Origin: Candidatus Saccharimonadota bacterium
GTDB lineage: Bacteria; Patescibacteriota; Saccharimonadia; Saccharimonadales; Saccharimonadaceae
NCBI GenBank assembly: GCA_009778675.1
Contig: WRFU01000001.1
Coordinates: forward strand, 797-64,796
Length of the DNA stretch: 64,000 nucleotides
Direction of reading: 5' to 3'
Made by a program: the position numbers and the translations under genes. This document shows positions 1 to 64,000 of the stretch, one piece after another. The notes under the pieces were generated by a model. That model was not told where the DNA came from. It did not search any database and worked only from the letters and a program-made list of their open reading frames with translations. Positions within the stretch are counted from its first letter, which is position 1. Each line of letters opens with the position of its first letter.

Positions 1-1219
1 TAACGGCTATACTCTTCAAAAGCTCTTGATTGACCTCATCTGTTAACTTACTCTTAGCATCTTCAACCTGGTCGCTAATAATACCGCCGACTTGTTTCGC
101 GCCCGAACTTGAACAGTCAGATGCAATTAGATTTTTATCTTTATCTTCTTTAGCACAGGATTGTTCAGTTTGGTTGCTCTGGTAAGTCCCGTCATTAGAC
201 TGTTGGGCGATGGCTTCGCCGGTAGGGTTATCGGTACTAGTATCATCGGCCGCTTTGGCACTTGGCATAATAGCCGCTAACAGCTTTTGTACCCACGACG
301 TGGCGGTTGAATCAGTGGTACTATCACTGCTACTATCGGGCATTTTTAGACCAGCGTTATTCTCGGTTAAGTTAAACCGGTTTTTAAAATCTTCGGCTGT
401 TCTGTCGTACCAAATTGCTACACGCGGGTTGTACACTTGGTATATACGGTCGCGAAAGCTAGCATCGTTATTCATGGCATCAGTAAAATCAGATTCTGTC
501 ATAGTCTTGCCGGTTGTATCATCGGTAATAGATGTAACTACAAATTGGCCATCCACTGTCGAACTAGGTGTAGTAGCCAGCGTAAAGCCGGCTGCCTTAG
601 ATGCATCAATGGTTTGTTGTGATACGGTGGTAAACACAGTATCAGTATTAAGATTGGATGAGTTAGTGGCCGAAGTAGCACCTTTCTGCCCACCACCAAA
701 GTATTTCTTGGTTAGCATCTCATTATAGCGTAGGTTAGATGTCCAACTGCCCGAAGCATATTTGTCAAATATTTGTTCCACCATATGTATAGGTTGCAGG
801 GCTAGCATCACAAACCCAACAATGACGACAATAACTATCAAAATAGCACCGATAGCTGCTGTCGGCGCGTATTTCATCATTCCACCGTTCTTGCCACTCT
901 TAGCGAGGTTGAGTAGTGCTTTGGGGTCTTTTTTTGCGATGGCGTTGACTAGGTCAGCACCTTGTTTAGCTGCACCTGCACCACCACCCTTGAATGGGAT
1001 GTCGCTTTCGCTATCTGTGCCCGCGCCGCCGCCGCCCGTGGCTTTTTTTTCCAAGTTATTTAGTAGGCTACCAGCTGCCTTGGCCTTGTCGTTGCCACCC
1101 GCTCCACTAGTCCCAATATTTTGACCAACGTCTGGCTTGTCTGGCGTAATAGCAGCTTTAGCCTGTTTGCCAAATGGCCCTAGCTCTTGCCCAGAATCTG
1201 GATTCTCACCATCGTTCAT
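1..1219 (-). CDS. T4SS-locus membrane protein, N-terminal ~406 aa only (ORF runs off the left edge)
   Basis: Absent from the ORF track because no stop lies in the window. I checked the minus-strand frame codon by codon from ATG 1219..1217 to position 2 and found no stop. It reads MNDGENPDSGQELGPFGKQAK..., with a Gly/Ala-rich N-terminus, one hydrophobic helix (AIGAILIVIVVIVGFVMLAL), then a Ser/Thr-rich region. It lies directly downstream of virB4 on the same strand. Confidence 0.6.
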   Translation of the reverse strand, partial: MNDGENPDSGQELGPFGKQAKAAITPDKPDVGQNIGTSGAGGNDKAKAAGSLLNNLEKKATGGGGAGTDSESDIPFKGGGAGAAKQGADLVNAIAKKDPKALLNLAKSGKNGGMMKYAPTAAIGAILIVIVVIVGFVMLALQPIHMVEQIFDKYASGSWTSNLRYNEMLTKKYFGGGQKGATSATNSSNLNTDTVFTTVSQQTIDASKAAGFTLATTPSSTVDGQFVVTSITDDTTGKTMTESDFTDAMNNDASFRDRIYQVYNPRVAIWYDRTAEDFKNRFNLTENNAGLKMPDSSSDSTTDSTATSWVQKLLAAIMPSAKAADDTSTDNPTGEAIAQQSNDGTYQSNQTEQSCAKEDKDKNLIASDCSSSGAKQVGGIISDQVEDAKSKLTDEVNQELLKSIAV

Positions 1220-1244
1220 AATCTATACTATTTTATCATAAAAC

Positions 1245-3104
1245 CTAAGCTTGTGGCGTTAGCTGCGGTTGGTTCTGCTGCTGCGATGCCACCTGCCCGG
1301 CTGGTGTAGTAGAAACTAATGATTCTTCAGTCTGACTGGCGATGATTTGTACATGGACATGATTTTGCCCGGCAAAGAACAGCCCTTGTCCAACTGGGAA
1401 GTTCGACAGCAATTTACGCTCGCCATCGGTTAACTTAAATACATCGGCCAATACATCCACCGCACTGGCTGATTGCTTTAGCAGCAATGTAATCGATGAG
1501 TTGGCCACAATCGAACGCCCCATTTTGCTGCCCATAAAATCTTCGACGTCTTGCGTGACGGTGGTCAGTCCTAGGTAATATTTACGGGCGCGCTTAGCAA
1601 TACTAAAGATAAAGTTAGCGCTATCATCATATTTCATCAACTGCCAGGCTTCATCGACAATCAGCATGCGCCTTTTTTGCCGAGCCCGGGTAATATTCCA
1701 AATATGGCTCAGCACAATATACATTGCTACTGGCCGCAATTCATCTTCTAAGTCGCGAATATTAAACACCACCATTTGGTTGTTAATTTCCACATTACTT
1801 TGCTGACTAAAAATACCAGCAAACGTACCCGTGGTATATTTGCGCAGTCGCTGCGCCAATTGTGGGCCAGTGCCTTCCATGTGCAGTAACGTGTCGTACA
1901 GATTACTAATCGTTGGCGGTATAGAATTGTGGGTTAATGGGTCACTAGTAATACCAGCTCGCGCGTAAGTATCAATTAGAGCTTGGTCTAAATCAGCTTC
2001 TTCGGCCGGTGTCAGGGCTGGCATCGCCTGGCCATTAGCGGCAATTTGTGCCCCACCTAACATCAACCTAAACAGACCATGCAGTGTTACCAGGTTAGAT
2101 TTTAGGGCGTTTTCGGCATCGTCGCTATCAATCACCTTGGGTAGATCAAACGGATTAATCCGCGTGTCACTACTTAAACTTAGGCGGATATAACTGCCAC
2201 CCACAGCGTCGCACAACTTTTGGTATTCATTTTCTGGGTCTATAATTAACACTTCGGTGCCAGTCATCATACTACGCAGGGCTTCGAGCTTGACCGTGAA
2301 CGATTTACCAGCGCCAGACTTAGCAAACACTACCATATTGGCATTTTCTAAACTAAACCGATCAAAAATCACCAAACCATTATTGTGCATATTAATGCCA
2401 TACAGCACACCCTTGTCTTGGGTTAAATCGGCACTAGTAAACGGAAAACTAGTACTAATTGCCCCAGTATTCATATTACGACGAATTTGCAACTGATCGG
2501 CCGCCTGTGGCAGGGTCGCATTTAACCCCTGTTCTTGCTGGCTACTAGCCACTTTACTAAACACCATTTGTTGGCCAAAAATTGTTTCAATTTTATGCTG
2601 CACAAAGTTCAGCTCTTCTAAGCTATCGGCGTAAATAGTAATATATAGCCCAAACCTAAAGAACTTTTCTTGGCCTAACTGCAATTGATCGCGTAAGTTC
2701 TCGGCGTCACTAATCGCCGCTTCTAGTTCTGGATCACGGACTCGCCCTTTTTCGCTGTTAATACTCATGCTGGCTTCTAACTGAGTCACTTTTTTGCGCA
2801 GATTCTTTAAAATCACTGCACTTTCCACCGGGTAAATATACATGCTAATATCTAACACCTCGTCGATGTTAATCAACGGGCTTAGCCAGCCAGTGTATAG
2901 CGTTCGCGGATAGCCATAAACATACATGGTGCGGCCAAATTTGGTGCCCAGGCGGAAGTGGTCGCTGTTAATTTCTAAACTACTCGGCGCGATAAGATCG
3001 CGCATAGTAGTAATGCCAGTTTGAAAGGCCTGCTCAACTTCAGCCTGCTCCTTGGCGCGTTGCTCGGCGGCAATATCTATAACGTCTTTTTGCTTTTTGG
3101 CCAT
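1245..3104 (-). CDS. virB4: VirB4/TrbE/PrgJ-family type IV secretion ATPase
   Basis: 619 aa. Walker A is FAKSGAGKSFTVK and Walker B is MLIVDEAWQL. The N-terminal domain has the usual VirB4 layout. It shares an operon with PrgI-like and VirB6-like genes. Confidence 0.9.
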   Translation of the reverse strand: MAKKQKDVIDIAAEQRAKEQAEVEQAFQTGITTMRDLIAPSSLEINSDHFRLGTKFGRTMYVYGYPRTLYTGWLSPLINIDEVLDISMYIYPVESAVILKNLRKKVTQLEASMSINSEKGRVRDPELEAAISDAENLRDQLQLGQEKFFRFGLYITIYADSLEELNFVQHKIETIFGQQMVFSKVASSQQEQGLNATLPQAADQLQIRRNMNTGAISTSFPFTSADLTQDKGVLYGINMHNNGLVIFDRFSLENANMVVFAKSGAGKSFTVKLEALRSMMTGTEVLIIDPENEYQKLCDAVGGSYIRLSLSSDTRINPFDLPKVIDSDDAENALKSNLVTLHGLFRLMLGGAQIAANGQAMPALTPAEEADLDQALIDTYARAGITSDPLTHNSIPPTISNLYDTLLHMEGTGPQLAQRLRKYTTGTFAGIFSQQSNVEINNQMVVFNIRDLEDELRPVAMYIVLSHIWNITRARQKRRMLIVDEAWQLMKYDDSANFIFSIAKRARKYYLGLTTVTQDVEDFMGSKMGRSIVANSSITLLLKQSASAVDVLADVFKLTDGERKLLSNFPVGQGLFFAGQNHVHVQIIASQTEESLVSTTPAGQVASQQQNQPQLTPQA

Positions 3105-3970
3105 TATCTTGCCTCCTGTGGGGGTGGCGGCGTACCTTCGCCCCTTTGCACGTACAAACTAGTCACTTTACTGAAATCAGCCAACGGCTCATGCACGGCC
3201 GTATCTGGATTGTAAAAATTGTAGAACAGAGTTGATAGTTCCTTGGTGTCTAACCGTACACTATGGACGCCCATCTGGAACAATCCGTTAACTACTAAAT
3301 CGACCCGATTATTTATCTCGGTCACCGCTTTGTCATAGGTAGCACGATCAATTTTGGTTACCGTTGCATCAGCACTACCACTACTGAACAGCTTTTTAAA
3401 GAAACCCTTACTTTGTGCCACAGCGTTTTCAATTGATTCCACGCTGGCGTACTGTACCACAATATAAAAACTCTTATCCATAATATTGGCCTCTTGGCTT
3501 AAAATATCAATAAATTGCATGTAGTCATCCATCAGCACATTCAGCAGCATGTTGTCTTGACCACGACGAATATCGGCCAAACGCTGCAAATAAGGCCCAA
3601 TATCAACTCGCTGCGAACGCACTAAAATCTGAGTGGTAAAATACAGCGAATTTAAGAAGTTTTGATAACTGTATTCCACACCATCTTTTTCGGTCTGACT
3701 CATCAAATCAAAATTGATCGATTCACAGGCCACCACTGCCCGAAAAGTGCCATCTTTCATGATCAACATACCATCGCGAATTTGCGAAACCTGCAAACTA
3801 TCCTGAGTACTTATAACCCCTGGTTTTTTGGCTGCTTTTACCGCCTTTTTGTCGTCGTCTTTGGTTGCCCCCGCCCCTTGCACGTTAGTGGCTGCAGGTG
3901 CAGTGGCAGCGGGCGCAGTTGCACCAACCGGGTTGGCGTTGGGAATTGCTGATTGTTCATTTGGATTCAT
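3104..3970 (-). CDS. T4SS-associated protein of unknown function
   Basis: 288 aa with an Ala/Thr/Pro low-complexity N-terminus followed by a globular domain. Its stop overlaps the virB4 start (TAATG). An SD (AAGGTGGG) lies upstream. Confidence 0.55.
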   Translation of the reverse strand: MNPNEQSAIPNANPVGATAPAATAPAATNVQGAGATKDDDKKAVKAAKKPGVISTQDSLQVSQIRDGMLIMKDGTFRAVVACESINFDLMSQTEKDGVEYSYQNFLNSLYFTTQILVRSQRVDIGPYLQRLADIRRGQDNMLLNVLMDDYMQFIDILSQEANIMDKSFYIVVQYASVESIENAVAQSKGFFKKLFSSGSADATVTKIDRATYDKAVTEINNRVDLVVNGLFQMGVHSVRLDTKELSTLFYNFYNPDTAVHEPLADFSKVTSLYVQRGEGTPPPPQEAR

Positions 3971-3985
3971 TAACTTTTGCCCACC

Positions 3986-4888
3986 TTACCTTAACGAAAC
4001 AAATACTTCGCCTTCATCCTTTTTAGTTGCTTTTTCGGCCTGTCGGGCGATTGTTTCAACTGACAGGTCATTGTTATTGGCCAAATTAACTATATCTGGC
4101 GAAATACCATTGTCCTGGTCTTCGTCTTTAATTATATCAGGCGCAGCGGCTACTTGACTAGGCGCAGCAGCTGGCGCGACTGGTTCGGGCACTGGTTTAT
4201 AAAATGATGTTATCTGTGGTGGTGCTTCAGCCGCTTCTGTAATAGCCGCCAAATCTGGCGTAGCGGCGGCTGGCTGAACACCAGTACTAGCGTCTTCTTG
4301 GGCAAAAGAATCCCGCATGCTTTTTATTACATCATCACGACGTTTTTGATCAGTGTTATCCATCAGCTGACTTAAATTGTTGGCCATTTGGCTATTTTCA
4401 TCTAGTACGTCGGTGGTACTCATGGCCTCTTGGTACAAATCATCACGCATCGGGCTACTGCCGCCAGTTTTGATCGCCCAACCCTGGCTGTCAGCCAAAT
4501 TCGATAAATAGGTCAACCGCTTATTGGCCTCGTTTTCACTTATATCTTTGGTGTATTGCACTTCTTCGACTTTTGGCGCGGTGATTTCTATTTGTGATTC
4601 AATGCCGTCGGCCTGCCAGATACGTTTTCGGGGTTTTAAAAAGAAAGACACAATTGCCAGTAGGTATGTTTCCATCGGCTGATCTTTTTTTAATGGCAAG
4701 GCCAATGCCCCAAACAGCACGATAACTGGTAAGGGTATAATTGCCAGCCCAATAAATAGCGTGCCCAAAGCCCAAGCTAATGCCACGCAGCCAGCTACAA
4801 TGACTAAATAAATAAACTGTCGAAAGCTAAACGGCCCTAAAAGTTTATCTTCGGCCTCCACGTTCTGCGGTACACTATACTGACCCAT
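3986..4888 (-). CDS. PrgI/VirB3-like T4SS membrane protein with long C-terminal extension
   Basis: 300 aa. The N-terminus (VPQNVEAEDKLLGPFSFRQFIYLVIVAG followed by two TM helices) matches the PrgI-family pattern. It sits two genes upstream of virB4, separated from it by the 288-aa ORF at 3104..3970. Confidence 0.55.
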   Translation of the reverse strand: MGQYSVPQNVEAEDKLLGPFSFRQFIYLVIVAGCVALAWALGTLFIGLAIIPLPVIVLFGALALPLKKDQPMETYLLAIVSFFLKPRKRIWQADGIESQIEITAPKVEEVQYTKDISENEANKRLTYLSNLADSQGWAIKTGGSSPMRDDLYQEAMSTTDVLDENSQMANNLSQLMDNTDQKRRDDVIKSMRDSFAQEDASTGVQPAAATPDLAAITEAAEAPPQITSFYKPVPEPVAPAAAPSQVAAAPDIIKDEDQDNGISPDIVNLANNNDLSVETIARQAEKATKKDEGEVFVSLR

Positions 4889-5023
4889 GATACCATCATA
4901 ACATTAGCATTAAATAAATAACAGATACCGCGTTGCCCAAAGGTCAACCCCTACGGTATACCAAAAGGTCGGTTTTTAATCAGAAGACAACAACAAAATA
5001 ACCCGACCCAACCGGTTACAGCC

Positions 5024-5052
5024 ATTGTAGCATACAACTTATGCTTTGTCAA
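5024..5052 (-). promoter_or_regulatory. consensus promoter cTATTGACA-17-TGcTACAAT upstream of the prgI-like/virB4 operon
   Basis: The minus strand reads cctATTGACAaagcataagttgtaTGcTACAAT. A second, proximal TGtTATGAT at 4895..4903 lies 6 nt from ATG 4888. Confidence 0.6.
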
Positions 5053-5173
5053 TAGGCAAAGTCATGTTATACTCGGACTGAAGTTAGCAATTTATAGCTA
5101 AGGCACCTTAGAGATTGGAGTAACACGCACGCCTTGTAAACGTCATGACCGTTTCGACCGAAAGGATTAGCTC

Positions 5174-5326
5174 ATGCCTATGTTCTTCTCTGCCTACACT
5201 GCGTCCAAAACCTACAGTATGCAATATCCGAACAGCATTTTGTGCTCATGTGGAGAAACAATTTGGGTGGCCAATGGCTCTAACCCTTATATCTGCCCCT
5301 ATTGCAGGCACACGCACAATCCTTAA
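5174..5326 (+). CDS. small zinc-ribbon protein (50 aa), below the ORF-track length cutoff
   Basis: My translation is MPMFFSAYTASKTYSMQYPNSILCSCGETIWVANGSNPYICPYCRHTHNP, with CxC...CxxC spacing. An SD (AAAGGA) lies 8 nt upstream and a TTGTCA-16-TGtTATACT promoter lies at 5046..5073. Strong hairpins follow at 5345..5370. I prefer it over the overlapping track ORF 5145..5372. Confidence 0.35.
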   Translation: MPMFFSAYTASKTYSMQYPNSILCSCGETIWVANGSNPYICPYCRHTHNP

Positions 5327-5444
5327 TTCAGATTGTCTTTTCATGAAAAGAACCTTATCCTGCGCAGGATAAGGTTCAAGCCATGATACCGGCAACCAAC
5401 TCTAATCAACAGCCCCATCAAATTAGGCGGGGCTGTTGTCGTAT

Positions 5445-8000
5445 TTAGTCGCGGCCAAGATCAGAATCTGACACTTCGGTAATGCCCAATGTGTCCTTTA
5501 GCTTAATCAGCTCGTCGATAACTTCTTTACCGGTAGCGCTTCTTAAAATGTCATCTTTAGAAAAGTCTTTCAGAGTCCGCGTAATTTCTTTCTTGATCGT
5601 TGCTCGCACTGCTATGGCTTCGGCGTCAGTGTTTAACCCTAGCGCAGTTTTAATAGCACCAACGTTACCTAGCAACGTATTGTAAATATCCAGTGCTGCA
5701 GGCTTTTGTCCACTCAAAGCTTTAGCGTTGACTTTGTCTTGCAAAGCTTCAAGCATAATTTTCTCTGGGTTGATAGCCGACGAACCTTCGCCAATTTGCG
5801 CCAAATTGCCCGGCCCTAAGTACAAAGCATCATCTTTGATTTTCGCATCCATCAACGCTTGAGAAAGCAGTTGACGGTAGCTATGCAGTCGCTCACCAGG
5901 CGCCACCAAACGGACTAAATTATTAATAGTTGGAATGTCCTTGGCAATCACAGCTCGTTGAATGGCGATTTCGACCATCGGATCATCCGCCTTATACATT
6001 CCGTTGGCGTCGACTTGATTTATATCAATAGTCTTGACCACATTACCAGCCGCATCAGTATAGTTAAGCGCGGTGGGGTTATCATAATTAAACAGAGCTT
6101 TAAATTTAGGATCGTCCTTATTATGTAATGTCTTTAGGTATGCTTCGATTGCGGTGCGTTCATCCACGTGGGCTTTTTGGCTGACCGCAATGGCTGATGC
6201 CAAGCTGCCCATTTTGCCAGTTTCGCCACGCACGCCCGACATTTTGGTTAGTATAGCGTCAACTCGTACTGGATCTCTTTCTTGACCCTTAGCTAGCAGA
6301 TCTGCAAAATCTTGGTTGTAGGCGGTCTTGGCATTTTCTACCGCTGCAGCACTGACTAGATCAGCGTAACCGCCAGTTTGGGATAGCTCAAGTGCCGCTT
6401 TGGCCATTTCGTTCGTTTTAACTTGATTTGGACTGATATGTAACTCATCACCGAAGAACTGTTGACGGTTGGCCTCTGTGTCTTGTAGCTCACCGCGCTT
6501 AACTTTATTGGAATAACGATTACCTACAGTACGAGCGGCTTGCCACTGGTACTCACGCTCACTAGCTGTAACATTCTTGTCATATTCGGCTTTCTGGTTG
6601 GCAAAGTAAGCTCGCTGCGCGCGAACGGCTTGGCCGCGAGTCCTGCCGCGCGTGTTTTTAGCTAATTCATTATAGTTAGCCTCTTCCTTAGTTTCAGCAG
6701 CTTTTAATTCAGCTTCACGCGTGCGCTTGCCTGTAGCCAGGCTACCAGCTATACCGGCTGGTGTTACAAAGCGACGCCAGCCGGCTCTCTCTGACCCTTT
6801 AGCTGCCATTTGAGCTCGCTTGAGTCGCTGTTGTTCAGCGCTCCAATCCTTAACACTCTTCTCGGCACCGTTAAAGGCTTTGCGTACGCCGTTACCAATG
6901 CCGCCCAATAGTGAGCCACTCATTTTCATCAAAAATGGTGAAAAGATCAGTGGTACTACCTGCACCGCCAGGCCTAAAATAACAGCAATAGCACTAGTAG
7001 CAGATTGCAAAATCGCCCAGCCCGCCAACTGTGCCGCGCCAAATAGCAGCGAAAAAGCCGGAAAGATTATTAGCATTTGCATCAACATTTTGCGCCACTT
7101 CTCGAACCATTTTTCGGTGTTAGGCAATAGGTAGGCCACAAAAGCTAGGGGCGAGATTAACACCAGTAGCACTATTAGCCCCTGGCGGGCAGCCAGTATG
7201 ATAATTGCTGCTATCACTGCCAATGCGGCCGAAAGTATCACTGGTACAATCAACGCCAATAAGCCAGTCCAACCGCCGGCTGCTATAAAACCTGCTCCAG
7301 CTCCTACTGCGCCAGCACCGCCCGCCAATAAATCCGTAAAAGTAAAATTAACCGCTACGGCGCCACTTTTTGCTGCGGCTGCCTCGCGGATGCTTACAAA
7401 TAGCCCGCTTAAACTAGCCCCCAGAATATTAGATACATCCACGGCTATAGTGCAAATTAAATAAGACAGATTGACTAGTATCGCCGCTATGATTATCCGT
7501 GGCAGCACTTTTTTAATGCCATAATTATTTATACCTAGACCGGTGACCTGTGAGTAAACCACCACCAGCATAAAAATTATAAACACTACGTTGGCGACAT
7601 TACGCATATATGACCACACGGTGTAAATTGGGGATTCAGTGTCGGTGGACAGTGGTTTAGTGACTAAAAATTTCGACAATACGTTGTTATATAAGTTGTC
7701 GATACTTTTGGCTAGCCAGCTAGATACCGAACAGACAATCCAACTGATATTACCAGCTTCATGGGTACAAAAATCACCACTTTTAGTTTGGTCGGTGTTT
7801 TTGTCGGTCGTAGTCTTAGTTTGGTCAGTCGGCTGAGTTTGAGTGGTTTGATCAGTGCTGGCTGGTACGGCGTTAGCATTATTTGGCGGCATCCATAAAC
7901 AAGCCACTAAAACTAGCGGTAAAAATAGCGCTAACAGTAGTTTTTTTGCTGTTTTTATTGCCACACCCAAAAAACCAGCAGCCTCTTTTCCAAACTGCAT
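5445..8000 (-). CDS. VirB6/TrbL/TcpH-like polytopic T4SS membrane protein
   Basis: 851 aa with a signal/anchor, a Thr/Gln-rich linker, a block of about 6-8 TM helices (res ~140-370), then a ~480-aa hydrophilic tail. It is divergent from the pilin array. Confidence 0.55.
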   Translation of the reverse strand: MQFGKEAAGFLGVAIKTAKKLLLALFLPLVLVACLWMPPNNANAVPASTDQTTQTQPTDQTKTTTDKNTDQTKSGDFCTHEAGNISWIVCSVSSWLAKSIDNLYNNVLSKFLVTKPLSTDTESPIYTVWSYMRNVANVVFIIFMLVVVYSQVTGLGINNYGIKKVLPRIIIAAILVNLSYLICTIAVDVSNILGASLSGLFVSIREAAAAKSGAVAVNFTFTDLLAGGAGAVGAGAGFIAAGGWTGLLALIVPVILSAALAVIAAIIILAARQGLIVLLVLISPLAFVAYLLPNTEKWFEKWRKMLMQMLIIFPAFSLLFGAAQLAGWAILQSATSAIAVILGLAVQVVPLIFSPFLMKMSGSLLGGIGNGVRKAFNGAEKSVKDWSAEQQRLKRAQMAAKGSERAGWRRFVTPAGIAGSLATGKRTREAELKAAETKEEANYNELAKNTRGRTRGQAVRAQRAYFANQKAEYDKNVTASEREYQWQAARTVGNRYSNKVKRGELQDTEANRQQFFGDELHISPNQVKTNEMAKAALELSQTGGYADLVSAAAVENAKTAYNQDFADLLAKGQERDPVRVDAILTKMSGVRGETGKMGSLASAIAVSQKAHVDERTAIEAYLKTLHNKDDPKFKALFNYDNPTALNYTDAAGNVVKTIDINQVDANGMYKADDPMVEIAIQRAVIAKDIPTINNLVRLVAPGERLHSYRQLLSQALMDAKIKDDALYLGPGNLAQIGEGSSAINPEKIMLEALQDKVNAKALSGQKPAALDIYNTLLGNVGAIKTALGLNTDAEAIAVRATIKKEITRTLKDFSKDDILRSATGKEVIDELIKLKDTLGITEVSDSDLGRD

Positions 8001-8006
8001 GTGTTT

Positions 8007-8035
8007 ATTTTAGCACATCTCTGTAGAAAAATCAA
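8007..8035 (-). promoter_or_regulatory. promoter TTGATT-17-TGcTAAAAT, with the ATG of the VirB6-like gene 6 nt after the -10 (leaderless layout)
   Basis: The minus strand reads TTGATTtttctacagagatgTGcTAAAATaaacacATG. Confidence 0.6.
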
Positions 8036-8076
8036 GCTTAAGAGCCAAAAAAGTTGCCGTTTGGCCTACCCCGGCT

Positions 8077-8102
8077 CGTCATCCTGAGTTTGTTTCAGGA
8101 TC
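8077..8102 (+). repeat. copy of the GTCATCCTGA-N-TTTCAGGATC hairpin repeat family
   Basis: The sequence cgtcatcctgagtttgtttcaggatc matches the copies clustered at 34.4-35.0 kb. Confidence 0.8.
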
Positions 8103-8181
8103 TAAGGTCACTCGAACACGGCCTTAACTAGTGCGAAAAAGTTGCTTTTTTACCCCGCATGTTATATATTCAAACCAGATT

Positions 8182-8922
8182 ATGAAAAAGAAAAACCTAC
8201 CCGCCATAAGATACTTGTTATCCATAGCCATTCTGTTACTTATGGTTCTGGGCTTCACTGTATATAATAGTGATGTTTATGGCGCTTCAAATTTTGTCAT
8301 GAAGAATTATGGTTATGCTCAGCCTTGCAGTGATGGTTATTGGCTCAAATCGGCTTGCTTGAAGGCGAACAGTTTACCGTGTAGAGCTGAAGTCAATAAG
8401 GCTGACTATGAAAGTTGCGTTAAGAAGGGCTGTGCAGCATTAAGCACCGATGTTTATAAAAATGCCTGTTTCTACTTTGCGACTGGGCCGGCTACTGGTA
8501 CACCCAGGACTAATAATGATCCCAAGCTTAAAACCAGTGATTTCGCGGAGCCGACCGCTTTTAACGCTACCACTGGCAAATTTACCACGGGTGCTAGCCT
8601 TGGGGGCGGTAGCAGCAATAGTGGCTCTACTGGCGTTAAAGGTTGCGACGAAACATCGATTATCAGTGTGGACTGCGATGATAAAGGTAGTGGTATCTGG
8701 GGATTGCTTGGTATTATTCTAAATATTATGACAGTTGGTGTTGGTATATTAGCGGTGGCGGGTATTGCTTTTGCCGCTGTAATTTACATTACGGCCGAAG
8801 GCAGCCCCGATCGGCTTAAAAAGGCCAAAACCTGGATCTTCAATGTGGTACTGGGGCTAGTGTTATATGGTTTGCTATGGGCCATAATGCAATTCTTTGT
8901 ACCAGGCGGGGTGTTTAACTAA
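8182..8922 (+). CDS. VirB2/TrbC-like pilin paralogue with a Cys-rich N-terminal domain
   Basis: I placed the start at MKKKNLPAIRYLL (signal peptide). The secreted region has 8 Cys. The C-terminal two-helix hairpin with ...ITAEGSPDRLKKAKTWIFNVVLGLV... fits the family motif shared with the next six genes. Confidence 0.55.
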   Translation: MKKKNLPAIRYLLSIAILLLMVLGFTVYNSDVYGASNFVMKNYGYAQPCSDGYWLKSACLKANSLPCRAEVNKADYESCVKKGCAALSTDVYKNACFYFATGPATGTPRTNNDPKLKTSDFAEPTAFNATTGKFTTGASLGGGSSNSGSTGVKGCDETSIISVDCDDKGSGIWGLLGIILNIMTVGVGILAVAGIAFAAVIYITAEGSPDRLKKAKTWIFNVVLGLVLYGLLWAIMQFFVPGGVFN

Positions 8923-9386
8923 TGAAAAAGGCGCTGTTATCTGCCCTAATTATCGCGGCTGGTGTGTTTAGCCTGTCACCTATGCTGGCTTCTACTACTC
9001 TGGCTGCTTCTAGTACTCCCCCTGCCGAAACTAGTAATTACGTCTATGATTGCAACGCCAACAGCTTTTTAACTTTTCGGGCGTGGTATGCTGGCAAATT
9101 ATGTGACAAGAAAGGTAATGTCGGCATTGACCGCAAGTATGGCAGCGATGGGCTTACTAAGTTTATCTGGACAGTCGTCCTAAATGTCGTTGATAACATT
9201 TTCCAGTTAATCGGTTATGTATCGGTCGGCTTTTTGATGTATGGTGGCTATTTATGGATATTCTCGCAAGGTGTACCCGAAAGTGTGGCCAAAGGCAAAA
9301 AAACCATCACCAATGCTATTGTGGGGCTAGTAATTGCTCTGTTCGCCACGCTAATAGTTAATGTTATTTTAGGAGTATTCATGTAA
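8922..9386 (+). CDS. VirB2/TrbC-like pilin paralogue
   Basis: 154 aa with a signal peptide and a C-terminal hairpin (..YGGYLWIFSQGVPESVAKGKKTITNAIVGLVIALFATLIV). Its start overlaps the upstream stop (TAATG). Confidence 0.6.
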   Translation: MKKALLSALIIAAGVFSLSPMLASTTLAASSTPPAETSNYVYDCNANSFLTFRAWYAGKLCDKKGNVGIDRKYGSDGLTKFIWTVVLNVVDNIFQLIGYVSVGFLMYGGYLWIFSQGVPESVAKGKKTITNAIVGLVIALFATLIVNVILGVFM

Positions 9387-9721
9387 TGAACGATATCGGT
9401 TTAAAATTATGGATAATGTTAACAAATGTGGCGGCATCCACGGCTCCAGCCACTGATGCTAGTTCCGCCCTTAAACAGGCTAACGTACCACATACGAACG
9501 CCAATACCGCCCTAACCAACATCTTAAACCTAGCTTATTTTGCGGCTGGTATTGCCTGCACGGTTATGATCGTGGTCGCTGGCATCAATTGGATTATTAG
9601 TAGCGGTCAGCCAGACAAGGTCAAAAAAGCTCAGCAAACCCTTACCTACGCAATTATTGGCCTGATTATCGTCGTGTCGGCTTTCGCGATTACGCGATTT
9701 ATAGTGGGTGGAGCAAGCTAG
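9386..9721 (+). CDS. VirB2/TrbC-like pilin paralogue
   Basis: 111 aa with the motif ..VAGINWIISSGQPDKVKKAQQTLTYAIIGLIIVVSAFAI. TAATG coupling. Confidence 0.65.
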   Translation: MNDIGLKLWIMLTNVAASTAPATDASSALKQANVPHTNANTALTNILNLAYFAAGIACTVMIVVAGINWIISSGQPDKVKKAQQTLTYAIIGLIIVVSAFAITRFIVGGAS

Positions 9722-9722
9722 C

Positions 9723-10106
9723 ATGAAAAAAATATTGCTATTGTTATTACCAATCACAGTTATAGGGCTAGTGTGTTTAGCACCGGTTTCAACGTTGGCC
9801 GCCGATCCGTACAATGCCTGCCAGTATAACCCAGATGCTGCCGCTTGTGCCGATAAAGATACAAAAGGTGCGCAAACCAATTTAGCGACACGCGTCCAAA
9901 CTGTTCTAGACACAGTTTATCTGACTGCGGGCATTCTAGCGATTATCTTTATTGTTTACGCTGGCATTCGCTACGTTACCGCTACCGGCCAGGCCGATAA
10001 GGTAAAGCTGGCTCAAAAGCAGCTCACCTATGCTATAGTAGGGTTAATCGTGGCTGTTGTCGCTTTTGGCATCACGCGGTTTGTCGTTTATTGGGTAACT
10101 AGATAA
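9723..10106 (+). CDS. VirB2/TrbC-like pilin paralogue
   Basis: The start is moved to MKKILLLLLPITV (SD GGTGGAG). Motif: IYAGIRYVTATGQADKVKLAQKQLTYAIVGLIVAVVAFGI. Confidence 0.7.
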   Translation: MKKILLLLLPITVIGLVCLAPVSTLAADPYNACQYNPDAAACADKDTKGAQTNLATRVQTVLDTVYLTAGILAIIFIVYAGIRYVTATGQADKVKLAQKQLTYAIVGLIVAVVAFGITRFVVYWVTR

Positions 10107-10118
10107 GGGGGTTAAACC

Positions 10119-10511
10119 ATGAAAATAAAAAATTTAATCGTGGCAGCAGGTCTAGTGTTTACAGTTGGCGCGGTCGCTTTAGTGCCAACCACCACTACAT
10201 TAGCTGCTACTATAGCGGCCACCAATTCTAAAGAAGCAGCCAAAAACGGTGTGATCGATGTCGGTGGTGATAACAAAGATAATGGCAGTGCACTAACAGG
10301 TACGATAAGCGCCTTAGTTAATACCGCATTGTTCATCGTCGGTGTTATAAGTGTTGTAATGATTATTTACGCCGGTATCCGCTACCAAACAGCGGCTGGT
10401 GATCCAGCCAAAATTAAAACCGCTCAACATACTTTAACTTACGCTATTGTTGGCCTTATAATTGCGATTTTGGCTTATGCTATCGTTAACTTTGTCATAG
10501 GTCAATTATAA
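10119..10511 (+). CDS. VirB2/TrbC-like pilin paralogue
   Basis: 130 aa with a signal peptide. Motif: IIYAGIRYQTAAGDPAKIKTAQHTLTYAIVGLIIAILAYAIVNFV. Confidence 0.75.
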   Translation: MKIKNLIVAAGLVFTVGAVALVPTTTTLAATIAATNSKEAAKNGVIDVGGDNKDNGSALTGTISALVNTALFIVGVISVVMIIYAGIRYQTAAGDPAKIKTAQHTLTYAIVGLIIAILAYAIVNFVIGQL

Positions 10512-10909
10512 TGAGCCGATTCGTGCAATTGATTAAACTGGCCTTAGTGGTTATTTGTAGTGTATTTGTGTTTTCTACTCTACTGACGCCGGCGTTATCT
10601 TATGCTGCCAAACCGGCGGATCAAATCAATAATGGCTTAAATCAAGCCGAAACAGGCGATGCCACGAAAAGCAGCACGAACCGTTCCTCTCTGCAAAACA
10701 CTGTTGGCAACCTTATCAATGCCGCCATTTTTATTGCTGGTATTTTGGCGGTTATCTTTATTGTTTACGCTGGTATCAGCTACGTGGTGTCGGCCGGCGA
10801 CCCAGCCAAGATCAAAACAGCTCAGCACATATTAACCTATTCTATTGTGGGGTTATTAATTTGTATCTTGGCCTTCGCTATTGTTAATTTTGTCTTAAGT
10901 AGGCTATAA
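10511..10909 (+). CDS. VirB2/TrbC-like pilin paralogue
   Basis: 132 aa. Motif: IVYAGISYVVSAGDPAKIKTAQHILTYSIVGLLICILAFAIVNFV. Confidence 0.75.
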   Translation: MSRFVQLIKLALVVICSVFVFSTLLTPALSYAAKPADQINNGLNQAETGDATKSSTNRSSLQNTVGNLINAAIFIAGILAVIFIVYAGISYVVSAGDPAKIKTAQHILTYSIVGLLICILAFAIVNFVLSRL

Positions 10910-11027
10910 TAAAGGCGTCTGAGTGAAAAGCTTAAGCCTGTTTAAGTTTTCCCAAAGGATGTGATTTATTATATCTTCTGATATAATTTACGATAAGTCT
11001 TAAGCATTAACACGAAAGGAATAATAA

Positions 11028-11414
11028 ATGAAAAAACTAACTAAGATCCTAGTAGCCGGTGCGGCAGCGCTTGCTTTGGCCTTTAGCTTTGTACCAGTAA
11101 CGGGTGTTCTGGCTGATCCAGTTGGTGGCCTTGGTGATGGAGTTAATCAAGCTAGATCTAATGACCAACCAAGTAATCTCTTTGGTGATGGCGGTATTAT
11201 TACTGGCGTTATTAATGCTGTGCTATTTATCGTCGGTATTTTAAGTGTTGTTATGATTATCTACGGTGGTATCCGTTACGCTACTAGTGCCGGTGAAGCC
11301 AAGCGTGTCACTGATGCTAAAAACACTATTATGTATGCTATTGTCGGCTTAATCGTCTCGATTTTGGCCTACGCCATTGTCAACTTCGTAATTGGTAACA
11401 TCATCCAGTCGTAG
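11028..11414 (+). CDS. VirB2/TrbC-like pilin paralogue
   Basis: 128 aa. Motif: IIYGGIRYATSAGEAKRVTDAKNTIMYAIVGLIVSILAYAIVNFV. It has its own promoter and SD, and is closest to the distal copy at 17234..17647. Confidence 0.75.
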   Translation: MKKLTKILVAGAAALALAFSFVPVTGVLADPVGGLGDGVNQARSNDQPSNLFGDGGIITGVINAVLFIVGILSVVMIIYGGIRYATSAGEAKRVTDAKNTIMYAIVGLIVSILAYAIVNFVIGNIIQS

Positions 11415-11612
11415 CCGCAACATCATCGGCTTATCCCAACCCGTCCTAGACTGTTTTAAATACCCGCCTAACTGGGCGGGTATTTAAAAAACCAACTCAT
11501 CCTCCAAACAAGTCCGACTTGTTTGGAGCAAAAATGTGGTGTGATAAAACTGCGCCCTAGGCGGGGGTGCAGTTTTAAAATCATAAGTGACTCGTAACAC
11601 TTATTGCTTAGC

Positions 11613-12089
11613 TTATAGAACTTTTATCTTCTTGGCTTTTTCTTCTTTAACTTTGTCGAACGAAATAGTCAAAACGCCATCTTTTAGTACGGCCTCGACA
11701 CCGTCTTCTTTGATTGGCACTGGCAGCGCAATCGTGCGACTAAATTCGCCCCAGTAACATTCCTGGACGTGCCAGTTGGCTACTTCGGTGCTATCACCAG
11801 AGTTCAGCGTGCCGCTGATTGTTAAAATATTATCAGAAATACTAACGTCTAGGTCTTTTTTATCGACGCCAGCCGTACGGGCTTTTACCACCAACTTATC
11901 AGCAGTTTCATAAACATCTACTGCTAGCTGGCCTGGGAATTCCTCGCTTGTTTCATCCCATTCTTCTTCTTGTACCGGGGCTTCTTCCGAAGTTTCTTCT
12001 AGTAGTTGTTCGTCATTCAAAAACGCAGCCGCTAGTTCGTCCTCGATTAGAAGATCATTATCTTGTTTACGAGCCATAATATCCTCCAC
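11613..12089 (-). CDS. Hsp20/alpha-crystallin small heat-shock protein
   Basis: 158 aa with an alpha-crystallin core (LAVDVYETADKLVVKARTAGVDKKDLDVSISDNILTISG...GVLTISFDK). Confidence 0.85.
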   Translation of the reverse strand: MEDIMARKQDNDLLIEDELAAAFLNDEQLLEETSEEAPVQEEEWDETSEEFPGQLAVDVYETADKLVVKARTAGVDKKDLDVSISDNILTISGTLNSGDSTEVANWHVQECYWGEFSRTIALPVPIKEDGVEAVLKDGVLTISFDKVKEEKAKKIKVL

Positions 12090-12147
12090 TTAGGCTTTGA
12101 ATAGCTTAATTATACAGGCAAATTGATTTATAATCAATGAAATAGAG

Positions 12148-12828
12148 GTGAACGTTGTAAATAACACTATGCTAGATGAACTATTAAATTTTATAGCACC
12201 GCACTACTGTTGTTCTTGCGGGCAAAAAGGGCAGATTTTATGCCATCGTTGTAAAAGCGACATCAATTTTGATGGTCTAAACTATTGTCTACTATGCGGA
12301 TCGCCGATCATTCATAGTTGCACGCGTTGCCGGCCGGCTTACGCTAAATCTTGGGTGGTTGGCAAACGTGAAGGTGCGCTTAAGGCGCTCATAAACCAGT
12401 ACAAATTTAGCCGTGCGCGTAGCGCCTACAGACCTTTAGCGCAAATGTTAGCCGATACACTGCCCCAACTGCCGCCAGATACCGTAATTGTACCTATCCC
12501 CACTATCGCCCCACACGTGCGGGCTCGCGGTTACGATCAAGTTAAGTTAATGGCCAAACAGCTAGCCAAACTAAAGAGTTGTGCCTATGCCCCACTTTTA
12601 GCCCGTAAAACTAACACCGTACAGCATGGTGCAACTCGCACCAAACGCCAGCAACAAGCTAAACAAGCTTTTTGTTGTCGAAAACAATTAAATCCATCTA
12701 CCCCATATCTTATTGTCGATGACATCAGCACCACTGGTGCGACTGTCAACGTGGCCGCTAAAGTGTTAAAAGCTGCCGGTGCGACTAAAGTCTGGGTGGC
12801 AGTGGTAGCCTGGCAGCCGCACAAATAG
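12148..12828 (+). CDS. comF: ComF-family phosphoribosyltransferase-domain protein
   Basis: The N-terminus has double CxxC zinc fingers (CCSCG..CHRC, CLLCG..CTRC). The C-terminal PRT motif is LIVDDISTTGAT. The start codon is uncertain (GTG 12148 or ATG 12169). Confidence 0.8.
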   Translation: MNVVNNTMLDELLNFIAPHYCCSCGQKGQILCHRCKSDINFDGLNYCLLCGSPIIHSCTRCRPAYAKSWVVGKREGALKALINQYKFSRARSAYRPLAQMLADTLPQLPPDTVIVPIPTIAPHVRARGYDQVKLMAKQLAKLKSCAYAPLLARKTNTVQHGATRTKRQQQAKQAFCCRKQLNPSTPYLIVDDISTTGATVNVAAKVLKAAGATKVWVAVVAWQPHK

Positions 12829-12895
12829 TCATCATCCCCCGGGAGCTTGTAGTTTTCGCAAGACCTCTCATCTTAATTTTTGGTACAATAACTTT

Positions 12896-14341
12896 ATGTC
12901 TAAACTAAAATGGCTACAGCCGCCGCGTTGGTTAGTTTTTGTCGTGATTTTTATTTTGTTCACGTTAGTAGCTTGGCGTCATTTAGATCCGGATTTTGGC
13001 TGGCATCTGGTATCTGGCCAGTATTTTCTGGCTCATGGTGTGCCAAAAACAGATATCTTTAGCTATACGGCCACGCACTTTTCGTGGGTCAATCACGAAT
13101 GGCTAAGCGATATCATCCTATCGATAATCTACAGTTTAGGTGGTTACGGTTTAGCTGCCGTAGTTTATGGTGTTATGTGGACACTATCTTTTTACCTAAT
13201 TGGCCGCCGTGCTAACGGTTGGGTATTGCTAGCCGCCATTGCAGCCGTGCTACCTTGTGCTGGCGTGCGCGGTGTTACATGGTCGGTGTTAGGTTTGGCA
13301 GCTCTACTAACCTTATTAAACATCTGGCGTCAAAAGCTATCTAGCCGGCGGCGTCTACTACTGGGTATTGCCATAGTAGCGTTAATCGGTCTTTGGGCGA
13401 ATTTGCATGGCGGTTTTATTGTAGGTATCGCAGTGGTTGTATTTTATGCATTTTTACAAAAATCTTGGCGCCTAGGCCTAGTTGCTATTGGCGGTGCCTT
13501 ATTGGCGTTGATTAATCCATACGGGATTGGTATTTACGTTGAAGTAACACGCACACTACTAGATACTAGCCTAAAAAGCAACATCGCAGAATGGGAACCA
13601 GCCTGGCACTTGATGAATTGGAGCGCCGCCGCTCTGTTGGTGCTATATGGTGTAGCCTTTTTATGGACAGTCTCCAATACCAAACATCGCTCATGGCGTA
13701 CCTTTTTAACAGCCGAAAACATCTTTTTGCTGGCGGCTTTTAGCGCCTACCGTAACTGGCCATTTTTTGCATTAGCAGCGATACCAATGGTAGATCACAA
13801 CGCAAAACAGATTGCCAAAGAACTAACAAACAAGCCGCCCCACCGTATCAACTGGATTTTTGCAGCAGCGATTGTTGGGATGATCGCATTCAGCGGCTGG
13901 CGAGTGTATCAGCAAGACTTTAGCGGCTCGTGGCAGCGCGAAGCTAATTCGCCGCAGGCCGCCGTTAGTTATCTGCAGGCTAATCCATGCCCGGGCAATT
14001 TATTTAACGATTATGACATCGGTGGCTACCTTATCTGGAAACTGCCGCAGGCTAAAGTGTTTATCGATGGCCGCATGCCCAGCTGGGAAATCGCACCTGG
14101 TGATCGTAACTACGGCCAGTTACCAAAATATTTTGATGTTTATAAAAAGATTTACGACAATAAAGATAAACAGTGGCGCACAGCCGAGTTTAAAGCCTAT
14201 AACATTAGGTGCGCGCTAATTGGTAAAAACTCAGATTTAGCTAAAGCCCTAAAGCACGAAAAATGGCACCAAGTCAAAAGTGCTGGCGGCTGGGTATTGC
14301 TGATAGAAAATTCAAATTCGCAATCAGGTGATACACAATGA
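12896..14341 (+). CDS. polytopic membrane protein, possible GT-C-type glycosyltransferase
   Basis: 481 aa with about 10 TM helices and a soluble C-terminal domain. It sits in a cluster with a second GT-C-like gene and a GT2 gene. The ATG is 6 nt after TGgTACAAT (12881..12889). Confidence 0.45.
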   Translation: MSKLKWLQPPRWLVFVVIFILFTLVAWRHLDPDFGWHLVSGQYFLAHGVPKTDIFSYTATHFSWVNHEWLSDIILSIIYSLGGYGLAAVVYGVMWTLSFYLIGRRANGWVLLAAIAAVLPCAGVRGVTWSVLGLAALLTLLNIWRQKLSSRRRLLLGIAIVALIGLWANLHGGFIVGIAVVVFYAFLQKSWRLGLVAIGGALLALINPYGIGIYVEVTRTLLDTSLKSNIAEWEPAWHLMNWSAAALLVLYGVAFLWTVSNTKHRSWRTFLTAENIFLLAAFSAYRNWPFFALAAIPMVDHNAKQIAKELTNKPPHRINWIFAAAIVGMIAFSGWRVYQQDFSGSWQREANSPQAAVSYLQANPCPGNLFNDYDIGGYLIWKLPQAKVFIDGRMPSWEIAPGDRNYGQLPKYFDVYKKIYDNKDKQWRTAEFKAYNIRCALIGKNSDLAKALKHEKWHQVKSAGGWVLLIENSNSQSGDTQ

Positions 14342-15588
14342 AAGTTCTCCAGAAGATCGCCAAGATCCCGTTGCCCGTTTTAATTTTAATGACGATTATA
14401 ATTGTCATGATCGTGGCAATATTTATTGCTAGTTCACCTACTGGCGAACAACAGTTTTCTGATTTAGCCCTTAGTTTCCTACGGGGACATTTATATTTTT
14501 GGGACAATCAACTGCGTGGTGATGCCACGTTATTTAACAGCCATTATTATTGGTCGCTGGGAATCTTTCCGGCACTATTGATTACGCCATTTATGGCAAT
14601 CTTTCAGTTATTCGGCGGATATTTTTATCAAGAATATTTATTTGTACCACTGGTAGTATTGGCATTATATTTAATCTATAGGCTTGCTAGGCGGTTTAAT
14701 TATAGCGGCCAAGATGCTGGCTACTTAGTGATAGTTGGCTTGGCCGGAACATCTTTACTGGGAATTGCACCAATCGCGATGAGTTGGTATTTAGCCTCGC
14801 TAATTGGTTTTGTATTGCTGCTCCTTGCATTAGTCGAATTTTTCGGGAAACGCCGCTATTGGGTATTAGGAGTTCTAACAGGGTTGCTAGTTTTGACGCG
14901 CCCACCTGCAGCTGTAGCATTGGCAGTATTTTTGATTCTGGACATGTTTTTGGCACAAAAGATAGAGTTTTGTAGGATCTTCAGTTGGCAGAACTGGTGT
15001 AAACTGGCTAAAGTCGCGTTACCTATTATACTAGCGCTAGTAATTTTCTGTACTTATAACTACGCACGTTTTAGCAACCCCTTGGAAACAGGCTATGCAC
15101 AACAAATCTATCCGAATGTCCAAATCAATAAGTACGATATTGCCGCACGTCAGTATGGTATTTTCAACATCCGCCACATTCCTGGGCAACTTTATAATAT
15201 GTTTTTTAGCATGCCAACCCCAGTATATTATCATGGCAAGGCGCCAGTGCTAACGCCACCATTTATTCGTAGCAATCGATATGGCATGAGCCTGTTTTTG
15301 ATTTCACCCTGGTTATTATGGCTCTTTACGGTTCGCCGGAAACATTGGTCAAAAGTAGCAGTTTTCCTATTAATAGCTGCCAGTGCAGGGATATTATTAA
15401 ATGCGTGTTTCTTCGGTCTGGGTTATGGGCTGTTCGGACTACGATACTCACTCGATTTCTTACCATTCTTGATGTGTGCGCTGTTTATGCTTTATCACAG
15501 ACAAAACAAACAGCTTACACGTGGCATGAAATCTTTAATTGTGATATCAGCGTTGTTTAATCTCTATTTATTACTGACTGCGATTTAA
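14338..15588 (+). CDS. ArnT/PMT-like (GT-C fold) membrane glycosyltransferase candidate
   Basis: 416 aa and polytopic. A 4-nt overlap couples it to the upstream gene. The general layout matches family 39/83-like transferases. Assignment is by architecture only. Confidence 0.45.
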   Translation: MKVLQKIAKIPLPVLILMTIIIVMIVAIFIASSPTGEQQFSDLALSFLRGHLYFWDNQLRGDATLFNSHYYWSLGIFPALLITPFMAIFQLFGGYFYQEYLFVPLVVLALYLIYRLARRFNYSGQDAGYLVIVGLAGTSLLGIAPIAMSWYLASLIGFVLLLLALVEFFGKRRYWVLGVLTGLLVLTRPPAAVALAVFLILDMFLAQKIEFCRIFSWQNWCKLAKVALPIILALVIFCTYNYARFSNPLETGYAQQIYPNVQINKYDIAARQYGIFNIRHIPGQLYNMFFSMPTPVYYHGKAPVLTPPFIRSNRYGMSLFLISPWLLWLFTVRRKHWSKVAVFLLIAASAGILLNACFFGLGYGLFGLRYSLDFLPFLMCALFMLYHRQNKQLTRGMKSLIVISALFNLYLLLTAI

Positions 15589-15615
15589 TAGTACAGATTT
15601 TGGTAAAATAGTTAA

Positions 15616-16308
15616 ATGAATACACCACAGTGCAGCCTAGTTTTGCCATGTCGTAATGAAGCGACCCATTTAACAGCAGTACTCGCAGCTGCTCCTAAGA
15701 TAGTTACTGAAATTATTATTGTTGATAACAATTCTACTGATAATACTGCCCAAGTTTGTGCGAAGTTGGCCAAGCAGGACTCACGCATTCGATACCTTCT
15801 TGATCCGCGGCAGAAAGATGGTGTTGGTTATGGCTTCGCTATCATGACGGGTCTGGTTGCGGCTAGGGGCGACTTTGTTATAGTGGCCGATGGTGATGGC
15901 AGCTACCCGTTTGGTGAGATCTTATCGGCTGTAGAATTCATGGAAAAGCAAAGGTTAGATTTTGTATCATGTTCGCGATATCCAGTCGGCTCGGGTGCTG
16001 AACCTATACCAATCAAACTGTGGGCGGGGGTAAGAATTCTGAACACCTGGGTAAAGTTGCTCTATGGGTTGAAATTCGATGATATTTTATCTGGCATGAT
16101 GATAATACGGCGTGCTAGTTTAAACAAGCTGCGTCTTGATGCGGGTGATTGGAATATGAGTCCGCAGTTAAAACTGGAAGCTTTTCGGCACTTACGTGCC
16201 AGTGAATTCCATATTTCCCAGCAACAACGCTTTGGCAAAACTAAACAGCACTACGTCAAAACAGGTATAAGTCATATGTTTTGGATTCTAGCTAATCGAT
16301 TCCAGTAA
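15616..16308 (+). CDS. family 2 glycosyltransferase (polyprenyl-phosphate sugar synthase-like)
   Basis: 230 aa with VLPCRNEA, IIIVDNNSTDNT and VADGDGSYP motifs. The ATG is 6 nt after TGgTAAAAT. Confidence 0.8.
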   Translation: MNTPQCSLVLPCRNEATHLTAVLAAAPKIVTEIIIVDNNSTDNTAQVCAKLAKQDSRIRYLLDPRQKDGVGYGFAIMTGLVAARGDFVIVADGDGSYPFGEILSAVEFMEKQRLDFVSCSRYPVGSGAEPIPIKLWAGVRILNTWVKLLYGLKFDDILSGMMIIRRASLNKLRLDAGDWNMSPQLKLEAFRHLRASEFHISQQQRFGKTKQHYVKTGISHMFWILANRFQ

Positions 16309-16370
16309 GTTCTAGGCATCATAAAAGCTCGGGTTGCGGCCTAACCTAAATACAAGGTATAATCCCCTAT

Positions 16371-16458
16371 GGAAGGTTGACCGAGTGGTTTAAGGTACCG
16401 GTCTTGAAAACCGGCGTGGGGCAACCCACCGCGAGTTCGAATCTCGCACCTTCCGCCA
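16371..16458 (+). tRNA. tRNA-Ser (anticodon UGA), CCA encoded
   Basis: Cloverleaf folded by hand: acceptor ggaaggt/accttcc, anticodon loop cuUGAaa, long variable arm, T-loop gttcgaatc. Confidence 0.9.
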
Positions 16459-16537
16459 TTTAATTATTGACGTAGTTAAAGCACTACGTTAACATTAAAG
16501 CATAATATAATAGTTAAAGCAGGATAGGACAAGCTTT

Positions 16538-16831
16538 ATGTATCAAATGACAGTTTCATCCCAAGGCCAAGTCACTCTACCCGCTAAATTGCGTCAAGCG
16601 TTGGGGGTAAAGCCTGGTGATTCTATCACAATCACGACGCAAAGTGGCGAAGTGGTATTAGAACGTTCAAAAACTCTAAGGGAGAAATTGGCCAACCTAC
16701 GTCGTGAGTTACCTAATGCTGCGCAGCTGGATATAGAAAACCACCGTGGCCAAACCGTAAATGAATTGCGTAATAATTACATGCAAAGCCATAGTGGCAA
16801 CCAATTAACCAGGGGTGAATATGGTTTATAG
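16538..16831 (+). CDS. AbrB/MazE/SpoVT-fold antitoxin (VapB-like)
   Basis: 97 aa. MTVSSQGQVTLPAKLRQALGVKPGDSITI is the swapped-hairpin motif. It overlaps the downstream PIN gene. Confidence 0.7.
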   Translation: MYQMTVSSQGQVTLPAKLRQALGVKPGDSITITTQSGEVVLERSKTLREKLANLRRELPNAAQLDIENHRGQTVNELRNNYMQSHSGNQLTRGEYGL

Positions 16832-17222
16832 AGAATCACTCGATGCCAACGTATTACTCCGTCTAGTTCTAAATGATGTGCCGATCCAAACAGAAAAAGT
16901 TATTAAATTGCTCGAACGCAAAAATGCCAGTTATGACGTGTCAGATTTAGCGATACACGAGTTGGCTTATGTGTTAGAGATGGCACTTGGTTTAAGCCGC
17001 GATTTTGTCGCCCAAACCATCGATATTATCATATCTACCCATAATATTAACTGTAACCGGACTTTGTTTGGCGAAGTACTGCCGGCTTATTTAAAGTATC
17101 CAAAACTATCATTTAACGATTGTTGCTTGGCAGGCTATGCCAAACTCAACCAAACTGAGCCACTGTGGACTTTTGATCACACACTAGCTGTACAATCAGG
17201 TATTGCCAAAGAAATAAAGTAG
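16815..17222 (+). CDS. PIN-domain toxin (VapC-like)
   Basis: 135 aa. The N-terminal LDANVLLRLV carries the first acidic residue. Size and operon position are typical of VapC. Confidence 0.65.
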   Translation: MNMVYRESLDANVLLRLVLNDVPIQTEKVIKLLERKNASYDVSDLAIHELAYVLEMALGLSRDFVAQTIDIIISTHNINCNRTLFGEVLPAYLKYPKLSFNDCCLAGYAKLNQTEPLWTFDHTLAVQSGIAKEIK

Positions 17223-17233
17223 GGTCGATCGTT

Positions 17234-17647
17234 TTAGACGTTTAACTGGGCGCCGGTACTAGAACTAGCCAACGAAGTAATAATAAAGTTAATAATAGCG
17301 TAAGACAATATGGCGATAATTAGGCCAATGATAGCATACATAATGGTGTTTTTAGCATCGGTAACGCGTTTGCTGTCACCACCCGAAATAATGTAGCGAA
17401 AACCACCATAAATCAGCATAATAACACTAATAATACCGACGCCAAACAGTAGCGTATTGGTGACTTGTGTAAAAATACCACTCGCGCCGAACAGATCTGT
17501 TGGTTGGTCGGTGCCTTTAGCTTCAAGCGCACCACCAGCCACGCCACCGGTTGTTGGTGCGGCAAAAATCCTACCAACCCAAATGTTTAACGTAGCATAA
17601 GCTGCCACTGTTGTGGCCAAAATAGTTTTTGCAATTTTTTTGATCAT
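17234..17647 (-). CDS. VirB2/TrbC-like pilin paralogue (distal eighth copy)
   Basis: 137 aa. Motif: LIYGGFRYIISGGDSKRVTDAKNTIMYAIIGLIIAILSYAIINFI. It is most similar to 11028..11414. Confidence 0.75.
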   Translation of the reverse strand: MIKKIAKTILATTVAAYATLNIWVGRIFAAPTTGGVAGGALEAKGTDQPTDLFGASGIFTQVTNTLLFGVGIISVIMLIYGGFRYIISGGDSKRVTDAKNTIMYAIIGLIIAILSYAIINFIITSLASSSTGAQLNV

Positions 17648-17824
17648 AGCTAGCCCTTTAAATACTTAGCTTAAATATAGCATGCTATAACTAGCCTGTC
17701 TAGATAAAGGCATGTTATAATCTAATACGACACGGAGTGCCGGAGCGTTTTAGCCAAAACGCGACAAAATCAGATGATTGACGGTCACCGTCCCCTGAGG
17801 GACAATTGGGTGTGTCAACTGTAA

Positions 17825-17917
17825 GGAGGAGTACCCAAGTGGCTGAAGGGGACGGTTTGCTAAATCGTTAGACTGGGGAGACCTGGTGCGGGAGTTCGAA
17901 TCTCCCCTCCTCCGCCA
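17825..17917 (+). tRNA. tRNA-Ser (anticodon GCU), CCA encoded
   Basis: Acceptor ggaggag/ctcctcc, anticodon loop uuGCUaa, long variable arm, T-loop gttcgaatc. Confidence 0.9.
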
Positions 17918-17931
17918 AATTAGGAGGTATT

Positions 17932-18249
17932 ATGCAATATTTTTGGTTATTTATCTCGGGGATGCTAGCATTTAACGCTATTCCCCACTTTGTTCATGGC
18001 ATCAGCGGTGAACCGTTCTTTCTGCCACAGCGTCAAAACCGCGGCCAACGCGGTGCACCAGTTGTTAACGTTGCCTGGGGGTTTGTAAACTTTTTATTGG
18101 CTGTTGTTATCTGGCGGTTCGTATTTGACTGGCCTACCGAATTTTACACCAAAATCCTAGTAATTTTAGCCGGCGGTCTACTACTAGCGATTGGTTTATC
18201 GTTCGGTTTCACCAAACGCGCCAAGCTAGCCAAGAGTAAAAAAGACTAG
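17932..18249 (+). CDS. small membrane protein (3 TM)
   Basis: 105 aa and hydrophobic. A strong SD (AGGAGG) precedes it and the terminator at 18294..18332 follows it. Confidence 0.5.
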   Translation: MQYFWLFISGMLAFNAIPHFVHGISGEPFFLPQRQNRGQRGAPVVNVAWGFVNFLLAVVIWRFVFDWPTEFYTKILVILAGGLLLAIGLSFGFTKRAKLAKSKKD

Positions 18250-18293
18250 CCTCCGATTGTCATCTCGAGCCTACCGAGAGATCTTTAATCCAC

Positions 18294-18332
18294 CCCCCGT
18301 TTGCATAGTCCGGCATTGCAAACGGGGGTTTT
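18294..18332 (+). terminator. intrinsic terminator
   Basis: A 12-bp stem (cccccgtttgca / tgcaaacggggg) followed by tttt. Confidence 0.8.
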
Positions 18333-18457
18333 ATGGTGTAATACGGCGGTTTTTCTATGGTTTTTTACCACCTACCCCCAATTTCTTACCACTTGCGCCA
18401 AAAACGTTTACTCGCTCGTAACACGAAGTATAATTAAACCAGGATCCAAAAATTGCA

Positions 18458-18910
18458 ATGAAAATCCGTATCGAAACCGATGATAGCTTGGACGAACCCG
18501 AGATTATCATTCGTAGCCCAAAACTAAACGGCGATGTGGCGAAAGTCCAAGTAGCAATTTTAGACGCACTGACTAAAAACCGTAAATTACCATTTATGCA
18601 GGGCGGTAAAGAGTATTATTTGACCCCCGATAGCATCCTATTTTTCGAAGCGGTCGATGGTAAAACTTATGCTCACACCCCTGCTAACGTTTACGAAACC
18701 CGGCAAAAATTGTACGAACTCGAAGATATTTTACCAAGCAGTTTTGTCCGCGCTGGTAAGTCGGTGGTTATTGGTACAAAGTACATTTTAGCTATCAGCC
18801 GTAATCTTACCGGCCCTAGCACTGTCCAGTTTCGGGGCAGTCACAAGCAAATCAATGTTTCACGCGGTTATTTCAAACAATTAAAGGATAAATTAAACGA
18901 AAGGGTTTAA
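18458..18910 (+). CDS. LytTR-domain DNA-binding protein without a receiver domain
   Basis: 150 aa. The segment YYLTPDSILFFEAVDGKTYAHT...FVRAGKSVVIGTKYI...INVSRGY is the LytTR pattern. Confidence 0.7.
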   Translation: MKIRIETDDSLDEPEIIIRSPKLNGDVAKVQVAILDALTKNRKLPFMQGGKEYYLTPDSILFFEAVDGKTYAHTPANVYETRQKLYELEDILPSSFVRAGKSVVIGTKYILAISRNLTGPSTVQFRGSHKQINVSRGYFKQLKDKLNERV

Positions 18911-18912
18911 AA

Positions 18913-19881
18913 ATGACAAAAGAAACGAAACAACAACCTAAAAAATCGGCGGCTGGCCGGTTTGCAAAACTGGTCACCGAAGGGTCCGAAGAATATCGCA
19001 AAAAATATGAAGGTCTGACTGAAGCAGAAATGGCCGATAAAATCGAGCAAGAAGTTAATGCCAAAATGGCACTAAAAACCGCTCGCCGCGATGCCGAATT
19101 AGAGCAAAAAATGGCCTACAAGCACGAAAAATGGCTATCTCATCGTAAACATAATGTGTTGTGGCGGGCATTTTGGGGTTTATTCTTTTTGGTGGCCGCC
19201 GCAGCTGTGTTATGCCAAATCCTTGGGGTCTTTACCTTTGTTATTAACATTTGGTGGCTAATTTTGGGGATTTTCTTGGTCGCGATTATGGTGCAAGCGG
19301 CCATAAACCTAAACTGGTTCTTTGTGTTTGTACCAGCTGCCGCTATTGCAACAATCCTAAACTACCAAACCAGTTGGTGGAATCTGTCTGGGCAAGGTGT
19401 TGGTGGTATCTTTGGCGTGGCAGTTTTGCTAACTATCGCCTTTTCTATCCTGTTTCATCACCAGAGTTATCGTGACTGGCGACGACATCTTAACAGTCAC
19501 CACGAGTTCCACGAATATTCCGACATTAGCGAAAGCGCCGACGACAGTCGCGAAGTGGCCATCCGTGCCAATATGGGTGAGGCCATCAAATATATCAACT
19601 CGCAAAATCTAGAAAAAGTCCTAATTGATTGTAAATTAGGCGCGGTTAAAGTCTATTTTGACAACGCTAAAATTGCCGGCGATGAGTTACTGGTAAACAT
19701 TAACTGCAGCCTAGGTGGCGTCGAAATGTACGTGCCAAAAACTTGGCACGTGGTGAGTGGACTTAACGCCATAGCTGGCGGTATGAGCGAAAAAAATCGC
19801 GCCCAGCTAACGCAAGATAGCCCAACTGTGCGTCTAAGCGGCAACACTAACCTTGGTGGTGTCGAGATAATCTACATATAA
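18913..19881 (+). CDS. membrane protein with LiaF-like C-terminal domain
   Basis: 322 aa with 4 TM helices. The C-terminus (LGGVEMYVPKTWHV...GNTNLGGVEIIYI) resembles the LiaF/DUF2154 beta-repeat tail. It is adjacent to the LytTR gene. Confidence 0.55.
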   Translation: MTKETKQQPKKSAAGRFAKLVTEGSEEYRKKYEGLTEAEMADKIEQEVNAKMALKTARRDAELEQKMAYKHEKWLSHRKHNVLWRAFWGLFFLVAAAAVLCQILGVFTFVINIWWLILGIFLVAIMVQAAINLNWFFVFVPAAAIATILNYQTSWWNLSGQGVGGIFGVAVLLTIAFSILFHHQSYRDWRRHLNSHHEFHEYSDISESADDSREVAIRANMGEAIKYINSQNLEKVLIDCKLGAVKVYFDNAKIAGDELLVNINCSLGGVEMYVPKTWHVVSGLNAIAGGMSEKNRAQLTQDSPTVRLSGNTNLGGVEIIYI

Positions 19882-19944
19882 TCCCACCAGCCATACCAGC
19901 GTAAGCGCATTGTAGCAGCCCCAAAAAGCTGCTACAATGCCTAT

Positions 19945-20583
19945 ATGGCAGGCGAAGCACCCAATTACTGGGGTAAATCAGACGATGAAATTAAAGCAAA
20001 TTCAGAGCGAGTTGAATTTGATCCGTCTACCCTACCCACCGATGGCTCACTGCCCAATGCCGAAGATCCCGAAGTAAATGAGCCAGACACGACCGAACCG
20101 GTTACCCCTGAACCAGTGACCCCTGATACAATCGTTAACTGGGATGCCAAAGAGCACCTAGTGCATGACAAAAATGCCGGTTGGTATTGGATTTTTGGCC
20201 TGGTGGTGATTGCGTTGATAGCCCTCGCGGCGCTGTTAATGCACTCCTGGACGTTTACCGCCCTGATTGTCGTTTCGGCGGCGGCTTTAATTATTTACAT
20301 TCGGCGTCCCCCGCGTGATATCCACTATTCTTTAGACAACCATGGCTTATCGGTCGATGGCAAAATTTATGATTTCGATAACTACAAATCTTTTGGCGTA
20401 CTAAAAGAAGACACCAACTACTCAATTATGATGATCCCCACCAGGCGTTTGTCGCCAGCCCTAACTGTTTACTTTCCCGAAGCTAGCGGCGAAGCCATCG
20501 TTGATCTATTCGGCGCTCATTTACCAATGCAAGAAGTCAAGTTAGACGCTCTTGATAAACTTATCCACCGTTTACGCATTTAG
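19945..20583 (+). CDS. hypothetical membrane protein
   Basis: 212 aa with an acidic N-terminus carrying an EPVTP repeat, two TM helices and a small C-terminal domain. The ATG is 6 nt after TGcTACAAT (19931..19938). Confidence 0.5.
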   Translation: MAGEAPNYWGKSDDEIKANSERVEFDPSTLPTDGSLPNAEDPEVNEPDTTEPVTPEPVTPDTIVNWDAKEHLVHDKNAGWYWIFGLVVIALIALAALLMHSWTFTALIVVSAAALIIYIRRPPRDIHYSLDNHGLSVDGKIYDFDNYKSFGVLKEDTNYSIMMIPTRRLSPALTVYFPEASGEAIVDLFGAHLPMQEVKLDALDKLIHRLRI

Positions 20584-20698
20584 TGCTTGTAAAAACATTG
20601 TAAAATATGCTACAATCCTAAGCGATATCCACCTCTGGTGGATGCCGCACCTTTATTCTTAGGTGGACTTGCGCTTTTATAAGTGGCAAGTCTATCGC

Positions 20699-20775
20699 GC
20701 ACCCGTAGCTCAGCTGGATAGAGCGCTGCCTTGCGGAGGCAGAGGTCGTGTGTTCGAATCACGCCGGGTGTACCA
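20699..20775 (+). tRNA. tRNA-Arg with anticodon GCG, CCA encoded
   Basis: Hand fold: acceptor gcacccg/cgggtgt (G1-U72), D-arm gctc...gagc, anticodon stem ctgcc/ggcag with loop uuGCGga, T-arm gtgtg-ttcgaat-cacgc. Confidence 0.75.
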
Positions 20776-20828
20776 TACTAAAGAAGACCATTTTATAGTG
20801 GCCTTTTTTAGATTTTACGCTCTTGCTA

Positions 20829-20857
20829 TTGACTTTCTATGCCGCTTGTGCTACAAT
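20829..20857 (+). promoter_or_regulatory. consensus promoter cTATTGACT-17-TGcTACAAT
   Basis: gctATTGACTttctatgccgcttgTGcTACAAT, upstream of 20889..21389. Confidence 0.65.
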
Positions 20858-20888
20858 GGAGCTATACAGTAATTAACGAAAGACAAAC

Positions 20889-21389
20889 ATGATAGAAAAT
20901 AATTCGGAACAGACACATCTAACTCCTGAACAGCGCCAAGAAGAGAGCGAAAAACGGCAAAACAGGACTAAATGGCAACGTCGCGGTGCATTAGCTGTAG
21001 GTGTTCTAATTTTAGCTAGTGGTGGATATGCGGGTAAAAAAGGCTATGAAGCTTGGCGATATAAGCAAGCCGCAGAGGAAAAAGCTGCTATGGTCGAACG
21101 TAACAGACAACCTGATTCTCGTATTCAATTTGCTTTAGATGCTGGTGCTCCTGAAGACGCCATTATATATGAATTACCGCAAGGTACACCAGGCGAAAAT
21201 ATTCGTAAACACGCGAAAGTTGTTTTCCCGGAAGTTAAAATCAACGAAGATTATCAGACAAAGGCCGAAGTACAAGAGAGCCAACGCGGGCTAAACAAGG
21301 CTAAAGCTGGTGAAGATGTTAAGCTTTGGGATTACGACGCTGATGGTGATGGCACAAGTGACGTGATTCTAGCTGAAGTATCTGAGTAG
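20889..21389 (+). CDS. hypothetical membrane-anchored protein
   Basis: 166 aa with a charged N-terminus and one TM helix. No recognisable motif. Confidence 0.45.
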   Translation: MIENNSEQTHLTPEQRQEESEKRQNRTKWQRRGALAVGVLILASGGYAGKKGYEAWRYKQAAEEKAAMVERNRQPDSRIQFALDAGAPEDAIIYELPQGTPGENIRKHAKVVFPEVKINEDYQTKAEVQESQRGLNKAKAGEDVKLWDYDADGDGTSDVILAEVSE

Positions 21390-21396
21390 CACGATT

Positions 21397-22476
21397 ATGG
21401 CTAACGATGACGATAGCAACCCCGAACTAGAACAAAACGTGTTTGCTGACCCCGAAAGCGAACAATCAACTGAACAATCAACTGAACAGTCAACTGAAGA
21501 TCGCGCAGAAGCTGAATCAACTTTTGGCAGCGAATTGAACCCGGCATTTGCTAATCGGGGCGATTATTACGGAGGCTTGCTAAAGGATGATCCTGAACAA
21601 GACGAACAAGATAATCGCACCCCTGAAGAAAAAGAAGAAGATGAAAAAGATCAGGTTGACGAAGCCGGGATTGCAGCAGATACAATGGAGGCCGGCAAAG
21701 CGCCACTTAGTATTGCCCGGGAGCCAGTAGCCAGCATTAGCGAACAGATATCAGTTGAGCCAGCGCCCGCCCCTACCAAGGCCGCAACTTCGGGTGAAGC
21801 CAAAACTAACTCGGTCGAAATGGCCGACAACCAAGTTGCAGCTGGTGCACTGTGCAGCCACGCCGAAGGTTCTATTCGTACCCTGCAAGAAGTCCAACCT
21901 ACTCAGGCCGAAACTGGTGTCGAATATAAAGATAAACTAACTGAAGCCCTGGGCAAAATTTCTGGTGATCTTGGCGCTATGGTTTATTCAATGCAAGCCT
22001 TAAATCTAGGTCATGCCGCCGAGCTAGTTTCTTTAAAAAAAGAGACTGTAGTTGGCGAAATACAGTCCGAAATCGAAGGCGCTAAGGACGATAAAGAAGA
22101 ATTAGCCAAAATCTATCAGGAAAGATTTGTTAACACCTCGACGGGTGTAATTCCAAAGATTGAAGTTGGGCTAAAACAAAATTCTTCACCAGACATGTTT
22201 GGCCAATTATTAGCCGAAGCTACAACCATACCCGAGCTGCTAGTGGCTGCTACATCTTATGTTGAAACAAAAAATTTGCTAAGAGCCGAGACTAAAGCTG
22301 CTATCGAAGCTTTTGTGAACCCCGAAGCTAAACAGGCTGCCGAGGAGGTGGTCGATGCCGATGAGGGGGTCGCTGGTGCGATGAATCAAGAAGATCTATT
22401 GGCTAAAGCCCGTGCGGCTGCTATGGATCATGCCGCCCAAAATTCCGAGAATTCTGACTACAAGCTAGCGGCATAA
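21397..22476 (+). CDS. hypothetical acidic protein
   Basis: 359 aa, rich in D/E, with an EQST x3 repeat near the N-terminus. Confidence 0.45.
   Translation: MANDDDSNPELEQNVFADPESEQSTEQSTEQSTEDRAEAESTFGSELNPAFANRGDYYGGLLKDDPEQDEQDNRTPEEKEEDEKDQVDEAGIAADTMEAGKAPLSIAREPVASISEQISVEPAPAPTKAATSGEAKTNSVEMADNQVAAGALCSHAEGSIRTLQEVQPTQAETGVEYKDKLTEALGKISGDLGAMVYSMQALNLGHAAELVSLKKETVVGEIQSEIEGAKDDKEELAKIYQERFVNTSTGVIPKIEVGLKQNSSPDMFGQLLAEATTIPELLVAATSYVETKNLLRAETKAAIEAFVNPEAKQAAEEVVDADEGVAGAMNQEDLLAKARAAAMDHAAQNSENSDYKLAA
21460..21495 (+). repeat. 12-bp tandem repeat x3 inside a CDS (EQST EQST EQST)
   Basis: gaacaatcaact gaacaatcaact gaacagtcaact. Confidence 0.9.
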
Positions 22477-22512
22477 GAAAGAGCCCGGTAAAACCGGGCT
22501 CTTTCGTACTTT

Positions 22513-23442
22513 TTACAAATGCAGATTAGGATCGAAAACTTCTGGGAAAAGCAAATGTAGCTTTTCCTCTAGCGATACAGTAATATCATCGCCAAGTATT
22601 AGCTCATGTTCGATGAACTCATTGTAGAGGGGGATCATTACTTCGCGCATTTGCGGGTGGGCACTCGTAGGCACACGCAGGCTGAAGATATATTTCCAGC
22701 CGTTTAGACTAGTCGACATCACAATCTCGGACTTAGTCGAGTTAGGCAAAACGCTGCGGGCTTCTTCGGGTTTGGCACCTAAGTCAATAAGTGCTTTGTA
22801 ACCTGTTTCGCAATACATGCAAACATCTTTCCAGATAGTATATTCTTCTGAGTCATATGCCCAAAAAAATGGATCGACAAAGGTAATTGCACTACCAAAC
22901 TTGCCGTTGGAGTAGTTACAGTATCTGGTGCTTTCCTGGCTGAAACTGGCGTCTCGTTGGCGTACTAATTCGTGCGTGACTCCTCTATCTACTGTGAATC
23001 GAACTACTAGCTGCCGCCATGGATCATCTTGCGCTGGCGTGAAGAGGTGTACTCCTTTGGGTAACTCAGTACGATTCATTATACATTGATATAATTCTGG
23101 CCACAGCTCCCAGATAGCTCGCAGGTTAGTGTAGACAAAACTATACGACCTACCCTGTTGTTGGCCAGATCGCATGAACGTAAAACGATGTCGAAATAGT
23201 TGACTAGACAATTGTGGGCTAGCACTGGAAGTAAACTTTAGATATACCCCCCCATGCTCTAAGACTGAAGTGTGCCCCCGCTTGACAATCATCTCCATAA
23301 AGTCTTTGTACGATGTGTCGGTGATCTTGTCCTCACTTTTGTAACAGGTTCGCCCTGCTAGCTCGGCCATTTTTGGAGCATCATAGTTAATGAGCTTCAT
23401 TTCTGGATCTAGGATGTCGGATCCTGCTGGTGTGATTATCAT
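22513..23442 (-). CDS. thyX: flavin-dependent thymidylate synthase
   Basis: 309 aa with HTSVLEHG and a ThyX-signature variant (RQRDASFSQESTRY, cf. RHRxxSxxxxSxRY). Confidence 0.85.
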   Translation of the reverse strand: MIITPAGSDILDPEMKLINYDAPKMAELAGRTCYKSEDKITDTSYKDFMEMIVKRGHTSVLEHGGVYLKFTSSASPQLSSQLFRHRFTFMRSGQQQGRSYSFVYTNLRAIWELWPELYQCIMNRTELPKGVHLFTPAQDDPWRQLVVRFTVDRGVTHELVRQRDASFSQESTRYCNYSNGKFGSAITFVDPFFWAYDSEEYTIWKDVCMYCETGYKALIDLGAKPEEARSVLPNSTKSEIVMSTSLNGWKYIFSLRVPTSAHPQMREVMIPLYNEFIEHELILGDDITVSLEEKLHLLFPEVFDPNLHL

Positions 23443-23503
23443 GATTCTTGCCTTCCTTCTCGTCGTTCTTGATCTGTAAAAGTACGTACCAGCAGTTAAT
23501 CAC

Positions 23504-23512
23504 GGGGGGGGG
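23504..23512. repeat. G9 homopolymer in the thyX / tRNA-Ser intergenic region
   Basis: cacGGGGGGGGGtattgg, counted directly. Confidence 0.95.
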
Positions 23513-23554
23513 TATTGGCAAGCATAAGAGGTAAAATGTGGTAGAATTGTGAAT

Positions 23555-23642
23555 GGAAGCGTGGCCGAGTGGTTGAAGGCGCACGACTCGAAATCGTGTA
23601 AGGCGCAAGCCTTCGGAGGTTCGAATCCTCTCGCTTCCGCCA
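23555..23642 (+). tRNA. tRNA-Ser (anticodon CGA), CCA encoded
   Basis: Acceptor ggaagcg/cgcttcc, anticodon loop cuCGAaa, long variable arm. TGgTAGAAT at 23539..23547 places the TSS at about the mature 5' end. Confidence 0.9.
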
Positions 23643-23777
23643 GAGTGAACTTTGACCTCTTTGGAGGTCGTTTTTATTCGGAAAAGTTTGGTTATAACCT
23701 GTACGCTGCCTCGTTGCTCTCATGTGTCCTGGCGATGGCAAGCGAGTAGTTTGCAAGGTGAGTGATATAATGGGCTG

Positions 23778-24164
23778 ATGGTAAAGATTTATGACATTCA
23801 ATTTGAGGACGGTGCCGATCCAGAACCACATGAGATTAAGACAGCTCTTTTTCTCAAGAAGTGTGGTAAAGACGTCAAGTTCCTTGCTCCTAAAAACGAG
23901 GATCATGTCAAAACACCTGACATTGCTATGGATAGACTGAAATGGGAAATTAAAGCACCTATCAGTAGTGGTTCGCGGGTAATCGAACATGCCCTACGGT
24001 CTGCTACAAAACAATCGCCGAATGTGATAATAGATTTACGCCGGTGCAAGCTAAACGAAGAAAAGGCTTTGCGGCAACTACACCATGAAGGCACAAGACG
24101 TGGCTCTACCCTAAAAAGACTCATGGTAATAACGAAATCTAAGCAGATTGTTGACATAAAGTAG
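23778..24164 (+). CDS. small basic hypothetical protein (possible nuclease-like toxin domain, unverified)
   Basis: 128 aa. The ATG is 6 nt after TGaTATAAT. The pattern KTPDIAMD..WEIKAP......ATKQSPNVIIDL is vaguely reminiscent of CdiA-CT/restriction-fold modules. I could not verify this. Confidence 0.4.
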   Translation: MVKIYDIQFEDGADPEPHEIKTALFLKKCGKDVKFLAPKNEDHVKTPDIAMDRLKWEIKAPISSGSRVIEHALRSATKQSPNVIIDLRRCKLNEEKALRQLHHEGTRRGSTLKRLMVITKSKQIVDIK

Positions 24165-24385
24165 TTGACCTGATAAAATGTGAGTATGGGCGGCGAGGCT
24201 CATGCCGGATGGCTAGAGTCGCGTCGCTTTTTTGTGGTCTCAAAATTTTTTCGGTTAAGCAAATTACTAGTTTATCGCAAGATAAATTAAGAGCTTTGCT
24301 CGTAAAATATGAGGCTGCCCATGCCATTGTTTGTTTATTCCGCTAGTGCTATTATGCTATTAAGGTTAAGTTAAGGAGACTCTTG

Positions 24386-26668
24386 ATGATGCACAAGATC
24401 CGCATCAAACATACTCGACACTTTAGGGTATCCTTTTTTGTTGGGACGGCGGTATTGGCGCTAATGTTTGGTTTAGTCAGTATGGCCGTTAAACTGCAAA
24501 GTCCCGCCCATGCAGCTGGTGTGCCATTTACAAGGGGTCAGGGATTAGTCTTTGTTTCTCAGGGTGATCCAACCAGGCTGTTCGAATCTGTCCAGCTGCC
24601 AGGCACTAATTCGACATCATTTAGCCCGGTTGGTCCGGCACAGTCTATAACCTACAATGCCATGGGCTTTAACCCCGCCGATATGTATCTTTATGCTATT
24701 AACTCTAGTAATAATCGCTTAATCCAGATTGATTCAACTGGCACAACGACCGGCTTGGGTACGGGTGCTGTGGCCAACCTACCGGTTTTGTCAGGTCAGC
24801 AGACTTACAATGCTGGTACGATCGGTAACTGTACCCCGGCTAACACGCTATGGATAGCATCGTCGGCTGGTGGTAATCACATTTATAGTATCGATGTTAC
24901 GGCTGCGCGGCCGACAGCCGTAGCGCTAACTTTGTCTACCTCTATTCCTAATCTGGCTGACTTTGTCTGCCAAGATGGCTATTTGTGGGGTGTTTATGGT
25001 GGTGGTGGCACTACTGCCGCATCGCCGAATGGCATGTATCGTATCAATATTACGACCGGCCAAGTTGATTGGTTTAGCCTAGCGGGTGTTATAACTACCG
25101 ATTGGGGCAATTCATTTGGTGCACAGTGGCTCTATGGCAATGGTAATTTGGGTATTTCTAACAATGCCTCTGGTAATATCCACCAGATTCAAATTAACAA
25201 TCCGACCTCTGCCACGCCAACTTTCGCTGAAGTCGCCGTGCTAAAAGGTCCGGCTAGCACCACTAATGATGGCGCATCTTACCAGGGTGATCCAGTGGAT
25301 CTTTCGGTTACTAAAACTGTCGTTACCGATTACGGACCTTCTGGGACGCTAGCCAATAACGACACTTATACCCCTGGCAGTAACGCGACTTACACCCTTA
25401 CGGTTAAGAATGCCAGCACAACTGGTGCTAACAGCAGCGGTTTTTACGTTACCGATACGCTAGATGCGCGAATCGATTCTAGCAACGTCACTTTTGACAA
25501 TTCCGCCTGTTATATTTCCCAGGTCGGTGTGGTAAATGTCACTAGTACAGTGGTAACTTGTGTAGCAGGGGCTTTAGCTGCTGGCCAATCAACTTCGTTC
25601 GATATTCATGTTATTACACCTGTGACCCATGACATATCAATCGTTAACACTGCTACGGTCACTGGTGATGAAACAGACCCCAACTTAGCCAATAATACCG
25701 ATTCCGTTTCGATCGATGCAGCTCCATCTGGCTATATTATTAGCAAAACCGCCGAAATCGAAGGCGGACACGTTAACGCCCGCCCTGGCGAAACAATCTT
25801 GTACACCATTACGGTTAAAAACACCGGTGCAACAGCTTATACCGCGCCCAATCTGGCTACTTTTTCCGATGATATCTCCGATGTATTAGATGACGCCACA
25901 CTAGTTTCACCATTGACTAGTGGTTTAACACTTGCCGGCACGACCTTAAACTGGGCAGGCGAACTAGCCATGCCTGGCAGCCCTGGCGATACTGTAGCAG
26001 TCCAATACGAGGTTACCATCAACACTCCAGATAATGGTAACAAAATTATGAATAATTTTATCACGGCTACCGGTGATGACGGTGGATGTAGCGGTCCATG
26101 CGCCACTCAAACTATAGTTGGTATTCCAGGCTATTCTATCAACAAAACGGTCAGTACCACCAAGGCTCATCCGGGCGATCTTGTCACTTATAATATCGTG
26201 GTCACTAACACCGGTACTGCTCCATACACCGCCCGTTATCCGATAACTATTGTCGACGACTTATCAGACGTGCTTGATGACACAGTATTCACTGGCACTA
26301 TGAGTGATGGTGCGTCTATATCGGGCTCAACTTTAACCTGGGTCGGTCCTTTGGACGTTGGCCAGTCGACCACTATTAGCTATACGGTGCGAGTGACTAA
26401 CCCGGCCGAAGGCAATCTAGTTATGAACAACCTGATTGTGCCACAAAATGGTGAGGGGTCATGTATTTCTTGCACCACCCAGACTGTAATAACCGTTCCT
26501 ACTCCGCCAGTTAATCCTGGTCCGTCTACGCCTATACCTGGTCTGCCAAATACCGGGCTAGCGCGCAGCCTAGATTTTATCGGGCGTCACTGGTATTTGC
26601 CACTGGCAGCTGCGGTTATTGCTGGTGCGGGGGCATGGCTATTACGTAAGAAATCCGCTAAAGTTTAG
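24386..26668 (+). CDS. cell-surface protein: signal anchor, propeller-like N-domain, DUF11-like repeats, LPXTG sorting signal
   Basis: About 760 aa with ATG 24386 after SD AAGGAG. It carries repeated units of the form ..Y.I.V.NTG.A.YTA.....DD.SDVLDD... The C-terminus reads LPNTG (26543..26557), then a hydrophobic helix, then RKKSAKV. Confidence 0.75.
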   Translation: MMHKIRIKHTRHFRVSFFVGTAVLALMFGLVSMAVKLQSPAHAAGVPFTRGQGLVFVSQGDPTRLFESVQLPGTNSTSFSPVGPAQSITYNAMGFNPADMYLYAINSSNNRLIQIDSTGTTTGLGTGAVANLPVLSGQQTYNAGTIGNCTPANTLWIASSAGGNHIYSIDVTAARPTAVALTLSTSIPNLADFVCQDGYLWGVYGGGGTTAASPNGMYRINITTGQVDWFSLAGVITTDWGNSFGAQWLYGNGNLGISNNASGNIHQIQINNPTSATPTFAEVAVLKGPASTTNDGASYQGDPVDLSVTKTVVTDYGPSGTLANNDTYTPGSNATYTLTVKNASTTGANSSGFYVTDTLDARIDSSNVTFDNSACYISQVGVVNVTSTVVTCVAGALAAGQSTSFDIHVITPVTHDISIVNTATVTGDETDPNLANNTDSVSIDAAPSGYIISKTAEIEGGHVNARPGETILYTITVKNTGATAYTAPNLATFSDDISDVLDDATLVSPLTSGLTLAGTTLNWAGELAMPGSPGDTVAVQYEVTINTPDNGNKIMNNFITATGDDGGCSGPCATQTIVGIPGYSINKTVSTTKAHPGDLVTYNIVVTNTGTAPYTARYPITIVDDLSDVLDDTVFTGTMSDGASISGSTLTWVGPLDVGQSTTISYTVRVTNPAEGNLVMNNLIVPQNGEGSCISCTTQTVITVPTPPVNPGPSTPIPGLPNTGLARSLDFIGRHWYLPLAAAVIAGAGAWLLRKKSAKV

Positions 26669-26669
26669 A

Positions 26670-27062
26670 ATGCCAGTCATGCAAGACTCAATTTTTACGA
26701 AAATTATCAAGGGCGAAATCCCATCGTATAAGATCTACGAAGATAGTAAAACTTACGCTTTTTTAGATATTCATCCAGATAGACCAGGCCACACTCTAGT
26801 AGTACCAAAAGTGCAAATAGAGAAATTCTATGATTTATCTGATGATGATTTTTCTCACCTCATGCTAGTATCCAAAAAAATAGCTCGTCATATGGAAGAT
26901 GTCTTGGGACAACGTATCATTTTACACATTATTGGTGCTGATGTGCCGCATGTGCATATTCATCTTGTCCCGGCTAATCCGAAACATGTACCGAGCGAGC
27001 CACCTCAAGCCTCAGAAGAAGAACTTGCTGTGATGGCTAAAAAATTGCAAATAAAATCATGA
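26670..27062 (+). CDS. HIT-family nucleotide hydrolase/transferase
   Basis: MQDSIFTKIIKGEIPS..., PGHTLVVPK, HVHIHLVP (the HxHxHxx motif). The start is ATG 26670 or 26679, not the track start at 26619. Confidence 0.85.
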   Translation: MPVMQDSIFTKIIKGEIPSYKIYEDSKTYAFLDIHPDRPGHTLVVPKVQIEKFYDLSDDDFSHLMLVSKKIARHMEDVLGQRIILHIIGADVPHVHIHLVPANPKHVPSEPPQASEEELAVMAKKLQIKS

Positions 27063-27514
27063 TAAAAATTATTACGGTCGGCAAAAAGCCGCCCCAAGAG
27101 ATTGCCCAAGCGATAGATGGCTACCAAAAGCGCCTACACGGGGCGTTTGAGCTAAAATGGGTTCTTATACCAAATTCGCCCTTGCCTGGCACTGTAGGGG
27201 CTAAAAATGAGTCACAGGCCATACTACGAAACCTACATATATCTGACTATGTGATTTTGCTAGATGAAACTGGTAAAAATATCAGTTCGAACGATCTGGC
27301 GCACCTATTAATCATTCAAATGGAGACTAATAAAGACATCGTGTTGGCGATCGGTGGTGCTTATGGAGTCGATGAATCAGTCAAACAACGAGCTGATTTT
27401 ACATGGTCGTTGTCTAAACTGGTTTTCCCGCACCAGTTAGTTAGGTTGCTGCTAACTGAACAAATTTACCGTGCCCAAACGATCGCCGCTGGCCACCCCT
27501 ACCACCACGAATAA
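27059..27514 (+). CDS. rlmH: 23S rRNA (pseudouridine1915-N3)-methyltransferase
   Basis: 151 aa with SPOUT RlmH motifs (IITVGKK, AIGGAYGV, LSKLVFPHQLVRLLL.EQIYRA). Confidence 0.85.
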   Translation: MIKIITVGKKPPQEIAQAIDGYQKRLHGAFELKWVLIPNSPLPGTVGAKNESQAILRNLHISDYVILLDETGKNISSNDLAHLLIIQMETNKDIVLAIGGAYGVDESVKQRADFTWSLSKLVFPHQLVRLLLTEQIYRAQTIAAGHPYHHE

Positions 27515-27523
27515 AGCCAAATG

Positions 27524-27550
27524 AAAAAGGGCAGATCTTTCGATCTGCCC
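27524..27550 (-). terminator. intrinsic terminator of the Ubl cassette (also the left copy of the flanking direct repeat)
   Basis: The minus strand reads gggcagatc-gaaa-gatctgccc followed by ttttt. Confidence 0.75.
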
Positions 27551-27578
27551 CAATTCTTAACACTTGATTCTCGCTTGC

Positions 27579-27860
27579 TTAGCCGTTGTTAACCTTACTG
27601 GTTAACACAATGGCATCGTTGGGCTGGACTACCGCTTTCGCCAGGGTATCCATGGCGGTTTCTGCGCCGTTAATGGTAACGGCGTGGATTTTCAGTTCCC
27701 CCAGGTCATAGCCAGCCGCCTCAGTGGCTTCACTGACTGTCATGCCATCGTGCAATTCGACGGTCACGGTCTCTTCACCTAACATGGTGACTCGAGCCGT
27801 TGGCACTTCCTCCGTTGTCGCGGTGGTTTCTTCTGGTGTGGTTGCAGGCGTCTTGCTCAT
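27579..27860 (-). CDS. ubiquitin-like beta-grasp protein candidate ending in C-terminal Gly
   Basis: 93 aa. A T/E/P-rich 25-aa tail precedes a body of about 65 aa. The protein ends ...IVLTSKVNNG-stop. Its ATG overlaps the E1 stop (ATGA). Confidence 0.6.
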   Translation of the reverse strand: MSKTPATTPEETTATTEEVPTARVTMLGEETVTVELHDGMTVSEATEAAGYDLGELKIHAVTINGAETAMDTLAKAVVQPNDAIVLTSKVNNG

Positions 27861-28531
27861 TGTACGGTTCCTTTCACTAGAAATTGCATTGTTTTGAGAT
27901 GACAGATTATACTACTGTCTATCTCAAGTTGTCGTACGAATCTGGTTAGATTCGCAATAATTAATCCAGCCAACACTGTTGGCGGATGAATTACCGTTCG
28001 TGCGGCGCATGGTAATGACGCCGCTTCGCTATCATCAAATAGCCAAAACTGCTTATAGTGGTCAACGGCCGCTACGTCTGATGGTAAAACCGTTAAGAGT
28101 TGCAACTGTTCGCCGCCAATTCGTCCATCCATATACAAGGGGACTTCCCAAAAAGCTTTTTCGATCGCTTGCCAAATTGCTTGGCGGCTAGCCATTGAAT
28201 CTACTCCACTAATGACGATGCCGGATAAATCTGTTTCGGCCGTTACCGTTTCTGGATGTGGCACAATTTTGCAATCTGCTTCCATCCACTCGGCGAAAGC
28301 CTGCATGGCTTCTACCTTAAGCTTGCCAACATCACTTTGCTTATATACCAACTGAGCCGGTATATTATGTGGCTCAACCACATCCGGGTCCCAAATGTGA
28401 ATTTCAGGCACGCCCAGCTTGATTAACGGTAAAAATAATGCACCACCGATACCACCGCAACCGATAATATGAATCGGCCAGGTAAATCCCGCCGGGTCAA
28501 AGATATCAGTTTGATTGTGATAATCCGTCAT
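27857..28531 (-). CDS. minimal ThiF/MoeB/E1-type adenylyltransferase
   Basis: 224 aa with a Rossmann loop (IIGCGGIGG), DPDVVEPHN and GVDSMASRQ. There is no rhodanese or UFD extension. Confidence 0.75.
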   Translation of the reverse strand: MTDYHNQTDIFDPAGFTWPIHIIGCGGIGGALFLPLIKLGVPEIHIWDPDVVEPHNIPAQLVYKQSDVGKLKVEAMQAFAEWMEADCKIVPHPETVTAETDLSGIVISGVDSMASRQAIWQAIEKAFWEVPLYMDGRIGGEQLQLLTVLPSDVAAVDHYKQFWLFDDSEAASLPCAARTVIHPPTVLAGLIIANLTRFVRQLEIDSSIICHLKTMQFLVKGTVQ

Positions 28532-29141
28532 CGGCTCCTCCTAACTCGAAACAATATGGTGTGCTGGCATCGTCAGGCCTAATAGCTGCATGCTTAACGT
28601 GTCCAAACCAACCAACTTCCTGCCTAGTAACTTTAGTAGATACTTCGGCACTGCAATTATCGCTAAGCCTATTATCAGCTGATAATTCTAACTCAACGGT
28701 GATTGGCAAGGAAAGCTTAAATGGCCGGTAAATATCAAGCTGAGCCTGATACTCCCCATATTTATTGGTGACTAAACTCACCATCCACTCACATGGATAA
28801 CGGGCGATACACGCGTCATCTGTGGCTGAGAAAAATGCCGGCATATAAACGTGTGAATGCCACTGGAAACGCAGTAGCGCCGTATTTATACCGGCTTGCA
28901 CCATATCATTGATATGCCTGTGCAGAGCTTGGTCATCGACGTCGGTTGATACCCCTGAAACGGTTTGTTCCAGAATAAAAACATCGCTTAAGTACAGCGT
29001 ATTCTCACCCGTAATTTGAATATAGCCGAAGCCATTAATCTCATCGGGGCAAGCTTGTACATAGGCCATCATTTTTTGCCAGACTGCCAATGGTGTTATT
29101 AACCTTATTGGGTTAGTCGCTGGTATTAGTTTGTTCATCAT
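28506..29141 (-). CDS. JAB/MPN (JAMM) metallopeptidase
   Basis: 211 aa. An upstream Glu (DEINGFG) plus WHSHVYMPAFFSATD give the exact HxHx7Sx2D motif. Confidence 0.75.
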   Translation of the reverse strand: MMNKLIPATNPIRLITPLAVWQKMMAYVQACPDEINGFGYIQITGENTLYLSDVFILEQTVSGVSTDVDDQALHRHINDMVQAGINTALLRFQWHSHVYMPAFFSATDDACIARYPCEWMVSLVTNKYGEYQAQLDIYRPFKLSLPITVELELSADNRLSDNCSAEVSTKVTRQEVGWFGHVKHAAIRPDDASTPYCFELGGADDGLSQSN

Positions 29142-30429
29142 CTGTCACCTCCACGGCTTTGAATGCTCGACTTATATTTTCCCAGTCTCCTTCGTTTACG
29201 CTATGTAAACAGGCAATAGCTAACTCGGCGGCTTCTAAAAACTGGCCTTTAAGCTGGTGGTCTTTGATCTCTTGCAGGCGTCCGCCAAAACAGAATCCAC
29301 TCCCTTCTTCATTATCGAAAGAGTAATTTGGATATCTGCCGCTCAAAGATGCACACCTTAACAAGCGGCTGTAAACGTCGTTTGTATAATTTGGCCCGAA
29401 TCGTAATTCCCAGTCGCCAAAATCGTACGTTTTGCCTTGGTATGGCACAAGAACACTTACTTGAATACTGATGTTGTCGTTAATGACCCTTATTCCGCGC
29501 ACACCTTCAAAACTAAGCAGTTTATCGAATTCGTGCTCAAGCGCGGTTGCATCTAACGGCGCTTTGCTAGCCGCCGCTGGTTCCAATTGTTTCAAGTGTG
29601 CTAAACACTCGTTACGTTCCGCCTGCATTGATCGTATCTCTTTACCGTGATTTTCAATGCTGCGATCTAAGTTTTTAGCTTGTGCCGACAAGTTTTTAAT
29701 CTCTTGGCGGCAATAATCTGACCAACCAGTTTGGCGCATTTTTAGCCAAGCTTGGCGCGCTGCGTTAGGTTGGCTAACAAAATGCTGCCGATAATGATAA
29801 ACACCATCGTCATCAGCCCTGTCTTCTACCGTGTAGTCTTGTCGCTCGCGTTCTCGTTCTTCCTGCCGCGCTACTTCTTTGACATGACGTACAAAGAAGA
29901 AACTGGCGATTAAGAATGGCCACGCAACTGGCAAATTGAGGAAGATGAAAAGGTAACTCCATCCATCTCTCCAATCCAAATCCAACAAATAAGCGTTTTC
30001 TTCGTACTTGTAACGGCTTAGGGCAATTATTACGGCGGTTAGCCACGAGCATGCCACCATCAATGGAAGATAAATCTTCCAAAAAGTTGTCCAACCCACT
30101 CGTCGGCCTAAAAACGTACTGTCTTTTGCTTCAAACTGACTACCAGTCTTGGCTAGCTTTTTTAACTCTTTCGCATAAAGCGTTACATTATTGACGGAAA
30201 TTGAATCGGCCTTAAGTTTTAATGCCGATTTCGCAAAGCTTTGTCGTTGGTCAGCAGACATGTTGTTTATAAACTTTGCAGTCTGTGCATTATCAGAATC
30301 GTTGCTGTTTACTGTTACAAAACCTAAACCTCCAAAAAATAATAAGATAATGACTGCAATAATTAAACTAAACAGAAAAGGCATAAAATACTCATCTAAG
30401 TCATTATTGCCATAACGATATCTTGCCAC
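29113..30429 (-). CDS. membrane-anchored coiled-coil protein with E2(UBC)-like C-terminal domain candidate
   Basis: About 438 aa from GTG 30429, which is 8 nt after SD AGGAGG (the track start 30438 overlaps the SD). It has three TM helices, a charged heptad-rich segment (EVARQEERERERQ, EIKNLSAQAKNLDRSIENHGKEIRSMQAERNE), and a C-terminal domain with RYPNYSFDNEEGSGFCFGG. The E2 assignment is by motif only. Confidence 0.5.
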   Translation of the reverse strand: MARYRYGNNDLDEYFMPFLFSLIIAVIILLFFGGLGFVTVNSNDSDNAQTAKFINNMSADQRQSFAKSALKLKADSISVNNVTLYAKELKKLAKTGSQFEAKDSTFLGRRVGWTTFWKIYLPLMVACSWLTAVIIALSRYKYEENAYLLDLDWRDGWSYLFIFLNLPVAWPFLIASFFFVRHVKEVARQEERERERQDYTVEDRADDDGVYHYRQHFVSQPNAARQAWLKMRQTGWSDYCRQEIKNLSAQAKNLDRSIENHGKEIRSMQAERNECLAHLKQLEPAAASKAPLDATALEHEFDKLLSFEGVRGIRVINDNISIQVSVLVPYQGKTYDFGDWELRFGPNYTNDVYSRLLRCASLSGRYPNYSFDNEEGSGFCFGGRLQEIKDHQLKGQFLEAAELAIACLHSVNEGDWENISRAFKAVEVTDDEQTNTSD

Positions 30430-30452
30430 AAATACCACCTCCTAAAATAGTC

Positions 30453-30514
30453 GTGAACATATATGTTCACAGTTTCAGTAACTGCTGAAACTGTGATTAA
30501 GTACCTATAGGTAC
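30453..30514 (-). promoter_or_regulatory. three palindromes in the ~130-nt leader of the Ubl cassette
   Basis: gtgaacatatatgttcac (30453..30470, perfect 18 bp); cagtttcag-taactg-ctgaaactg (30470..30493); gtacctataggtac (30501..30514, perfect 14 bp). Confidence 0.6.
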
Positions 30515-30580
30515 GAGAATCAAGTTGTTAAGTTGCTCTTAAGCCACAGTAAAAAATAGCCATGACTCAGGCATGACATG

Positions 30581-30609
30581 ATTGTAGCACAGATTATGCT
30601 TATAGTCAA
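30581..30609 (-). promoter_or_regulatory. consensus promoter cTATTGACT-17-TGcTACAAT for the Ubl cassette
   Basis: The minus strand reads ctATTGACTataagcataatctgTGcTACAAT. Confidence 0.65.
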
Positions 30610-30640
30610 TAGTCATATACGCATTATGCTAAATAAGTAA

Positions 30641-30662
30641 GGGCGGATCTTTCGATCCGCCC
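30641..30662 (-). terminator. terminator hairpin after the SPFH gene (also the right copy of the flanking direct repeat)
   Basis: gggcggatc-tttc-gatccgccc, followed by a T-rich tract on the minus strand. Confidence 0.65.
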
Positions 30663-30684
30663 TAATTCCACATGGTTTGTAAGG

Positions 30685-31563
30685 TTACTTGGTTTGAGCT
30701 GCCACAGCAGAACCGTACGGTACATAAATGAATTGTACCTTGCCGGAATTGCCCAAGTTCTGCAGCACGGCAGCTTCACTACCGGGTTTGTTGAGTGATT
30801 GTGCTAATGTTTCATTAGCTAAGGCGGTTTGCTGAGCTTCCAACACCTTTTGTTTGGCTGTTTCAACATCATTTACCGCCGCTGTGCGACGCGCTAAGGA
30901 ATCAACAATTGTCTGACTCTTGGGCGAAATACGGTTGATCTTGAAGTCAACTATTTGGAAATAATCACCACCAGCAAATCGCGCAATGTCAGCCTCTAAA
31001 GTATCCTGAACGCTATTATTGATGTCCAGCATATTCTCGCTCGACGCCTGAATAGCATCATACTTTTTAGCTTCAGTCTGCAGGTCTGACATTAGTGGTC
31101 GGCGCACGATCTGTTCCAACATTCGTGACCAACCTGCATCGGTCCAAGCCGCAAATTTGATACCTTGTTTCTCATGAAACTCGCGTATCTTGTCGGCTTT
31201 TAACCTAAACGACATCGAGCAAGTTACGACTAAGATGTTGCCATCTTTAGCGTTGATTTCGATTGCCGCATCACTGTCTGCCTCACCAGCTTTACCTTCG
31301 CCAACGATGTAAGTTCGATCAGTGGCTGGGTAAGCATAAGTCGTTGTGAAGAATCCTTTGTAGAAACGCCCAGCACCGCTTTGTTCAGTAGCTCGGTAAT
31401 TGGCTTTGCCAATTGTACCGGTGCCGTAAACCAAAGTGTAGTTGCTTTGCTTTGCAATGCCGGTTGTGTAGAAGAACATAATGATGGCGATGACAACAAC
31501 AACGGCCGCGCCGATGCCAACCCCCATGCCATGCTCAGTAAAAAAACTCTTTACCTTACTCAT
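30685..31563 (-). CDS. SPFH/band-7 (prohibitin/HflC-like) membrane protein
   Basis: The start is moved to MSKVKSFF (SD GGAAGGAG 6 nt upstream). It has an N-terminal TM helix and an SPFH-like core, and ends in an Ala/Gln-rich helix (AAVNDVETAKQKVLEAQQTALANE). Confidence 0.55.
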   Translation of the reverse strand: MSKVKSFFTEHGMGVGIGAAVVVVIAIIMFFYTTGIAKQSNYTLVYGTGTIGKANYRATEQSGAGRFYKGFFTTTYAYPATDRTYIVGEGKAGEADSDAAIEINAKDGNILVVTCSMSFRLKADKIREFHEKQGIKFAAWTDAGWSRMLEQIVRRPLMSDLQTEAKKYDAIQASSENMLDINNSVQDTLEADIARFAGGDYFQIVDFKINRISPKSQTIVDSLARRTAAVNDVETAKQKVLEAQQTALANETLAQSLNKPGSEAAVLQNLGNSGKVQFIYVPYGSAVAAQTK

Positions 31564-31581
31564 CTGATACTCCTTCCAATC

Positions 31582-31603
31582 AAGTGTGCGTATACGCACA
31601 CTT
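31582..31603. promoter_or_regulatory. perfect 22-bp palindrome in the SPFH 5' UTR
   Basis: aagtgtgcgtatacgcacactt, lying between promoter 31703..31731 and the SD. Confidence 0.6.
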
Positions 31604-31702
31604 TTTTCATACCACGAAAAAAGTGGTACTTTCCGATTACCTGAAAACTTTCCTTACAAAACCATGTAAAATAACACTCAAACTTCTTGTTTGAGCTTAT
31701 TG

Positions 31703-31731
31703 ATTGTAGCACAGTCTACGCCTACTGTCAA
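31703..31731 (-). promoter_or_regulatory. consensus promoter cTATTGACA-17-TGcTACAAT for the SPFH gene
   Basis: The minus strand reads ctATTGACAgtaggcgtagactgTGcTACAAT. The -35 lies just downstream of the valS stop codon (31735..31737). Confidence 0.65.
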
Positions 31732-31734
31732 TAG

Positions 31735-34362
31735 CTAAGCTATACTTTCAGTAATCTCCAACTCATTTTTTAACCGTTGTAACAGTTTTTTGGCCTCGGT
31801 TAATTGGTGTTTGGTTTCTTCCACTAGCTCGCCGGGGGCTTTTTTAATGTAATTATCGTTATGCAGGCGCATGTCTAGCCGGGCGATTTCATCTTCTACT
31901 GCCGCTAGCCTAGCTACCAAATTAGCGTGGTGGTGCTTAAGAGTCCTGGCATCTATATCTAGCCAGGCTGCGTGCCCAGATACCGCTAGCCGCATACCGT
32001 GCGGGACATCGATATCTTGCACCTCAGTAATTGGCGCCAGTTGTTTGATTAGGCTGCGATTGGTGTCGATTAGCTGATCACTCTGGAACAACAGATTATA
32101 GCGTTTATTGCCAGGCAGCTGGTTTGTAACTAGCCGTACCTCTGTTACCAGTTGTTTGATAGACTCAAATTGTTTGGCTTCTTCGCTACCAAAATGCATT
32201 TTCTCTGGCCAATGCTCTTTAATAAGCAAGTTATCCGTCCAACTTAAGTTTTGCCAAATTGCCTCTGTTACAAATGGTGCAAAGGGGTGGGCTAATTTAA
32301 GGCTAGTTTCTAGCACGAATGCTAAAACGTCGGGATTAAAGGTTGTTTTATTGGCTTCTACGTACCAATCAGCCACGTCGTTCCAAATAGTCTGGTACAC
32401 TGCTTCGCTGGCTTCGGCAAAGCGATAGGCAGCCAGGTTGCTTTCGACACTTCGACGGGCGGCGTTTAATTGCCGCACAATCCAGTGGTCGGCTGATGTT
32501 TCTAGTTGCATATCATGTGGTTGATACGATTCTTCTAGTTTATCTTGCACAAACCGAGCGATATTCCATAATTTATTGCAAAAGTTACGGGCGGCTACCA
32601 TGTTGCTTTTGCTAAATGCCTGGCTCATACCAGCGCTGCGCCCCGCGATAATCCCCATGCGAAAGGCGTCACTGCCATATTTGGCAATCATTTCCATTGG
32701 GCTTACCACATTACCCTTGCTTTTACTCATTTTTTGACCACTTTCATCTAAGACCATGCCGTGTACGTATAGATCTTTCCAGGGAACTTGATTTGTACGG
32801 TACAGCCCCAGCATGATCATTCTAGAATCCCACGGGAACAGCAGGTCGATGCCATTTTCCATCACAGTATTGGGGTAAAAACGAGCGAGATCAGGGGTTT
32901 GGCCTGGGCGATTAATCGAATTTTTGCCCTCTTTAGGCTCGGGCTCTGTCTCGTCATCTAGATAACCAGTCGTTATAAATGGCCATTGACCGCTTGAAAA
33001 CCAAGTGTCTAGCGTATCTTCATCTCTGGTATATGTTGTGCCATTTACAACAATCTCAGTTTGATCAACTCGGGTATCAAAAACCCACTCTGGTGCATTG
33101 TCCCCTTCTTCAAATTTGCTGAACATCGGGATTGGGATACCCCAAGGTATCTGGCGTGAAATATTCCAATCACGCAAATTTTTGTAGTATCCTACCAGTA
33201 CCTTACCCTTATTATTGGGGTAAAATTTAATATCGCCGTTTTCGATAGCCGCTATAGCTTGCTTGGCCAGTGGTTTAACTTTAACGAACCACTGTTCCAT
33301 CGGTAACGGTTCGATGACGCTGCCACATTTATAACAATGCCCAACACTGTGTGTAATGGCCTTTTCGCCACGCCTTAGCCCTAGTTTTTCTAGGTCGTCT
33401 AACACTTTATCGCGGGCGGCTATGGCGGTTAACCCGCGGTAGCTATCCCCCGCTGCTGATACCATTAGGCCATCGAAACCAATCACTTGGATTCTAGGCA
33501 GATTATGCCGTTCACCCACTTCAAAATCATTCGGATCATGAGCCGGTGTGATCTTAACCGCCCCAGTACCAACAGTCATATCAGCGTGTTCGTCAGCGAT
33601 AATCGGGATTTTTCTATCTGTTAGGGGCAGCTTAACCTTTTTGCCAACTAGTTTAGCGTAACGCTTGTCTTTAGGGTTAACAGCTACAGCGGTATCACCT
33701 AGCAGGGTTTCGGGGCGAGTGGTCGAAATTACAACTTCACCGCTGCCATCGACTAGCGGATAAGCGATATCCCACAAATACCCTTTGTCATCTTGATGGT
33801 CGACTTCGATATCGGCAAAGCTAGTTTGGTGCTCGGTGCAATAATTAACAATTTTCTCACCCCTGTAAATTAGCCCATCTTCCCACATCCGCTTAAAAGT
33901 GTCATAAACTGTATCAACCACCTTTTTATCTAGGGTAAATACTAGGTCTTGCCACGAGCACGATATGCCTAGGGCGCGAATCTGTAGTTCCATATTGCCG
34001 CGTTGCTTGGCTACAAAATCCCATACTTGACCATAAAGTTGGTCACGTGAAAAATCAAACCGACTCTGCCCGATTTTCTCGAGTTCGCGTTCGTACACTA
34101 CCCAGGTTTCGAACCCAGCATGATCAGCCCCTGGTATATAGATAGTGTCAAAGCCCTTCATACGGTGGTAACGCACTAAAATATCTTTTAGACCCATTTC
34201 GAAACCATGGCCAATGTGCAGATTGCCATTGGCATTTGGCGGTGGCATTACAGTGCTATAGGGCTGGCCAGTACCACTTGGCGCAAAGGCATTTTCGCCT
34301 TCCCATAAGGCGTAAATTATTGGCTCATTTTCGTTTGGTTCGTAAGCCTTACTAAACTTCAT
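31735..34362 (-). CDS. valS: valine--tRNA ligase
   Basis: 875 aa with a HIGH-type motif (NGNLHIGHG), KMSKSKGN, and a C-terminal coiled coil. The ATG is 7 nt after TGcTATACT. Confidence 0.95.
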   Translation of the reverse strand: MKFSKAYEPNENEPIIYALWEGENAFAPSGTGQPYSTVMPPPNANGNLHIGHGFEMGLKDILVRYHRMKGFDTIYIPGADHAGFETWVVYERELEKIGQSRFDFSRDQLYGQVWDFVAKQRGNMELQIRALGISCSWQDLVFTLDKKVVDTVYDTFKRMWEDGLIYRGEKIVNYCTEHQTSFADIEVDHQDDKGYLWDIAYPLVDGSGEVVISTTRPETLLGDTAVAVNPKDKRYAKLVGKKVKLPLTDRKIPIIADEHADMTVGTGAVKITPAHDPNDFEVGERHNLPRIQVIGFDGLMVSAAGDSYRGLTAIAARDKVLDDLEKLGLRRGEKAITHSVGHCYKCGSVIEPLPMEQWFVKVKPLAKQAIAAIENGDIKFYPNNKGKVLVGYYKNLRDWNISRQIPWGIPIPMFSKFEEGDNAPEWVFDTRVDQTEIVVNGTTYTRDEDTLDTWFSSGQWPFITTGYLDDETEPEPKEGKNSINRPGQTPDLARFYPNTVMENGIDLLFPWDSRMIMLGLYRTNQVPWKDLYVHGMVLDESGQKMSKSKGNVVSPMEMIAKYGSDAFRMGIIAGRSAGMSQAFSKSNMVAARNFCNKLWNIARFVQDKLEESYQPHDMQLETSADHWIVRQLNAARRSVESNLAAYRFAEASEAVYQTIWNDVADWYVEANKTTFNPDVLAFVLETSLKLAHPFAPFVTEAIWQNLSWTDNLLIKEHWPEKMHFGSEEAKQFESIKQLVTEVRLVTNQLPGNKRYNLLFQSDQLIDTNRSLIKQLAPITEVQDIDVPHGMRLAVSGHAAWLDIDARTLKHHHANLVARLAAVEDEIARLDMRLHNDNYIKKAPGELVEETKHQLTEAKKLLQRLKNELEITESIA

Positions 34363-34430
34363 AGTTACTAGTATAGCAGATCAGTACAGTTGTCGTATTG
34401 AGCCTACAAGTTACCTAGAATTCTACAAAG

Positions 34431-34523
34431 CGTCATCCTGAACTTGTTTCAGCCGTCATTTTGGGCTCGTGAGCCGTCATCCTGAACTTGTTTCAGCCGT
34501 CATCCTGAACTTGTTTCAGGATC
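34431..34523 (+). repeat. three direct copies (plus one fragment) of the CGTCATCCTGAACTTGTTTCAG(GATC) hairpin repeat
   Basis: Copies lie at 34431..34452, 34475..34496 and 34498..34523, with a fragment at 34454..34460. The last copy supplies the GIY-YIG C-terminus (DPETSSG-stop). Confidence 0.9.
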
Positions 34524-34796
34524 TAGCAAATCTTTCCACTCGGGGTTAATACTCTCAATCAAATTTATTTTCCAGTCCCTGTGCCAATTCTTAAGCTGTT
34601 TTTCGCGCTCGATAGCACTCGTCATATCTGCACCTTCTTCATAATATACTAATTTATAGGTTTTATATTTACTGGCAAAATTTGATTTTATACCTAATCG
34701 GTGCTCGAGTACTCGCTTCGATAAGTCACTAGTAGTGCCAATATACAATGTTCCATTTTTTCGGTTCGACAAGATATAGGTGTAGGCTGTTTTCAT
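34500..34796 (-). CDS. GIY-YIG (URI) domain nuclease, UPF0213-like
   Basis: 98 aa with YTYILSNRKNGTLYIGTTSDLSKRVLEH and a typical size. It is embedded in hairpin repeats. Confidence 0.8.
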   Translation of the reverse strand: MKTAYTYILSNRKNGTLYIGTTSDLSKRVLEHRLGIKSNFASKYKTYKLVYYEEGADMTSAIEREKQLKNWHRDWKINLIESINPEWKDLLDPETSSG

Positions 34797-34818
34797 ATTG
34801 ATTATTTTATATCAAATA

Positions 34819-34843
34819 GATCCCGAAACAAGTTCGGGATGAC
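34819..34843 (-). repeat. inverted-orientation variant of the hairpin repeat
   Basis: gatcccgaaacaagttcgggatgac. Confidence 0.8.
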
Positions 34844-34927
34844 ACTATATGAATTCAGACGACTATTTCACGTGAAATAAGCACTACTTAATAATGCCTT
34901 CACGTGAAAGTTGTGTAAAACCACCTT

Positions 34928-34952
34928 GTCATGCTGAATTTATTTCAGCATC
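34928..34952 (+). repeat. divergent copy of the hairpin repeat
   Basis: gtcatgctgaatttatttcagcatc. A further degenerate copy lies near 34976..34999. Confidence 0.7.
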
Positions 34953-35048
34953 TAACTACCCTTTTTTTGCTATCTATTCTGAAACAAGTCCAGATCGACA
35001 GATAGAGCAGCCTCACTTTTTGTTTTACATAAGCATTATAACACAAAG

Positions 35049-35075
35049 TAAGCGCCCCTGGGTAGGGGGCGCTTA
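35049..35075. terminator. bidirectional terminator-like hairpin
   Basis: taagcgcccc-loop-ggggcgctta, a 10-bp stem. Confidence 0.55.
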
Positions 35076-35099
35076 TAAGTAAATGGATTTGGCGTAGAT

Positions 35100-35564
35100 T
35101 TAGTGCGGGGTCAACAGACTGTGTGTTTCGCTATCGCCGATTAGTTTAATCGTTAAAGCTGAATGATGTTTTATTCGCTCCATTATATCCTGATGTAAAT
35201 AATTCGATAAATTATCACAATCGCGGCTATCGCAAACAAAGATCAAAACTTGATTATCTGATTTTCCGCAATGCATCTTGGCATAACTAACGTGGATTTT
35301 AATAAAATCTTCATCACTCTGGAGCTCCAAGTGGGTGTCAATGACGCTTAGTTTGGTTTTCTGCCTGACGTTTTCACTGAGCAGTTGTTGTAAATATTTG
35401 GTCGCGTGGTTCAACGACTCATCGTGGCTCATAGCGTATATAGCTACTCGCTTGCCATTTATCTCTTCAGTGATTTCGGTTGCAAGATACTTCATGTAAT
35501 TAGGTCTGTCGCCTTCATCATCATCGTATCTTACAACGATAAAATGGGTTACATCGTTAGCCAT
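35100..35564 (-). CDS. hypothetical protein
   Basis: The start is moved to MANDVTHFIV (SD GGAGG 8 nt upstream). No recognisable motif. Confidence 0.45.
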   Translation of the reverse strand: MANDVTHFIVVRYDDDEGDRPNYMKYLATEITEEINGKRVAIYAMSHDESLNHATKYLQQLLSENVRQKTKLSVIDTHLELQSDEDFIKIHVSYAKMHCGKSDNQVLIFVCDSRDCDNLSNYLHQDIMERIKHHSALTIKLIGDSETHSLLTPH

Positions 35565-35623
35565 AAAATGCCTCCAAATACTTGAAATGTACAAAACAGG
35601 CCTATTTTATACTAAAAGCCGTT

Positions 35624-36562
35624 TTAATGCAAGCGGAGGCGACGTTTTAAACCGCTTAACACCTTAAAAGCCGCATACCAGCCACGTTTACGGGGCTTTT
35701 CCCAGGTACCAAGGTAGCTTTTAGCCTGACCACCAAAAGATTTTTTGAACTTGGTAAAGCCATGCCAGGGGTGGGCAGGATCGCCGCTATCTGTTATACC
35801 ATAAAAATCGAACCATTTTAGACCTTTGACTTTGGCATCGATTATCATCCGGGCTAGTAGTATCGTGCTAGCAGCTAGTTTACGGTGTTCGTAGTCGGCC
35901 GCGGCATGGGCGTAATAGCGAGTAGTAGGGGAGTCATATACCAATGCGGCAGCGATAACAGGTTGGCTCGTGCCAGCCTCTGGCTTGTCTAATGTGACGT
36001 AATATAGCGTAGCCGCCCCAGAATCCACCTGTGCCCACAGATAATCCTCGGTGTGTACATGGATGCTATTATGCTTTGCCACAACACCGAGTAAATCAGT
36101 TAGATAGTGGATTTTGCTGGCATCGGTGGTGTGGTGCACACTTAGCCCTTTTTTGTGGTAATTATGGTACAGATTACGGTTGGTTTGCTGCATGCCGGCC
36201 AAAACGTCATTTTCGCTAGCCGATAAATCTAGCACCCAGGTGTGTTCGGGGTTAACTTGGCGGCTTTTATGAAAACCGTACTGATGCAGCGTATCTGTCG
36301 ATATTAGGCCAGTTGGCTCTATTCTGGTAAACATGACCCTTTTAGCCCGCGCCAGCTTGTGTAGGGAGTTAAATGCGCCTTCAAAGCCATTTTTGCCGCT
36401 GATATATGGACCGTAGGGTAGGTATAAATACCGCCCCAGGGGTGTGAACTCTAAAATCGCTAAATATGACCACCCCTGGCCGCTATCAGTAAATACTTGC
36501 TTGCCCAGGTGCTTGTTGAACCTTTCCCACTGCTCAGATTGCAAAAAGTGCTTTTCTTCCAT
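35624..36562 (-). CDS. FemAB-family peptidoglycan aminoacyltransferase
   Basis: The start is moved to MEEKHFLQSEQWERFNKHLG, a typical FemX-like N-terminus. That ATG is 6 nt after TATACT. The C-terminus has FDFYGI...GFTKFKKSFGG. The 75 aa upstream in the track ORF look non-coding. Confidence 0.6.
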   Translation of the reverse strand: MEEKHFLQSEQWERFNKHLGKQVFTDSGQGWSYLAILEFTPLGRYLYLPYGPYISGKNGFEGAFNSLHKLARAKRVMFTRIEPTGLISTDTLHQYGFHKSRQVNPEHTWVLDLSASENDVLAGMQQTNRNLYHNYHKKGLSVHHTTDASKIHYLTDLLGVVAKHNSIHVHTEDYLWAQVDSGAATLYYVTLDKPEAGTSQPVIAAALVYDSPTTRYYAHAAADYEHRKLAASTILLARMIIDAKVKGLKWFDFYGITDSGDPAHPWHGFTKFKKSFGGQAKSYLGTWEKPRKRGWYAAFKVLSGLKRRLRLH

Positions 36563-36734
36563 GCCTCTAGTATACGCTATTGATATATTAGCACTGCTAT
36601 GGTATAATACGGTCATGCTTAAGTTGTAGCTGCGTTGGTTATGACTCAGTGCAACTTGATAACTTGATTCTCGCGCTGTTATGAGCGTGTGACAATAATC
36701 TGAACGTTTGGTTCTATCGAGAAAGAGGTAGGTT

Positions 36735-37082
36735 ATGAGATTTGAAGAAACCCCAGGTTTGTTTGGGTCTGGTGTAGGCAGCGCCACAAACGGTGATTTT
36801 ACGTGTGGTGTATGTCATACAAGATACAATGAGGGCAATGACGAAAGCCGAGATTACTTTGGCGATTCTGTCCCTAACGCTTTCTTCGCTGGGCTGGAGA
36901 TCTGTGGCGATTGCTTTGAGCGGGTTGAAGACGAAGTTCTTAGAAGAATGAGTGATATTCTTCCATGGTATGGGAGAATCGTGGAAAAACGTCTGGCTAT
37001 GGCACTGCAACAACAAGCTGCAATTGATAGCTTGCCCGATGAGCCGCCCGTAGATAAGGAAGGTAATGGCCATGTCGGTTGA
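36735..37082 (+). CDS. hypothetical Cys-pair (zinc-ribbon-like) protein
   Basis: 115 aa with CGVC...CGDC and an SD (AAGAGGTAGG). I prefer it over the two long antisense track ORFs, which have poor composition. Confidence 0.45.
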   Translation: MRFEETPGLFGSGVGSATNGDFTCGVCHTRYNEGNDESRDYFGDSVPNAFFAGLEICGDCFERVEDEVLRRMSDILPWYGRIVEKRLAMALQQQAAIDSLPDEPPVDKEGNGHVG

Positions 37083-37245
37083 ATCATGTAGCACATGCGG
37101 AAACAGCACGAAAGATGGCAAACCGCGGGAGATGGAGCTTTGCCGAACGTGCAAAAAATACCCCCAGTGCCTTCGAGACGACAATTGGATTTCAGTGGGT
37201 TATGACAAAACCGATCCAGCCAATTCGCATCGCAGTGGTTGGTAA
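37072..37245 (+). CDS. small zinc-ribbon protein (57 aa), below the track cutoff
   Basis: My translation is MSVESCSTCGNSTKDGKPREMELCRTCKKYPQCLRDDNWISVGYDKTDPANSHRSGW. An SD (AAGGAAGG) precedes it and its start overlaps the upstream stop. Terminator 37271..37297 follows. Confidence 0.35.
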   Translation: MSVESCSTCGNSTKDGKPREMELCRTCKKYPQCLRDDNWISVGYDKTDPANSHRSGW

Positions 37246-37270
37246 ACGCCACTATCAGAATCAAGGAATC

Positions 37271-37297
37271 GGTCGGATCGTAAGATCCGGCCTTTTT
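37271..37297 (+). terminator. intrinsic terminator
   Basis: ggtcggatc-gtaa-gatccggcc followed by ttttt. Confidence 0.75.
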
Positions 37298-37347
37298 CAT
37301 ACTGTTTTATGTATTGACAATGTATACACACGGTATATACTAAAAGC

Positions 37348-37623
37348 ATGAGTAATGCAGTAATAAATATCCGTACAGATAAAGAACTAAAAGAAAAAGC
37401 CCAGGCCGTGGCCGACGAAATGGGTTTAAGTTTAAGCGCGCTGTTGAATAATCAGTTGCGCGAAGTAATCCGTACTAGGCAGGCTAGCTTTAGAGCTAAG
37501 CCCGAAAGAATGACCCCTAAAATGGAAAGTATCATCGCCGAAGCCATAGCAGAATACAACCGTGGCGAGTATTTAGGCCCATTTGATACTGCCGACGAAG
37601 CTATTAAGGCGCTAAAGAAATAA
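37348..37623 (+). CDS. RelB/DinJ-family antitoxin
   Basis: 91 aa with INIRTDKELKEKAQAVADEMGLSLSALLN (an RHH pattern). TTGACA-16-TATACT puts the ATG 6 nt after the -10. Confidence 0.8.
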   Translation: MSNAVINIRTDKELKEKAQAVADEMGLSLSALLNNQLREVIRTRQASFRAKPERMTPKMESIIAEAIAEYNRGEYLGPFDTADEAIKALKK

Positions 37624-37628
37624 TAATT

Positions 37629-37889
37629 ATGAGGGTGGTTATTCTCAAGTCGTTTTCGAAGCAGCATAAAAAACTACCACTTAAGATCCAGCAAAAATTT
37701 AGCGACAGGCTAAAGATATTTTTGACAGACTCTACCGATAGAAGATTACGGCTATACCCGCTAAAAGGTAAATACCAGGGTTGCTACAGTATTGATATTA
37801 CTGGTGATTTTAGGGCAATTTTACAATATCGAGAAGATGGTACAGTGGTAGTCTTTGCCTTTATCGGTACGCATAGCCAGCTATACTAG
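37629..37889 (+). CDS. RelE/YafQ-family mRNA interferase toxin
   Basis: 86 aa with ...LKGKYQGCYSIDITGDFRAILQYREDGTVVVFAFIGTHSQLY. Confidence 0.75.
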   Translation: MRVVILKSFSKQHKKLPLKIQQKFSDRLKIFLTDSTDRRLRLYPLKGKYQGCYSIDITGDFRAILQYREDGTVVVFAFIGTHSQLY

Positions 37890-37918
37890 TCATCAACTTC
37901 GGGGTTGATAACGTGCTA

Positions 37919-37947
37919 TTGACATTTTTGAGTGCTTGTGCTACAAT
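37919..37947 (+). promoter_or_regulatory. consensus promoter cTATTGACA-17-TGcTACAAT
   Basis: gctATTGACAtttttgagtgcttgTGcTACAAT, upstream of 37976..39145. Confidence 0.65.
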
Positions 37948-37975
37948 GAAAGCATAACTTAAATAACAAACAAAA

Positions 37976-39145
37976 ATGTCTGAAAAATTACCAAATAGCG
38001 ACGAAGTACTCGCAGCACACCAGCCAGAACAGTTAACTGAACAGCAAACTCAGATTCTTGGTGCCAAACTGGTTGAAATTAACCGAACGCTTGATACTTT
38101 ACCAACTATCACGACGGAAGGAATGCCCGAGGTCGACGATGGCCATGTTTTAAGTTTAAAGAGTGCTGAGGTTGATAAGCCAACGGGCGGTATTTTTATA
38201 AAAAGTGAAAAGTCTGATACGGTAGCAGATAGCTATGTCAACACTGAACAGGCAACTGATGCCCTAGGGCAGCTAGACGAGGAAACCGTTAACGGCGCAC
38301 AAATATACCAAGCAATGCAAGAAGCGCAGCAAGGATCAAGGCTAGAGCTAGATAACTTAGCGGCCATATCGAACCAAGACGCTCGTACTGTTGACGCTTT
38401 TTTGGGCCAGGAACGCATAGGTGGTGGCGCGCAGATGCTTGGTAACGAGCAGATTGAACTTGAAAATGGTGAGTGGCTTAGCCGGGATGAAATAACAGCA
38501 GCACTTGAAAAGCTGTTAGTAGACGACGGCAACAGCGGAGAGGTCGCACCGACACCACAAGATGGAGGCGAAACTTTAGAATCTGCTAAAAAAATCACTA
38601 AACGCGAAAAACTAGATAAGTTTAAAAAAGCAGCAGCCGTTATTGGTGCTACGGTGGCCACTGCTTTACTAATTAGCGTACCGGCCATTGCTCAAGCTCC
38701 AGGGTATCACCAGACGCCAGAGCCGACTCCGGCCATCACTTATACGGTTGAGACCCCAACGGCAGAGACTGTTAACGATAGGCTTACTGGCCCAAGGATA
38801 GGTGATATCAATCAGCTTAAAGAGGGGACTGAGTATACGATTGCCAGTGACCGCAGTGATGTCAGCGGTGAGATTGGTAATAAGTACCGTCAGCCTGGTG
38901 AATATACGGTTGATCGGGCGGCATTTTTAAATAGCGAAGGTAAAATTATTGGCACCACTCATCAACCCGGAGAGGATATTGAACAAGCTAAAACTGCTAT
39001 CGAAAATGAAACAGGACAAAAAGTTGATAAAACCGAAATACACTATAACCAGGGTGAAAGTTTAGAACATAATAAGCCAACTGGTTGGGTGGGGTATAAT
39101 CAGAGTAACTACGAATCAATTGGCAATGTTATGGATGGGAAATAA
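37976..39145 (+). CDS. hypothetical protein with central TM helix
   Basis: 389 aa with an acidic N-terminal half, a TM helix (AAAVIGATVATALLISVPAIA), and an extracytoplasmic C-terminal half. Confidence 0.45.
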   Translation: MSEKLPNSDEVLAAHQPEQLTEQQTQILGAKLVEINRTLDTLPTITTEGMPEVDDGHVLSLKSAEVDKPTGGIFIKSEKSDTVADSYVNTEQATDALGQLDEETVNGAQIYQAMQEAQQGSRLELDNLAAISNQDARTVDAFLGQERIGGGAQMLGNEQIELENGEWLSRDEITAALEKLLVDDGNSGEVAPTPQDGGETLESAKKITKREKLDKFKKAAAVIGATVATALLISVPAIAQAPGYHQTPEPTPAITYTVETPTAETVNDRLTGPRIGDINQLKEGTEYTIASDRSDVSGEIGNKYRQPGEYTVDRAAFLNSEGKIIGTTHQPGEDIEQAKTAIENETGQKVDKTEIHYNQGESLEHNKPTGWVGYNQSNYESIGNVMDGK

Positions 39146-39146
39146 A

Positions 39147-39389
39147 ATGCAACTACAACCGGGTGAAAAAATCACGCTAGACGACAACAAGGAGTACTTA
39201 GTTATTGGACGGGCTGATAGCTATGTATTGCTGGCAACAATCACAAAACCACTGGAATTGCAGGTGGTATCAGAAACTATTAGTGGTAAAAGTGTTCAAT
39301 TGGCTCGCGTTAAAGATAAAGCTTTGATTAAAACGGTTACTAGTAAAATTGCCCAAAATCTGGCTAGACCAATCGTAACGACGGATTAA
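39147..39389 (+). CDS. small hypothetical protein
   Basis: 80 aa starting at MQLQPGEKITL. Its 3' end overlaps the convergent tsaD by 26 nt. Confidence 0.4.
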   Translation: MQLQPGEKITLDDNKEYLVIGRADSYVLLATITKPLELQVVSETISGKSVQLARVKDKALIKTVTSKIAQNLARPIVTTD

Positions 39390-40614
39390 CATCAAGGTCA
39401 TATGGATCGGTAGGTTCGTCTTTTTTGGTGTGCCAGAAGCCGGCAGCTGCGACCATGGCGGCATTGTCGGTGCACAGATCTATGGGCGCATAGTCGATGT
39501 TAATTGGCAAGCGCTGTTTTAATTGTTGGCGCAGGTATTGGTTGGCCGACACACCACCAGCAATTACCACTGTTTTAGGCTTAAAATGATCATAAGCTAG
39601 TAGGGTTTTGTCTACCAAAGTGTCAACGGCGGTTTTTTCGAAACTAGCCGCAAAATCATAGCGTTGCGGATCTGTTAATAGCTCGGCTAGCTGGTGGCTG
39701 GGGAAACTAATTGGTTTACCGACCGCTTTCTGCACGGCTCGCAAAGTAGCGGTTTTTAGACCAGAAAAGCTGAAATCATACGGTGAATCTAGCTTGGATT
39801 TTGGTAATTTATATTTGTTACGGTCGCCTTTTAGTGCCGCTTTACTGATTTCGGGTCCACCAGGGTAGGGTAGGCCAATAATTTTGGCAACTTTATCGAA
39901 CACTTCGCCCACAGCGTCATCACGCGTGCTGCCAATAATTTCAAAATCGCCGTGGTTTTTAAGCATAATTAATTGGGTGTGCCCACCGCTTACCACGAGG
40001 GCTAGAATGGGGAAGGTTGGCAAAGACGAAGCCAGATGATCAGCCTGATTTTCGCCCTCCAAGCCGAGCGTTTTGTCGCTACGCGACAAAGCCGACTGCC
40101 CAAAATCCGGCTGATTATCTGGCTTCGTCTTTAGAAAATTAGCATAAATGTGGCTTTCAATATGGTGAATGGGGTAAAGTGGTTTGTTTTTTAGAATTGC
40201 CAGCGTACGAGCAGCTAGTGTACCAACTAGCAACGAACCAATTAACCCCGGCGCGTATGTTACAGCAATAGCGTCGATTTGATCCCAGGGGTCAGAGCGC
40301 AGCTGCTCAGTCGAATTTTCGCCCTCCAAGCCGAGCGTTTTAGCCTGCAACTTCTTGGGGCTAGCCGCCAAGAACTTGGCAGGTAAAGCCGACTGCCCAA
40401 AATCCAACCGAGCAGCTGCGCTCTGAACCGCTTCATCAATCACGGCATTAATTACTTCAATATGGCTACGAGCGGCTACCTCTGGCACCACGCCACCGTA
40501 AACTTTATGAATATCGATTTGTGAATTGACCACGTTGCTTAAAATATGTGTGCCGTCTTGCACCACGGCCGCCGCGGTTTCATCGCAACTGGTTTCTATG
40601 CCCAAAATTCTCAT
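39364..40614 (-). CDS. tsaD: tRNA N6-adenosine threonylcarbamoyltransferase with two in-frame repeat insertions
   Basis: MRILGIETSCDETAAAVV, HIESH and GGVSAN motifs. It is about 75 aa longer than typical TsaD. The ATG at 40614 is 7 nt after TGtTATAAT. Confidence 0.9.
   Translation of the reverse strand: MRILGIETSCDETAAAVVQDGTHILSNVVNSQIDIHKVYGGVVPEVAARSHIEVINAVIDEAVQSAAARLDFGQSALPAKFLAASPKKLQAKTLGLEGENSTEQLRSDPWDQIDAIAVTYAPGLIGSLLVGTLAARTLAILKNKPLYPIHHIESHIYANFLKTKPDNQPDFGQSALSRSDKTLGLEGENQADHLASSLPTFPILALVVSGGHTQLIMLKNHGDFEIIGSTRDDAVGEVFDKVAKIIGLPYPGGPEISKAALKGDRNKYKLPKSKLDSPYDFSFSGLKTATLRAVQKAVGKPISFPSHQLAELLTDPQRYDFAASFEKTAVDTLVDKTLLAYDHFKPKTVVIAGGVSANQYLRQQLKQRLPINIDYAPIDLCTDNAAMVAAAGFWHTKKDEPTDPYDLDVNPSLRLV
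40025..40129. repeat. palindromic insertion element, copy A, in frame within tsaD
   Basis: Outer inverted repeats are gacgaagccagatgatcagcc / ggctgattatctggcttcgtc. Internal modules are attttcgccctccaagccgagcgtttt and aaagccgactgcccaaaatcc. The centre is ttgtcgc-ta-gcgacaa. Confidence 0.8.
40293..40425. repeat. palindromic insertion element, copy B, in frame within tsaD
   Basis: Outer inverted repeats are cagagcgcagctgctc / gagcagctgcgctctg (perfect 16 bp). It carries the same two internal modules as copy A and a different imperfectly palindromic centre. Confidence 0.8.
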
Positions 40615-40660
40615 CACCCCTATTATAACACGCCTTTCTACGTAAAATATGCACGGAGCG

Positions 40661-40689
40661 TTGACAGCCAGCAGTTAGTATGATATCCT
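40661..40689 (+). promoter_or_regulatory. promoter TTGACA-17-(TGa)TATCCT facing an ORF-poor 330-nt region
   Basis: TTGACAgccagcagttagtaTGaTATCCT. Confidence 0.45.
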
Positions 40690-40696
40690 TGACAAG

Positions 40697-41024
40697 CTGA
40701 CTTTGAGTGTTTGGGTCTATTTTCCCCGATGTTAGAGGTTCCCCAAGGTGCGCCCTAGGGACAACGCTAGCTAAGGCTGGGTATATCCAGCAAAGTCACA
40801 ACTTTGCAGATTTATATATCGATGGGTATAAATCATTGAGCAATATTTTGTTCTATCATCAGAACAGCCGCCAATCGTGCGCAATACCTCCGAACATCCA
40901 TCGTAGCCAGTTCGTCGAGGTGGCATAGTTCCAGTATCATTGCACTTGCGTCCTCCCCGAAAGCACATAAGTCTAAAACTGGACAACTATGTAACAGCCC
41001 CACTTCGGTGAGGCTTTCCTTTTA
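40697..41024 (+). ncRNA. candidate structured ncRNA of unknown class
   Basis: It is bounded by the promoter above and by a cUUCGg-tetraloop hairpin plus ttccttttaatt (40996..41027). It contains several local hairpins: gctgg-gtatat-ccagc, gcaaag-tcacaa-ctttgc, gttct-atcatc-agaac, and cctccgaac...gttcgtcgagg. Only two implausible ~70-aa ORFs lie here. Confidence 0.3.
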
Positions 41025-41064
41025 ATTCCTTGGTACTTATAAGACGATCTTATAAGTCTACCGA

Positions 41065-41994
41065 TTAAGAACTGGTAGTGTTGTACTTTATAGTGCTGAA
41101 CATGTATTGTATACTCTGCAAAATAGCCTTTTCGTCATTTTTACTGCTAGTCATATCAGTATAAAGCCTGGCTTCAATATAGGAGTAGCTATTGCTAAGC
41201 GTTGCAAAATAAATTAGTAGGCGAGTATTTTTCATGGGCTTATTATTAACACCAATGGTGTAATCACCAGCTTTTCCAACAACAATACCCCAGGTTTGAC
41301 CGTTAAGTTGGGTGGTTGCGTAATCATGGTAGGCACCCTTTGATTGAAGCTCATCAGTAAAATTATTTTTCATATCATCAAAGGAAATGCTGCCGGTAAG
41401 ATGAAAATTATTATCAAACTGCATTGTGGAACCTCGCCAAATGGCGAGCCAAGTATCATTTGTTTTATACTTTAGGCCTAGGCCGTCATCACCCCAGTTA
41501 TCTTGTATAAAAGCACTATCTTGTTGCCAACTACCTGGCATCGAAACACTGATATTATCGCTTGAGGCTGCCGACTCTTGACTTTGCCAAATCGTTAAGC
41601 CCTGAGCTTGCCCCGGTGCATAACTCTTGGCGGAATATTTGTTGGGGTCTTCGAACAGGGTGCCGTCAGTTGTGGTTTCGTTAGCCCCAGTATTATTATT
41701 TGCGGCGGGTTGGCTAGGTTGATCTGGTGTAGTAACCTTACTGAGCAATGAAAATGCGACAATACAGACTACCGCAAGTACCAGAACCGACGACAAAGTT
41801 ATTAAGGTGACTTTTAGGGCGGTATTAGTTTTTGGCCGCGGAACTGCAGGTGGTGGCATTGGTGCTAGCTGCTGAGGATAAGGGGGATGATTAGGTATTG
41901 ATGTTGGTGCAAAATATGGTTGTTGGTCTGGGTAGGCAGGCTGTGGTTGAGGGCTTGGTGGTTGTTGTGGCTGCAATGGCTGCTGTGGTTTCAT
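41065..41994 (-). CDS. Pro/Gln-rich membrane-anchored extracytoplasmic protein
   Basis: 309 aa with a PQ-rich N-terminus, one TM helix and a beta-rich C-terminal domain. Confidence 0.5.
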   Translation of the reverse strand: MKPQQPLQPQQPPSPQPQPAYPDQQPYFAPTSIPNHPPYPQQLAPMPPPAVPRPKTNTALKVTLITLSSVLVLAVVCIVAFSLLSKVTTPDQPSQPAANNNTGANETTTDGTLFEDPNKYSAKSYAPGQAQGLTIWQSQESAASSDNISVSMPGSWQQDSAFIQDNWGDDGLGLKYKTNDTWLAIWRGSTMQFDNNFHLTGSISFDDMKNNFTDELQSKGAYHDYATTQLNGQTWGIVVGKAGDYTIGVNNKPMKNTRLLIYFATLSNSYSYIEARLYTDMTSSKNDEKAILQSIQYMFSTIKYNTTSS

Positions 41995-42037
41995 ATCTAC
42001 TTAATCTTATCATATCACAGTGTGTTAGAATTAAGGT

Positions 42038-43327
42038 ATGAAAAAGATACTTGTAAAAGTAGTGCGCAAAGCTTTGCCACAAGAGGTGACGCAAAAGTTG
42101 GAAGTTAATTACCGCAAAGCCCGGCTAAGTATGCTGGATCGCTATTATGGCCGGCCGGCCAAAGGCCTAAAAGTGATCGCCATTACCGGTACCAATGGTA
42201 AAACTACCACCGCTAATTACATTAACGAGATTTTAAAAGAGGCGGGTTATAAAACCGCGATGTTCACGACCGCTGTCATAGAAATTGATGGTAAACGGAA
42301 ACGCAATGATTACAACGCTACCATACCACCGGTCAGTGTGATAGAAAAGTTCTTCGCGGCTGCCAAGCGAGTAAAAGCCGATTACGTGGTGCTAGAGGTC
42401 ACCGCCCATGCCTTAGATCAGCACAAGCTAGATAATGTGCCGATTATGATGGCTATAATGACCAACCTGACCCAAGATCATCTGGATTATTTTAAAGATA
42501 TGGATCATTATGCGGCCGTCAAAGGCCTGCTGTTTAGTGGTGAGCCGCAATATATTGTGTTAAACCGCGACGACGATTGGTTTGACTATTTTGATAAGTT
42601 TAATGCCGGCGAGCTTAAAATAACTTACGGCAAAGATAAAGATTCTAGTGTCAAAATTAGTGATTTTAAACTATACAAAAAAGGCACCGAAGCCCATCTA
42701 ACCATTAATAAAGATCGCCTAGAAGTTGCCACTAATTTACCGGGTGAGTTTAACGTGTATAACATGGCTGCCGCGGTAGCTGCCACTAGCTTACTAAATA
42801 TCACAACCGCCAATATGCAAGAGGGGATTGCTAATTTAGAAGAACTACCTGGCCGATTTGAACGTGCCGTGCAGGGTTTAAGTTACGATGTGATAGTAGA
42901 TTATGCCCATACCCCAGATGCGCTAGAAAAGTTACTGCGCAGCACCAAACAAATCACACCGGGTCGGGTAATGTTGGTGTTCGGTGCCACCGGTGACCGC
43001 GACAAAGCCAAGCGCCCCATAATGGGTGAAATTGCAGCTAAAAACGCCGATAAAATCTATGTGACCGATGAAGAGAACTATCATGAACCGGCTGACGAAA
43101 TCCGCAAAGCAGTCATGTTAGGTGTGATTCGTGGTGGCGGCGAACTAAAAACTACCGAAATCGCCGACCGCTACAAAGCTATCGAAACGGCGTTGGCTGA
43201 TGCTCGCAAGGGTGACACCATCTTGATTACAGGTATGGGTCACGAAGTTTTCCGCATAATCAACGGCAAAAAACAGCCGTGGAACGACGTGGCAGTCATC
43301 AAAGAGATTTTAGCGGAAAAATCTTAA
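42038..43327 (+). CDS. murE: Mur ligase, MurE-like
   Basis: 429 aa with AITGTNGKTTT (P-loop), Mur ligase middle and C-terminal domains, and a short N-terminal domain. The ATG is 6 nt after TGtTAGAAT. Confidence 0.7.
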   Translation: MKKILVKVVRKALPQEVTQKLEVNYRKARLSMLDRYYGRPAKGLKVIAITGTNGKTTTANYINEILKEAGYKTAMFTTAVIEIDGKRKRNDYNATIPPVSVIEKFFAAAKRVKADYVVLEVTAHALDQHKLDNVPIMMAIMTNLTQDHLDYFKDMDHYAAVKGLLFSGEPQYIVLNRDDDWFDYFDKFNAGELKITYGKDKDSSVKISDFKLYKKGTEAHLTINKDRLEVATNLPGEFNVYNMAAAVAATSLLNITTANMQEGIANLEELPGRFERAVQGLSYDVIVDYAHTPDALEKLLRSTKQITPGRVMLVFGATGDRDKAKRPIMGEIAAKNADKIYVTDEENYHEPADEIRKAVMLGVIRGGGELKTTEIADRYKAIETALADARKGDTILITGMGHEVFRIINGKKQPWNDVAVIKEILAEKS

Positions 43328-43728
43328 CGGTCAGTATCACGGTAGTGTATGGTTCTGGTACCGTTGGTAGATCCGTCCCCAACACGTATAATGTTTTCAT
43401 TAGCCAGCACATAGCCATGTTCGCGCGAAGCTGTATTGTCTTGTTCAGATATTTGGTAATCATTACCAGTTTTTCGGCCGATGCTGGTGACGCCTTCTAC
43501 TGGTACATGCCTGCCATCAGTTGGGTCAATTAAATCATAGCCGTCATCAGTTTTAGCTAGATATCCAATGGCATCACCCCAATGTAGCTCTAGTAAAGCT
43601 GTGCCTAGTTTTTTATCTTGTGCGTTATCTGTTTCATTAGAATATTCAAACTCAAAAGGTACTATGCCATCTACTGGTATGACAGTTTCACCATTATGTG
43701 TGTCGTGGACTCTTTCTTCAATGCTCAT
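43324..43728 (-). CDS. FHA-domain protein
   Basis: 134 aa. The C-terminal segment IGRKTGNDYQISEQDNTASREHGYVLANENIIRVGDGSTNGT is the FHA core pattern. Confidence 0.7.
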   Translation of the reverse strand: MSIEERVHDTHNGETVIPVDGIVPFEFEYSNETDNAQDKKLGTALLELHWGDAIGYLAKTDDGYDLIDPTDGRHVPVEGVTSIGRKTGNDYQISEQDNTASREHGYVLANENIIRVGDGSTNGTRTIHYRDTDR

Positions 43729-43754
43729 ATTTGTTTTTAATTAAATATACTATC

Positions 43755-43783
43755 ATGGTAGCATACATAGCCCATAAAGTCAA
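43755..43783 (-). promoter_or_regulatory. promoter TTGACT-17-TGcTACCAT for the FHA gene
   Basis: The minus strand reads cATTGACTttatgggctatgtaTGcTACCAT. Confidence 0.6.
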
Positions 43784-43887
43784 TGAGCAAGCAACTTAGT
43801 TAGTAGAAGGCCATTATTATGCCTTAAGTTATCCACAGGCTTAACAGGGGTAGCGAAATTTTCTTAGCACGAAATTGGCTAAAAGTG

Positions 43888-43916
43888 TTGACTTTTTAAA
43901 ACGCTTGTGCTAGTAT
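43888..43916 (+). promoter_or_regulatory. promoter TTGACT-17-TGcTAGTAT driving the hairpin-array transcript
   Basis: gTTGACTttttaaaacgcttgTGcTAGTAT. It shares the gcttgtgcta context of the promoters at 20829 and 37919. Confidence 0.6.
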
Positions 43917-44070
43917 AGAAACATGCAAGAACAGCAATGGTCTTGCAGCCGGAGAGTAAGGTTGATTGGAAAGGTGCAGCGTAAAAAACTGTTGCCTTTT
44001 TATCATCCGAGCTTTCCACCTTAACAATTAATCATCATCTGATTCATAGCTTTAGCTAGTTTGTCTAAAC

Positions 44071-44520
44071 TTTGAGCTGATCATGCGGCGAGTATGTTTT
44101 TTACCTTTTGGTTTGACTCATGCTCTTCGCATGATCGGCTTGAACAATAGACTTCAATCTAGACTTCGAGTTGGTCATGCGGTAAATATGATTTTCAAGT
44201 TTTCTTGATTTGTTGTGTTTATCGCATGACCGACTTGAACGATGGATCTTTCTAAACTTCGAGTTGGTCGTGTAGCGCATGTGCTTTTTGGTTTTTAACT
44301 TTAATTTACGTTCGCTACACGACCAGCTGGAACGATAGATTCGGCCTAAATTTTAAGCTTTGTAATCGTGGTAAATGTATTAGTTAAGTTTTCTTGATTG
44401 GTATGTTTATTGCCTTATTGGTTTAGGATCGAGCCGGTAGCTTTTACTTTCGAGTTGATCATGCGGTGAATATATTTTTAAGTTTTCTTAATTCTATGTT
44501 TATCGCACGATCAACTTGAG
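44071..44520 (+). repeat. five tandem ~94-nt units, each a 17-26 bp hairpin with a U-rich ~30-45-nt apical region
   Basis: Hairpins are R1 44071..44144, R2 44165..44239, R3 44258..44332, R4 (degenerate) ~44352..44440, and R5 44449..44520. Example arms: ttcgagttggtcatgcggtaaa / tttatcgcatgaccgacttgaa. Confidence 0.85.
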
Positions 44521-44787
44521 GTGAAGGTGTTTAGTAAAATTCTTAATCAATTGAAAGATTGGTTTTGAAAATTACTATTTACTAGCTATTTTACTTAGCG
44601 GTTTACCTCCTTTTCGCGACTGAGTATATTGATTGATGTGCGAACTAGGCTCATTACTTGGTTCTTCCCATTTTATCTATGAATTTTGTAACTTTTGTTA
44701 CTTTGGTGATTATGTTAAGACTATCGGGGTGTGCGAGTTTCAATTTGCCTTTTTGGCATCTAGTTACTTTAACACCCCGTAACCCTT

Positions 44788-44817
44788 GTGCCCGAGCCTT
44801 GCTTGGGCACTTTTCTT
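44788..44817 (+). terminator. intrinsic terminator ending the hairpin-array transcript
   Basis: gtgcccgag-ccttg-cttgggcac followed by ttttctt. Confidence 0.7.
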
Positions 44818-44883
44818 ATGGTTATATCTTGCTACAAGGCCGAGCCTTGCAGCAGAAGTTTTGGGGATCAAGAATAGTTAAAA

Positions 44884-44910
44884 TTAGCACTCGGGTATTG
44901 CAAGTGCTAA
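44884..44910 (+). promoter_or_regulatory. CIRCE operator (HrcA binding site)
   Basis: TTAGCACTC-gggtattgc-aAGTGCTAA matches TTAGCACTC-N9-GAGTGCTAA with one mismatch. It overlaps the groES promoter. Confidence 0.85.
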
Positions 44911-44926
44911 TTTTTTTCGCTAAAAT
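44898..44926 (+). promoter_or_regulatory. groESL promoter TTGCAA-17-TAAAAT
   Basis: The -35 lies inside the CIRCE right arm. Confidence 0.55.
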
Positions 44927-45089
44927 TATAAATGACATTGTGGCGTTCTTTTGCAATTTACTTTTTATGGGTACACTCTAAGGTGTGCTCCTCACAAGGG
45001 TCGTTACCCTTTGCGAGAGCCCCAGAAAAAGCAAATTGTCAAAAGAACAGCCAAAACAGTTCACAAAGGGTTAATCATAGGGAGGAATT

Positions 45090-45341
45090 ATGACTATAAA
45101 ACCGTTGGCCGATCGAATTGTGGCCAAAAAACAAGAAGCGAAAAATATGACCGATTCGGGTTTGTATCTAGGCGAGGCAAAGGAGAAACCTAGTTTTGCT
45201 GTGGTGGAGGCTGTCGGGCCCGATGTAAAATCCGTCAAAAAGGGTGATAAAATTCTTTATGATTACAGTGGCACAAGTGTCACCATCGGTGGCGAAGAAT
45301 ACTTGATTATTAAAGAAGAGGGCGTCTTGGCGACGTTATAG
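45090..45341 (+). CDS. groES: co-chaperonin GroES
   Basis: 83 aa starting MTIKPLADRIV, with SD GGGAGG. Confidence 0.9.
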   Translation: MTIKPLADRIVAKKQEAKNMTDSGLYLGEAKEKPSFAVVEAVGPDVKSVKKGDKILYDYSGTSVTIGGEEYLIIKEEGVLATL

Positions 45342-45350
45342 GAGGAAAAA

Positions 45351-46997
45351 ATGGCAAAGAAAGTTTTTTACGATGAAGAAGCCCGCGAAAAGGTGTTGGG
45401 CGGGGCGAAGGCTTTGTATGACGCGGTCAAGGTAACATTTGGGCCAAAAGGTCATAATGTAGTGATCGCTAAGCAGTACGGTGGCCCAACGATCACCCAT
45501 GATGGTGTGACGGTGGCCGAAGGTATCGACTTAGACGAAAAAGATGATGCCACACTTGGTTATAAGGTTGGTGCGGATTTGATCAAACAGGCGGCCACTA
45601 AACTTAATAAAGTCGCGGGGGATGGCACTACTACGGTGACGGTGCTGACTTATCATATTTTGGCCGAGGCTAATAAATTAATTGCCGCGGGTCATAATCC
45701 GCAAGAATTGCGTAAGGGTATCGAAGAAGCTGGCGCAGAGGTGGTAAAGGGGCTAGATAAATTGGCTGAAAATATTGCTGGTAACCCTAGTCGCGTCGCC
45801 GAAGTCGCTACGATTAGCGCTGGTAGTGAAGAAATCGGTAAACTAATTGCTGACGTTATTAGTAAGATCGGTCAGGATGGTGTGGTGACGGTAGAAGCTG
45901 GCCAAGGTTTGCAGCTAGAAAATGAGGTGGTCGAAGGTTTTAGTTTTGACCGAGGTTATAGTAGCCCGTTCTTTATTACTGACGCCAATCGTCAGGAAGC
46001 TGTTTACGACAAACCAGATATTTTGATCACCGATAAAAAGATCAGTAATGCTGCTGAATTTGTGCCATTTTTGGAAAAGATGGTAGCGGCTGGAAAGAAA
46101 GATCTAGTATTGATTTCGGAAGAAGTTGAGGGCGAGGCGCTAAGTGTGCTTGTGTTGAATCGCTTAAAGGGTGTATTTAACACTTTGGCTATTAAGGCAC
46201 CAAGTTTTGGTGATCGCCGCAAAGAAACCTTAGAAGATATTGCTATTTTAACTGGTGCTACGGTGGTCAGTAGCGATCTGGGTATGAATTTTGAGGAAAT
46301 CGACCTGGAAGTTTTGGGCAGCGCCCGAAAAGTAATTGCGACGGCGAATGAAACGACGATTGTAGAAGGTTCGGGGAAGGCACACGATGTTAAATTACGG
46401 ATTGAAGCTATAAAGGCTCAGGCGGGTAACGCCACTAGTGATTACGAACGTGAGCAGTTTGATAAGCGAGTGGCGGCACTACTTGGTAAAGTAGCTGTGA
46501 TAAAAGTTGGTGGTGCGACCGAAACCGAAATCGACGAAAAGAAATTTAGGGTTGATGATGCGGTGGCGGCGACTAAAGCAGCGCTAAGTGAAGGTATTGT
46601 GCCAGGTGGTGGCGTGGCGTTAGTCAATTTGAGCGTCAGTCTTAAGGTTGAAGGGGCTGATTTAACTACGGCTGGGCGAAAGATTTTGAAGAATGCTTTA
46701 ATGGCGCCGTTTACACACATCACCGAAAATGCGGGGTTAAACAGCGCGGCGTTGTTGGCTCAGGTAGAAACGGCCAAACCGGGGCGTGGTGTGAATGTTA
46801 TGAAACCAGGCGATGGGATTGTTGACATGAAAAAAGCTGGTGTGGTAGACCCAGCTAAAGTTACTAAAGAAGCGGTACAAAATGCTGTGTCGATTGCGGC
46901 CACGGCCATTACCATGGGTGCATTGGTGGTAGATGTGCCAGAACCAGAACCTCCGATGCCACCAGGTGGCGGTATGGGTGGCATGGGGATGATGTAA
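45351..46997 (+). CDS. groEL: chaperonin GroEL
   Basis: 548 aa with AGDGTTT and a C-terminal GGMGGMGMM. Confidence 0.97.
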   Translation: MAKKVFYDEEAREKVLGGAKALYDAVKVTFGPKGHNVVIAKQYGGPTITHDGVTVAEGIDLDEKDDATLGYKVGADLIKQAATKLNKVAGDGTTTVTVLTYHILAEANKLIAAGHNPQELRKGIEEAGAEVVKGLDKLAENIAGNPSRVAEVATISAGSEEIGKLIADVISKIGQDGVVTVEAGQGLQLENEVVEGFSFDRGYSSPFFITDANRQEAVYDKPDILITDKKISNAAEFVPFLEKMVAAGKKDLVLISEEVEGEALSVLVLNRLKGVFNTLAIKAPSFGDRRKETLEDIAILTGATVVSSDLGMNFEEIDLEVLGSARKVIATANETTIVEGSGKAHDVKLRIEAIKAQAGNATSDYEREQFDKRVAALLGKVAVIKVGGATETEIDEKKFRVDDAVAATKAALSEGIVPGGGVALVNLSVSLKVEGADLTTAGRKILKNALMAPFTHITENAGLNSAALLAQVETAKPGRGVNVMKPGDGIVDMKKAGVVDPAKVTKEAVQNAVSIAATAITMGALVVDVPEPEPPMPPGGGMGGMGMM

Positions 46998-47018
46998 ATT
47001 ACACCCCAGCGTTGAAAC

Positions 47019-47049
47019 AAAAGAGACCAGTTGCGGTCTCTTTTGTTTT
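47019..47049 (+). terminator. intrinsic terminator after groEL
   Basis: aaaagagacc-agttgc-ggtctctttt followed by gtttt. Confidence 0.8.
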
Positions 47050-47114
47050 ATGTTAAGCTAGCAGTTGGTGGGGCTAATTTCAAGCCCCTTGATCTTTGTG
47101 AGGAAGGTGATTAA

Positions 47115-47621
47115 ATGGCTCGTAATAAAAATATCGAACCTGAACCGCAGATAGAAACTGAGGTTGATTGCGATGTGGTGTATGGCGAAAGCCCCGATTT
47201 ACTTGTCAGCATAAATGTCGAGTATAGGTTTGATGGTATTAAGTGGCATTTACCGCTGGAGGACGGCATTTATAGTGTGATTTTGAAATTAACGCTGGAT
47301 AATGACAATCATTTTGTGTCTGGTAGATTGTACCTGGATGCATTATTAGAATGTTTGGGTGACTTGAGTAATATCGATCAGCGGAATGAGTTTGCGCTTA
47401 AAATTGTCGACAGAATCCATCGCATAGCGTATCGCTACTGTTCAGAAATTGACCCAGATCTCGGTTCAGATCTATTTGACGAACTGCGTATTAAGACGGA
47501 GATAGTAACTGGTGGCCTAATGCCGGACTTTGTGGGACCAGCCAAAACACTATGGCGTCAAAAATTAGGTTTACGTGATCTGCCAGGCGCACCTGGTGAA
47601 CCAGGCACACGATCAATCTAA
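47115..47621 (+). CDS. hypothetical protein
   Basis: 168 aa with SD GAGGAAGG. No motif recognised. Confidence 0.4.
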   Translation: MARNKNIEPEPQIETEVDCDVVYGESPDLLVSINVEYRFDGIKWHLPLEDGIYSVILKLTLDNDNHFVSGRLYLDALLECLGDLSNIDQRNEFALKIVDRIHRIAYRYCSEIDPDLGSDLFDELRIKTEIVTGGLMPDFVGPAKTLWRQKLGLRDLPGAPGEPGTRSI

Positions 47622-47636
47622 ATCAGCTTTCGAACC

Positions 47637-47666
47637 AAAAACTGCTCAGTTAACTGAGCAGTTTTT
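47637..47666. terminator. bidirectional terminator
   Basis: aaaaactgctcag-ttaa-ctgagcagttttt, lying between convergent genes. Confidence 0.8.
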
Positions 47667-47686
47667 ATTAGCAAACTTTATAAAGT

Positions 47687-48223
47687 TTAGGCAGCGGCTT
47701 GTTCGGGCTTGTCGATAGCATCGACTTCTTTGATGATTTCAAGTAGGGCATTGGCCTTTTTGGCTTCGTCGGTGATTTGCTTGGCGACGTTGTAAGCAGG
47801 TTCAACTACGCTAGGGTCATCGGCAGTTTTGAAGATTAATAGGTAAATATCGAACTTTTCTTCGGGCGAAATGTCGAGCTTATCTATTAGTGGTTTTAGA
47901 TCTTGTAGGGCGTTAGTTTTGACTGATTCTAATTCTGCATCACCAGTGGTAGAAGTAGCGTTCATTAAACCGTTAACGGCGTCGATAACCCCGGGGCTGG
48001 GTGTGGCATTAGCATAAATAGATGCCGATGGGGTAGCTGCAGTAGTGTCGGCAGGTTGAGCTGGCTGGCCAATAGTCGCTGGTTCTTCGGCTTCGTCTTT
48101 AATATCAACCTTTTTCTTTTTGTTATCAGTTATGATCGCGTTGTTGGTAGCCTCAACATCGGCTAGCGCCTTGGCCAGTTCTTGCTCGTCTACCTGATTA
48201 GTATCAGCTTGTTGTGTATCCAT
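47687..48223 (-). CDS. hypothetical acidic protein
   Basis: 178 aa with a low-complexity N-terminal half. Confidence 0.4.
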   Translation of the reverse strand: MDTQQADTNQVDEQELAKALADVEATNNAIITDNKKKKVDIKDEAEEPATIGQPAQPADTTAATPSASIYANATPSPGVIDAVNGLMNATSTTGDAELESVKTNALQDLKPLIDKLDISPEEKFDIYLLIFKTADDPSVVEPAYNVAKQITDEAKKANALLEIIKEVDAIDKPEQAAA

Positions 48224-48294
48224 TGCCCGCCCTTTTAGTAATTAATTACAATAACTGATAAGATAATATCACATTTTGATAAACACAAGCAAGA

Positions 48295-49452
48295 TTAGAA
48301 GTCTAAAATGTCGGAAATATGAGTTTGTTGGACAGAAAAGCTCTCCCTGGTTTCGGTTTTGGGGAGCATGACTAGGATACCGGCTTTAGTATGCGGCTGG
48401 GAGGGAACATAGTAGTGGCAGAAAGCATTGAGAGCACATCGGCCGCAAGAGCTGAACCAAGCCTCGGAATCCTTGAACGAATCTAATTGCGGTTTATGAA
48501 ACTCAAATTCTTTACCCGCTGGTGTCTCTATTATTTCAGTGCGATTACCTGGGGTTTTATTACAAGCATTGGAAGACAGTAACCACATGGCATCGATGAC
48601 ATTAATCGGGTCAAGCTTGCGCTTTTCAGCATAATTATAGGTTATTTTTCGAAGTTGTTGTTCGAATAAACTCTGGCCATCAGGTTTACGGTGGAATCCA
48701 TCATAACCGTTAGGCACAAGAATATTTATTAAGCCTAAACTAATAGCATCACGAAAATTATGGATATCACCTGGTGCTGGAATATTAATGAAGCCTTCTT
48801 CGCCGTATCGAGGCAAGAATCCTTCAGTCTGCAATAAATAAATATATAATGCCGCCATTTTTGGCTGGATACCCATAAAACCGCCGCCTTTGTGATCGTT
48901 GCGCAATACCGCTAAGCAATCTTTGTAAGTTTTGCAGCCGTCAAGCAAACCCCGCGGATCACCGTCATGATCGCGTTGTAACTTAGCTGCGTTATATTGC
49001 CAACATTTAGCCACGACATTTTGACGGCCGCTGCCCACTACTGTTTTTAGAGTGGTCGCCAATTCTTGTTCGTCGCAGTCTATTAGTGTCTGGCAATCGA
49101 ATAGTTCGGGGTGTTGGTTAAACAGCCGTGTCAAACCATGCATGGCCGGGATAGACTTGGTAACTTGTTGGTAAGCCAAGGCATTAAAAAAGAACATAGC
49201 ATGTTCTTTGCTGTGATACAGCTCGCCACCTTCTTTCATACAGTTGGGCTTGATACCTACGGTAGTTATAGATGTGTCGAATGGGTACTCGTTATTGAAA
49301 TAAGTTTCCATTAACTGATCTAAAGCCTTATCGGCATTGGGGCTGATTTCACTCTTGACTTTACTAGTGGCTTTTAAAGCTCGCCGCCTAAAAGGGTCTA
49401 ATTGCTCTGGATTTGGCATAAAACCTATTAAACCCCAACTGTTTGCATACAT
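48295..49452 (-). CDS. hypothetical protein (weak HhH-glycosylase-like hints only)
   Basis: 385 aa. The segment GGGFMGIQPKMAALYIYLL and the C-terminal Cys cluster (CGRCALNAFC) faintly recall HhH-GPD/FeS enzymes. Not verified. Confidence 0.35.
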   Translation of the reverse strand: MYANSWGLIGFMPNPEQLDPFRRRALKATSKVKSEISPNADKALDQLMETYFNNEYPFDTSITTVGIKPNCMKEGGELYHSKEHAMFFFNALAYQQVTKSIPAMHGLTRLFNQHPELFDCQTLIDCDEQELATTLKTVVGSGRQNVVAKCWQYNAAKLQRDHDGDPRGLLDGCKTYKDCLAVLRNDHKGGGFMGIQPKMAALYIYLLQTEGFLPRYGEEGFINIPAPGDIHNFRDAISLGLINILVPNGYDGFHRKPDGQSLFEQQLRKITYNYAEKRKLDPINVIDAMWLLSSNACNKTPGNRTEIIETPAGKEFEFHKPQLDSFKDSEAWFSSCGRCALNAFCHYYVPSQPHTKAGILVMLPKTETRESFSVQQTHISDILDF

Positions 49453-49498
49453 GCAATCTTAAGCGGCTTAATGGTTTATGTTAGACTGATTAATGGAA

Positions 49499-49590
49499 GG
49501 TGAGGTGGCCGAGCGGTTGAAGGCGCACGCTTGGAAAGCGTGTATGCGGCGCAAGTTGCATCTGGGGTTCAAATCCCCATCTCACCGCCA
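49499..49590 (+). tRNA. tRNA-Ser (anticodon GGA), CCA encoded
   Basis: Acceptor ggtgagg/tctcacc, anticodon loop uuGGAaa, long variable arm, T-loop gttcaaatc. Confidence 0.9.
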
Positions 49591-49593
49591 AAA

Positions 49594-50166
49594 TTATTTT
49601 GTATCTAAGAAGTTTTGGATAATTTGATCACCAAATATATTACTAGGCTCTGTACCTTCAGGGTGGAATTGCACAGCGTAAAAAGGTTTTGTTTGATGGC
49701 ACATAGCGGCATTGTCTAGGGTAGATGTTGTCGCGCACGAAACAAACCCAGGCGGCAGTTTGGTAATATAATCCAGATGGATCATTGGGGTATTAATAGT
49801 ATTTGGCAGACCTTTAAACAGTGGGTTTGGTTGCAAAAAGGTTTTATACATATGATTTTCGCGTTTTGGCAAATGGCTGACATGTCCGCCATTTGTTATG
49901 GCCATAACTTGCATGCCGTAACAAATACCCAGGATTGGTTTATTTAGTTTAAAAATTGCTGGGTTAATTAATGGTGCGTTTGGTTCATAAACATGGTCTG
50001 GTCCACCGGATAGCACGATATGGGTAATATTAGGCGCGCTAACATATTGCATTAGTTGGGCATCGTCGTGGTCAATAAGGTCGAAGTCTATCTTTGATCG
50101 CTTTAAACATTTGAATAAACTGCGATTATATTTAGTGCTATAATTTATCACCGCTAATTTTGGCAT
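49594..50166 (-). CDS. class I glutamine amidotransferase (GuaA N-domain-like)
   Basis: 190 aa with ILGICYGMQVM (nucleophile Cys) and VQFHPE. The ATG is 6 nt after TGgTATAAT. Confidence 0.8.
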   Translation of the reverse strand: MPKLAVINYSTKYNRSLFKCLKRSKIDFDLIDHDDAQLMQYVSAPNITHIVLSGGPDHVYEPNAPLINPAIFKLNKPILGICYGMQVMAITNGGHVSHLPKRENHMYKTFLQPNPLFKGLPNTINTPMIHLDYITKLPPGFVSCATTSTLDNAAMCHQTKPFYAVQFHPEGTEPSNIFGDQIIQNFLDTK

Positions 50167-50210
50167 AGGTGGATTATACCAAAAATACCCAACAAATTTA
50201 AATTAAGAAC

Positions 50211-50241
50211 TTCTGCTACAAGGCCGGGTCTTGTAGCAGAA
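50211..50241. terminator. 12-bp hairpin, related to the hairpin at 44828..44858
   Basis: ttctgctacaag-gccgggt-cttgtagcagaa. A second hairpin (aagccccag...ctggggctt) lies at 50250..50275. Confidence 0.55.
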
Positions 50242-50390
50242 TATAAGTAAAGCCCCAGTATTTAGGCTGGGGCTTGATGCTGACAATGCCATTATGGGTG
50301 TGGCTGATATTGTTAAACTAGCCGGCAAAAACGATTGCCAATTTTTTACGGAATTGTATTTTGAAGTTTGAGCTGACTATATCTACGAGG

Positions 50391-51298
50391 CTATTCTTCT
50401 AGATCGGCATAATCTCTGAGAAGTCTAAGAGTCTCAGGTTGTCGTAATTTATTGATCGCGTGGCATTCGACGCTACCTATACGATTTGTGGAAACTCCAA
50501 ATTCTTTAGCGACTTCTTCTTGGGTGCGAGCGTGGCCATCTAATAAGCCAAAACGTAGTTCTATCACCTTTTTTTCTCTCACGCTTAGCTCATCTAGGGC
50601 TTTTTCCACTAGTTCTGCTCGTTCATGTTTAAAGATCTCGCGTTCTGGATCTGCCATATGGCTCGCTGCTTCGTTGGTCAATGATTTTTCTATTAAAGGC
50701 CTTTCTGCACTTTCGCCTTTTTGTGATACAGGTACTTCGTTTATGCCAACAGTGTCATCAGAATATTGAGCAGCACCGTCAATGGATTGCATATAATTAG
50801 TCAATGCTTCTGCTTGATTTATATCTCCAACTGTCATTGATCCTTGTCTGTCTCTACCGTCTATGGCGAGACTATTTCTTATGCCAAACTTTTGAGCAAT
50901 TTCTTGGTTGGTCAATGGCGGCAAATGTTTATTCGCCCTAGTATTATTAATTTGCCTGGTTTTAGTGATTATGGTGCGAGGTTTCTCTGGAAGATGAATT
51001 TCATGTAGCAGTTCTCGTTTACGTATAGCTAAACTTTCTGGTATGTGGGAAGCCAAATTGTAGGTATTAAGGCTGCCTTTTTCTGGGTCATGATTCCGTT
51101 CATTTTCTAGATATTTCATTAGAGCCTCTTGAGCCAAATCCTCTGTGGTAACAATAGTTTGGCTACTTGGGACTTTAGCTAATTCTGCACTGGCATGTGC
51201 GAAGGCATAAGCAATATATTTCTCTGGGTTATCATAAATTCCGTCGCTAGGGGGGGGGTACTATTTTCTTTTGTTTTAGCTGTTTGTAATTTTTCCAT
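50391..51298 (-). pseudogene. divergent sigma-70-family factor whose 5' region is out of frame at a C9/G9 tract
   Basis: The track ORF (50391..51137, TTG start) has region 4 (LSVREKKVIELRFGL...TQEEVAKEFGVSTNRIGSVECHAINKL), a region-3-like segment and a region-2-like EDLAQEALMKYLENERNHDPEKG. The same frame stays open upstream to the G9 run at 51250..51258. An ATG at 51298, 6 nt after the TGcTACCAT promoter, reads MEKLQTAKTKENSTPP in a different frame. One extra G/C would fuse the two. Confidence 0.55.
51250..51258. repeat. G9 homopolymer at the frameshift point of the sigma-like gene
   Basis: ctaGGGGGGGGGtac, counted directly. Confidence 0.95.
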
Positions 51299-51304
51299 AT
51301 CTTC

Positions 51305-51333
51305 ATGGTAGCACAGCGATGCAGTTTTGTCAA
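51305..51333 (-). promoter_or_regulatory. consensus promoter cTATTGACA-17-TGcTACCAT
   Basis: The minus strand reads cctATTGACAaaactgcatcgctgTGcTACCATgaagatATG. Confidence 0.65.
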
Positions 51334-51381
51334 TAGGCAGATCAACTGACAAGATAACAACTTCGTAGTATACTAATTAAT

Positions 51382-53076
51382 ATGGAGAATATATCCAATA
51401 CTATTGAAGTTGCTGTAAAGGGATTGTTTAATATTGATGTTGAAGTTAGTTTGACTCGTCCAGAACCGAAGTTTGGCGACTATGCAACCAATGTAGCTAT
51501 GCAGCTAGCTAAACAACTAAAGCAGAATCCGCGTGATATAGCAGCTAAATTAGTAGTTGAATTAAAAAAGAACAAGTCCTTTAGCGCTGTAGAAGTAGCC
51601 GGGGCAGGGTTTATTAATTTTAGACTATCGGACACTAATTTACTTAATGACCTAAACTATATTTTGACCCATAGCGATAGTTATGGTTTGTCGCAAGCAT
51701 ATGCTAACAAAGTAGTGGTAACAGAGTTTTCGGATCCGAATGCTTTTAAGGTGCTGCATGTTGGACATTTATATACCTCGATCGTAGGTGATGCTGTGTC
51801 AAATTTGGTTGAATTCGCTGGTGGACAAGTGCATCGGGTTAATTTTGGTGGTGATGTTGGGCTGCACGTCGCTAAGTGTATGTGGGGGATCATTAATAGG
51901 CTAGGTGGTGAAAAACCGGCCAAGTTACCAACGGATTTATCAATTCGTGACCGTATGCAATGGGTGGCTGATTCATACGTGGAGGGTAATAAAGCTTATG
52001 AAAACGAAACCACCAGACCTGAAATTGTAGAGATTAACAAACGAATTTATGCTATTTACGAAACTGATGACAAAACTAGTGATTTTGCTAAAATTTACTG
52101 GGATTGTCGTAGCTGGAGCTATGATTATTTTGATGATTTTTATGAACGAATTGGTGTCAAATTTGAAAAATATTATCCTGAAAGTACCACAGCACCACTC
52201 GGACTAGAAACTGTGTTGGAACAGACAAAACAAGGTGTCTACGAAAAAAGCGATGGCGCGATTGTATTTAACGGCGAACCATATGGTTTGCACACCCGCG
52301 TATTTATTAATAGCAATGGTCTGCCAACTTACGAAGCCAAAGATGTCGGTTTAATTCAACTAAAATGGCAAGATTATCATTTTGATAAATCATTAATTAT
52401 CACTGGTAATGACATTATCGATTACATGAAGGTTGTAGTAAAAAGTATTGAACAATTTGCGCCCCAACCAGCGCAGCGCACTCAACACATCACACATGGT
52501 ATGCTAAAGCTAGCTGGTGCGGTCAAAATGGCTAGCCGTCTAGGCAATTTTCTAAAAGCCGAAGACGTATTAGACACGGTTGAGGCTTTTCAAAAAGAGT
52601 CTCAAGGTAAGACTGATCAAGATACGGTATTGGGCGCGGTGCGTTATGCGCTATTAAAAAATCGATTAGGCCCAGATGTGATTTTTGAACCAGAAACTTC
52701 GGTTAATGCTCAGGGTAATAGCGGGCCATATTTGCAATATTCGCTGGCGCGTGCCAAATCGATTTTACGTAAGTTGCCAAATGATCATGCTGGCGAATTG
52801 CTCACAAATCAAGATTTAGACGAAAGTGAACGCGCTATCCTAACCAAGATTCTTGAATTTCCAGATGTCGTACAAGCCGCCACGCAAGATTTAACGCCGC
52901 ATTTAATTTGTAATTATTTGTACGAACTAGCCCAAAGTTTCAATCGTTTTTATGAAAAATCGAAAGTACAGGCTGACCCGCGTGAAGCATTAAGAGCTCG
53001 TTTGGTTTATGCCTATTCAATTGTATTAGAACGTGGACTGACTATTTTAGGCATTCCCACACCAGAAAAAATGTAA
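51382..53076 (+). CDS. argS: arginine--tRNA ligase
   Basis: 564 aa with a HIGH-type motif (LHVGHL) and the ArgRS anticodon-binding C-terminus ending in M. The ATG is 7 nt after TATACT. Confidence 0.95.
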   Translation: MENISNTIEVAVKGLFNIDVEVSLTRPEPKFGDYATNVAMQLAKQLKQNPRDIAAKLVVELKKNKSFSAVEVAGAGFINFRLSDTNLLNDLNYILTHSDSYGLSQAYANKVVVTEFSDPNAFKVLHVGHLYTSIVGDAVSNLVEFAGGQVHRVNFGGDVGLHVAKCMWGIINRLGGEKPAKLPTDLSIRDRMQWVADSYVEGNKAYENETTRPEIVEINKRIYAIYETDDKTSDFAKIYWDCRSWSYDYFDDFYERIGVKFEKYYPESTTAPLGLETVLEQTKQGVYEKSDGAIVFNGEPYGLHTRVFINSNGLPTYEAKDVGLIQLKWQDYHFDKSLIITGNDIIDYMKVVVKSIEQFAPQPAQRTQHITHGMLKLAGAVKMASRLGNFLKAEDVLDTVEAFQKESQGKTDQDTVLGAVRYALLKNRLGPDVIFEPETSVNAQGNSGPYLQYSLARAKSILRKLPNDHAGELLTNQDLDESERAILTKILEFPDVVQAATQDLTPHLICNYLYELAQSFNRFYEKSKVQADPREALRARLVYAYSIVLERGLTILGIPTPEKM

Positions 53077-53087
53077 AAAGGAGTTGT

Positions 53088-53444
53088 ATGGAAAAAGAAA
53101 TTAAAACCGTGCGGATTATTAAAAAAGCCGAGCCAGGTCCTAGTAGTTTTATAAAGTTTTTGCGTGATCAAAGTGTACTGGGCGTGGCCATGGGCATGGT
53201 AATCGGTGTCGCCGGTAGTGCGTTTATCAACTCACTAATCAATAATATTGTGATGCCACCAATCGCGTTGTTGCTGGGGGCGGCCAATGGGCTTAAAAGT
53301 ATGGTTTGGGTTATTACCACGGACAGTGGCAATACGGCGACTATTAGCTATGGGCAATTTATCAATGATTTAATTAATTTTTTGGTTATCGCGTTCGTAG
53401 TTTATATTGTGATCCGAATCTTTAAAGTTCAAGCTAAAAGATAA
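53088..53444 (+). CDS. mscL: large-conductance mechanosensitive channel
   Basis: 118 aa with FLRDQSVLGVAMGMVIGVAGSAFINSLINNIVMPPI. Confidence 0.85.
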   Translation: MEKEIKTVRIIKKAEPGPSSFIKFLRDQSVLGVAMGMVIGVAGSAFINSLINNIVMPPIALLLGAANGLKSMVWVITTDSGNTATISYGQFINDLINFLVIAFVVYIVIRIFKVQAKR

Positions 53445-53445
53445 C

Positions 53446-53775
53446 ATGGATCAATCACAAGTCACAAAATTGATTCATAGTTTGGGCGACGTCGTGGAAG
53501 ATCACGATACCCGCGAGCATTTAATACTATTTCGTACCAAAGCAAATAAAAAAATTTGTGCCATTATTTACGGTGGTAGCAGCCCACTTAGAATTGAAGC
53601 CAAATGTGACCAAAGGTTAGCTAAAGTACTACGGGCTAAGTATGAAACAGTCCTACCTAGCCACAATATGGACGGTCGAACTTGGAATGAGATCATTTGC
53701 AGCGGCCAACTTAGTGAACAGCAAATCAAAGATCTACTAACGCATAGCTATAATCTGGTGACTGCCGCCGCTTAA
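53446..53775 (+). CDS. MmcQ/YjbR-family protein
   Basis: 109 aa. The pattern ...KICAIIYGG..PLRIEAKCD....LRAKYETVLPSHNMDGRTWNEI....L......LLTHSYNLV fits the YjbR fold family. Confidence 0.55.
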   Translation: MDQSQVTKLIHSLGDVVEDHDTREHLILFRTKANKKICAIIYGGSSPLRIEAKCDQRLAKVLRAKYETVLPSHNMDGRTWNEIICSGQLSEQQIKDLLTHSYNLVTAAA

Positions 53776-54389
53776 CTGGTTTTAGCAAAATCATCAAAAC
53801 TTTGCTGTATTAACCGTAGGTTGCTAGCGATGTTGTCTAAAGTTTGCCTAAAACTTGTAGACCTAGAATGGGCAGTAATTTGAGCGATATTATTTAAAAT
53901 TAACTCTAGTTCGTAACTCATACTGGTGCTATAAGTACGATCTAAAATAACGTTAAGTTTAGCATTGGTAAGTTGAGCGTTTAAATCATCACTATGTTTA
54001 GTTTGATCAACGTAAAACTTGGCTTTTTTATCAAGCTTGGCTACGTCGATTTTTTGTTCTTTAAGCGCCGCTGTTAAATCACGGATAGAATTTGTCAGTT
54101 GAGTGCTAAAGCTGCTATTGATAGCCCGTAAATTGCTATCTTTTAAATCATCTTGATACTTTGTGGAACTAGTCTGCAAATTAGTTAGTTGTAAGTATAG
54201 GGTTTTGGAGCGCTGCGAGGTACTGGTAGAACCAGAAGATAGAATTAGCGATATAACCAACACTAGCACCAAAACTAGTAGCAGCCCGCCGATCATTAAA
54301 ACTAGCTTATTGTCTAATAAACTTTTCTTGGGTGTCACACTAGCTTGAATCTGCTGTAGATATTCGTTGCCTAATGGTTGATTGTCCAT
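53772..54389 (-). CDS. hypothetical membrane-anchored protein
   Basis: I prefer the start at MDNQPLGNEY, which lies 8 nt after TGcTAAAAT. It has one TM helix and a helical C-terminal region. Confidence 0.45.
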   Translation of the reverse strand: MDNQPLGNEYLQQIQASVTPKKSLLDNKLVLMIGGLLLVLVLVLVISLILSSGSTSTSQRSKTLYLQLTNLQTSSTKYQDDLKDSNLRAINSSFSTQLTNSIRDLTAALKEQKIDVAKLDKKAKFYVDQTKHSDDLNAQLTNAKLNVILDRTYSTSMSYELELILNNIAQITAHSRSTSFRQTLDNIASNLRLIQQSFDDFAKTS

Positions 54390-54464
54390 TTGTTTCCATT
54401 TTAGCACATTTAACGATAGCCCTTATGATATAATAAATTATTGGTTAAAATAGAGTGAGGTGTT

Positions 54465-56270
54465 ATGCAATTGTCATATAAGTGTAACAAGTTTAGAATT
54501 CTTGCAGCAGTTTTGGCAGTATTAATGTTGGTATTTGGCTGTTTATCGGCTAGGCAAGATATTGACGCCGCTCCGATGCCGCCGGCTATTGGTGCTGTAA
54601 ATGCCACTGTTAATAATGAAATCGATTTAGTTGCAGCAATTAACAATGCTCCAACTAATGGCAATCAGTATGTAATTGCAGTTAGTGGCACAGTTGAGCT
54701 TACGGCTCGATTGAATATTCCTACGGGCACAAATATTGCTTTGACTGGTGGCGGAACTTTGTCCGGCATGGCAACTTTTGATACGACAGGCGAAGTATAT
54801 GTTGCCGGCCACCTATTGCTTGGTAATATTACAATCACCCACGATACTAATGTTCTGGGTCGCGGTATCTTTATTCCGGCTGGTGGTCATCTTGATATGC
54901 TAAGTGGCGCGAACATTACAGGTAATAGTTACAACAGTACCGCTTCAACTGGTGGTTATGGTATTGGCGCTGGAGTAGCGTTAGTCAATAATGCTACTTT
55001 TGACATGTGGAGCGGTACGATTTCGAATAATCACGCCACTGGTACTGGTGTGGCTGGTGATGGTGGTGGCGTATTCGTTGGTCAAGGTACGGGTTCAGTT
55101 TTCACGATGTATGGTGGATCAATTACAAATAATACCGGCATAGTAGGGTCGGCTGTATTTTTCGGTCTAACTGGTGGTAACTTTACTATGAATGGTGGCT
55201 CGATCACTAATAACATTGGCACTGGTGAAGGTACAATTGGTATGTATGGCGCTAACGCGATATTTACTATGAATGGTGGCTCGATCACTCACAACACTTC
55301 TGACAATGGCGGTGGTGTAAGCGTTCTTGATGGTCAGGATGGTACTAAAACCTTCACCATGAATGGTGGAATTATTGCCAACAATACAGTCACAAATGTT
55401 GGTGGGGCAGTAGAGATATCACCTGGTGGAGGAGTCGGGGCAACCGAGACTTTTACCATGAATGATGGGGTTATTGCGAATAATACGGCTCTAAATGGCG
55501 GTGGTATTGGTTTAAACCCGGCTGGGGGAAGCTTCACGGCTCATGCACCAATAATTACCCTAGCTGGGGGCACTATCAATGGTAATGCAGCCACAAATAG
55601 CGGCGGTGGTATTTATGCTGTTGGGGGTACAATTAACCAGGGTCGAGAAATTGATACCATTAATATTGCCGGGACGAATATTTTAAACAATAGTGCCGTT
55701 AATGGTGGCGGTGTCTATAATGCTATTTATTCTCAGTTGAATATTACTGATGGCACTATTAGCGGTAATACGGCTAGCACTGACGGTGGCGGTGTTTATA
55801 CTGTAGACTACACTACGTTGAGTGTTGATGCTGGCGTGGTCTTTGCCGATAATTCTGCCGCAACGGCTTCTACTCGCGATGCAGCTGATGATGTGGTTTA
55901 TTCTGCACAAATTGCAGCGACTGATTGGACAGAACCTTTTACGCAAGGCTATAATAATTTTGATATTAATTATGTCTTAGGCGTTCCGCAACAAGTTGTC
56001 TGGTTTAATACCAAGGGCGGTTCTACTATTACACCAGTGGTGGTAGGTAATGGCGCATCAGTTACTCAGCCAGCCGATCCGACACGTAGTGGCTATATCT
56101 TTGTCGGCTGGTTTGATAGTAATCTTATGGATGAATACGATTTTGATTCGCCCGTTACAGACAATCTAACGCTATCCGCTAAATGGGCAGCTGTGCCGAA
56201 AATACCAAATACTGGTTATGCTACAGTTGCTAACGATGCCATAATTCCTACAACCAACATTGCCTTATAA
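54465..56270 (+). CDS. secreted beta-helix repeat protein with C-terminal Listeria/Bacteroides-type repeat domain
   Basis: 601 aa with a signal peptide and repeated FTM(N/Y)GG(S/I)I(T/A)NN and GGG(V/I)Y units (a Pmp-like right-handed helix). It also has VWFNTKGGSTITP...GYIFVGWFD...DFDSPVTDNLTLSAKW, and the tail contains IPNTG. Confidence 0.6.
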   Translation: MQLSYKCNKFRILAAVLAVLMLVFGCLSARQDIDAAPMPPAIGAVNATVNNEIDLVAAINNAPTNGNQYVIAVSGTVELTARLNIPTGTNIALTGGGTLSGMATFDTTGEVYVAGHLLLGNITITHDTNVLGRGIFIPAGGHLDMLSGANITGNSYNSTASTGGYGIGAGVALVNNATFDMWSGTISNNHATGTGVAGDGGGVFVGQGTGSVFTMYGGSITNNTGIVGSAVFFGLTGGNFTMNGGSITNNIGTGEGTIGMYGANAIFTMNGGSITHNTSDNGGGVSVLDGQDGTKTFTMNGGIIANNTVTNVGGAVEISPGGGVGATETFTMNDGVIANNTALNGGGIGLNPAGGSFTAHAPIITLAGGTINGNAATNSGGGIYAVGGTINQGREIDTINIAGTNILNNSAVNGGGVYNAIYSQLNITDGTISGNTASTDGGGVYTVDYTTLSVDAGVVFADNSAATASTRDAADDVVYSAQIAATDWTEPFTQGYNNFDINYVLGVPQQVVWFNTKGGSTITPVVVGNGASVTQPADPTRSGYIFVGWFDSNLMDEYDFDSPVTDNLTLSAKWAAVPKIPNTGYATVANDAIIPTTNIAL

Positions 56271-56305
56271 GTGCGCCAAAGTACGCTGAATGTTATACTT
56301 GCAAT

Positions 56306-58054
56306 ATGCAAGATGCAAAAGAAGAAATCCGAGATCGTCTAGCTATCGAAGATATTGTCGGTGAATATGTTGAATTAAAGCGAGCCGGACGTAACTTTAA
56401 AGCCCTAAGCCCGTTTACTAGTGAAAAAACACCATCTTTTATGGTCAGCCCCGAAAAGCGCATTTGGCATGATTTCTCGTCTAACAAGGGTGGCGATGTT
56501 TTCAGTTTTGTGATGGAAGTTGAAGGTATGACTTTTCACGAAAGTGTCGAATACCTGGCTAAAAAAGCTGGTGTCGATTTGTCACTGTATTCATCAAAAG
56601 ATAGCGCCGATTTAGCCAAAAAACGTGCCCGCATGTTAGAAATTAACAAATTGGCCGAAAGATATTACCAAACCATACTCACCAAAAACAAACATGCTAT
56701 GGATTACGTGTTTTATAAGCGTAATTTAAATCGTAAAACAGTCGCGAATTTTAAAATTGGCTACTCACCCAATACTGGCTCGGCCTTGACTGATTTTTTA
56801 CTGAGCCGGGGTTTTAACAAACAAGAGCTGGATACAGCGGGTGTCACAAACCGGTTTGGGCACGATTTGTTCCGCAGCAGAATGATCATCCCCCTAATGA
56901 ATGTTAGTGGCGAAACGATTGGTTTTACTGGGCGGGTGGTTGATCCTGACCAAGATGGACCAAAATATTTAAATACCAAGCAAACTTTAATCTACGATAA
57001 AAGTCGCCATGTATTTGGACTATCCCAAGCCAAAGAATCAATCCGCAAAAATGATTATGCGGTGGTGGTCGAAGGTAACTTAGATGTTGTGTCTAGCCAC
57101 CAGGTAGGCGTAGATATGGTAGTTGCGACGGCTGGTACAGCTTTAACGCCGCAGCACCTAAAAGCTATTGCCCGTTTTTCTGAAAATATTCGTCTAAGTT
57201 TCGATAATGATGCTGCCGGTATGGCGGCAGCCCAGCGGGCAATTGAAATTGCCCAAGGTTTGGGTCTAGAATTATCGATAATTTCAATGCCAGAATTTGC
57301 TAAAGATCCAGATGAACTGGTTCAAAAAGATGTAAAACTGTGGCAACAAGCTATTACTAAACATCAGCCAGCCATCGATTGGCTGCTAGGCCAATACGAA
57401 ACAAAATTAGATTTAAAATCAGCCGCCGGTAAACGTAACTATAGCACTATGGCTGTTAAATTGATCAATAATTTATCTGATGAAATCGAAAAAGAGCATT
57501 ACTACAAAATAGTGGCCAACAAACTTGGGGCTAATGTTGATACCCTTAAACGTAAATCAGACGCGGTGCAACTAAATGTTGCTGCACCAAAGGTTAAAAA
57601 AACCGTCAAAACAACTTGCGATATTGATGAACTAGCAGCCCACCAAGATAGTATCTTGGCGTTGTTATTATATAAACCATCTTTGCGCCAAACTAATACT
57701 TTAGATCCTAAATTATTTAGTGGCGAACTTAGGGCAAAAATGTATGATTTCATGATGTCTAAACCTAAACTAGTAGTTGACGATGTTGACAAAAATGATG
57801 CAAAACTCTATACTTACGCTGGAACATTAAACTTAAGAGCCGAAGTACGCTACGCAGGTTGGGAAGAGCTCGACCTCAGCAAAGAATTAGATCGGCTAAT
57901 ACAAAGTCTAAAAATCGAAAAACTAAAATTAGCTAAACAGGCCTTAGACGCCCAACTAGCTCAAGCTGAGGCTGACAATCAAGCCGCAAAAATCGAAAAT
58001 TTACTAGAACAAATTAATGAATTAAACAAGGAGATCATTAGTGGTAAAAGATAA
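56306..58054 (+). CDS. dnaG: DNA primase
   Basis: 582 aa with EKTPSF, a TOPRIM region ([17 protein letters not shown]) and a C-terminal helical domain. The ATG is 6 nt after TGtTATACT. Confidence 0.9.
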
Positions 58055-59030
58055 GAAACCAATTGATGATAAGCTAGAATTACCGGTGGAAGTCGACGAT
58101 GAAGATATCGTTGAAGATCCATCGACGCTAGATGAAGATATTGAAGAAGACGAAGAAGAAGTTGTGGCCATGGCGCCAAGTCCTCACGATGATACTTCGG
58201 ACGATTCCGTCCGCTTGTATTTGCGTGAAATTGGCAAAATTCCGCTACTAACAGCCGAAGAAGAATATGATTTAGCCCAGAAGGTAATAAAAGGTAATAA
58301 AAAAGCTAAAGATAAAATGGTCGAAGCCAACATGCGTTTAGTGGTTAGTATTGCCAAACGTTATTCTGGTCGTGGCCTAGATTTTCTCGATTTGATTCAA
58401 GAAGGTAACACCGGGCTGCTAAGGGCGGTCGAAAAATTCGATCCTAATAAGGGTTTTAAATTTAGCACTTACGCTACTTGGTGGATTCGCCAAGCTATTA
58501 CGCGAGCTATCGCCGACCAAGCCCGGACGATTCGTATACCGGTGCATATGGTCGAAACAATCAACAAACTACTCAGAACCCAACGCCGTTTAACACAGGA
58601 ACTTAATCGTGAGCCAACGGTCGAAGAACTATCTAAAGCCTTAGAAATCGAGCCCGAAAAAGTCGAATATGTGATGAAAATTAAGCAAGATATTAGTTCG
58701 TTAGATGCCACCGTTGGCCACGAAGGCGATGATGACGATTCGGCGCTAGGTGATTTTATTGAAGATGAAGAACGTATCACACCTGAAGAATCGGCCGCTA
58801 GCCAGCTGCTCAAAGAGCAAATTCGCGATATTTTATCATCCTTAAGCGATCGCGAGCAAAAGATTATCAAAATGCGGTTTGGTCTAGATGGTGGTAAAAG
58901 CCATACCCTAGAAGAAGTTGGCCAGGAATTCGCTGTTACCCGCGAACGTATCCGTCAAATTGAAGCCAAGGCTCTAAGCAAACTACGCAAACATAAAGAC
59001 ACTAAAAAATTACACGAATATCTACAGTAG
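58041..59030 (+). CDS. rpoD: primary sigma-70 factor
   Basis: 329 aa with a GTG start after SD AAGGAG. Motifs: [46 protein letters not shown], and region 4 ([15 protein letters not shown]). Confidence 0.9.
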
Positions 59031-59036
59031 AGCAAA

Positions 59037-59957
59037 ATGAGTACTCGCCGCATAGTTTTAGTTCATAACAAACGCAGCTCCAAAGCTAAAAGTGTTTACA
59101 AAAAAGTTATTCATCCACTAGAGCAAGCCAACCTGGCCGATGGCCAATTGGTAAAATACCAAATTACTCCAATTGGCCCAAAGAATAACGCCATATTGTT
59201 AAGCCGCAAATTGCACGAAGGTGATTTAGTTATTGCCGCAGGTGGCGATGGAACGGCTTCGATTGCGGCCAACGCCATTTTGCAAACTAGCTTTTCAAAG
59301 ATTCATTTTGCGGCGCTTGGTTTTGGTAATTTTAATGATATCGCGCGCACTTTTCCGGCCGATCAACTGGGTATAAATAAACTCATAGCTGGGGATTATG
59401 CCATTGAAAAACTTCGCCCACTAGAGATTAAAGCCAACAATAAACGTTTCCGCTACGGTGTTTTATACACAAGTTTTGGTTTGTTGGCTGGTGCTGCTAA
59501 TCAGTTTGAAGATAAAGCTAAACGCCAAAAGCTTTACCATGGTGGCGCGAATATTATTTATAGCACACTCATGCTGCTGCCATATTATTTAAAGAATAAA
59601 AAGCGTCATTTTTTGCCAAGCTTTACATTAGATAGTCGCCAATACGAAGCTGTAACAGATTACCTGGCAATCAATGGCTCTAGAATGGCCAAGATTTTTA
59701 AAACCGGTCGGCCAATTTACAGAAAACCAGAATTCTTGCGAGTGATTTTAGATGTTTCGCATTTTGTGCGTACCACGCCGTATTTATTAGAAAGCGTTAC
59801 CGGGCACATGCCGGGCGAACTAAGTAAACGTGACGATTTGATATTCAAAACTCCATCACACATCGCTACTCAAACTGATGGTGAATATGAAGAGTTCCTA
59901 GGTGTTGATAAAATAACTATTCAAAAAGCTGAAAAATATTTAAATATGGTAGTTTAG
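59037..59957 (+). CDS. DAGK-catalytic-domain lipid kinase (YegS/BmrU-like)
   Basis: 306 aa with VIAAGGDGTASIAAN. Confidence 0.7.
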   Translation: MSTRRIVLVHNKRSSKAKSVYKKVIHPLEQANLADGQLVKYQITPIGPKNNAILLSRKLHEGDLVIAAGGDGTASIAANAILQTSFSKIHFAALGFGNFNDIARTFPADQLGINKLIAGDYAIEKLRPLEIKANNKRFRYGVLYTSFGLLAGAANQFEDKAKRQKLYHGGANIIYSTLMLLPYYLKNKKRHFLPSFTLDSRQYEAVTDYLAINGSRMAKIFKTGRPIYRKPEFLRVILDVSHFVRTTPYLLESVTGHMPGELSKRDDLIFKTPSHIATQTDGEYEEFLGVDKITIQKAEKYLNMVV

Positions 59958-59958
59958 C

Positions 59959-59983
59959 ACTTAGTGTCTTGACAACACTAAGT
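59959..59983. promoter_or_regulatory. operator O1: ACTTAGTGT-N7-ACACTAAGT
   Basis: Perfect 9-bp arms. The spacer is the -35 hexamer region. Confidence 0.65.
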
Positions 59984-59998
59984 AGGGTATGCTAAACT
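59969..59998 (+). promoter_or_regulatory. promoter TTGACA-18-TGcTAAACT
   Basis: cTTGACAacactaagtagggtaTGcTAAACT. Operator O1 overlaps it. Confidence 0.55.
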
Positions 59999-60010
59999 AC
60001 TGTTAGTCAT

Positions 60011-60035
60011 ACTTAGTGTCATATACACACTAAGT
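60011..60035. promoter_or_regulatory. operator O2: ACTTAGTGT-N7-ACACTAAGT
   Basis: Its arms are identical to O1 and extend to 11 bp (atacttagtgt/acactaagtat). It lies between the TSS and the SD. Confidence 0.65.
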
Positions 60036-60083
60036 ATGGAGGACTTTTACAATTGGATACCAAGACGAAAGGAAGTGTTTACA

Positions 60084-61010
60084 ATGAGTCAACTGAGAAC
60101 TAAGTATGAAGAGATTGTTGATGTTAGCAAAATTGCAACGAGGGGCGAAGATGAGCAGCCATCGGACATCGCATATAAAGCTAGCGCCGAGAATCTAAAA
60201 CCAAGCATGGATGACGGCAAAAAGGTATTATTGCTTACCATTGATATGCAGAACGATTTTATGCCAGGAATTGGTAGCCTCGGTGTGCCCGGAGCTAAAG
60301 AAGATGTGCAGCGACTGACAAGGTTTATCTACAATAATATGGGTCACATTACACAAATTATGTGTAGTCTTGACACGCACCATCTTGCTCAGATTTTCCA
60401 CCCTTGCTGGTGGATTGATGAACATGGTGACCATCCGACACCGTTTACCATCATATCTTATGATGATGTCAAAAATGGTGTTTGGAAACCGGTCTATGGT
60501 AACCCGAAACGCTCGGTTGAGTATGTTAAAGCTCTGGAAGCTGGCGGTAAGCAGCAACTGTGCATCTGGCCGTACCACTGTTTAAAGGGTACAAACGGCG
60601 CAGCGCTTGAAAACCAGTTTGCCAGGATGGTGTATTTCCATGAAGCAGCTCGGGCTTCCCAGGCACGTTTGATCGTAAAAGGCGAGGATATCTACAGTGA
60701 AATGTATGGTATCATCAAGGCCGAATACGATCCCAATGGTTTCGTCAATACCCCAGTGCTAAATGCAATTGAGGATTTTGACGAAATTTACGTTGCCGGT
60801 GAAGCTGCCAGTCACTGTTTGCCAGCGTCTGTTGAGCAAATTCTGGAGCATTACTCTAATCGGCCTGAAGTACTCGCCCGGATATTTATCCTGGAAGATT
60901 GTACGTCACCGGTGGCAACATTTGAGCAGTATGCCAAGGATAAGTTTGAATCATTCAAACAACAGTATGGCATTCAAGTGGTCAAATCGACCGATGTTGT
61001 TTTGGCCTAG
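60084..61010 (+). CDS. isochorismatase-superfamily hydrolase, nicotinamidase (PncA/Pnc1)-like
   Basis: The start is moved to MSQLRTKYEE (SD AAGGAAG). Motifs: LLLTIDMQNDF..GSLGVPGA, LDTHH..IFH, WPYHC, VKGED and VAGEAASHC, matching the Asp/Lys/Cys triad and metal-site positions of Pnc1-type enzymes as I recall them. Confidence 0.6.
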   Translation: MSQLRTKYEEIVDVSKIATRGEDEQPSDIAYKASAENLKPSMDDGKKVLLLTIDMQNDFMPGIGSLGVPGAKEDVQRLTRFIYNNMGHITQIMCSLDTHHLAQIFHPCWWIDEHGDHPTPFTIISYDDVKNGVWKPVYGNPKRSVEYVKALEAGGKQQLCIWPYHCLKGTNGAALENQFARMVYFHEAARASQARLIVKGEDIYSEMYGIIKAEYDPNGFVNTPVLNAIEDFDEIYVAGEAASHCLPASVEQILEHYSNRPEVLARIFILEDCTSPVATFEQYAKDKFESFKQQYGIQVVKSTDVVLA

Positions 61011-61041
61011 AACCTGCGACTTTTGGAAGGAGTTGATTACC

Positions 61042-61722
61042 ATGACGGAGATTTTTGGCGCTAGTACTGTAAATGACAACCTTGCGATTGACGACATTGA
61101 AAATGAACGGCAGACCTTAATCGGACTACTGGTAGACGAATCAGGATCGATGGGAGGTTACCAAAGTGTTATGTCAGATTGTTTGCAGAAATTTAAGCAA
61201 GCGCTTAAAGATTCCAAGCAAGAAGATGAGATTTTGGTGTCTTATACGGGGTTTGATGACAATATTCGAAGCGGTGGTTATCAGCTGATTGATGATCTGT
61301 TGGTTAACTACCATGTTGGTGGTATGACCGCGCTATATGATGCTATTGTCGACGCTCAAGTTAAATTGTTTGATGGTAACGGCAATGGTTACCAAGAACA
61401 ATTGCGAGCCAATGGCATCAAGACTAAAGGTGTAGTGGCGATTTTTTCTGACGGTCAGGATAATTCATCGCAAGCGTCGCTTAAAAAAGCCCGTCAAGCG
61501 GTACAGTTCCTGCAGAGCCAAGAAATCGTCGTAGCATTTATCGCTTTCGGTGATGATGCTCATGGAATTGCCCAAGATTTAGGTATAGACGACCAAAATA
61601 TTTTGGAAGTTTCAGCCAGCGAATCAGAGCTACGGCGCGTTTTTGCAGTGTTATCAAAAAGTGCAATTTCAGCCTCGATGAGTGCAGCTACTGGTGCGTC
61701 TAGTAACGCTTTTTTCGTGTAG
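61042..61722 (+). CDS. von Willebrand factor A domain protein (TerY-like)
   Basis: 226 aa from the ATG after SD GGAAGGAG (the track start 60763 is an upstream artefact). The MIDAS motif is LLVDESGSM, followed by ...GGMTALYDA... and IFSDGQDN. Confidence 0.75.
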   Translation: MTEIFGASTVNDNLAIDDIENERQTLIGLLVDESGSMGGYQSVMSDCLQKFKQALKDSKQEDEILVSYTGFDDNIRSGGYQLIDDLLVNYHVGGMTALYDAIVDAQVKLFDGNGNGYQEQLRANGIKTKGVVAIFSDGQDNSSQASLKKARQAVQFLQSQEIVVAFIAFGDDAHGIAQDLGIDDQNILEVSASESELRRVFAVLSKSAISASMSAATGASSNAFFV

Positions 61723-61735
61723 TTCGATTGCCATT

Positions 61736-61779
61736 AAGGGGCGCAAAGCTGTTACGCTTTTGTGCCCCTTTCACTTTTT
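61736..61779 (+). terminator. terminator/attenuator-like hairpin between the vWA and PP2C genes
   Basis: aaggggcgcaaa-loop-tttgtgcccctt (one G-U pair) followed by tcacttttt. Confidence 0.5.
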
Positions 61780-61794
61780 AAGGAGGTGTTAGAA

Positions 61795-62469
61795 ATGGCC
61801 AAATCAATCAACATTAGTAAGATTGGCGCGGATCACCTGTTTTATGGTAAGAACCGACAAGATTTTGTCATTAATCTGCCAGGTTTTAAAATTGTGCTAG
61901 ATGGTTGTGGTTCGATGCCTTTTTCGGAAGTTGGTGTTAGCCTATTTGGTCAATTATTGGCTAAGCGTAGCCAGGATCTAAACGTGAATAACTTTGAACA
62001 AGTTGTTGATGGAATTTTTACACAACTAACAAATTTATCACCAGAATCGGATGAGTTTTGTTTGGATAACCTTTGTTTTACAATTTTGGCCTGTTTTGAA
62101 TTAGACCACACTTGGGTAGTTAAAGTTTGCGGCGACGGTTTTATATTATTGCATCAAGCTAACCGAGTGGATTATGTGCCATTAGACGATGGCAAATATC
62201 CCCGGTACTATGCCTATAATTACATTCGTGATAAAACTTTATTGCTACAATATGCAAATGGCGTCGATTTTACGACTTTCAGTTTTAGCAAAATCGGCTT
62301 TTCCAATATTGGTGTAGCTAGCGATGGACTGCGCTTTGTTTACGATTTAGCTTTAGACGAGCAGGTTGAGTTTCAAAAACGTTTGCTTAGTGGTAAGTCA
62401 GGCAAATTGTCCATGCTAATCAATCGTAACCAAGCTGTATTTAAAGACGATATTTCGATTTGTTTTTAA
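61795..62469 (+). CDS. PP2C-like protein phosphatase candidate
   Basis: 224 aa from the ATG after SD AGGAGG. The segment KIGADHLFYGKNRQDFV...VLDGCGS resembles the N-terminal motif of bacterial PP2C_2-type proteins. Position within the triad supports the call. Confidence 0.55.
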   Translation: MAKSINISKIGADHLFYGKNRQDFVINLPGFKIVLDGCGSMPFSEVGVSLFGQLLAKRSQDLNVNNFEQVVDGIFTQLTNLSPESDEFCLDNLCFTILACFELDHTWVVKVCGDGFILLHQANRVDYVPLDDGKYPRYYAYNYIRDKTLLLQYANGVDFTTFSFSKIGFSNIGVASDGLRFVYDLALDEQVEFQKRLLSGKSGKLSMLINRNQAVFKDDISICF

Positions 62470-62481
62470 GGGGTGATAGCT

Positions 62482-64000
62482 ATGAGTGTGCAATTAACAC
62501 CAACGGCGTTGCGCAGGCTTAACAAATTGGCTGAAGGCGGCGAAGCGATAATCTACGATTATAAACCAGATAAGGTAGTTAAAGTTTTCGGCTCAAAGGC
62601 CAACCTAAACCATAAGCAAGCCAAAGTTGAAAGATTGCTAAAGGCTAAGCTGCCAACTGAAGTAGTTTTGCCAAACGACACCTTGCTAATGAATGGCCAT
62701 TTCAATGGTTATGTAATGGCTAAAGTTGCCGGTGAGGCTGTTCACCAGCTGACCAAACGTAAATTTCTACAGATTAATCGGCTTAACAATAAAGCAGTTT
62801 TAGGGCTAACTCTACAGATCAGCAAAGTCCTGGATATTCTGCATCAACACGGTGTGGTGGTAGGTGATATCAGTGACTATAATATTTTGTTTGAACCGGG
62901 TAAACAACTGCAGCCACGATTTATTGATGTAGATAGCTGGGGGATCGGTGGCCTATCACCTGATGCTTTTACTGAAGGGTTTATGCCAACTGAAGCTTAT
63001 CTAAAAAACGGTATGCAGCTTAACGCCAACACTGACTTGTTCGGTTTTGGTGTGTTAGCTTTTAACTTGCTGAGCACCATACATCCATTTAACGGGACTT
63101 TAAAAAGTTCCCCCAATATGACAACTATGGAGCGAATTAGGCATCATGCTTCGGTACTTGGGACTAATAAAATTATAATTCCTAAAATGGTACCATCATG
63201 GCAATGGTTGTCGCCCGACTTACAAAATGCTTTTTTGCAAATTTTTGAACAAGATGTTAGATCCAGCTTAGTATCAGTGTTAGAAGATCAGTTGCAGCAT
63301 AGTAAATATTGTCGGTCACACAAATTGTACTACTATGATAAATATTCTGACTGCCCACTATGCAGTAGGTCAGCCAGGATTATCGCGGTGCCAGTAAAAG
63401 CGACAAGGCATCAGATTGCTATTAGTGTCATATTCGAAGCAGCCGATGTTGAACTACTGTTGAGTACCCATCATTATTTATCACGTAGTGGCCGCATTGT
63501 ACATATTTCTAGCCAACGTAGTGAGTTAGTGTGCTTTGGACACAAAGTGGAGTTTTCAGATGATGGCCAGTTAGCTTTTGTGGCTAGCCAAGATGCAGTG
63601 CAGGTTATTGATGATCAAGGTGCTCAAGTTGGCCTAGTAGAACGAGCTCATGGCAGCGATTTTAAAGTGATCAAACAGATGCTATATTACATTGATCGAT
63701 CGTATCAACTATGCAGTATTAAATTTAATCCTTTGGGTAATCAAAAATCTTGTTTGGCTTTAGCTTATCGACCACTATTCGGAGTTTCGGCTAAGGGGGA
63801 TATATGCGTAGTTTCGCGTTACCCAGGTAAATTGCAGGTGCAGATTAACCAGCATAATTTTGAGCTGGTTTGCCCTGACAAAATACAAGAATATGTGATT
63901 ACGCAAGATGGGTTAACTGGCAAATGGTTGTTTATCTACCGGTTGAATAATGGGAAATATCGTACGGTTGTATTTAGTAAAACAGCAATTGAATATGACC
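62482..64000 (+). CDS. Hanks-type Ser/Thr protein kinase with zinc-ribbon and repeat-rich C-terminal region (3' end beyond the window)
   Basis: Not in the track because it is edge-truncated. I translated all 506 codons and found no stop. Motifs: GGEAIIYDY...VVKVF, catalytic loop VVVGDISDYNILF, IDVDSWG, then CRSH...CPLC, then a beta-rich region. Confidence 0.7.
   Translation, partial: MSVQLTPTALRRLNKLAEGGEAIIYDYKPDKVVKVFGSKANLNHKQAKVERLLKAKLPTEVVLPNDTLLMNGHFNGYVMAKVAGEAVHQLTKRKFLQINRLNNKAVLGLTLQISKVLDILHQHGVVVGDISDYNILFEPGKQLQPRFIDVDSWGIGGLSPDAFTEGFMPTEAYLKNGMQLNANTDLFGFGVLAFNLLSTIHPFNGTLKSSPNMTTMERIRHHASVLGTNKIIIPKMVPSWQWLSPDLQNAFLQIFEQDVRSSLVSVLEDQLQHSKYCRSHKLYYYDKYSDCPLCSRSARIIAVPVKATRHQIAISVIFEAADVELLLSTHHYLSRSGRIVHISSQRSELVCFGHKVEFSDDGQLAFVASQDAVQVIDDQGAQVGLVERAHGSDFKVIKQMLYYIDRSYQLCSIKFNPLGNQKSCLALAYRPLFGVSAKGDICVVSRYPGKLQVQINQHNFELVCPDKIQEYVITQDGLTGKWLFIYRLNNGKYRTVVFSKTAIEYD

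Follow-up and report, generated by a model that had tools for sequence, protein, structure and literature searches.

Organization of the locus

The DNA analysed is a stretch of 64,000 nt from Candidatus Saccharimonadota bacterium (GCA_009778675.1, contig WRFU01000001.1, positions 797 to 64,796 of the forward strand), referred to here as the window. At its right edge, a long nicotinamidase-like gene (ISO, a shorthand used for both gene and protein), a von Willebrand factor A (vWA) gene, a hairpin, a PP2C gene, and a Ser/Thr kinase gene follow one another on the plus strand (Table 1). The first-pass annotation had singled out the last three genes as a TerY-P-like triad. Because ISO lies directly 5′ of the vWA gene in all 28 bacterial loci compared, the conserved unit is a set of four genes that includes ISO, not the triad alone. 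The hairpin parts two tightly spaced gene pairs, namely ISO with vWA and PP2C with the kinase; in related loci, ISO and vWA are a median of about 20 nt apart, some loci having ATGA overlaps, and the PP2C–kinase gap is about 12–16 nt. Such fixed adjacency shows co-inheritance and probable co-expression, from which action of the kinase on the amidase or the vWA protein does not follow.

The kinase gene runs off the edge of the window, and an identical public contig (L001, positions 10688–12424) supplied the complete 578-aa protein; on this contig, the kinase stop codon is followed by a convergent nadE gene. A prophage context of the window copy was rejected in view of its neighbors (dnaG, rpoD, a DAGK-like gene, nadE, and a Namat-like gene), and a plasmid origin was rejected after tblastn gave a single weak archaeal match. 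The public sequencing runs that contain the locus sequence are DNA runs from termite gut, with no RNA runs among them. A literature search found no published description of the ISO–vWA–PP2C–kinase unit.

Table 1. Features of the four-gene locus (positions in the window)
Feature	Position	Strand	Basis or remark
Candidate operators, two palindromes	59961..60033	.	NrtR-type architecture
ISO, nicotinamidase-like, isochorismatase superfamily, 308 aa	60084..61010	+	First gene of the unit
vWA protein, 226 aa	61042..61722	+	Complete MIDAS, Ser-rich C-terminal tail
Terminator-like hairpin and T-run	61736..61779	+	Fold energy, positional conservation
PP2C-family phosphatase, 224 aa	61795..62469	+	Pfam PP2C_2, metal-binding Asp
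Ser/Thr kinase, 506 aa in the window, runs off the edge	62482..64000	+	Pfam Pkinase, motifs, models

Components of the four-gene unit

The best match of ISO among solved structures is the yeast nicotinamidase Pnc1 (2h0r, E = 2.5e-7), and the remaining PDB matches are all PncA. Its catalytic residues Asp54, Lys199, and Cys245 and the metal ligands Asp97, His99, and His165 are invariant among 21 diverse bacterial and phage members. The Pfam Isochorismatase score (15.8 bits) lies under the Pfam threshold, and relatives of ISO carry the JGI label "nicotinamidase-related amidase". ISO is thus a predicted nicotinamidase, the substrate being suggested by these residues together with weak sequence similarity.

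The domain assignments of the first-pass annotation held for all three genes of the triad. The vWA gene is preceded by a Shine–Dalgarno sequence (GGAAGGAG) 8 nt 5′ of its start, and the protein carries the predicted DESGSM MIDAS motif as Asp32-Glu-Ser34-Gly-Ser36-Met. Across 22 sequences, Asp32, Ser36, Thr96, and Asp137 are invariant and Ser34 is kept in at least 90%; the Pfam VWA score is 22.8 bits, slightly below the cutoff of 23.8. The C-terminal tail is rich in Ser (LSKSAISASMSAA...FFV); bacterial and phage copies alike conserve it, and it is similar to the tail of Escherichia coli YegL. A profile comparison with YegL gave a full-length alignment that included this tail (hhalign E = 3.4e-4, probability 38%), and pairwise BLAST gave motif-level matches only. 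No match to plasmid TerY was found by tblastn, and the term "TerY-like" holds at the domain level.

The PP2C gene has the Shine–Dalgarno sequence AAGGAGG, and its product passes the threshold of Pfam PP2C_2 (PF13672) with 30.1 bits (cutoff 24). Invariant residues comprise Asp23, Asp36-Gly37, Gly113-Asp114-Gly115, Asp177-Gly178, and Asp218-Asp219, so that all of the metal-binding Asp residues are kept. Its relation to E. coli PphC is seen as motif-level matches in pairwise BLAST and as a marginal profile match (E = 0.014).

The kinase scores above the Pfam Pkinase cutoff (33.0 versus 31.7 bits) and shows the Hanks-type motifs GDISDYN (residues 128–134) and DVDSWG (residues 149–154). Lys34, Asp129, Asn134, and Asp151 are invariant, as are Cys277, His280, Cys291, and Cys294, which form the zinc ribbon (C277-x2-H280...C291-x2-C294) that had been noticed together with a long β-rich tail. 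The N-terminal part shares 25% identity with E. coli YegI over 313 aa, zinc ribbon included, and the catalytic Lys34 and Asp129 align with the experimentally essential Lys39 and Asp141 of YegI. The AF2 model of the kinase has a kinase fold (pLDDT 89). A fold search with the full model returned only kinases; in a separate model of the C-terminal domain, this β-rich tail takes the form of a 28-strand β-propeller (pLDDT 92.9).

The intra-operon hairpin

The stem-loop (61736–61770) is followed by the T-run TCACTTTTT and lies directly before the PP2C Shine–Dalgarno sequence. Its fold energy is about −21 to −25.4 kcal/mol (z = −3.2 versus shuffled sequences), and a hairpin is present at the same position in 27 of 27 loci. 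A hairpin with a T-run follows the vWA gene in 25 of 28 bacterial loci, the PP2C gene in one of 28, and ISO in none; the corresponding counts for 37 viral loci are 12 after vWA, 0 after PP2C, and 2 after ISO. The proposal that a terminator-like element separates the vWA and phosphatase genes is strongly supported because its position is conserved across phyla. Rfam families, including the NAD+ riboswitches, gave no match in the leader or in the hairpin. The element is read as an intra-operon attenuator and could instead be an mRNA-stabilizing or processing element. As an internal terminator, it would be a clean example of stoichiometry control within an operon, in which shape and not sequence is conserved across phyla and phages.

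Distribution in bacteria and phages

The bacterial comparison set consists of 28 related loci from Saccharibacteria and gut Clostridia, and the viral set consists of 75 non-identical loci. All four genes are present at every bacterial locus, where ISO is conserved more strongly than the triad. Of the viral loci, 43 have all four genes and 65 have vWA, with ISO alone in only 10; in most of them, ISO immediately precedes the vWA gene, as it does in the bacteria. These viral loci are read as phage on the basis of PHROG matches in them (head maturation protease, RNA ligases, Pnk, NAD synthetase, and NAD-dependent ligase) and of further members in huge phages in GenBank; most members of the family reside in large phage genomes. 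The synteny of vWA, PP2C, and kinase is kept in all related loci with upstream DNA, and the four genes are inherited together in one and the same order in Saccharibacteria, gut Clostridia, and many large phages. Phage copies are deeply diverged (28–40% identity for ISO and 23–32% for vWA), and the ISO–vWA adjacency persists through rearrangements that relocate the kinase. More distant relatives, namely a Cetobacterium locus (L033) and E. coli yegLKI, have the triad without ISO. The cassette appears to move between phages and cells.

Candidate operators and NAD+ gene context

Two perfect 21-bp palindromes of the form TTAGTGT-N7-ACACTAA lie upstream of ISO (59961–59981 and 60013–60033), against a chance expectation of 0.29 matches at up to two mismatches. 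The first overlaps a promoter-like TTGACA-18-TAAACT site (59969–59998). A common NrtR operator architecture is a 21-bp palindrome with a GT-N7-AC core (PMC2330246), and the two palindromes are candidate NrtR-type operators of the operon. Similar GTGT-N7-ACAC sites lie 5′ of ISO in two other loci (L002 and L036), in one of which (L036) an nrtR gene adjoins the cassette and these sites; within the 64-kb window, no nrtR gene was found. The exact operator sequence is not conserved in other lineages, and only the GT-N7-AC architecture recurs, in some Saccharibacteria.

Genes of NAD+ metabolism surround the bacterial cassettes. On the contig that completes the kinase, the kinase gene is followed at once by nadE and a Namat-like gene, and two other loci (L036 and L038) have an Adps-like and Namat-like, NARP1-like gene pair at the cassette. 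The NAMPT-like neighbor gene has phage SPbetaL1 Namat as its best PDB match (9W5W/9W5X, E = 3e-110) and is preceded by a diverged PRPP-synthetase-like gene. No NAMPT- or Namat-like gene was found within 8 kb of the phage copies. The context of the bacterial cassette is NAD+ salvage, comprising NadE, the Adps/Namat-like pair, and NrtR-type operator candidates, and not a defence island.

Proposed function and alternatives

The locus is best read as a phospho-switch that acts on the nicotinamidase–vWA pair, either in NAD+ salvage or in NAD+ conflict; we infer its mechanism as follows. The vWA/PP2C/kinase trio would be a switch of the TerY-P/YegLKI type joined to a nicotinamidase. ISO and the vWA protein, encoded 5′ of the attenuator, would be made in excess and could act as a pair. 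The kinase may sense a signal or dock through its β-propeller; its substrate could then be the vWA protein, at the conserved Ser-rich C-terminal tail, or else the amidase, with PP2C reversing the phosphorylation. Nicotinamide deamidation would in this way be switched on and off, which may set the routing of nicotinamide from NAD+ breakdown back to NAD+. In phages, the cassette would serve NAD+ recovery during infection, and in bacteria it may be a domesticated part of an NrtR-controlled salvage regulon. Taken as a whole, a four-gene operon in which a TerY-P/YegLKI-type phospho-switch controls nicotinamide deamidation is the best explanation, to which we give about an even chance of being correct.

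A bolder form of this proposal is speculative and, in our judgment, improbable. It would describe a previously undescribed, mobile, signal-gated nicotinamide-processing system of large phages, Saccharibacteria, and Clostridia, in which the phosphorylated vWA tail toggles a MIDAS-mediated grip on the nicotinamidase and thereby decides whether nicotinamide freed by NAD+-depleting immunity is recycled or withheld. The β-propeller kinase would phosphorylate the tail at multiple sites, and PP2C would reverse this. If true, it would bring a new point of control into the NAD+ arms race and give a TerY-P-type switch its first assigned output.

The reading of control over deamidation for salvage has to be weighed against an NAD-centred conflict module, in which a kinase-signalled nicotinamidase effector removes nicotinamide, so that a rival phage cannot rebuild NAD+ via NARP1 or NARP2, or so that product inhibition of an NADase effector is relieved; it would be a defence for cells and, for phages, a weapon against co-infecting phages. 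Nicotinamide is a substrate common to NARP1 and NARP2 in the available accounts of these pathways, triads of this type are known from conflict systems (PMC11090510), and the occurrence of the cassette in both phages and cells, between which it appears to move, would suit such a role. Tight control by operators, attenuator, and a kinase/phosphatase pair would also suit a potentially costly activity. However, the Adps/Namat-like pair and NadE alongside the bacterial cassettes consume nicotinamide or complete salvage, which fits cooperation better than sabotage, and the cassette has neither a toxin-like or abortive-infection component nor matches to defence HMMs. We regard this module as unlikely, if the least so of the alternatives.

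Somewhat less probable is a general Ser/Thr signalling module like YegL–PphC–YegI, with targets elsewhere in the cell or infected host, that is co-transcribed with the nicotinamidase through a shared regulon only. YegI is described as a promiscuous kinase whose physiological targets are not known; a β-propeller is a generic interaction platform, and adjacency by itself is no proof of direct interaction. Yet the ISO–vWA adjacency outlasts both the very deep divergence of the phage copies and the rearrangements that move the kinase, which would be unusual for mere co-regulation.

The least probable alternative, which we consider quite unlikely, is a stand-alone anti-phage TerY-P system in which infection sensing and protection of the cell are the work of the triad alone and the nicotinamidase is a mere neighbor: it has in its favor a domain architecture equal to that of the TerY-P triad, the ISO-less triads of distant relatives, weak kinase matches to defence-associated PD-T4-6 and MkoA, and reports of TerY-P-like modules as anti-phage defence (Gao et al. 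2020, as cited in PMC11090510), but its bacterial neighbors are housekeeping and NAD genes, and the defence version that was tested has, as far as PMC11090510 describes it, a kinase with an OB-fold, not a zinc ribbon and propeller. In PADLOC-DB 2.0, no family matched the vWA or PP2C protein at E ≤ 1; E. coli YegL and PphC were likewise unrecognized, and the library may be without sensitive models for such vWA and PP2C proteins. The kinase matched only the PD-T4-6, MkoA, and mad6 kinases, which are generic kinase matches, and an NCBIfam search of the cassette proteins gave nothing specific. The TerY-P identification made in the first-pass annotation thus stands in part: the domain trio fits and its genes are syntenic in relatives, but PADLOC and the tblastn search with TerY lend no support and a fourth gene is fixed to the trio. 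The name "anti-phage system TerY-P" is not warranted because of the missing PADLOC matches for vWA and PP2C, the fixed ISO, the NAD+ context, and the preponderance of members in large phages; "a TerY-P-like switch attached to a nicotinamidase" is the warranted description.

Triads of the TerY-P/YegLKI type are widespread and without an assigned output. In the unit described here, the triad is tied to a single enzyme whose reaction can be predicted, which makes the switch directly testable. Nicotinamide and NAD+ are central in phage–host conflict, on the side of both NADase defences and the NARP1–3 counter-defences. Many huge phages carry the predicted nicotinamidase, and reduced-genome symbionts keep it beside NARP1-like genes; regulation of this enzyme would bring a further, unstudied layer into the conflict.

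Comparison with known systems

NARP1 (Adps and Namat) is a pathway by which phages and some bacteria reconstitute NAD+ (bioRxiv 10.1101/2024.02.11.579819; PMC12774641). Both NARP1 and, by prediction, the cassette use nicotinamide, and both occur in phages and on bacterial chromosomes; however, the NARP1-like genes are neighbors of the four-gene unit and not members of it. The available descriptions of NARP1, NARP2, and NARP3 include no nicotinamidase, vWA, PP2C, or kinase as a part. NARP3, which consists of PnuC and NadR, was considered and found to be unrelated.

ISO keeps the Asp-Lys-Cys triad and the Asp/His/His metal site of PncA and Pnc1. In contrast to these solved enzymes of about 180–235 aa, it is about 265–330 aa long, with an N-terminal extension and insertions, and its gene is fixed beside a vWA gene.

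With E. coli yegL–pphC (yegK)–yegI, the cassette shares the zinc-ribbon cysteines of the kinase and a PP2C-like phosphatase. YegI differs in having two transmembrane helices and a different C-terminus; the E. coli yegL and pphC genes overlap with no hairpin between them, and no nicotinamidase gene is adjacent.

The TerY-P triad of Anantharaman, Iyer and Aravind (2012), as cited in PMC11090510, joins a TerY-like vWA protein and a PP2C with a Ser/Thr kinase that carries a zinc ribbon at its C-terminus, and such triads are known as add-on modules of other systems, for example CoCoNuT systems (PMC11090510). The locus described here combines these three domain types in a cluster of genes that share one orientation, including a kinase with the C-terminal zinc ribbon and a vWA protein with a complete MIDAS, and its triad likewise behaves as an add-on to another system. 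In contrast to TerY-P, the kinase has an additional β-propeller in place of the OB-fold, the unit includes the nicotinamidase-like gene as its fourth, obligate member, and the operon is divided by a conserved terminator-like hairpin. The surroundings are those of NAD+ salvage and not those of Ter genes, of restriction systems, or of a defence island.

Triad genes and their products

The three co-oriented genes that the first-pass annotation had placed at the right edge of the window, encoding a MIDAS-bearing vWA protein, a PP2C-like protein, and a Hanks-type kinase with a Cys/His ribbon, were found as described, and all three proteins look catalytically competent. The vWA protein scored 22.8 bits, slightly below the Pfam VWA threshold of 23.8, and its family keeps D32-x-S34-x-S36, T96, and D137. 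The PP2C protein (30.1 bits) and the kinase (33.0 bits) exceeded their thresholds of 24 and 31.7, respectively, and the PP2C family retains all metal-binding Asp motifs (D23, D36-G37, G113-D114-G115, D177-G178, and D218-D219). Exact-protein look-up retrieved a termite-gut metagenome contig (L001) that is identical to the window sequence and supplied the kinase C-terminus, giving a complete protein of 578 aa. Among 56 full-length kinase homologues, G19-G20-E21-A22, the catalytic K34 and D129, N134, D149, and D151, together with the zinc ligands C277, H280, C291, and C294, are invariant. The N-terminal 300 residues share 25% identity with Escherichia coli YegI, zinc-ribbon cysteines included. 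In the alignment, K34 and D129 correspond to YegI K39 and D141, both of which were mutated in a biochemical study of that kinase (bioRxiv 10.1101/819920).

The AlphaFold2 model of the kinase (pLDDT 89) matches protein kinases, and its long beta-rich tail, modelled separately (residues 305-578; pLDDT 92.9, pTM 0.88), is predicted to be a 28-strand beta-propeller resembling WD40 and BamB propellers (TM about 0.5). Comparison of the full-length structure with viral proteins gave a kinase of a gut Myoviridae as the top match. The vWA protein ends in a strikingly conserved Ser-rich tail (consensus SKSAISASK...FFDV), which is also retained in distant phage copies; E. coli YegL has a similar tail.

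Coordinates of the cassette and associated features (window positions unless a compared locus is named)
Feature	Position	Length	Remarks
Nicotinamidase-like gene	60084-61010		31 nt upstream of vWA gene
vWA gene	61042-61722	226 aa	Shine-Dalgarno GGAAGGAG; MIDAS DESGSM
Terminator-like hairpin	61736-61770		followed by TCACTTTTT
PP2C gene	61795-62469	224 aa	Shine-Dalgarno AAGGAGG; Pfam PP2C_2
Kinase gene	62482 to window end		Pfam Pkinase; GDISDYN, DVDSWG, C-x2-H...C-x2-C
Imperfect palindrome	62483-62503		2 mismatches; kinase start codon
Imperfect palindrome	63526-63546		1 mismatch; inside kinase gene
nadE and NAMPT-like genes	L001 12469-14455		just past right edge of window
NAD+ neighbour genes	L036 10713-13956
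NAD+ neighbour genes	L038 561-5178
Post-kinase gene	L036 9923-10570	215 aa	directly 3' of kinase gene
Post-vWA hairpin, Clostridium MAG	L027 5225-5300		A-run, not T-run
Expanded phage cassette, LR745208	L125 8998-16247
Distant triad, Cetobacterium MAG	L033 5989-9605		order kinase-vWA-PP2C

A conserved four-gene unit

The conserved unit comprises a fourth gene in addition to the triad. When one genome per species was scanned, a related kinase turned up at 33 loci, which belong to Saccharibacteria (in part under the label Nomurabacteria) and to MAGs of gut Clostridia. At each of those with upstream DNA, the gene order vWA-PP2C-kinase is kept, which establishes the synteny of the trio in other genomes, and a gene of about 305 aa lies immediately 5' of the vWA gene; profile HMMs recovered this arrangement at 28/28 non-identical bacterial loci. 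This upstream gene is the most conserved of the four (identity up to 59%). It gives only a weak isochorismatase signal in Pfam, its solved-structure matches are exclusively nicotinamidases (yeast Pnc1, E 2.5e-7), and both the nicotinamidase triad (D54, K199, and C245) and the metal site (D97, H99, and H165) are invariant, distant phage members included.

The gene following the kinase at the saccharibacterial locus L036 weakly matches the isochorismatase domain in its C-terminal part (E 0.031). It is possibly a second amidase-like gene in degenerate form, with no counterpart at the window's own locus. The long nicotinamidase family includes tandem-duplicated versions (P0124-P0129, 610-725 aa), some of them from marine eukaryote transcriptomes (MMETSP). 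Members of the family are also present, without the triad, in giant-virus MAG contigs (L057, L073, and L113).

A terminator-like element within the operon

The terminator-like hairpin annotated after the vWA gene was confirmed (-25.4 kcal/mol, z = -3.2); the element matches no Rfam family. Because it ends 9 nt 5' of the PP2C Shine-Dalgarno sequence, there is no space for a promoter behind it. A strong GC-rich hairpin occupies the same place in the vWA-PP2C spacer at 27/27 related loci, and the stem sequences vary between lineages. When a single hairpin of <= -9 kcal/mol followed by a T-run was required, bacterial loci scored 25/28 after the vWA gene, 0/28 after the amidase gene, and 1/28 after the PP2C gene, and viral loci 12/37, 2/37, and 0/37, respectively. 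Exceptions are L020, where the hairpin has no T-run, and the Clostridium locus L027. The other gaps are short (about 20 nt between amidase and vWA, 12-16 nt between PP2C and kinase) and the genes at times overlap; the operon thus consists of two tight pairs parted by a conserved terminator-like element. The conserved position supports the earlier proposal that the hairpin would uncouple vWA and phosphatase stoichiometry; greater production of the amidase and vWA protein than of the phosphatase and kinase is its simplest reading.

Phage copies

Viral contigs are rich in members of the amidase family: IMG/VR yielded 136 confirmed loci, 80 of which were kept, and three GenBank huge phages (462-595 kb) carry the family as well. 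Among 75 non-identical viral loci, the vWA gene is found at 65 (directly downstream of the amidase at 49), all four genes at 43, and the amidase alone (within 8 kb) at only 10. These loci are true phage DNA, with neighbouring genes for a head maturation protease, polynucleotide kinase, RNA ligases 1 and 2, NAD-dependent DNA ligase, and NAD synthetase, among others. The nearest viral copies (L046-L052 and L040) encode a kinase with the same zinc ribbon and propeller. Two viral contigs (L056 and L071) carry two amidase copies, one on each flank of the triad (amidase-vWA-PP2C-kinase-amidase). In the huge phage LR745208, the order is amidase, vWA, two unknown genes (592 and 211 aa), PP2C, a small gene (123 aa), and kinase, and none of the three extra proteins matched Pfam.

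Maximum-likelihood phylogeny of the amidase gathers the bacterial sequences into a single group that nests within the viral ones and has a phage clade as its sister (support 100/98). Since bacterial loci were gathered by kinase patterns and viral loci by amidase patterns, this nesting could partly be a sampling effect.

NAD+ neighbourhood

Downstream of the kinase gene, the window's organism carries a convergent nadE and then a NAMPT-like gene. The L036 cassette lies between nrtR on one side and nadE, NAMPT-like, and PRPP-synthetase-like genes on the other, and in the Clostridia locus L038 a PRPP-synthetase-like and NAMPT-like pair is directly upstream. The best structure matches of the NAMPT-like protein are 9W5W and 9W5X (E 3e-110, versus about 1e-35 for ordinary NAMPT), which are phage Namat of the NAD+ reconstitution pathway NARP1 (PMC12774641). 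Its partner, preceding it in both L036 and L038, is a diverged, Adps-like PRPP synthetase, and the two look like a chromosomal NARP1-like (Adps and Namat) pair in Saccharibacteria and Clostridia. Chromosomal NARP1 modules have been reported in bacteria (PMC12774641), and the neighbour is therefore of a known kind.

Two perfect 21-bp palindromes, TTAGTGT-N7-ACACTAA, lie upstream of the amidase gene, one overlapping a good promoter-like site; with the two imperfect copies, the window holds four matches in all, versus 0.29 expected by chance. NrtR operators commonly have this architecture, a palindrome of 21 bp around a GT-N7-AC core (PMC2330246). Related GTGT-N7-ACAC sites precede the amidase gene in L002 and L036; no nrtR gene was found within the 64-kb window.

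Proposed mechanism and comparison with TerY-P

A distant kinase relative (25% identity) in a Cetobacterium MAG belongs to a triad with no nicotinamidase-like gene, so that the triad also exists alone, as in E. coli yegLKI. Given such plain triads, and since TerY-P triads attach to other systems (PMC11090510), the trio may be read as a phospho-switch that the nicotinamidase-vWA pair has acquired. Phosphorylation would most likely fall on the Ser-rich tail of the vWA protein, and the propeller probably serves in sensing or docking. The switch could either speed up the recycling of nicotinamide by the Preiss-Handler route once NAD+ has been cleaved, or remove nicotinamide and thereby starve a competitor's NARP pathway. 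Full-text literature searches returned no paper pairing a nicotinamidase or isochorismatase gene with the vWA/PP2C/kinase trio. The window contributes a clean Saccharibacteria example of the four-gene cassette; it also brings out the conservation of the Ser-rich vWA tail and, backed by internal controls, that of the position of the internal terminator.

The observation made in the first-pass annotation is thus confirmed, and its reading as TerY-P partly supported. By domain content, the triad is of the TerY-P/YegLKI type; however, PADLOC did not recognize it as TerY-P, and no similarity to plasmid TerY was detectable. In contrast to the tested TerY-P-type defence modules, whose kinase carries an OB-fold (PMC11090510), the cassette kinase carries a propeller. 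The triad is tied to a nicotinamidase-like enzyme, and its context is NAD+ salvage.
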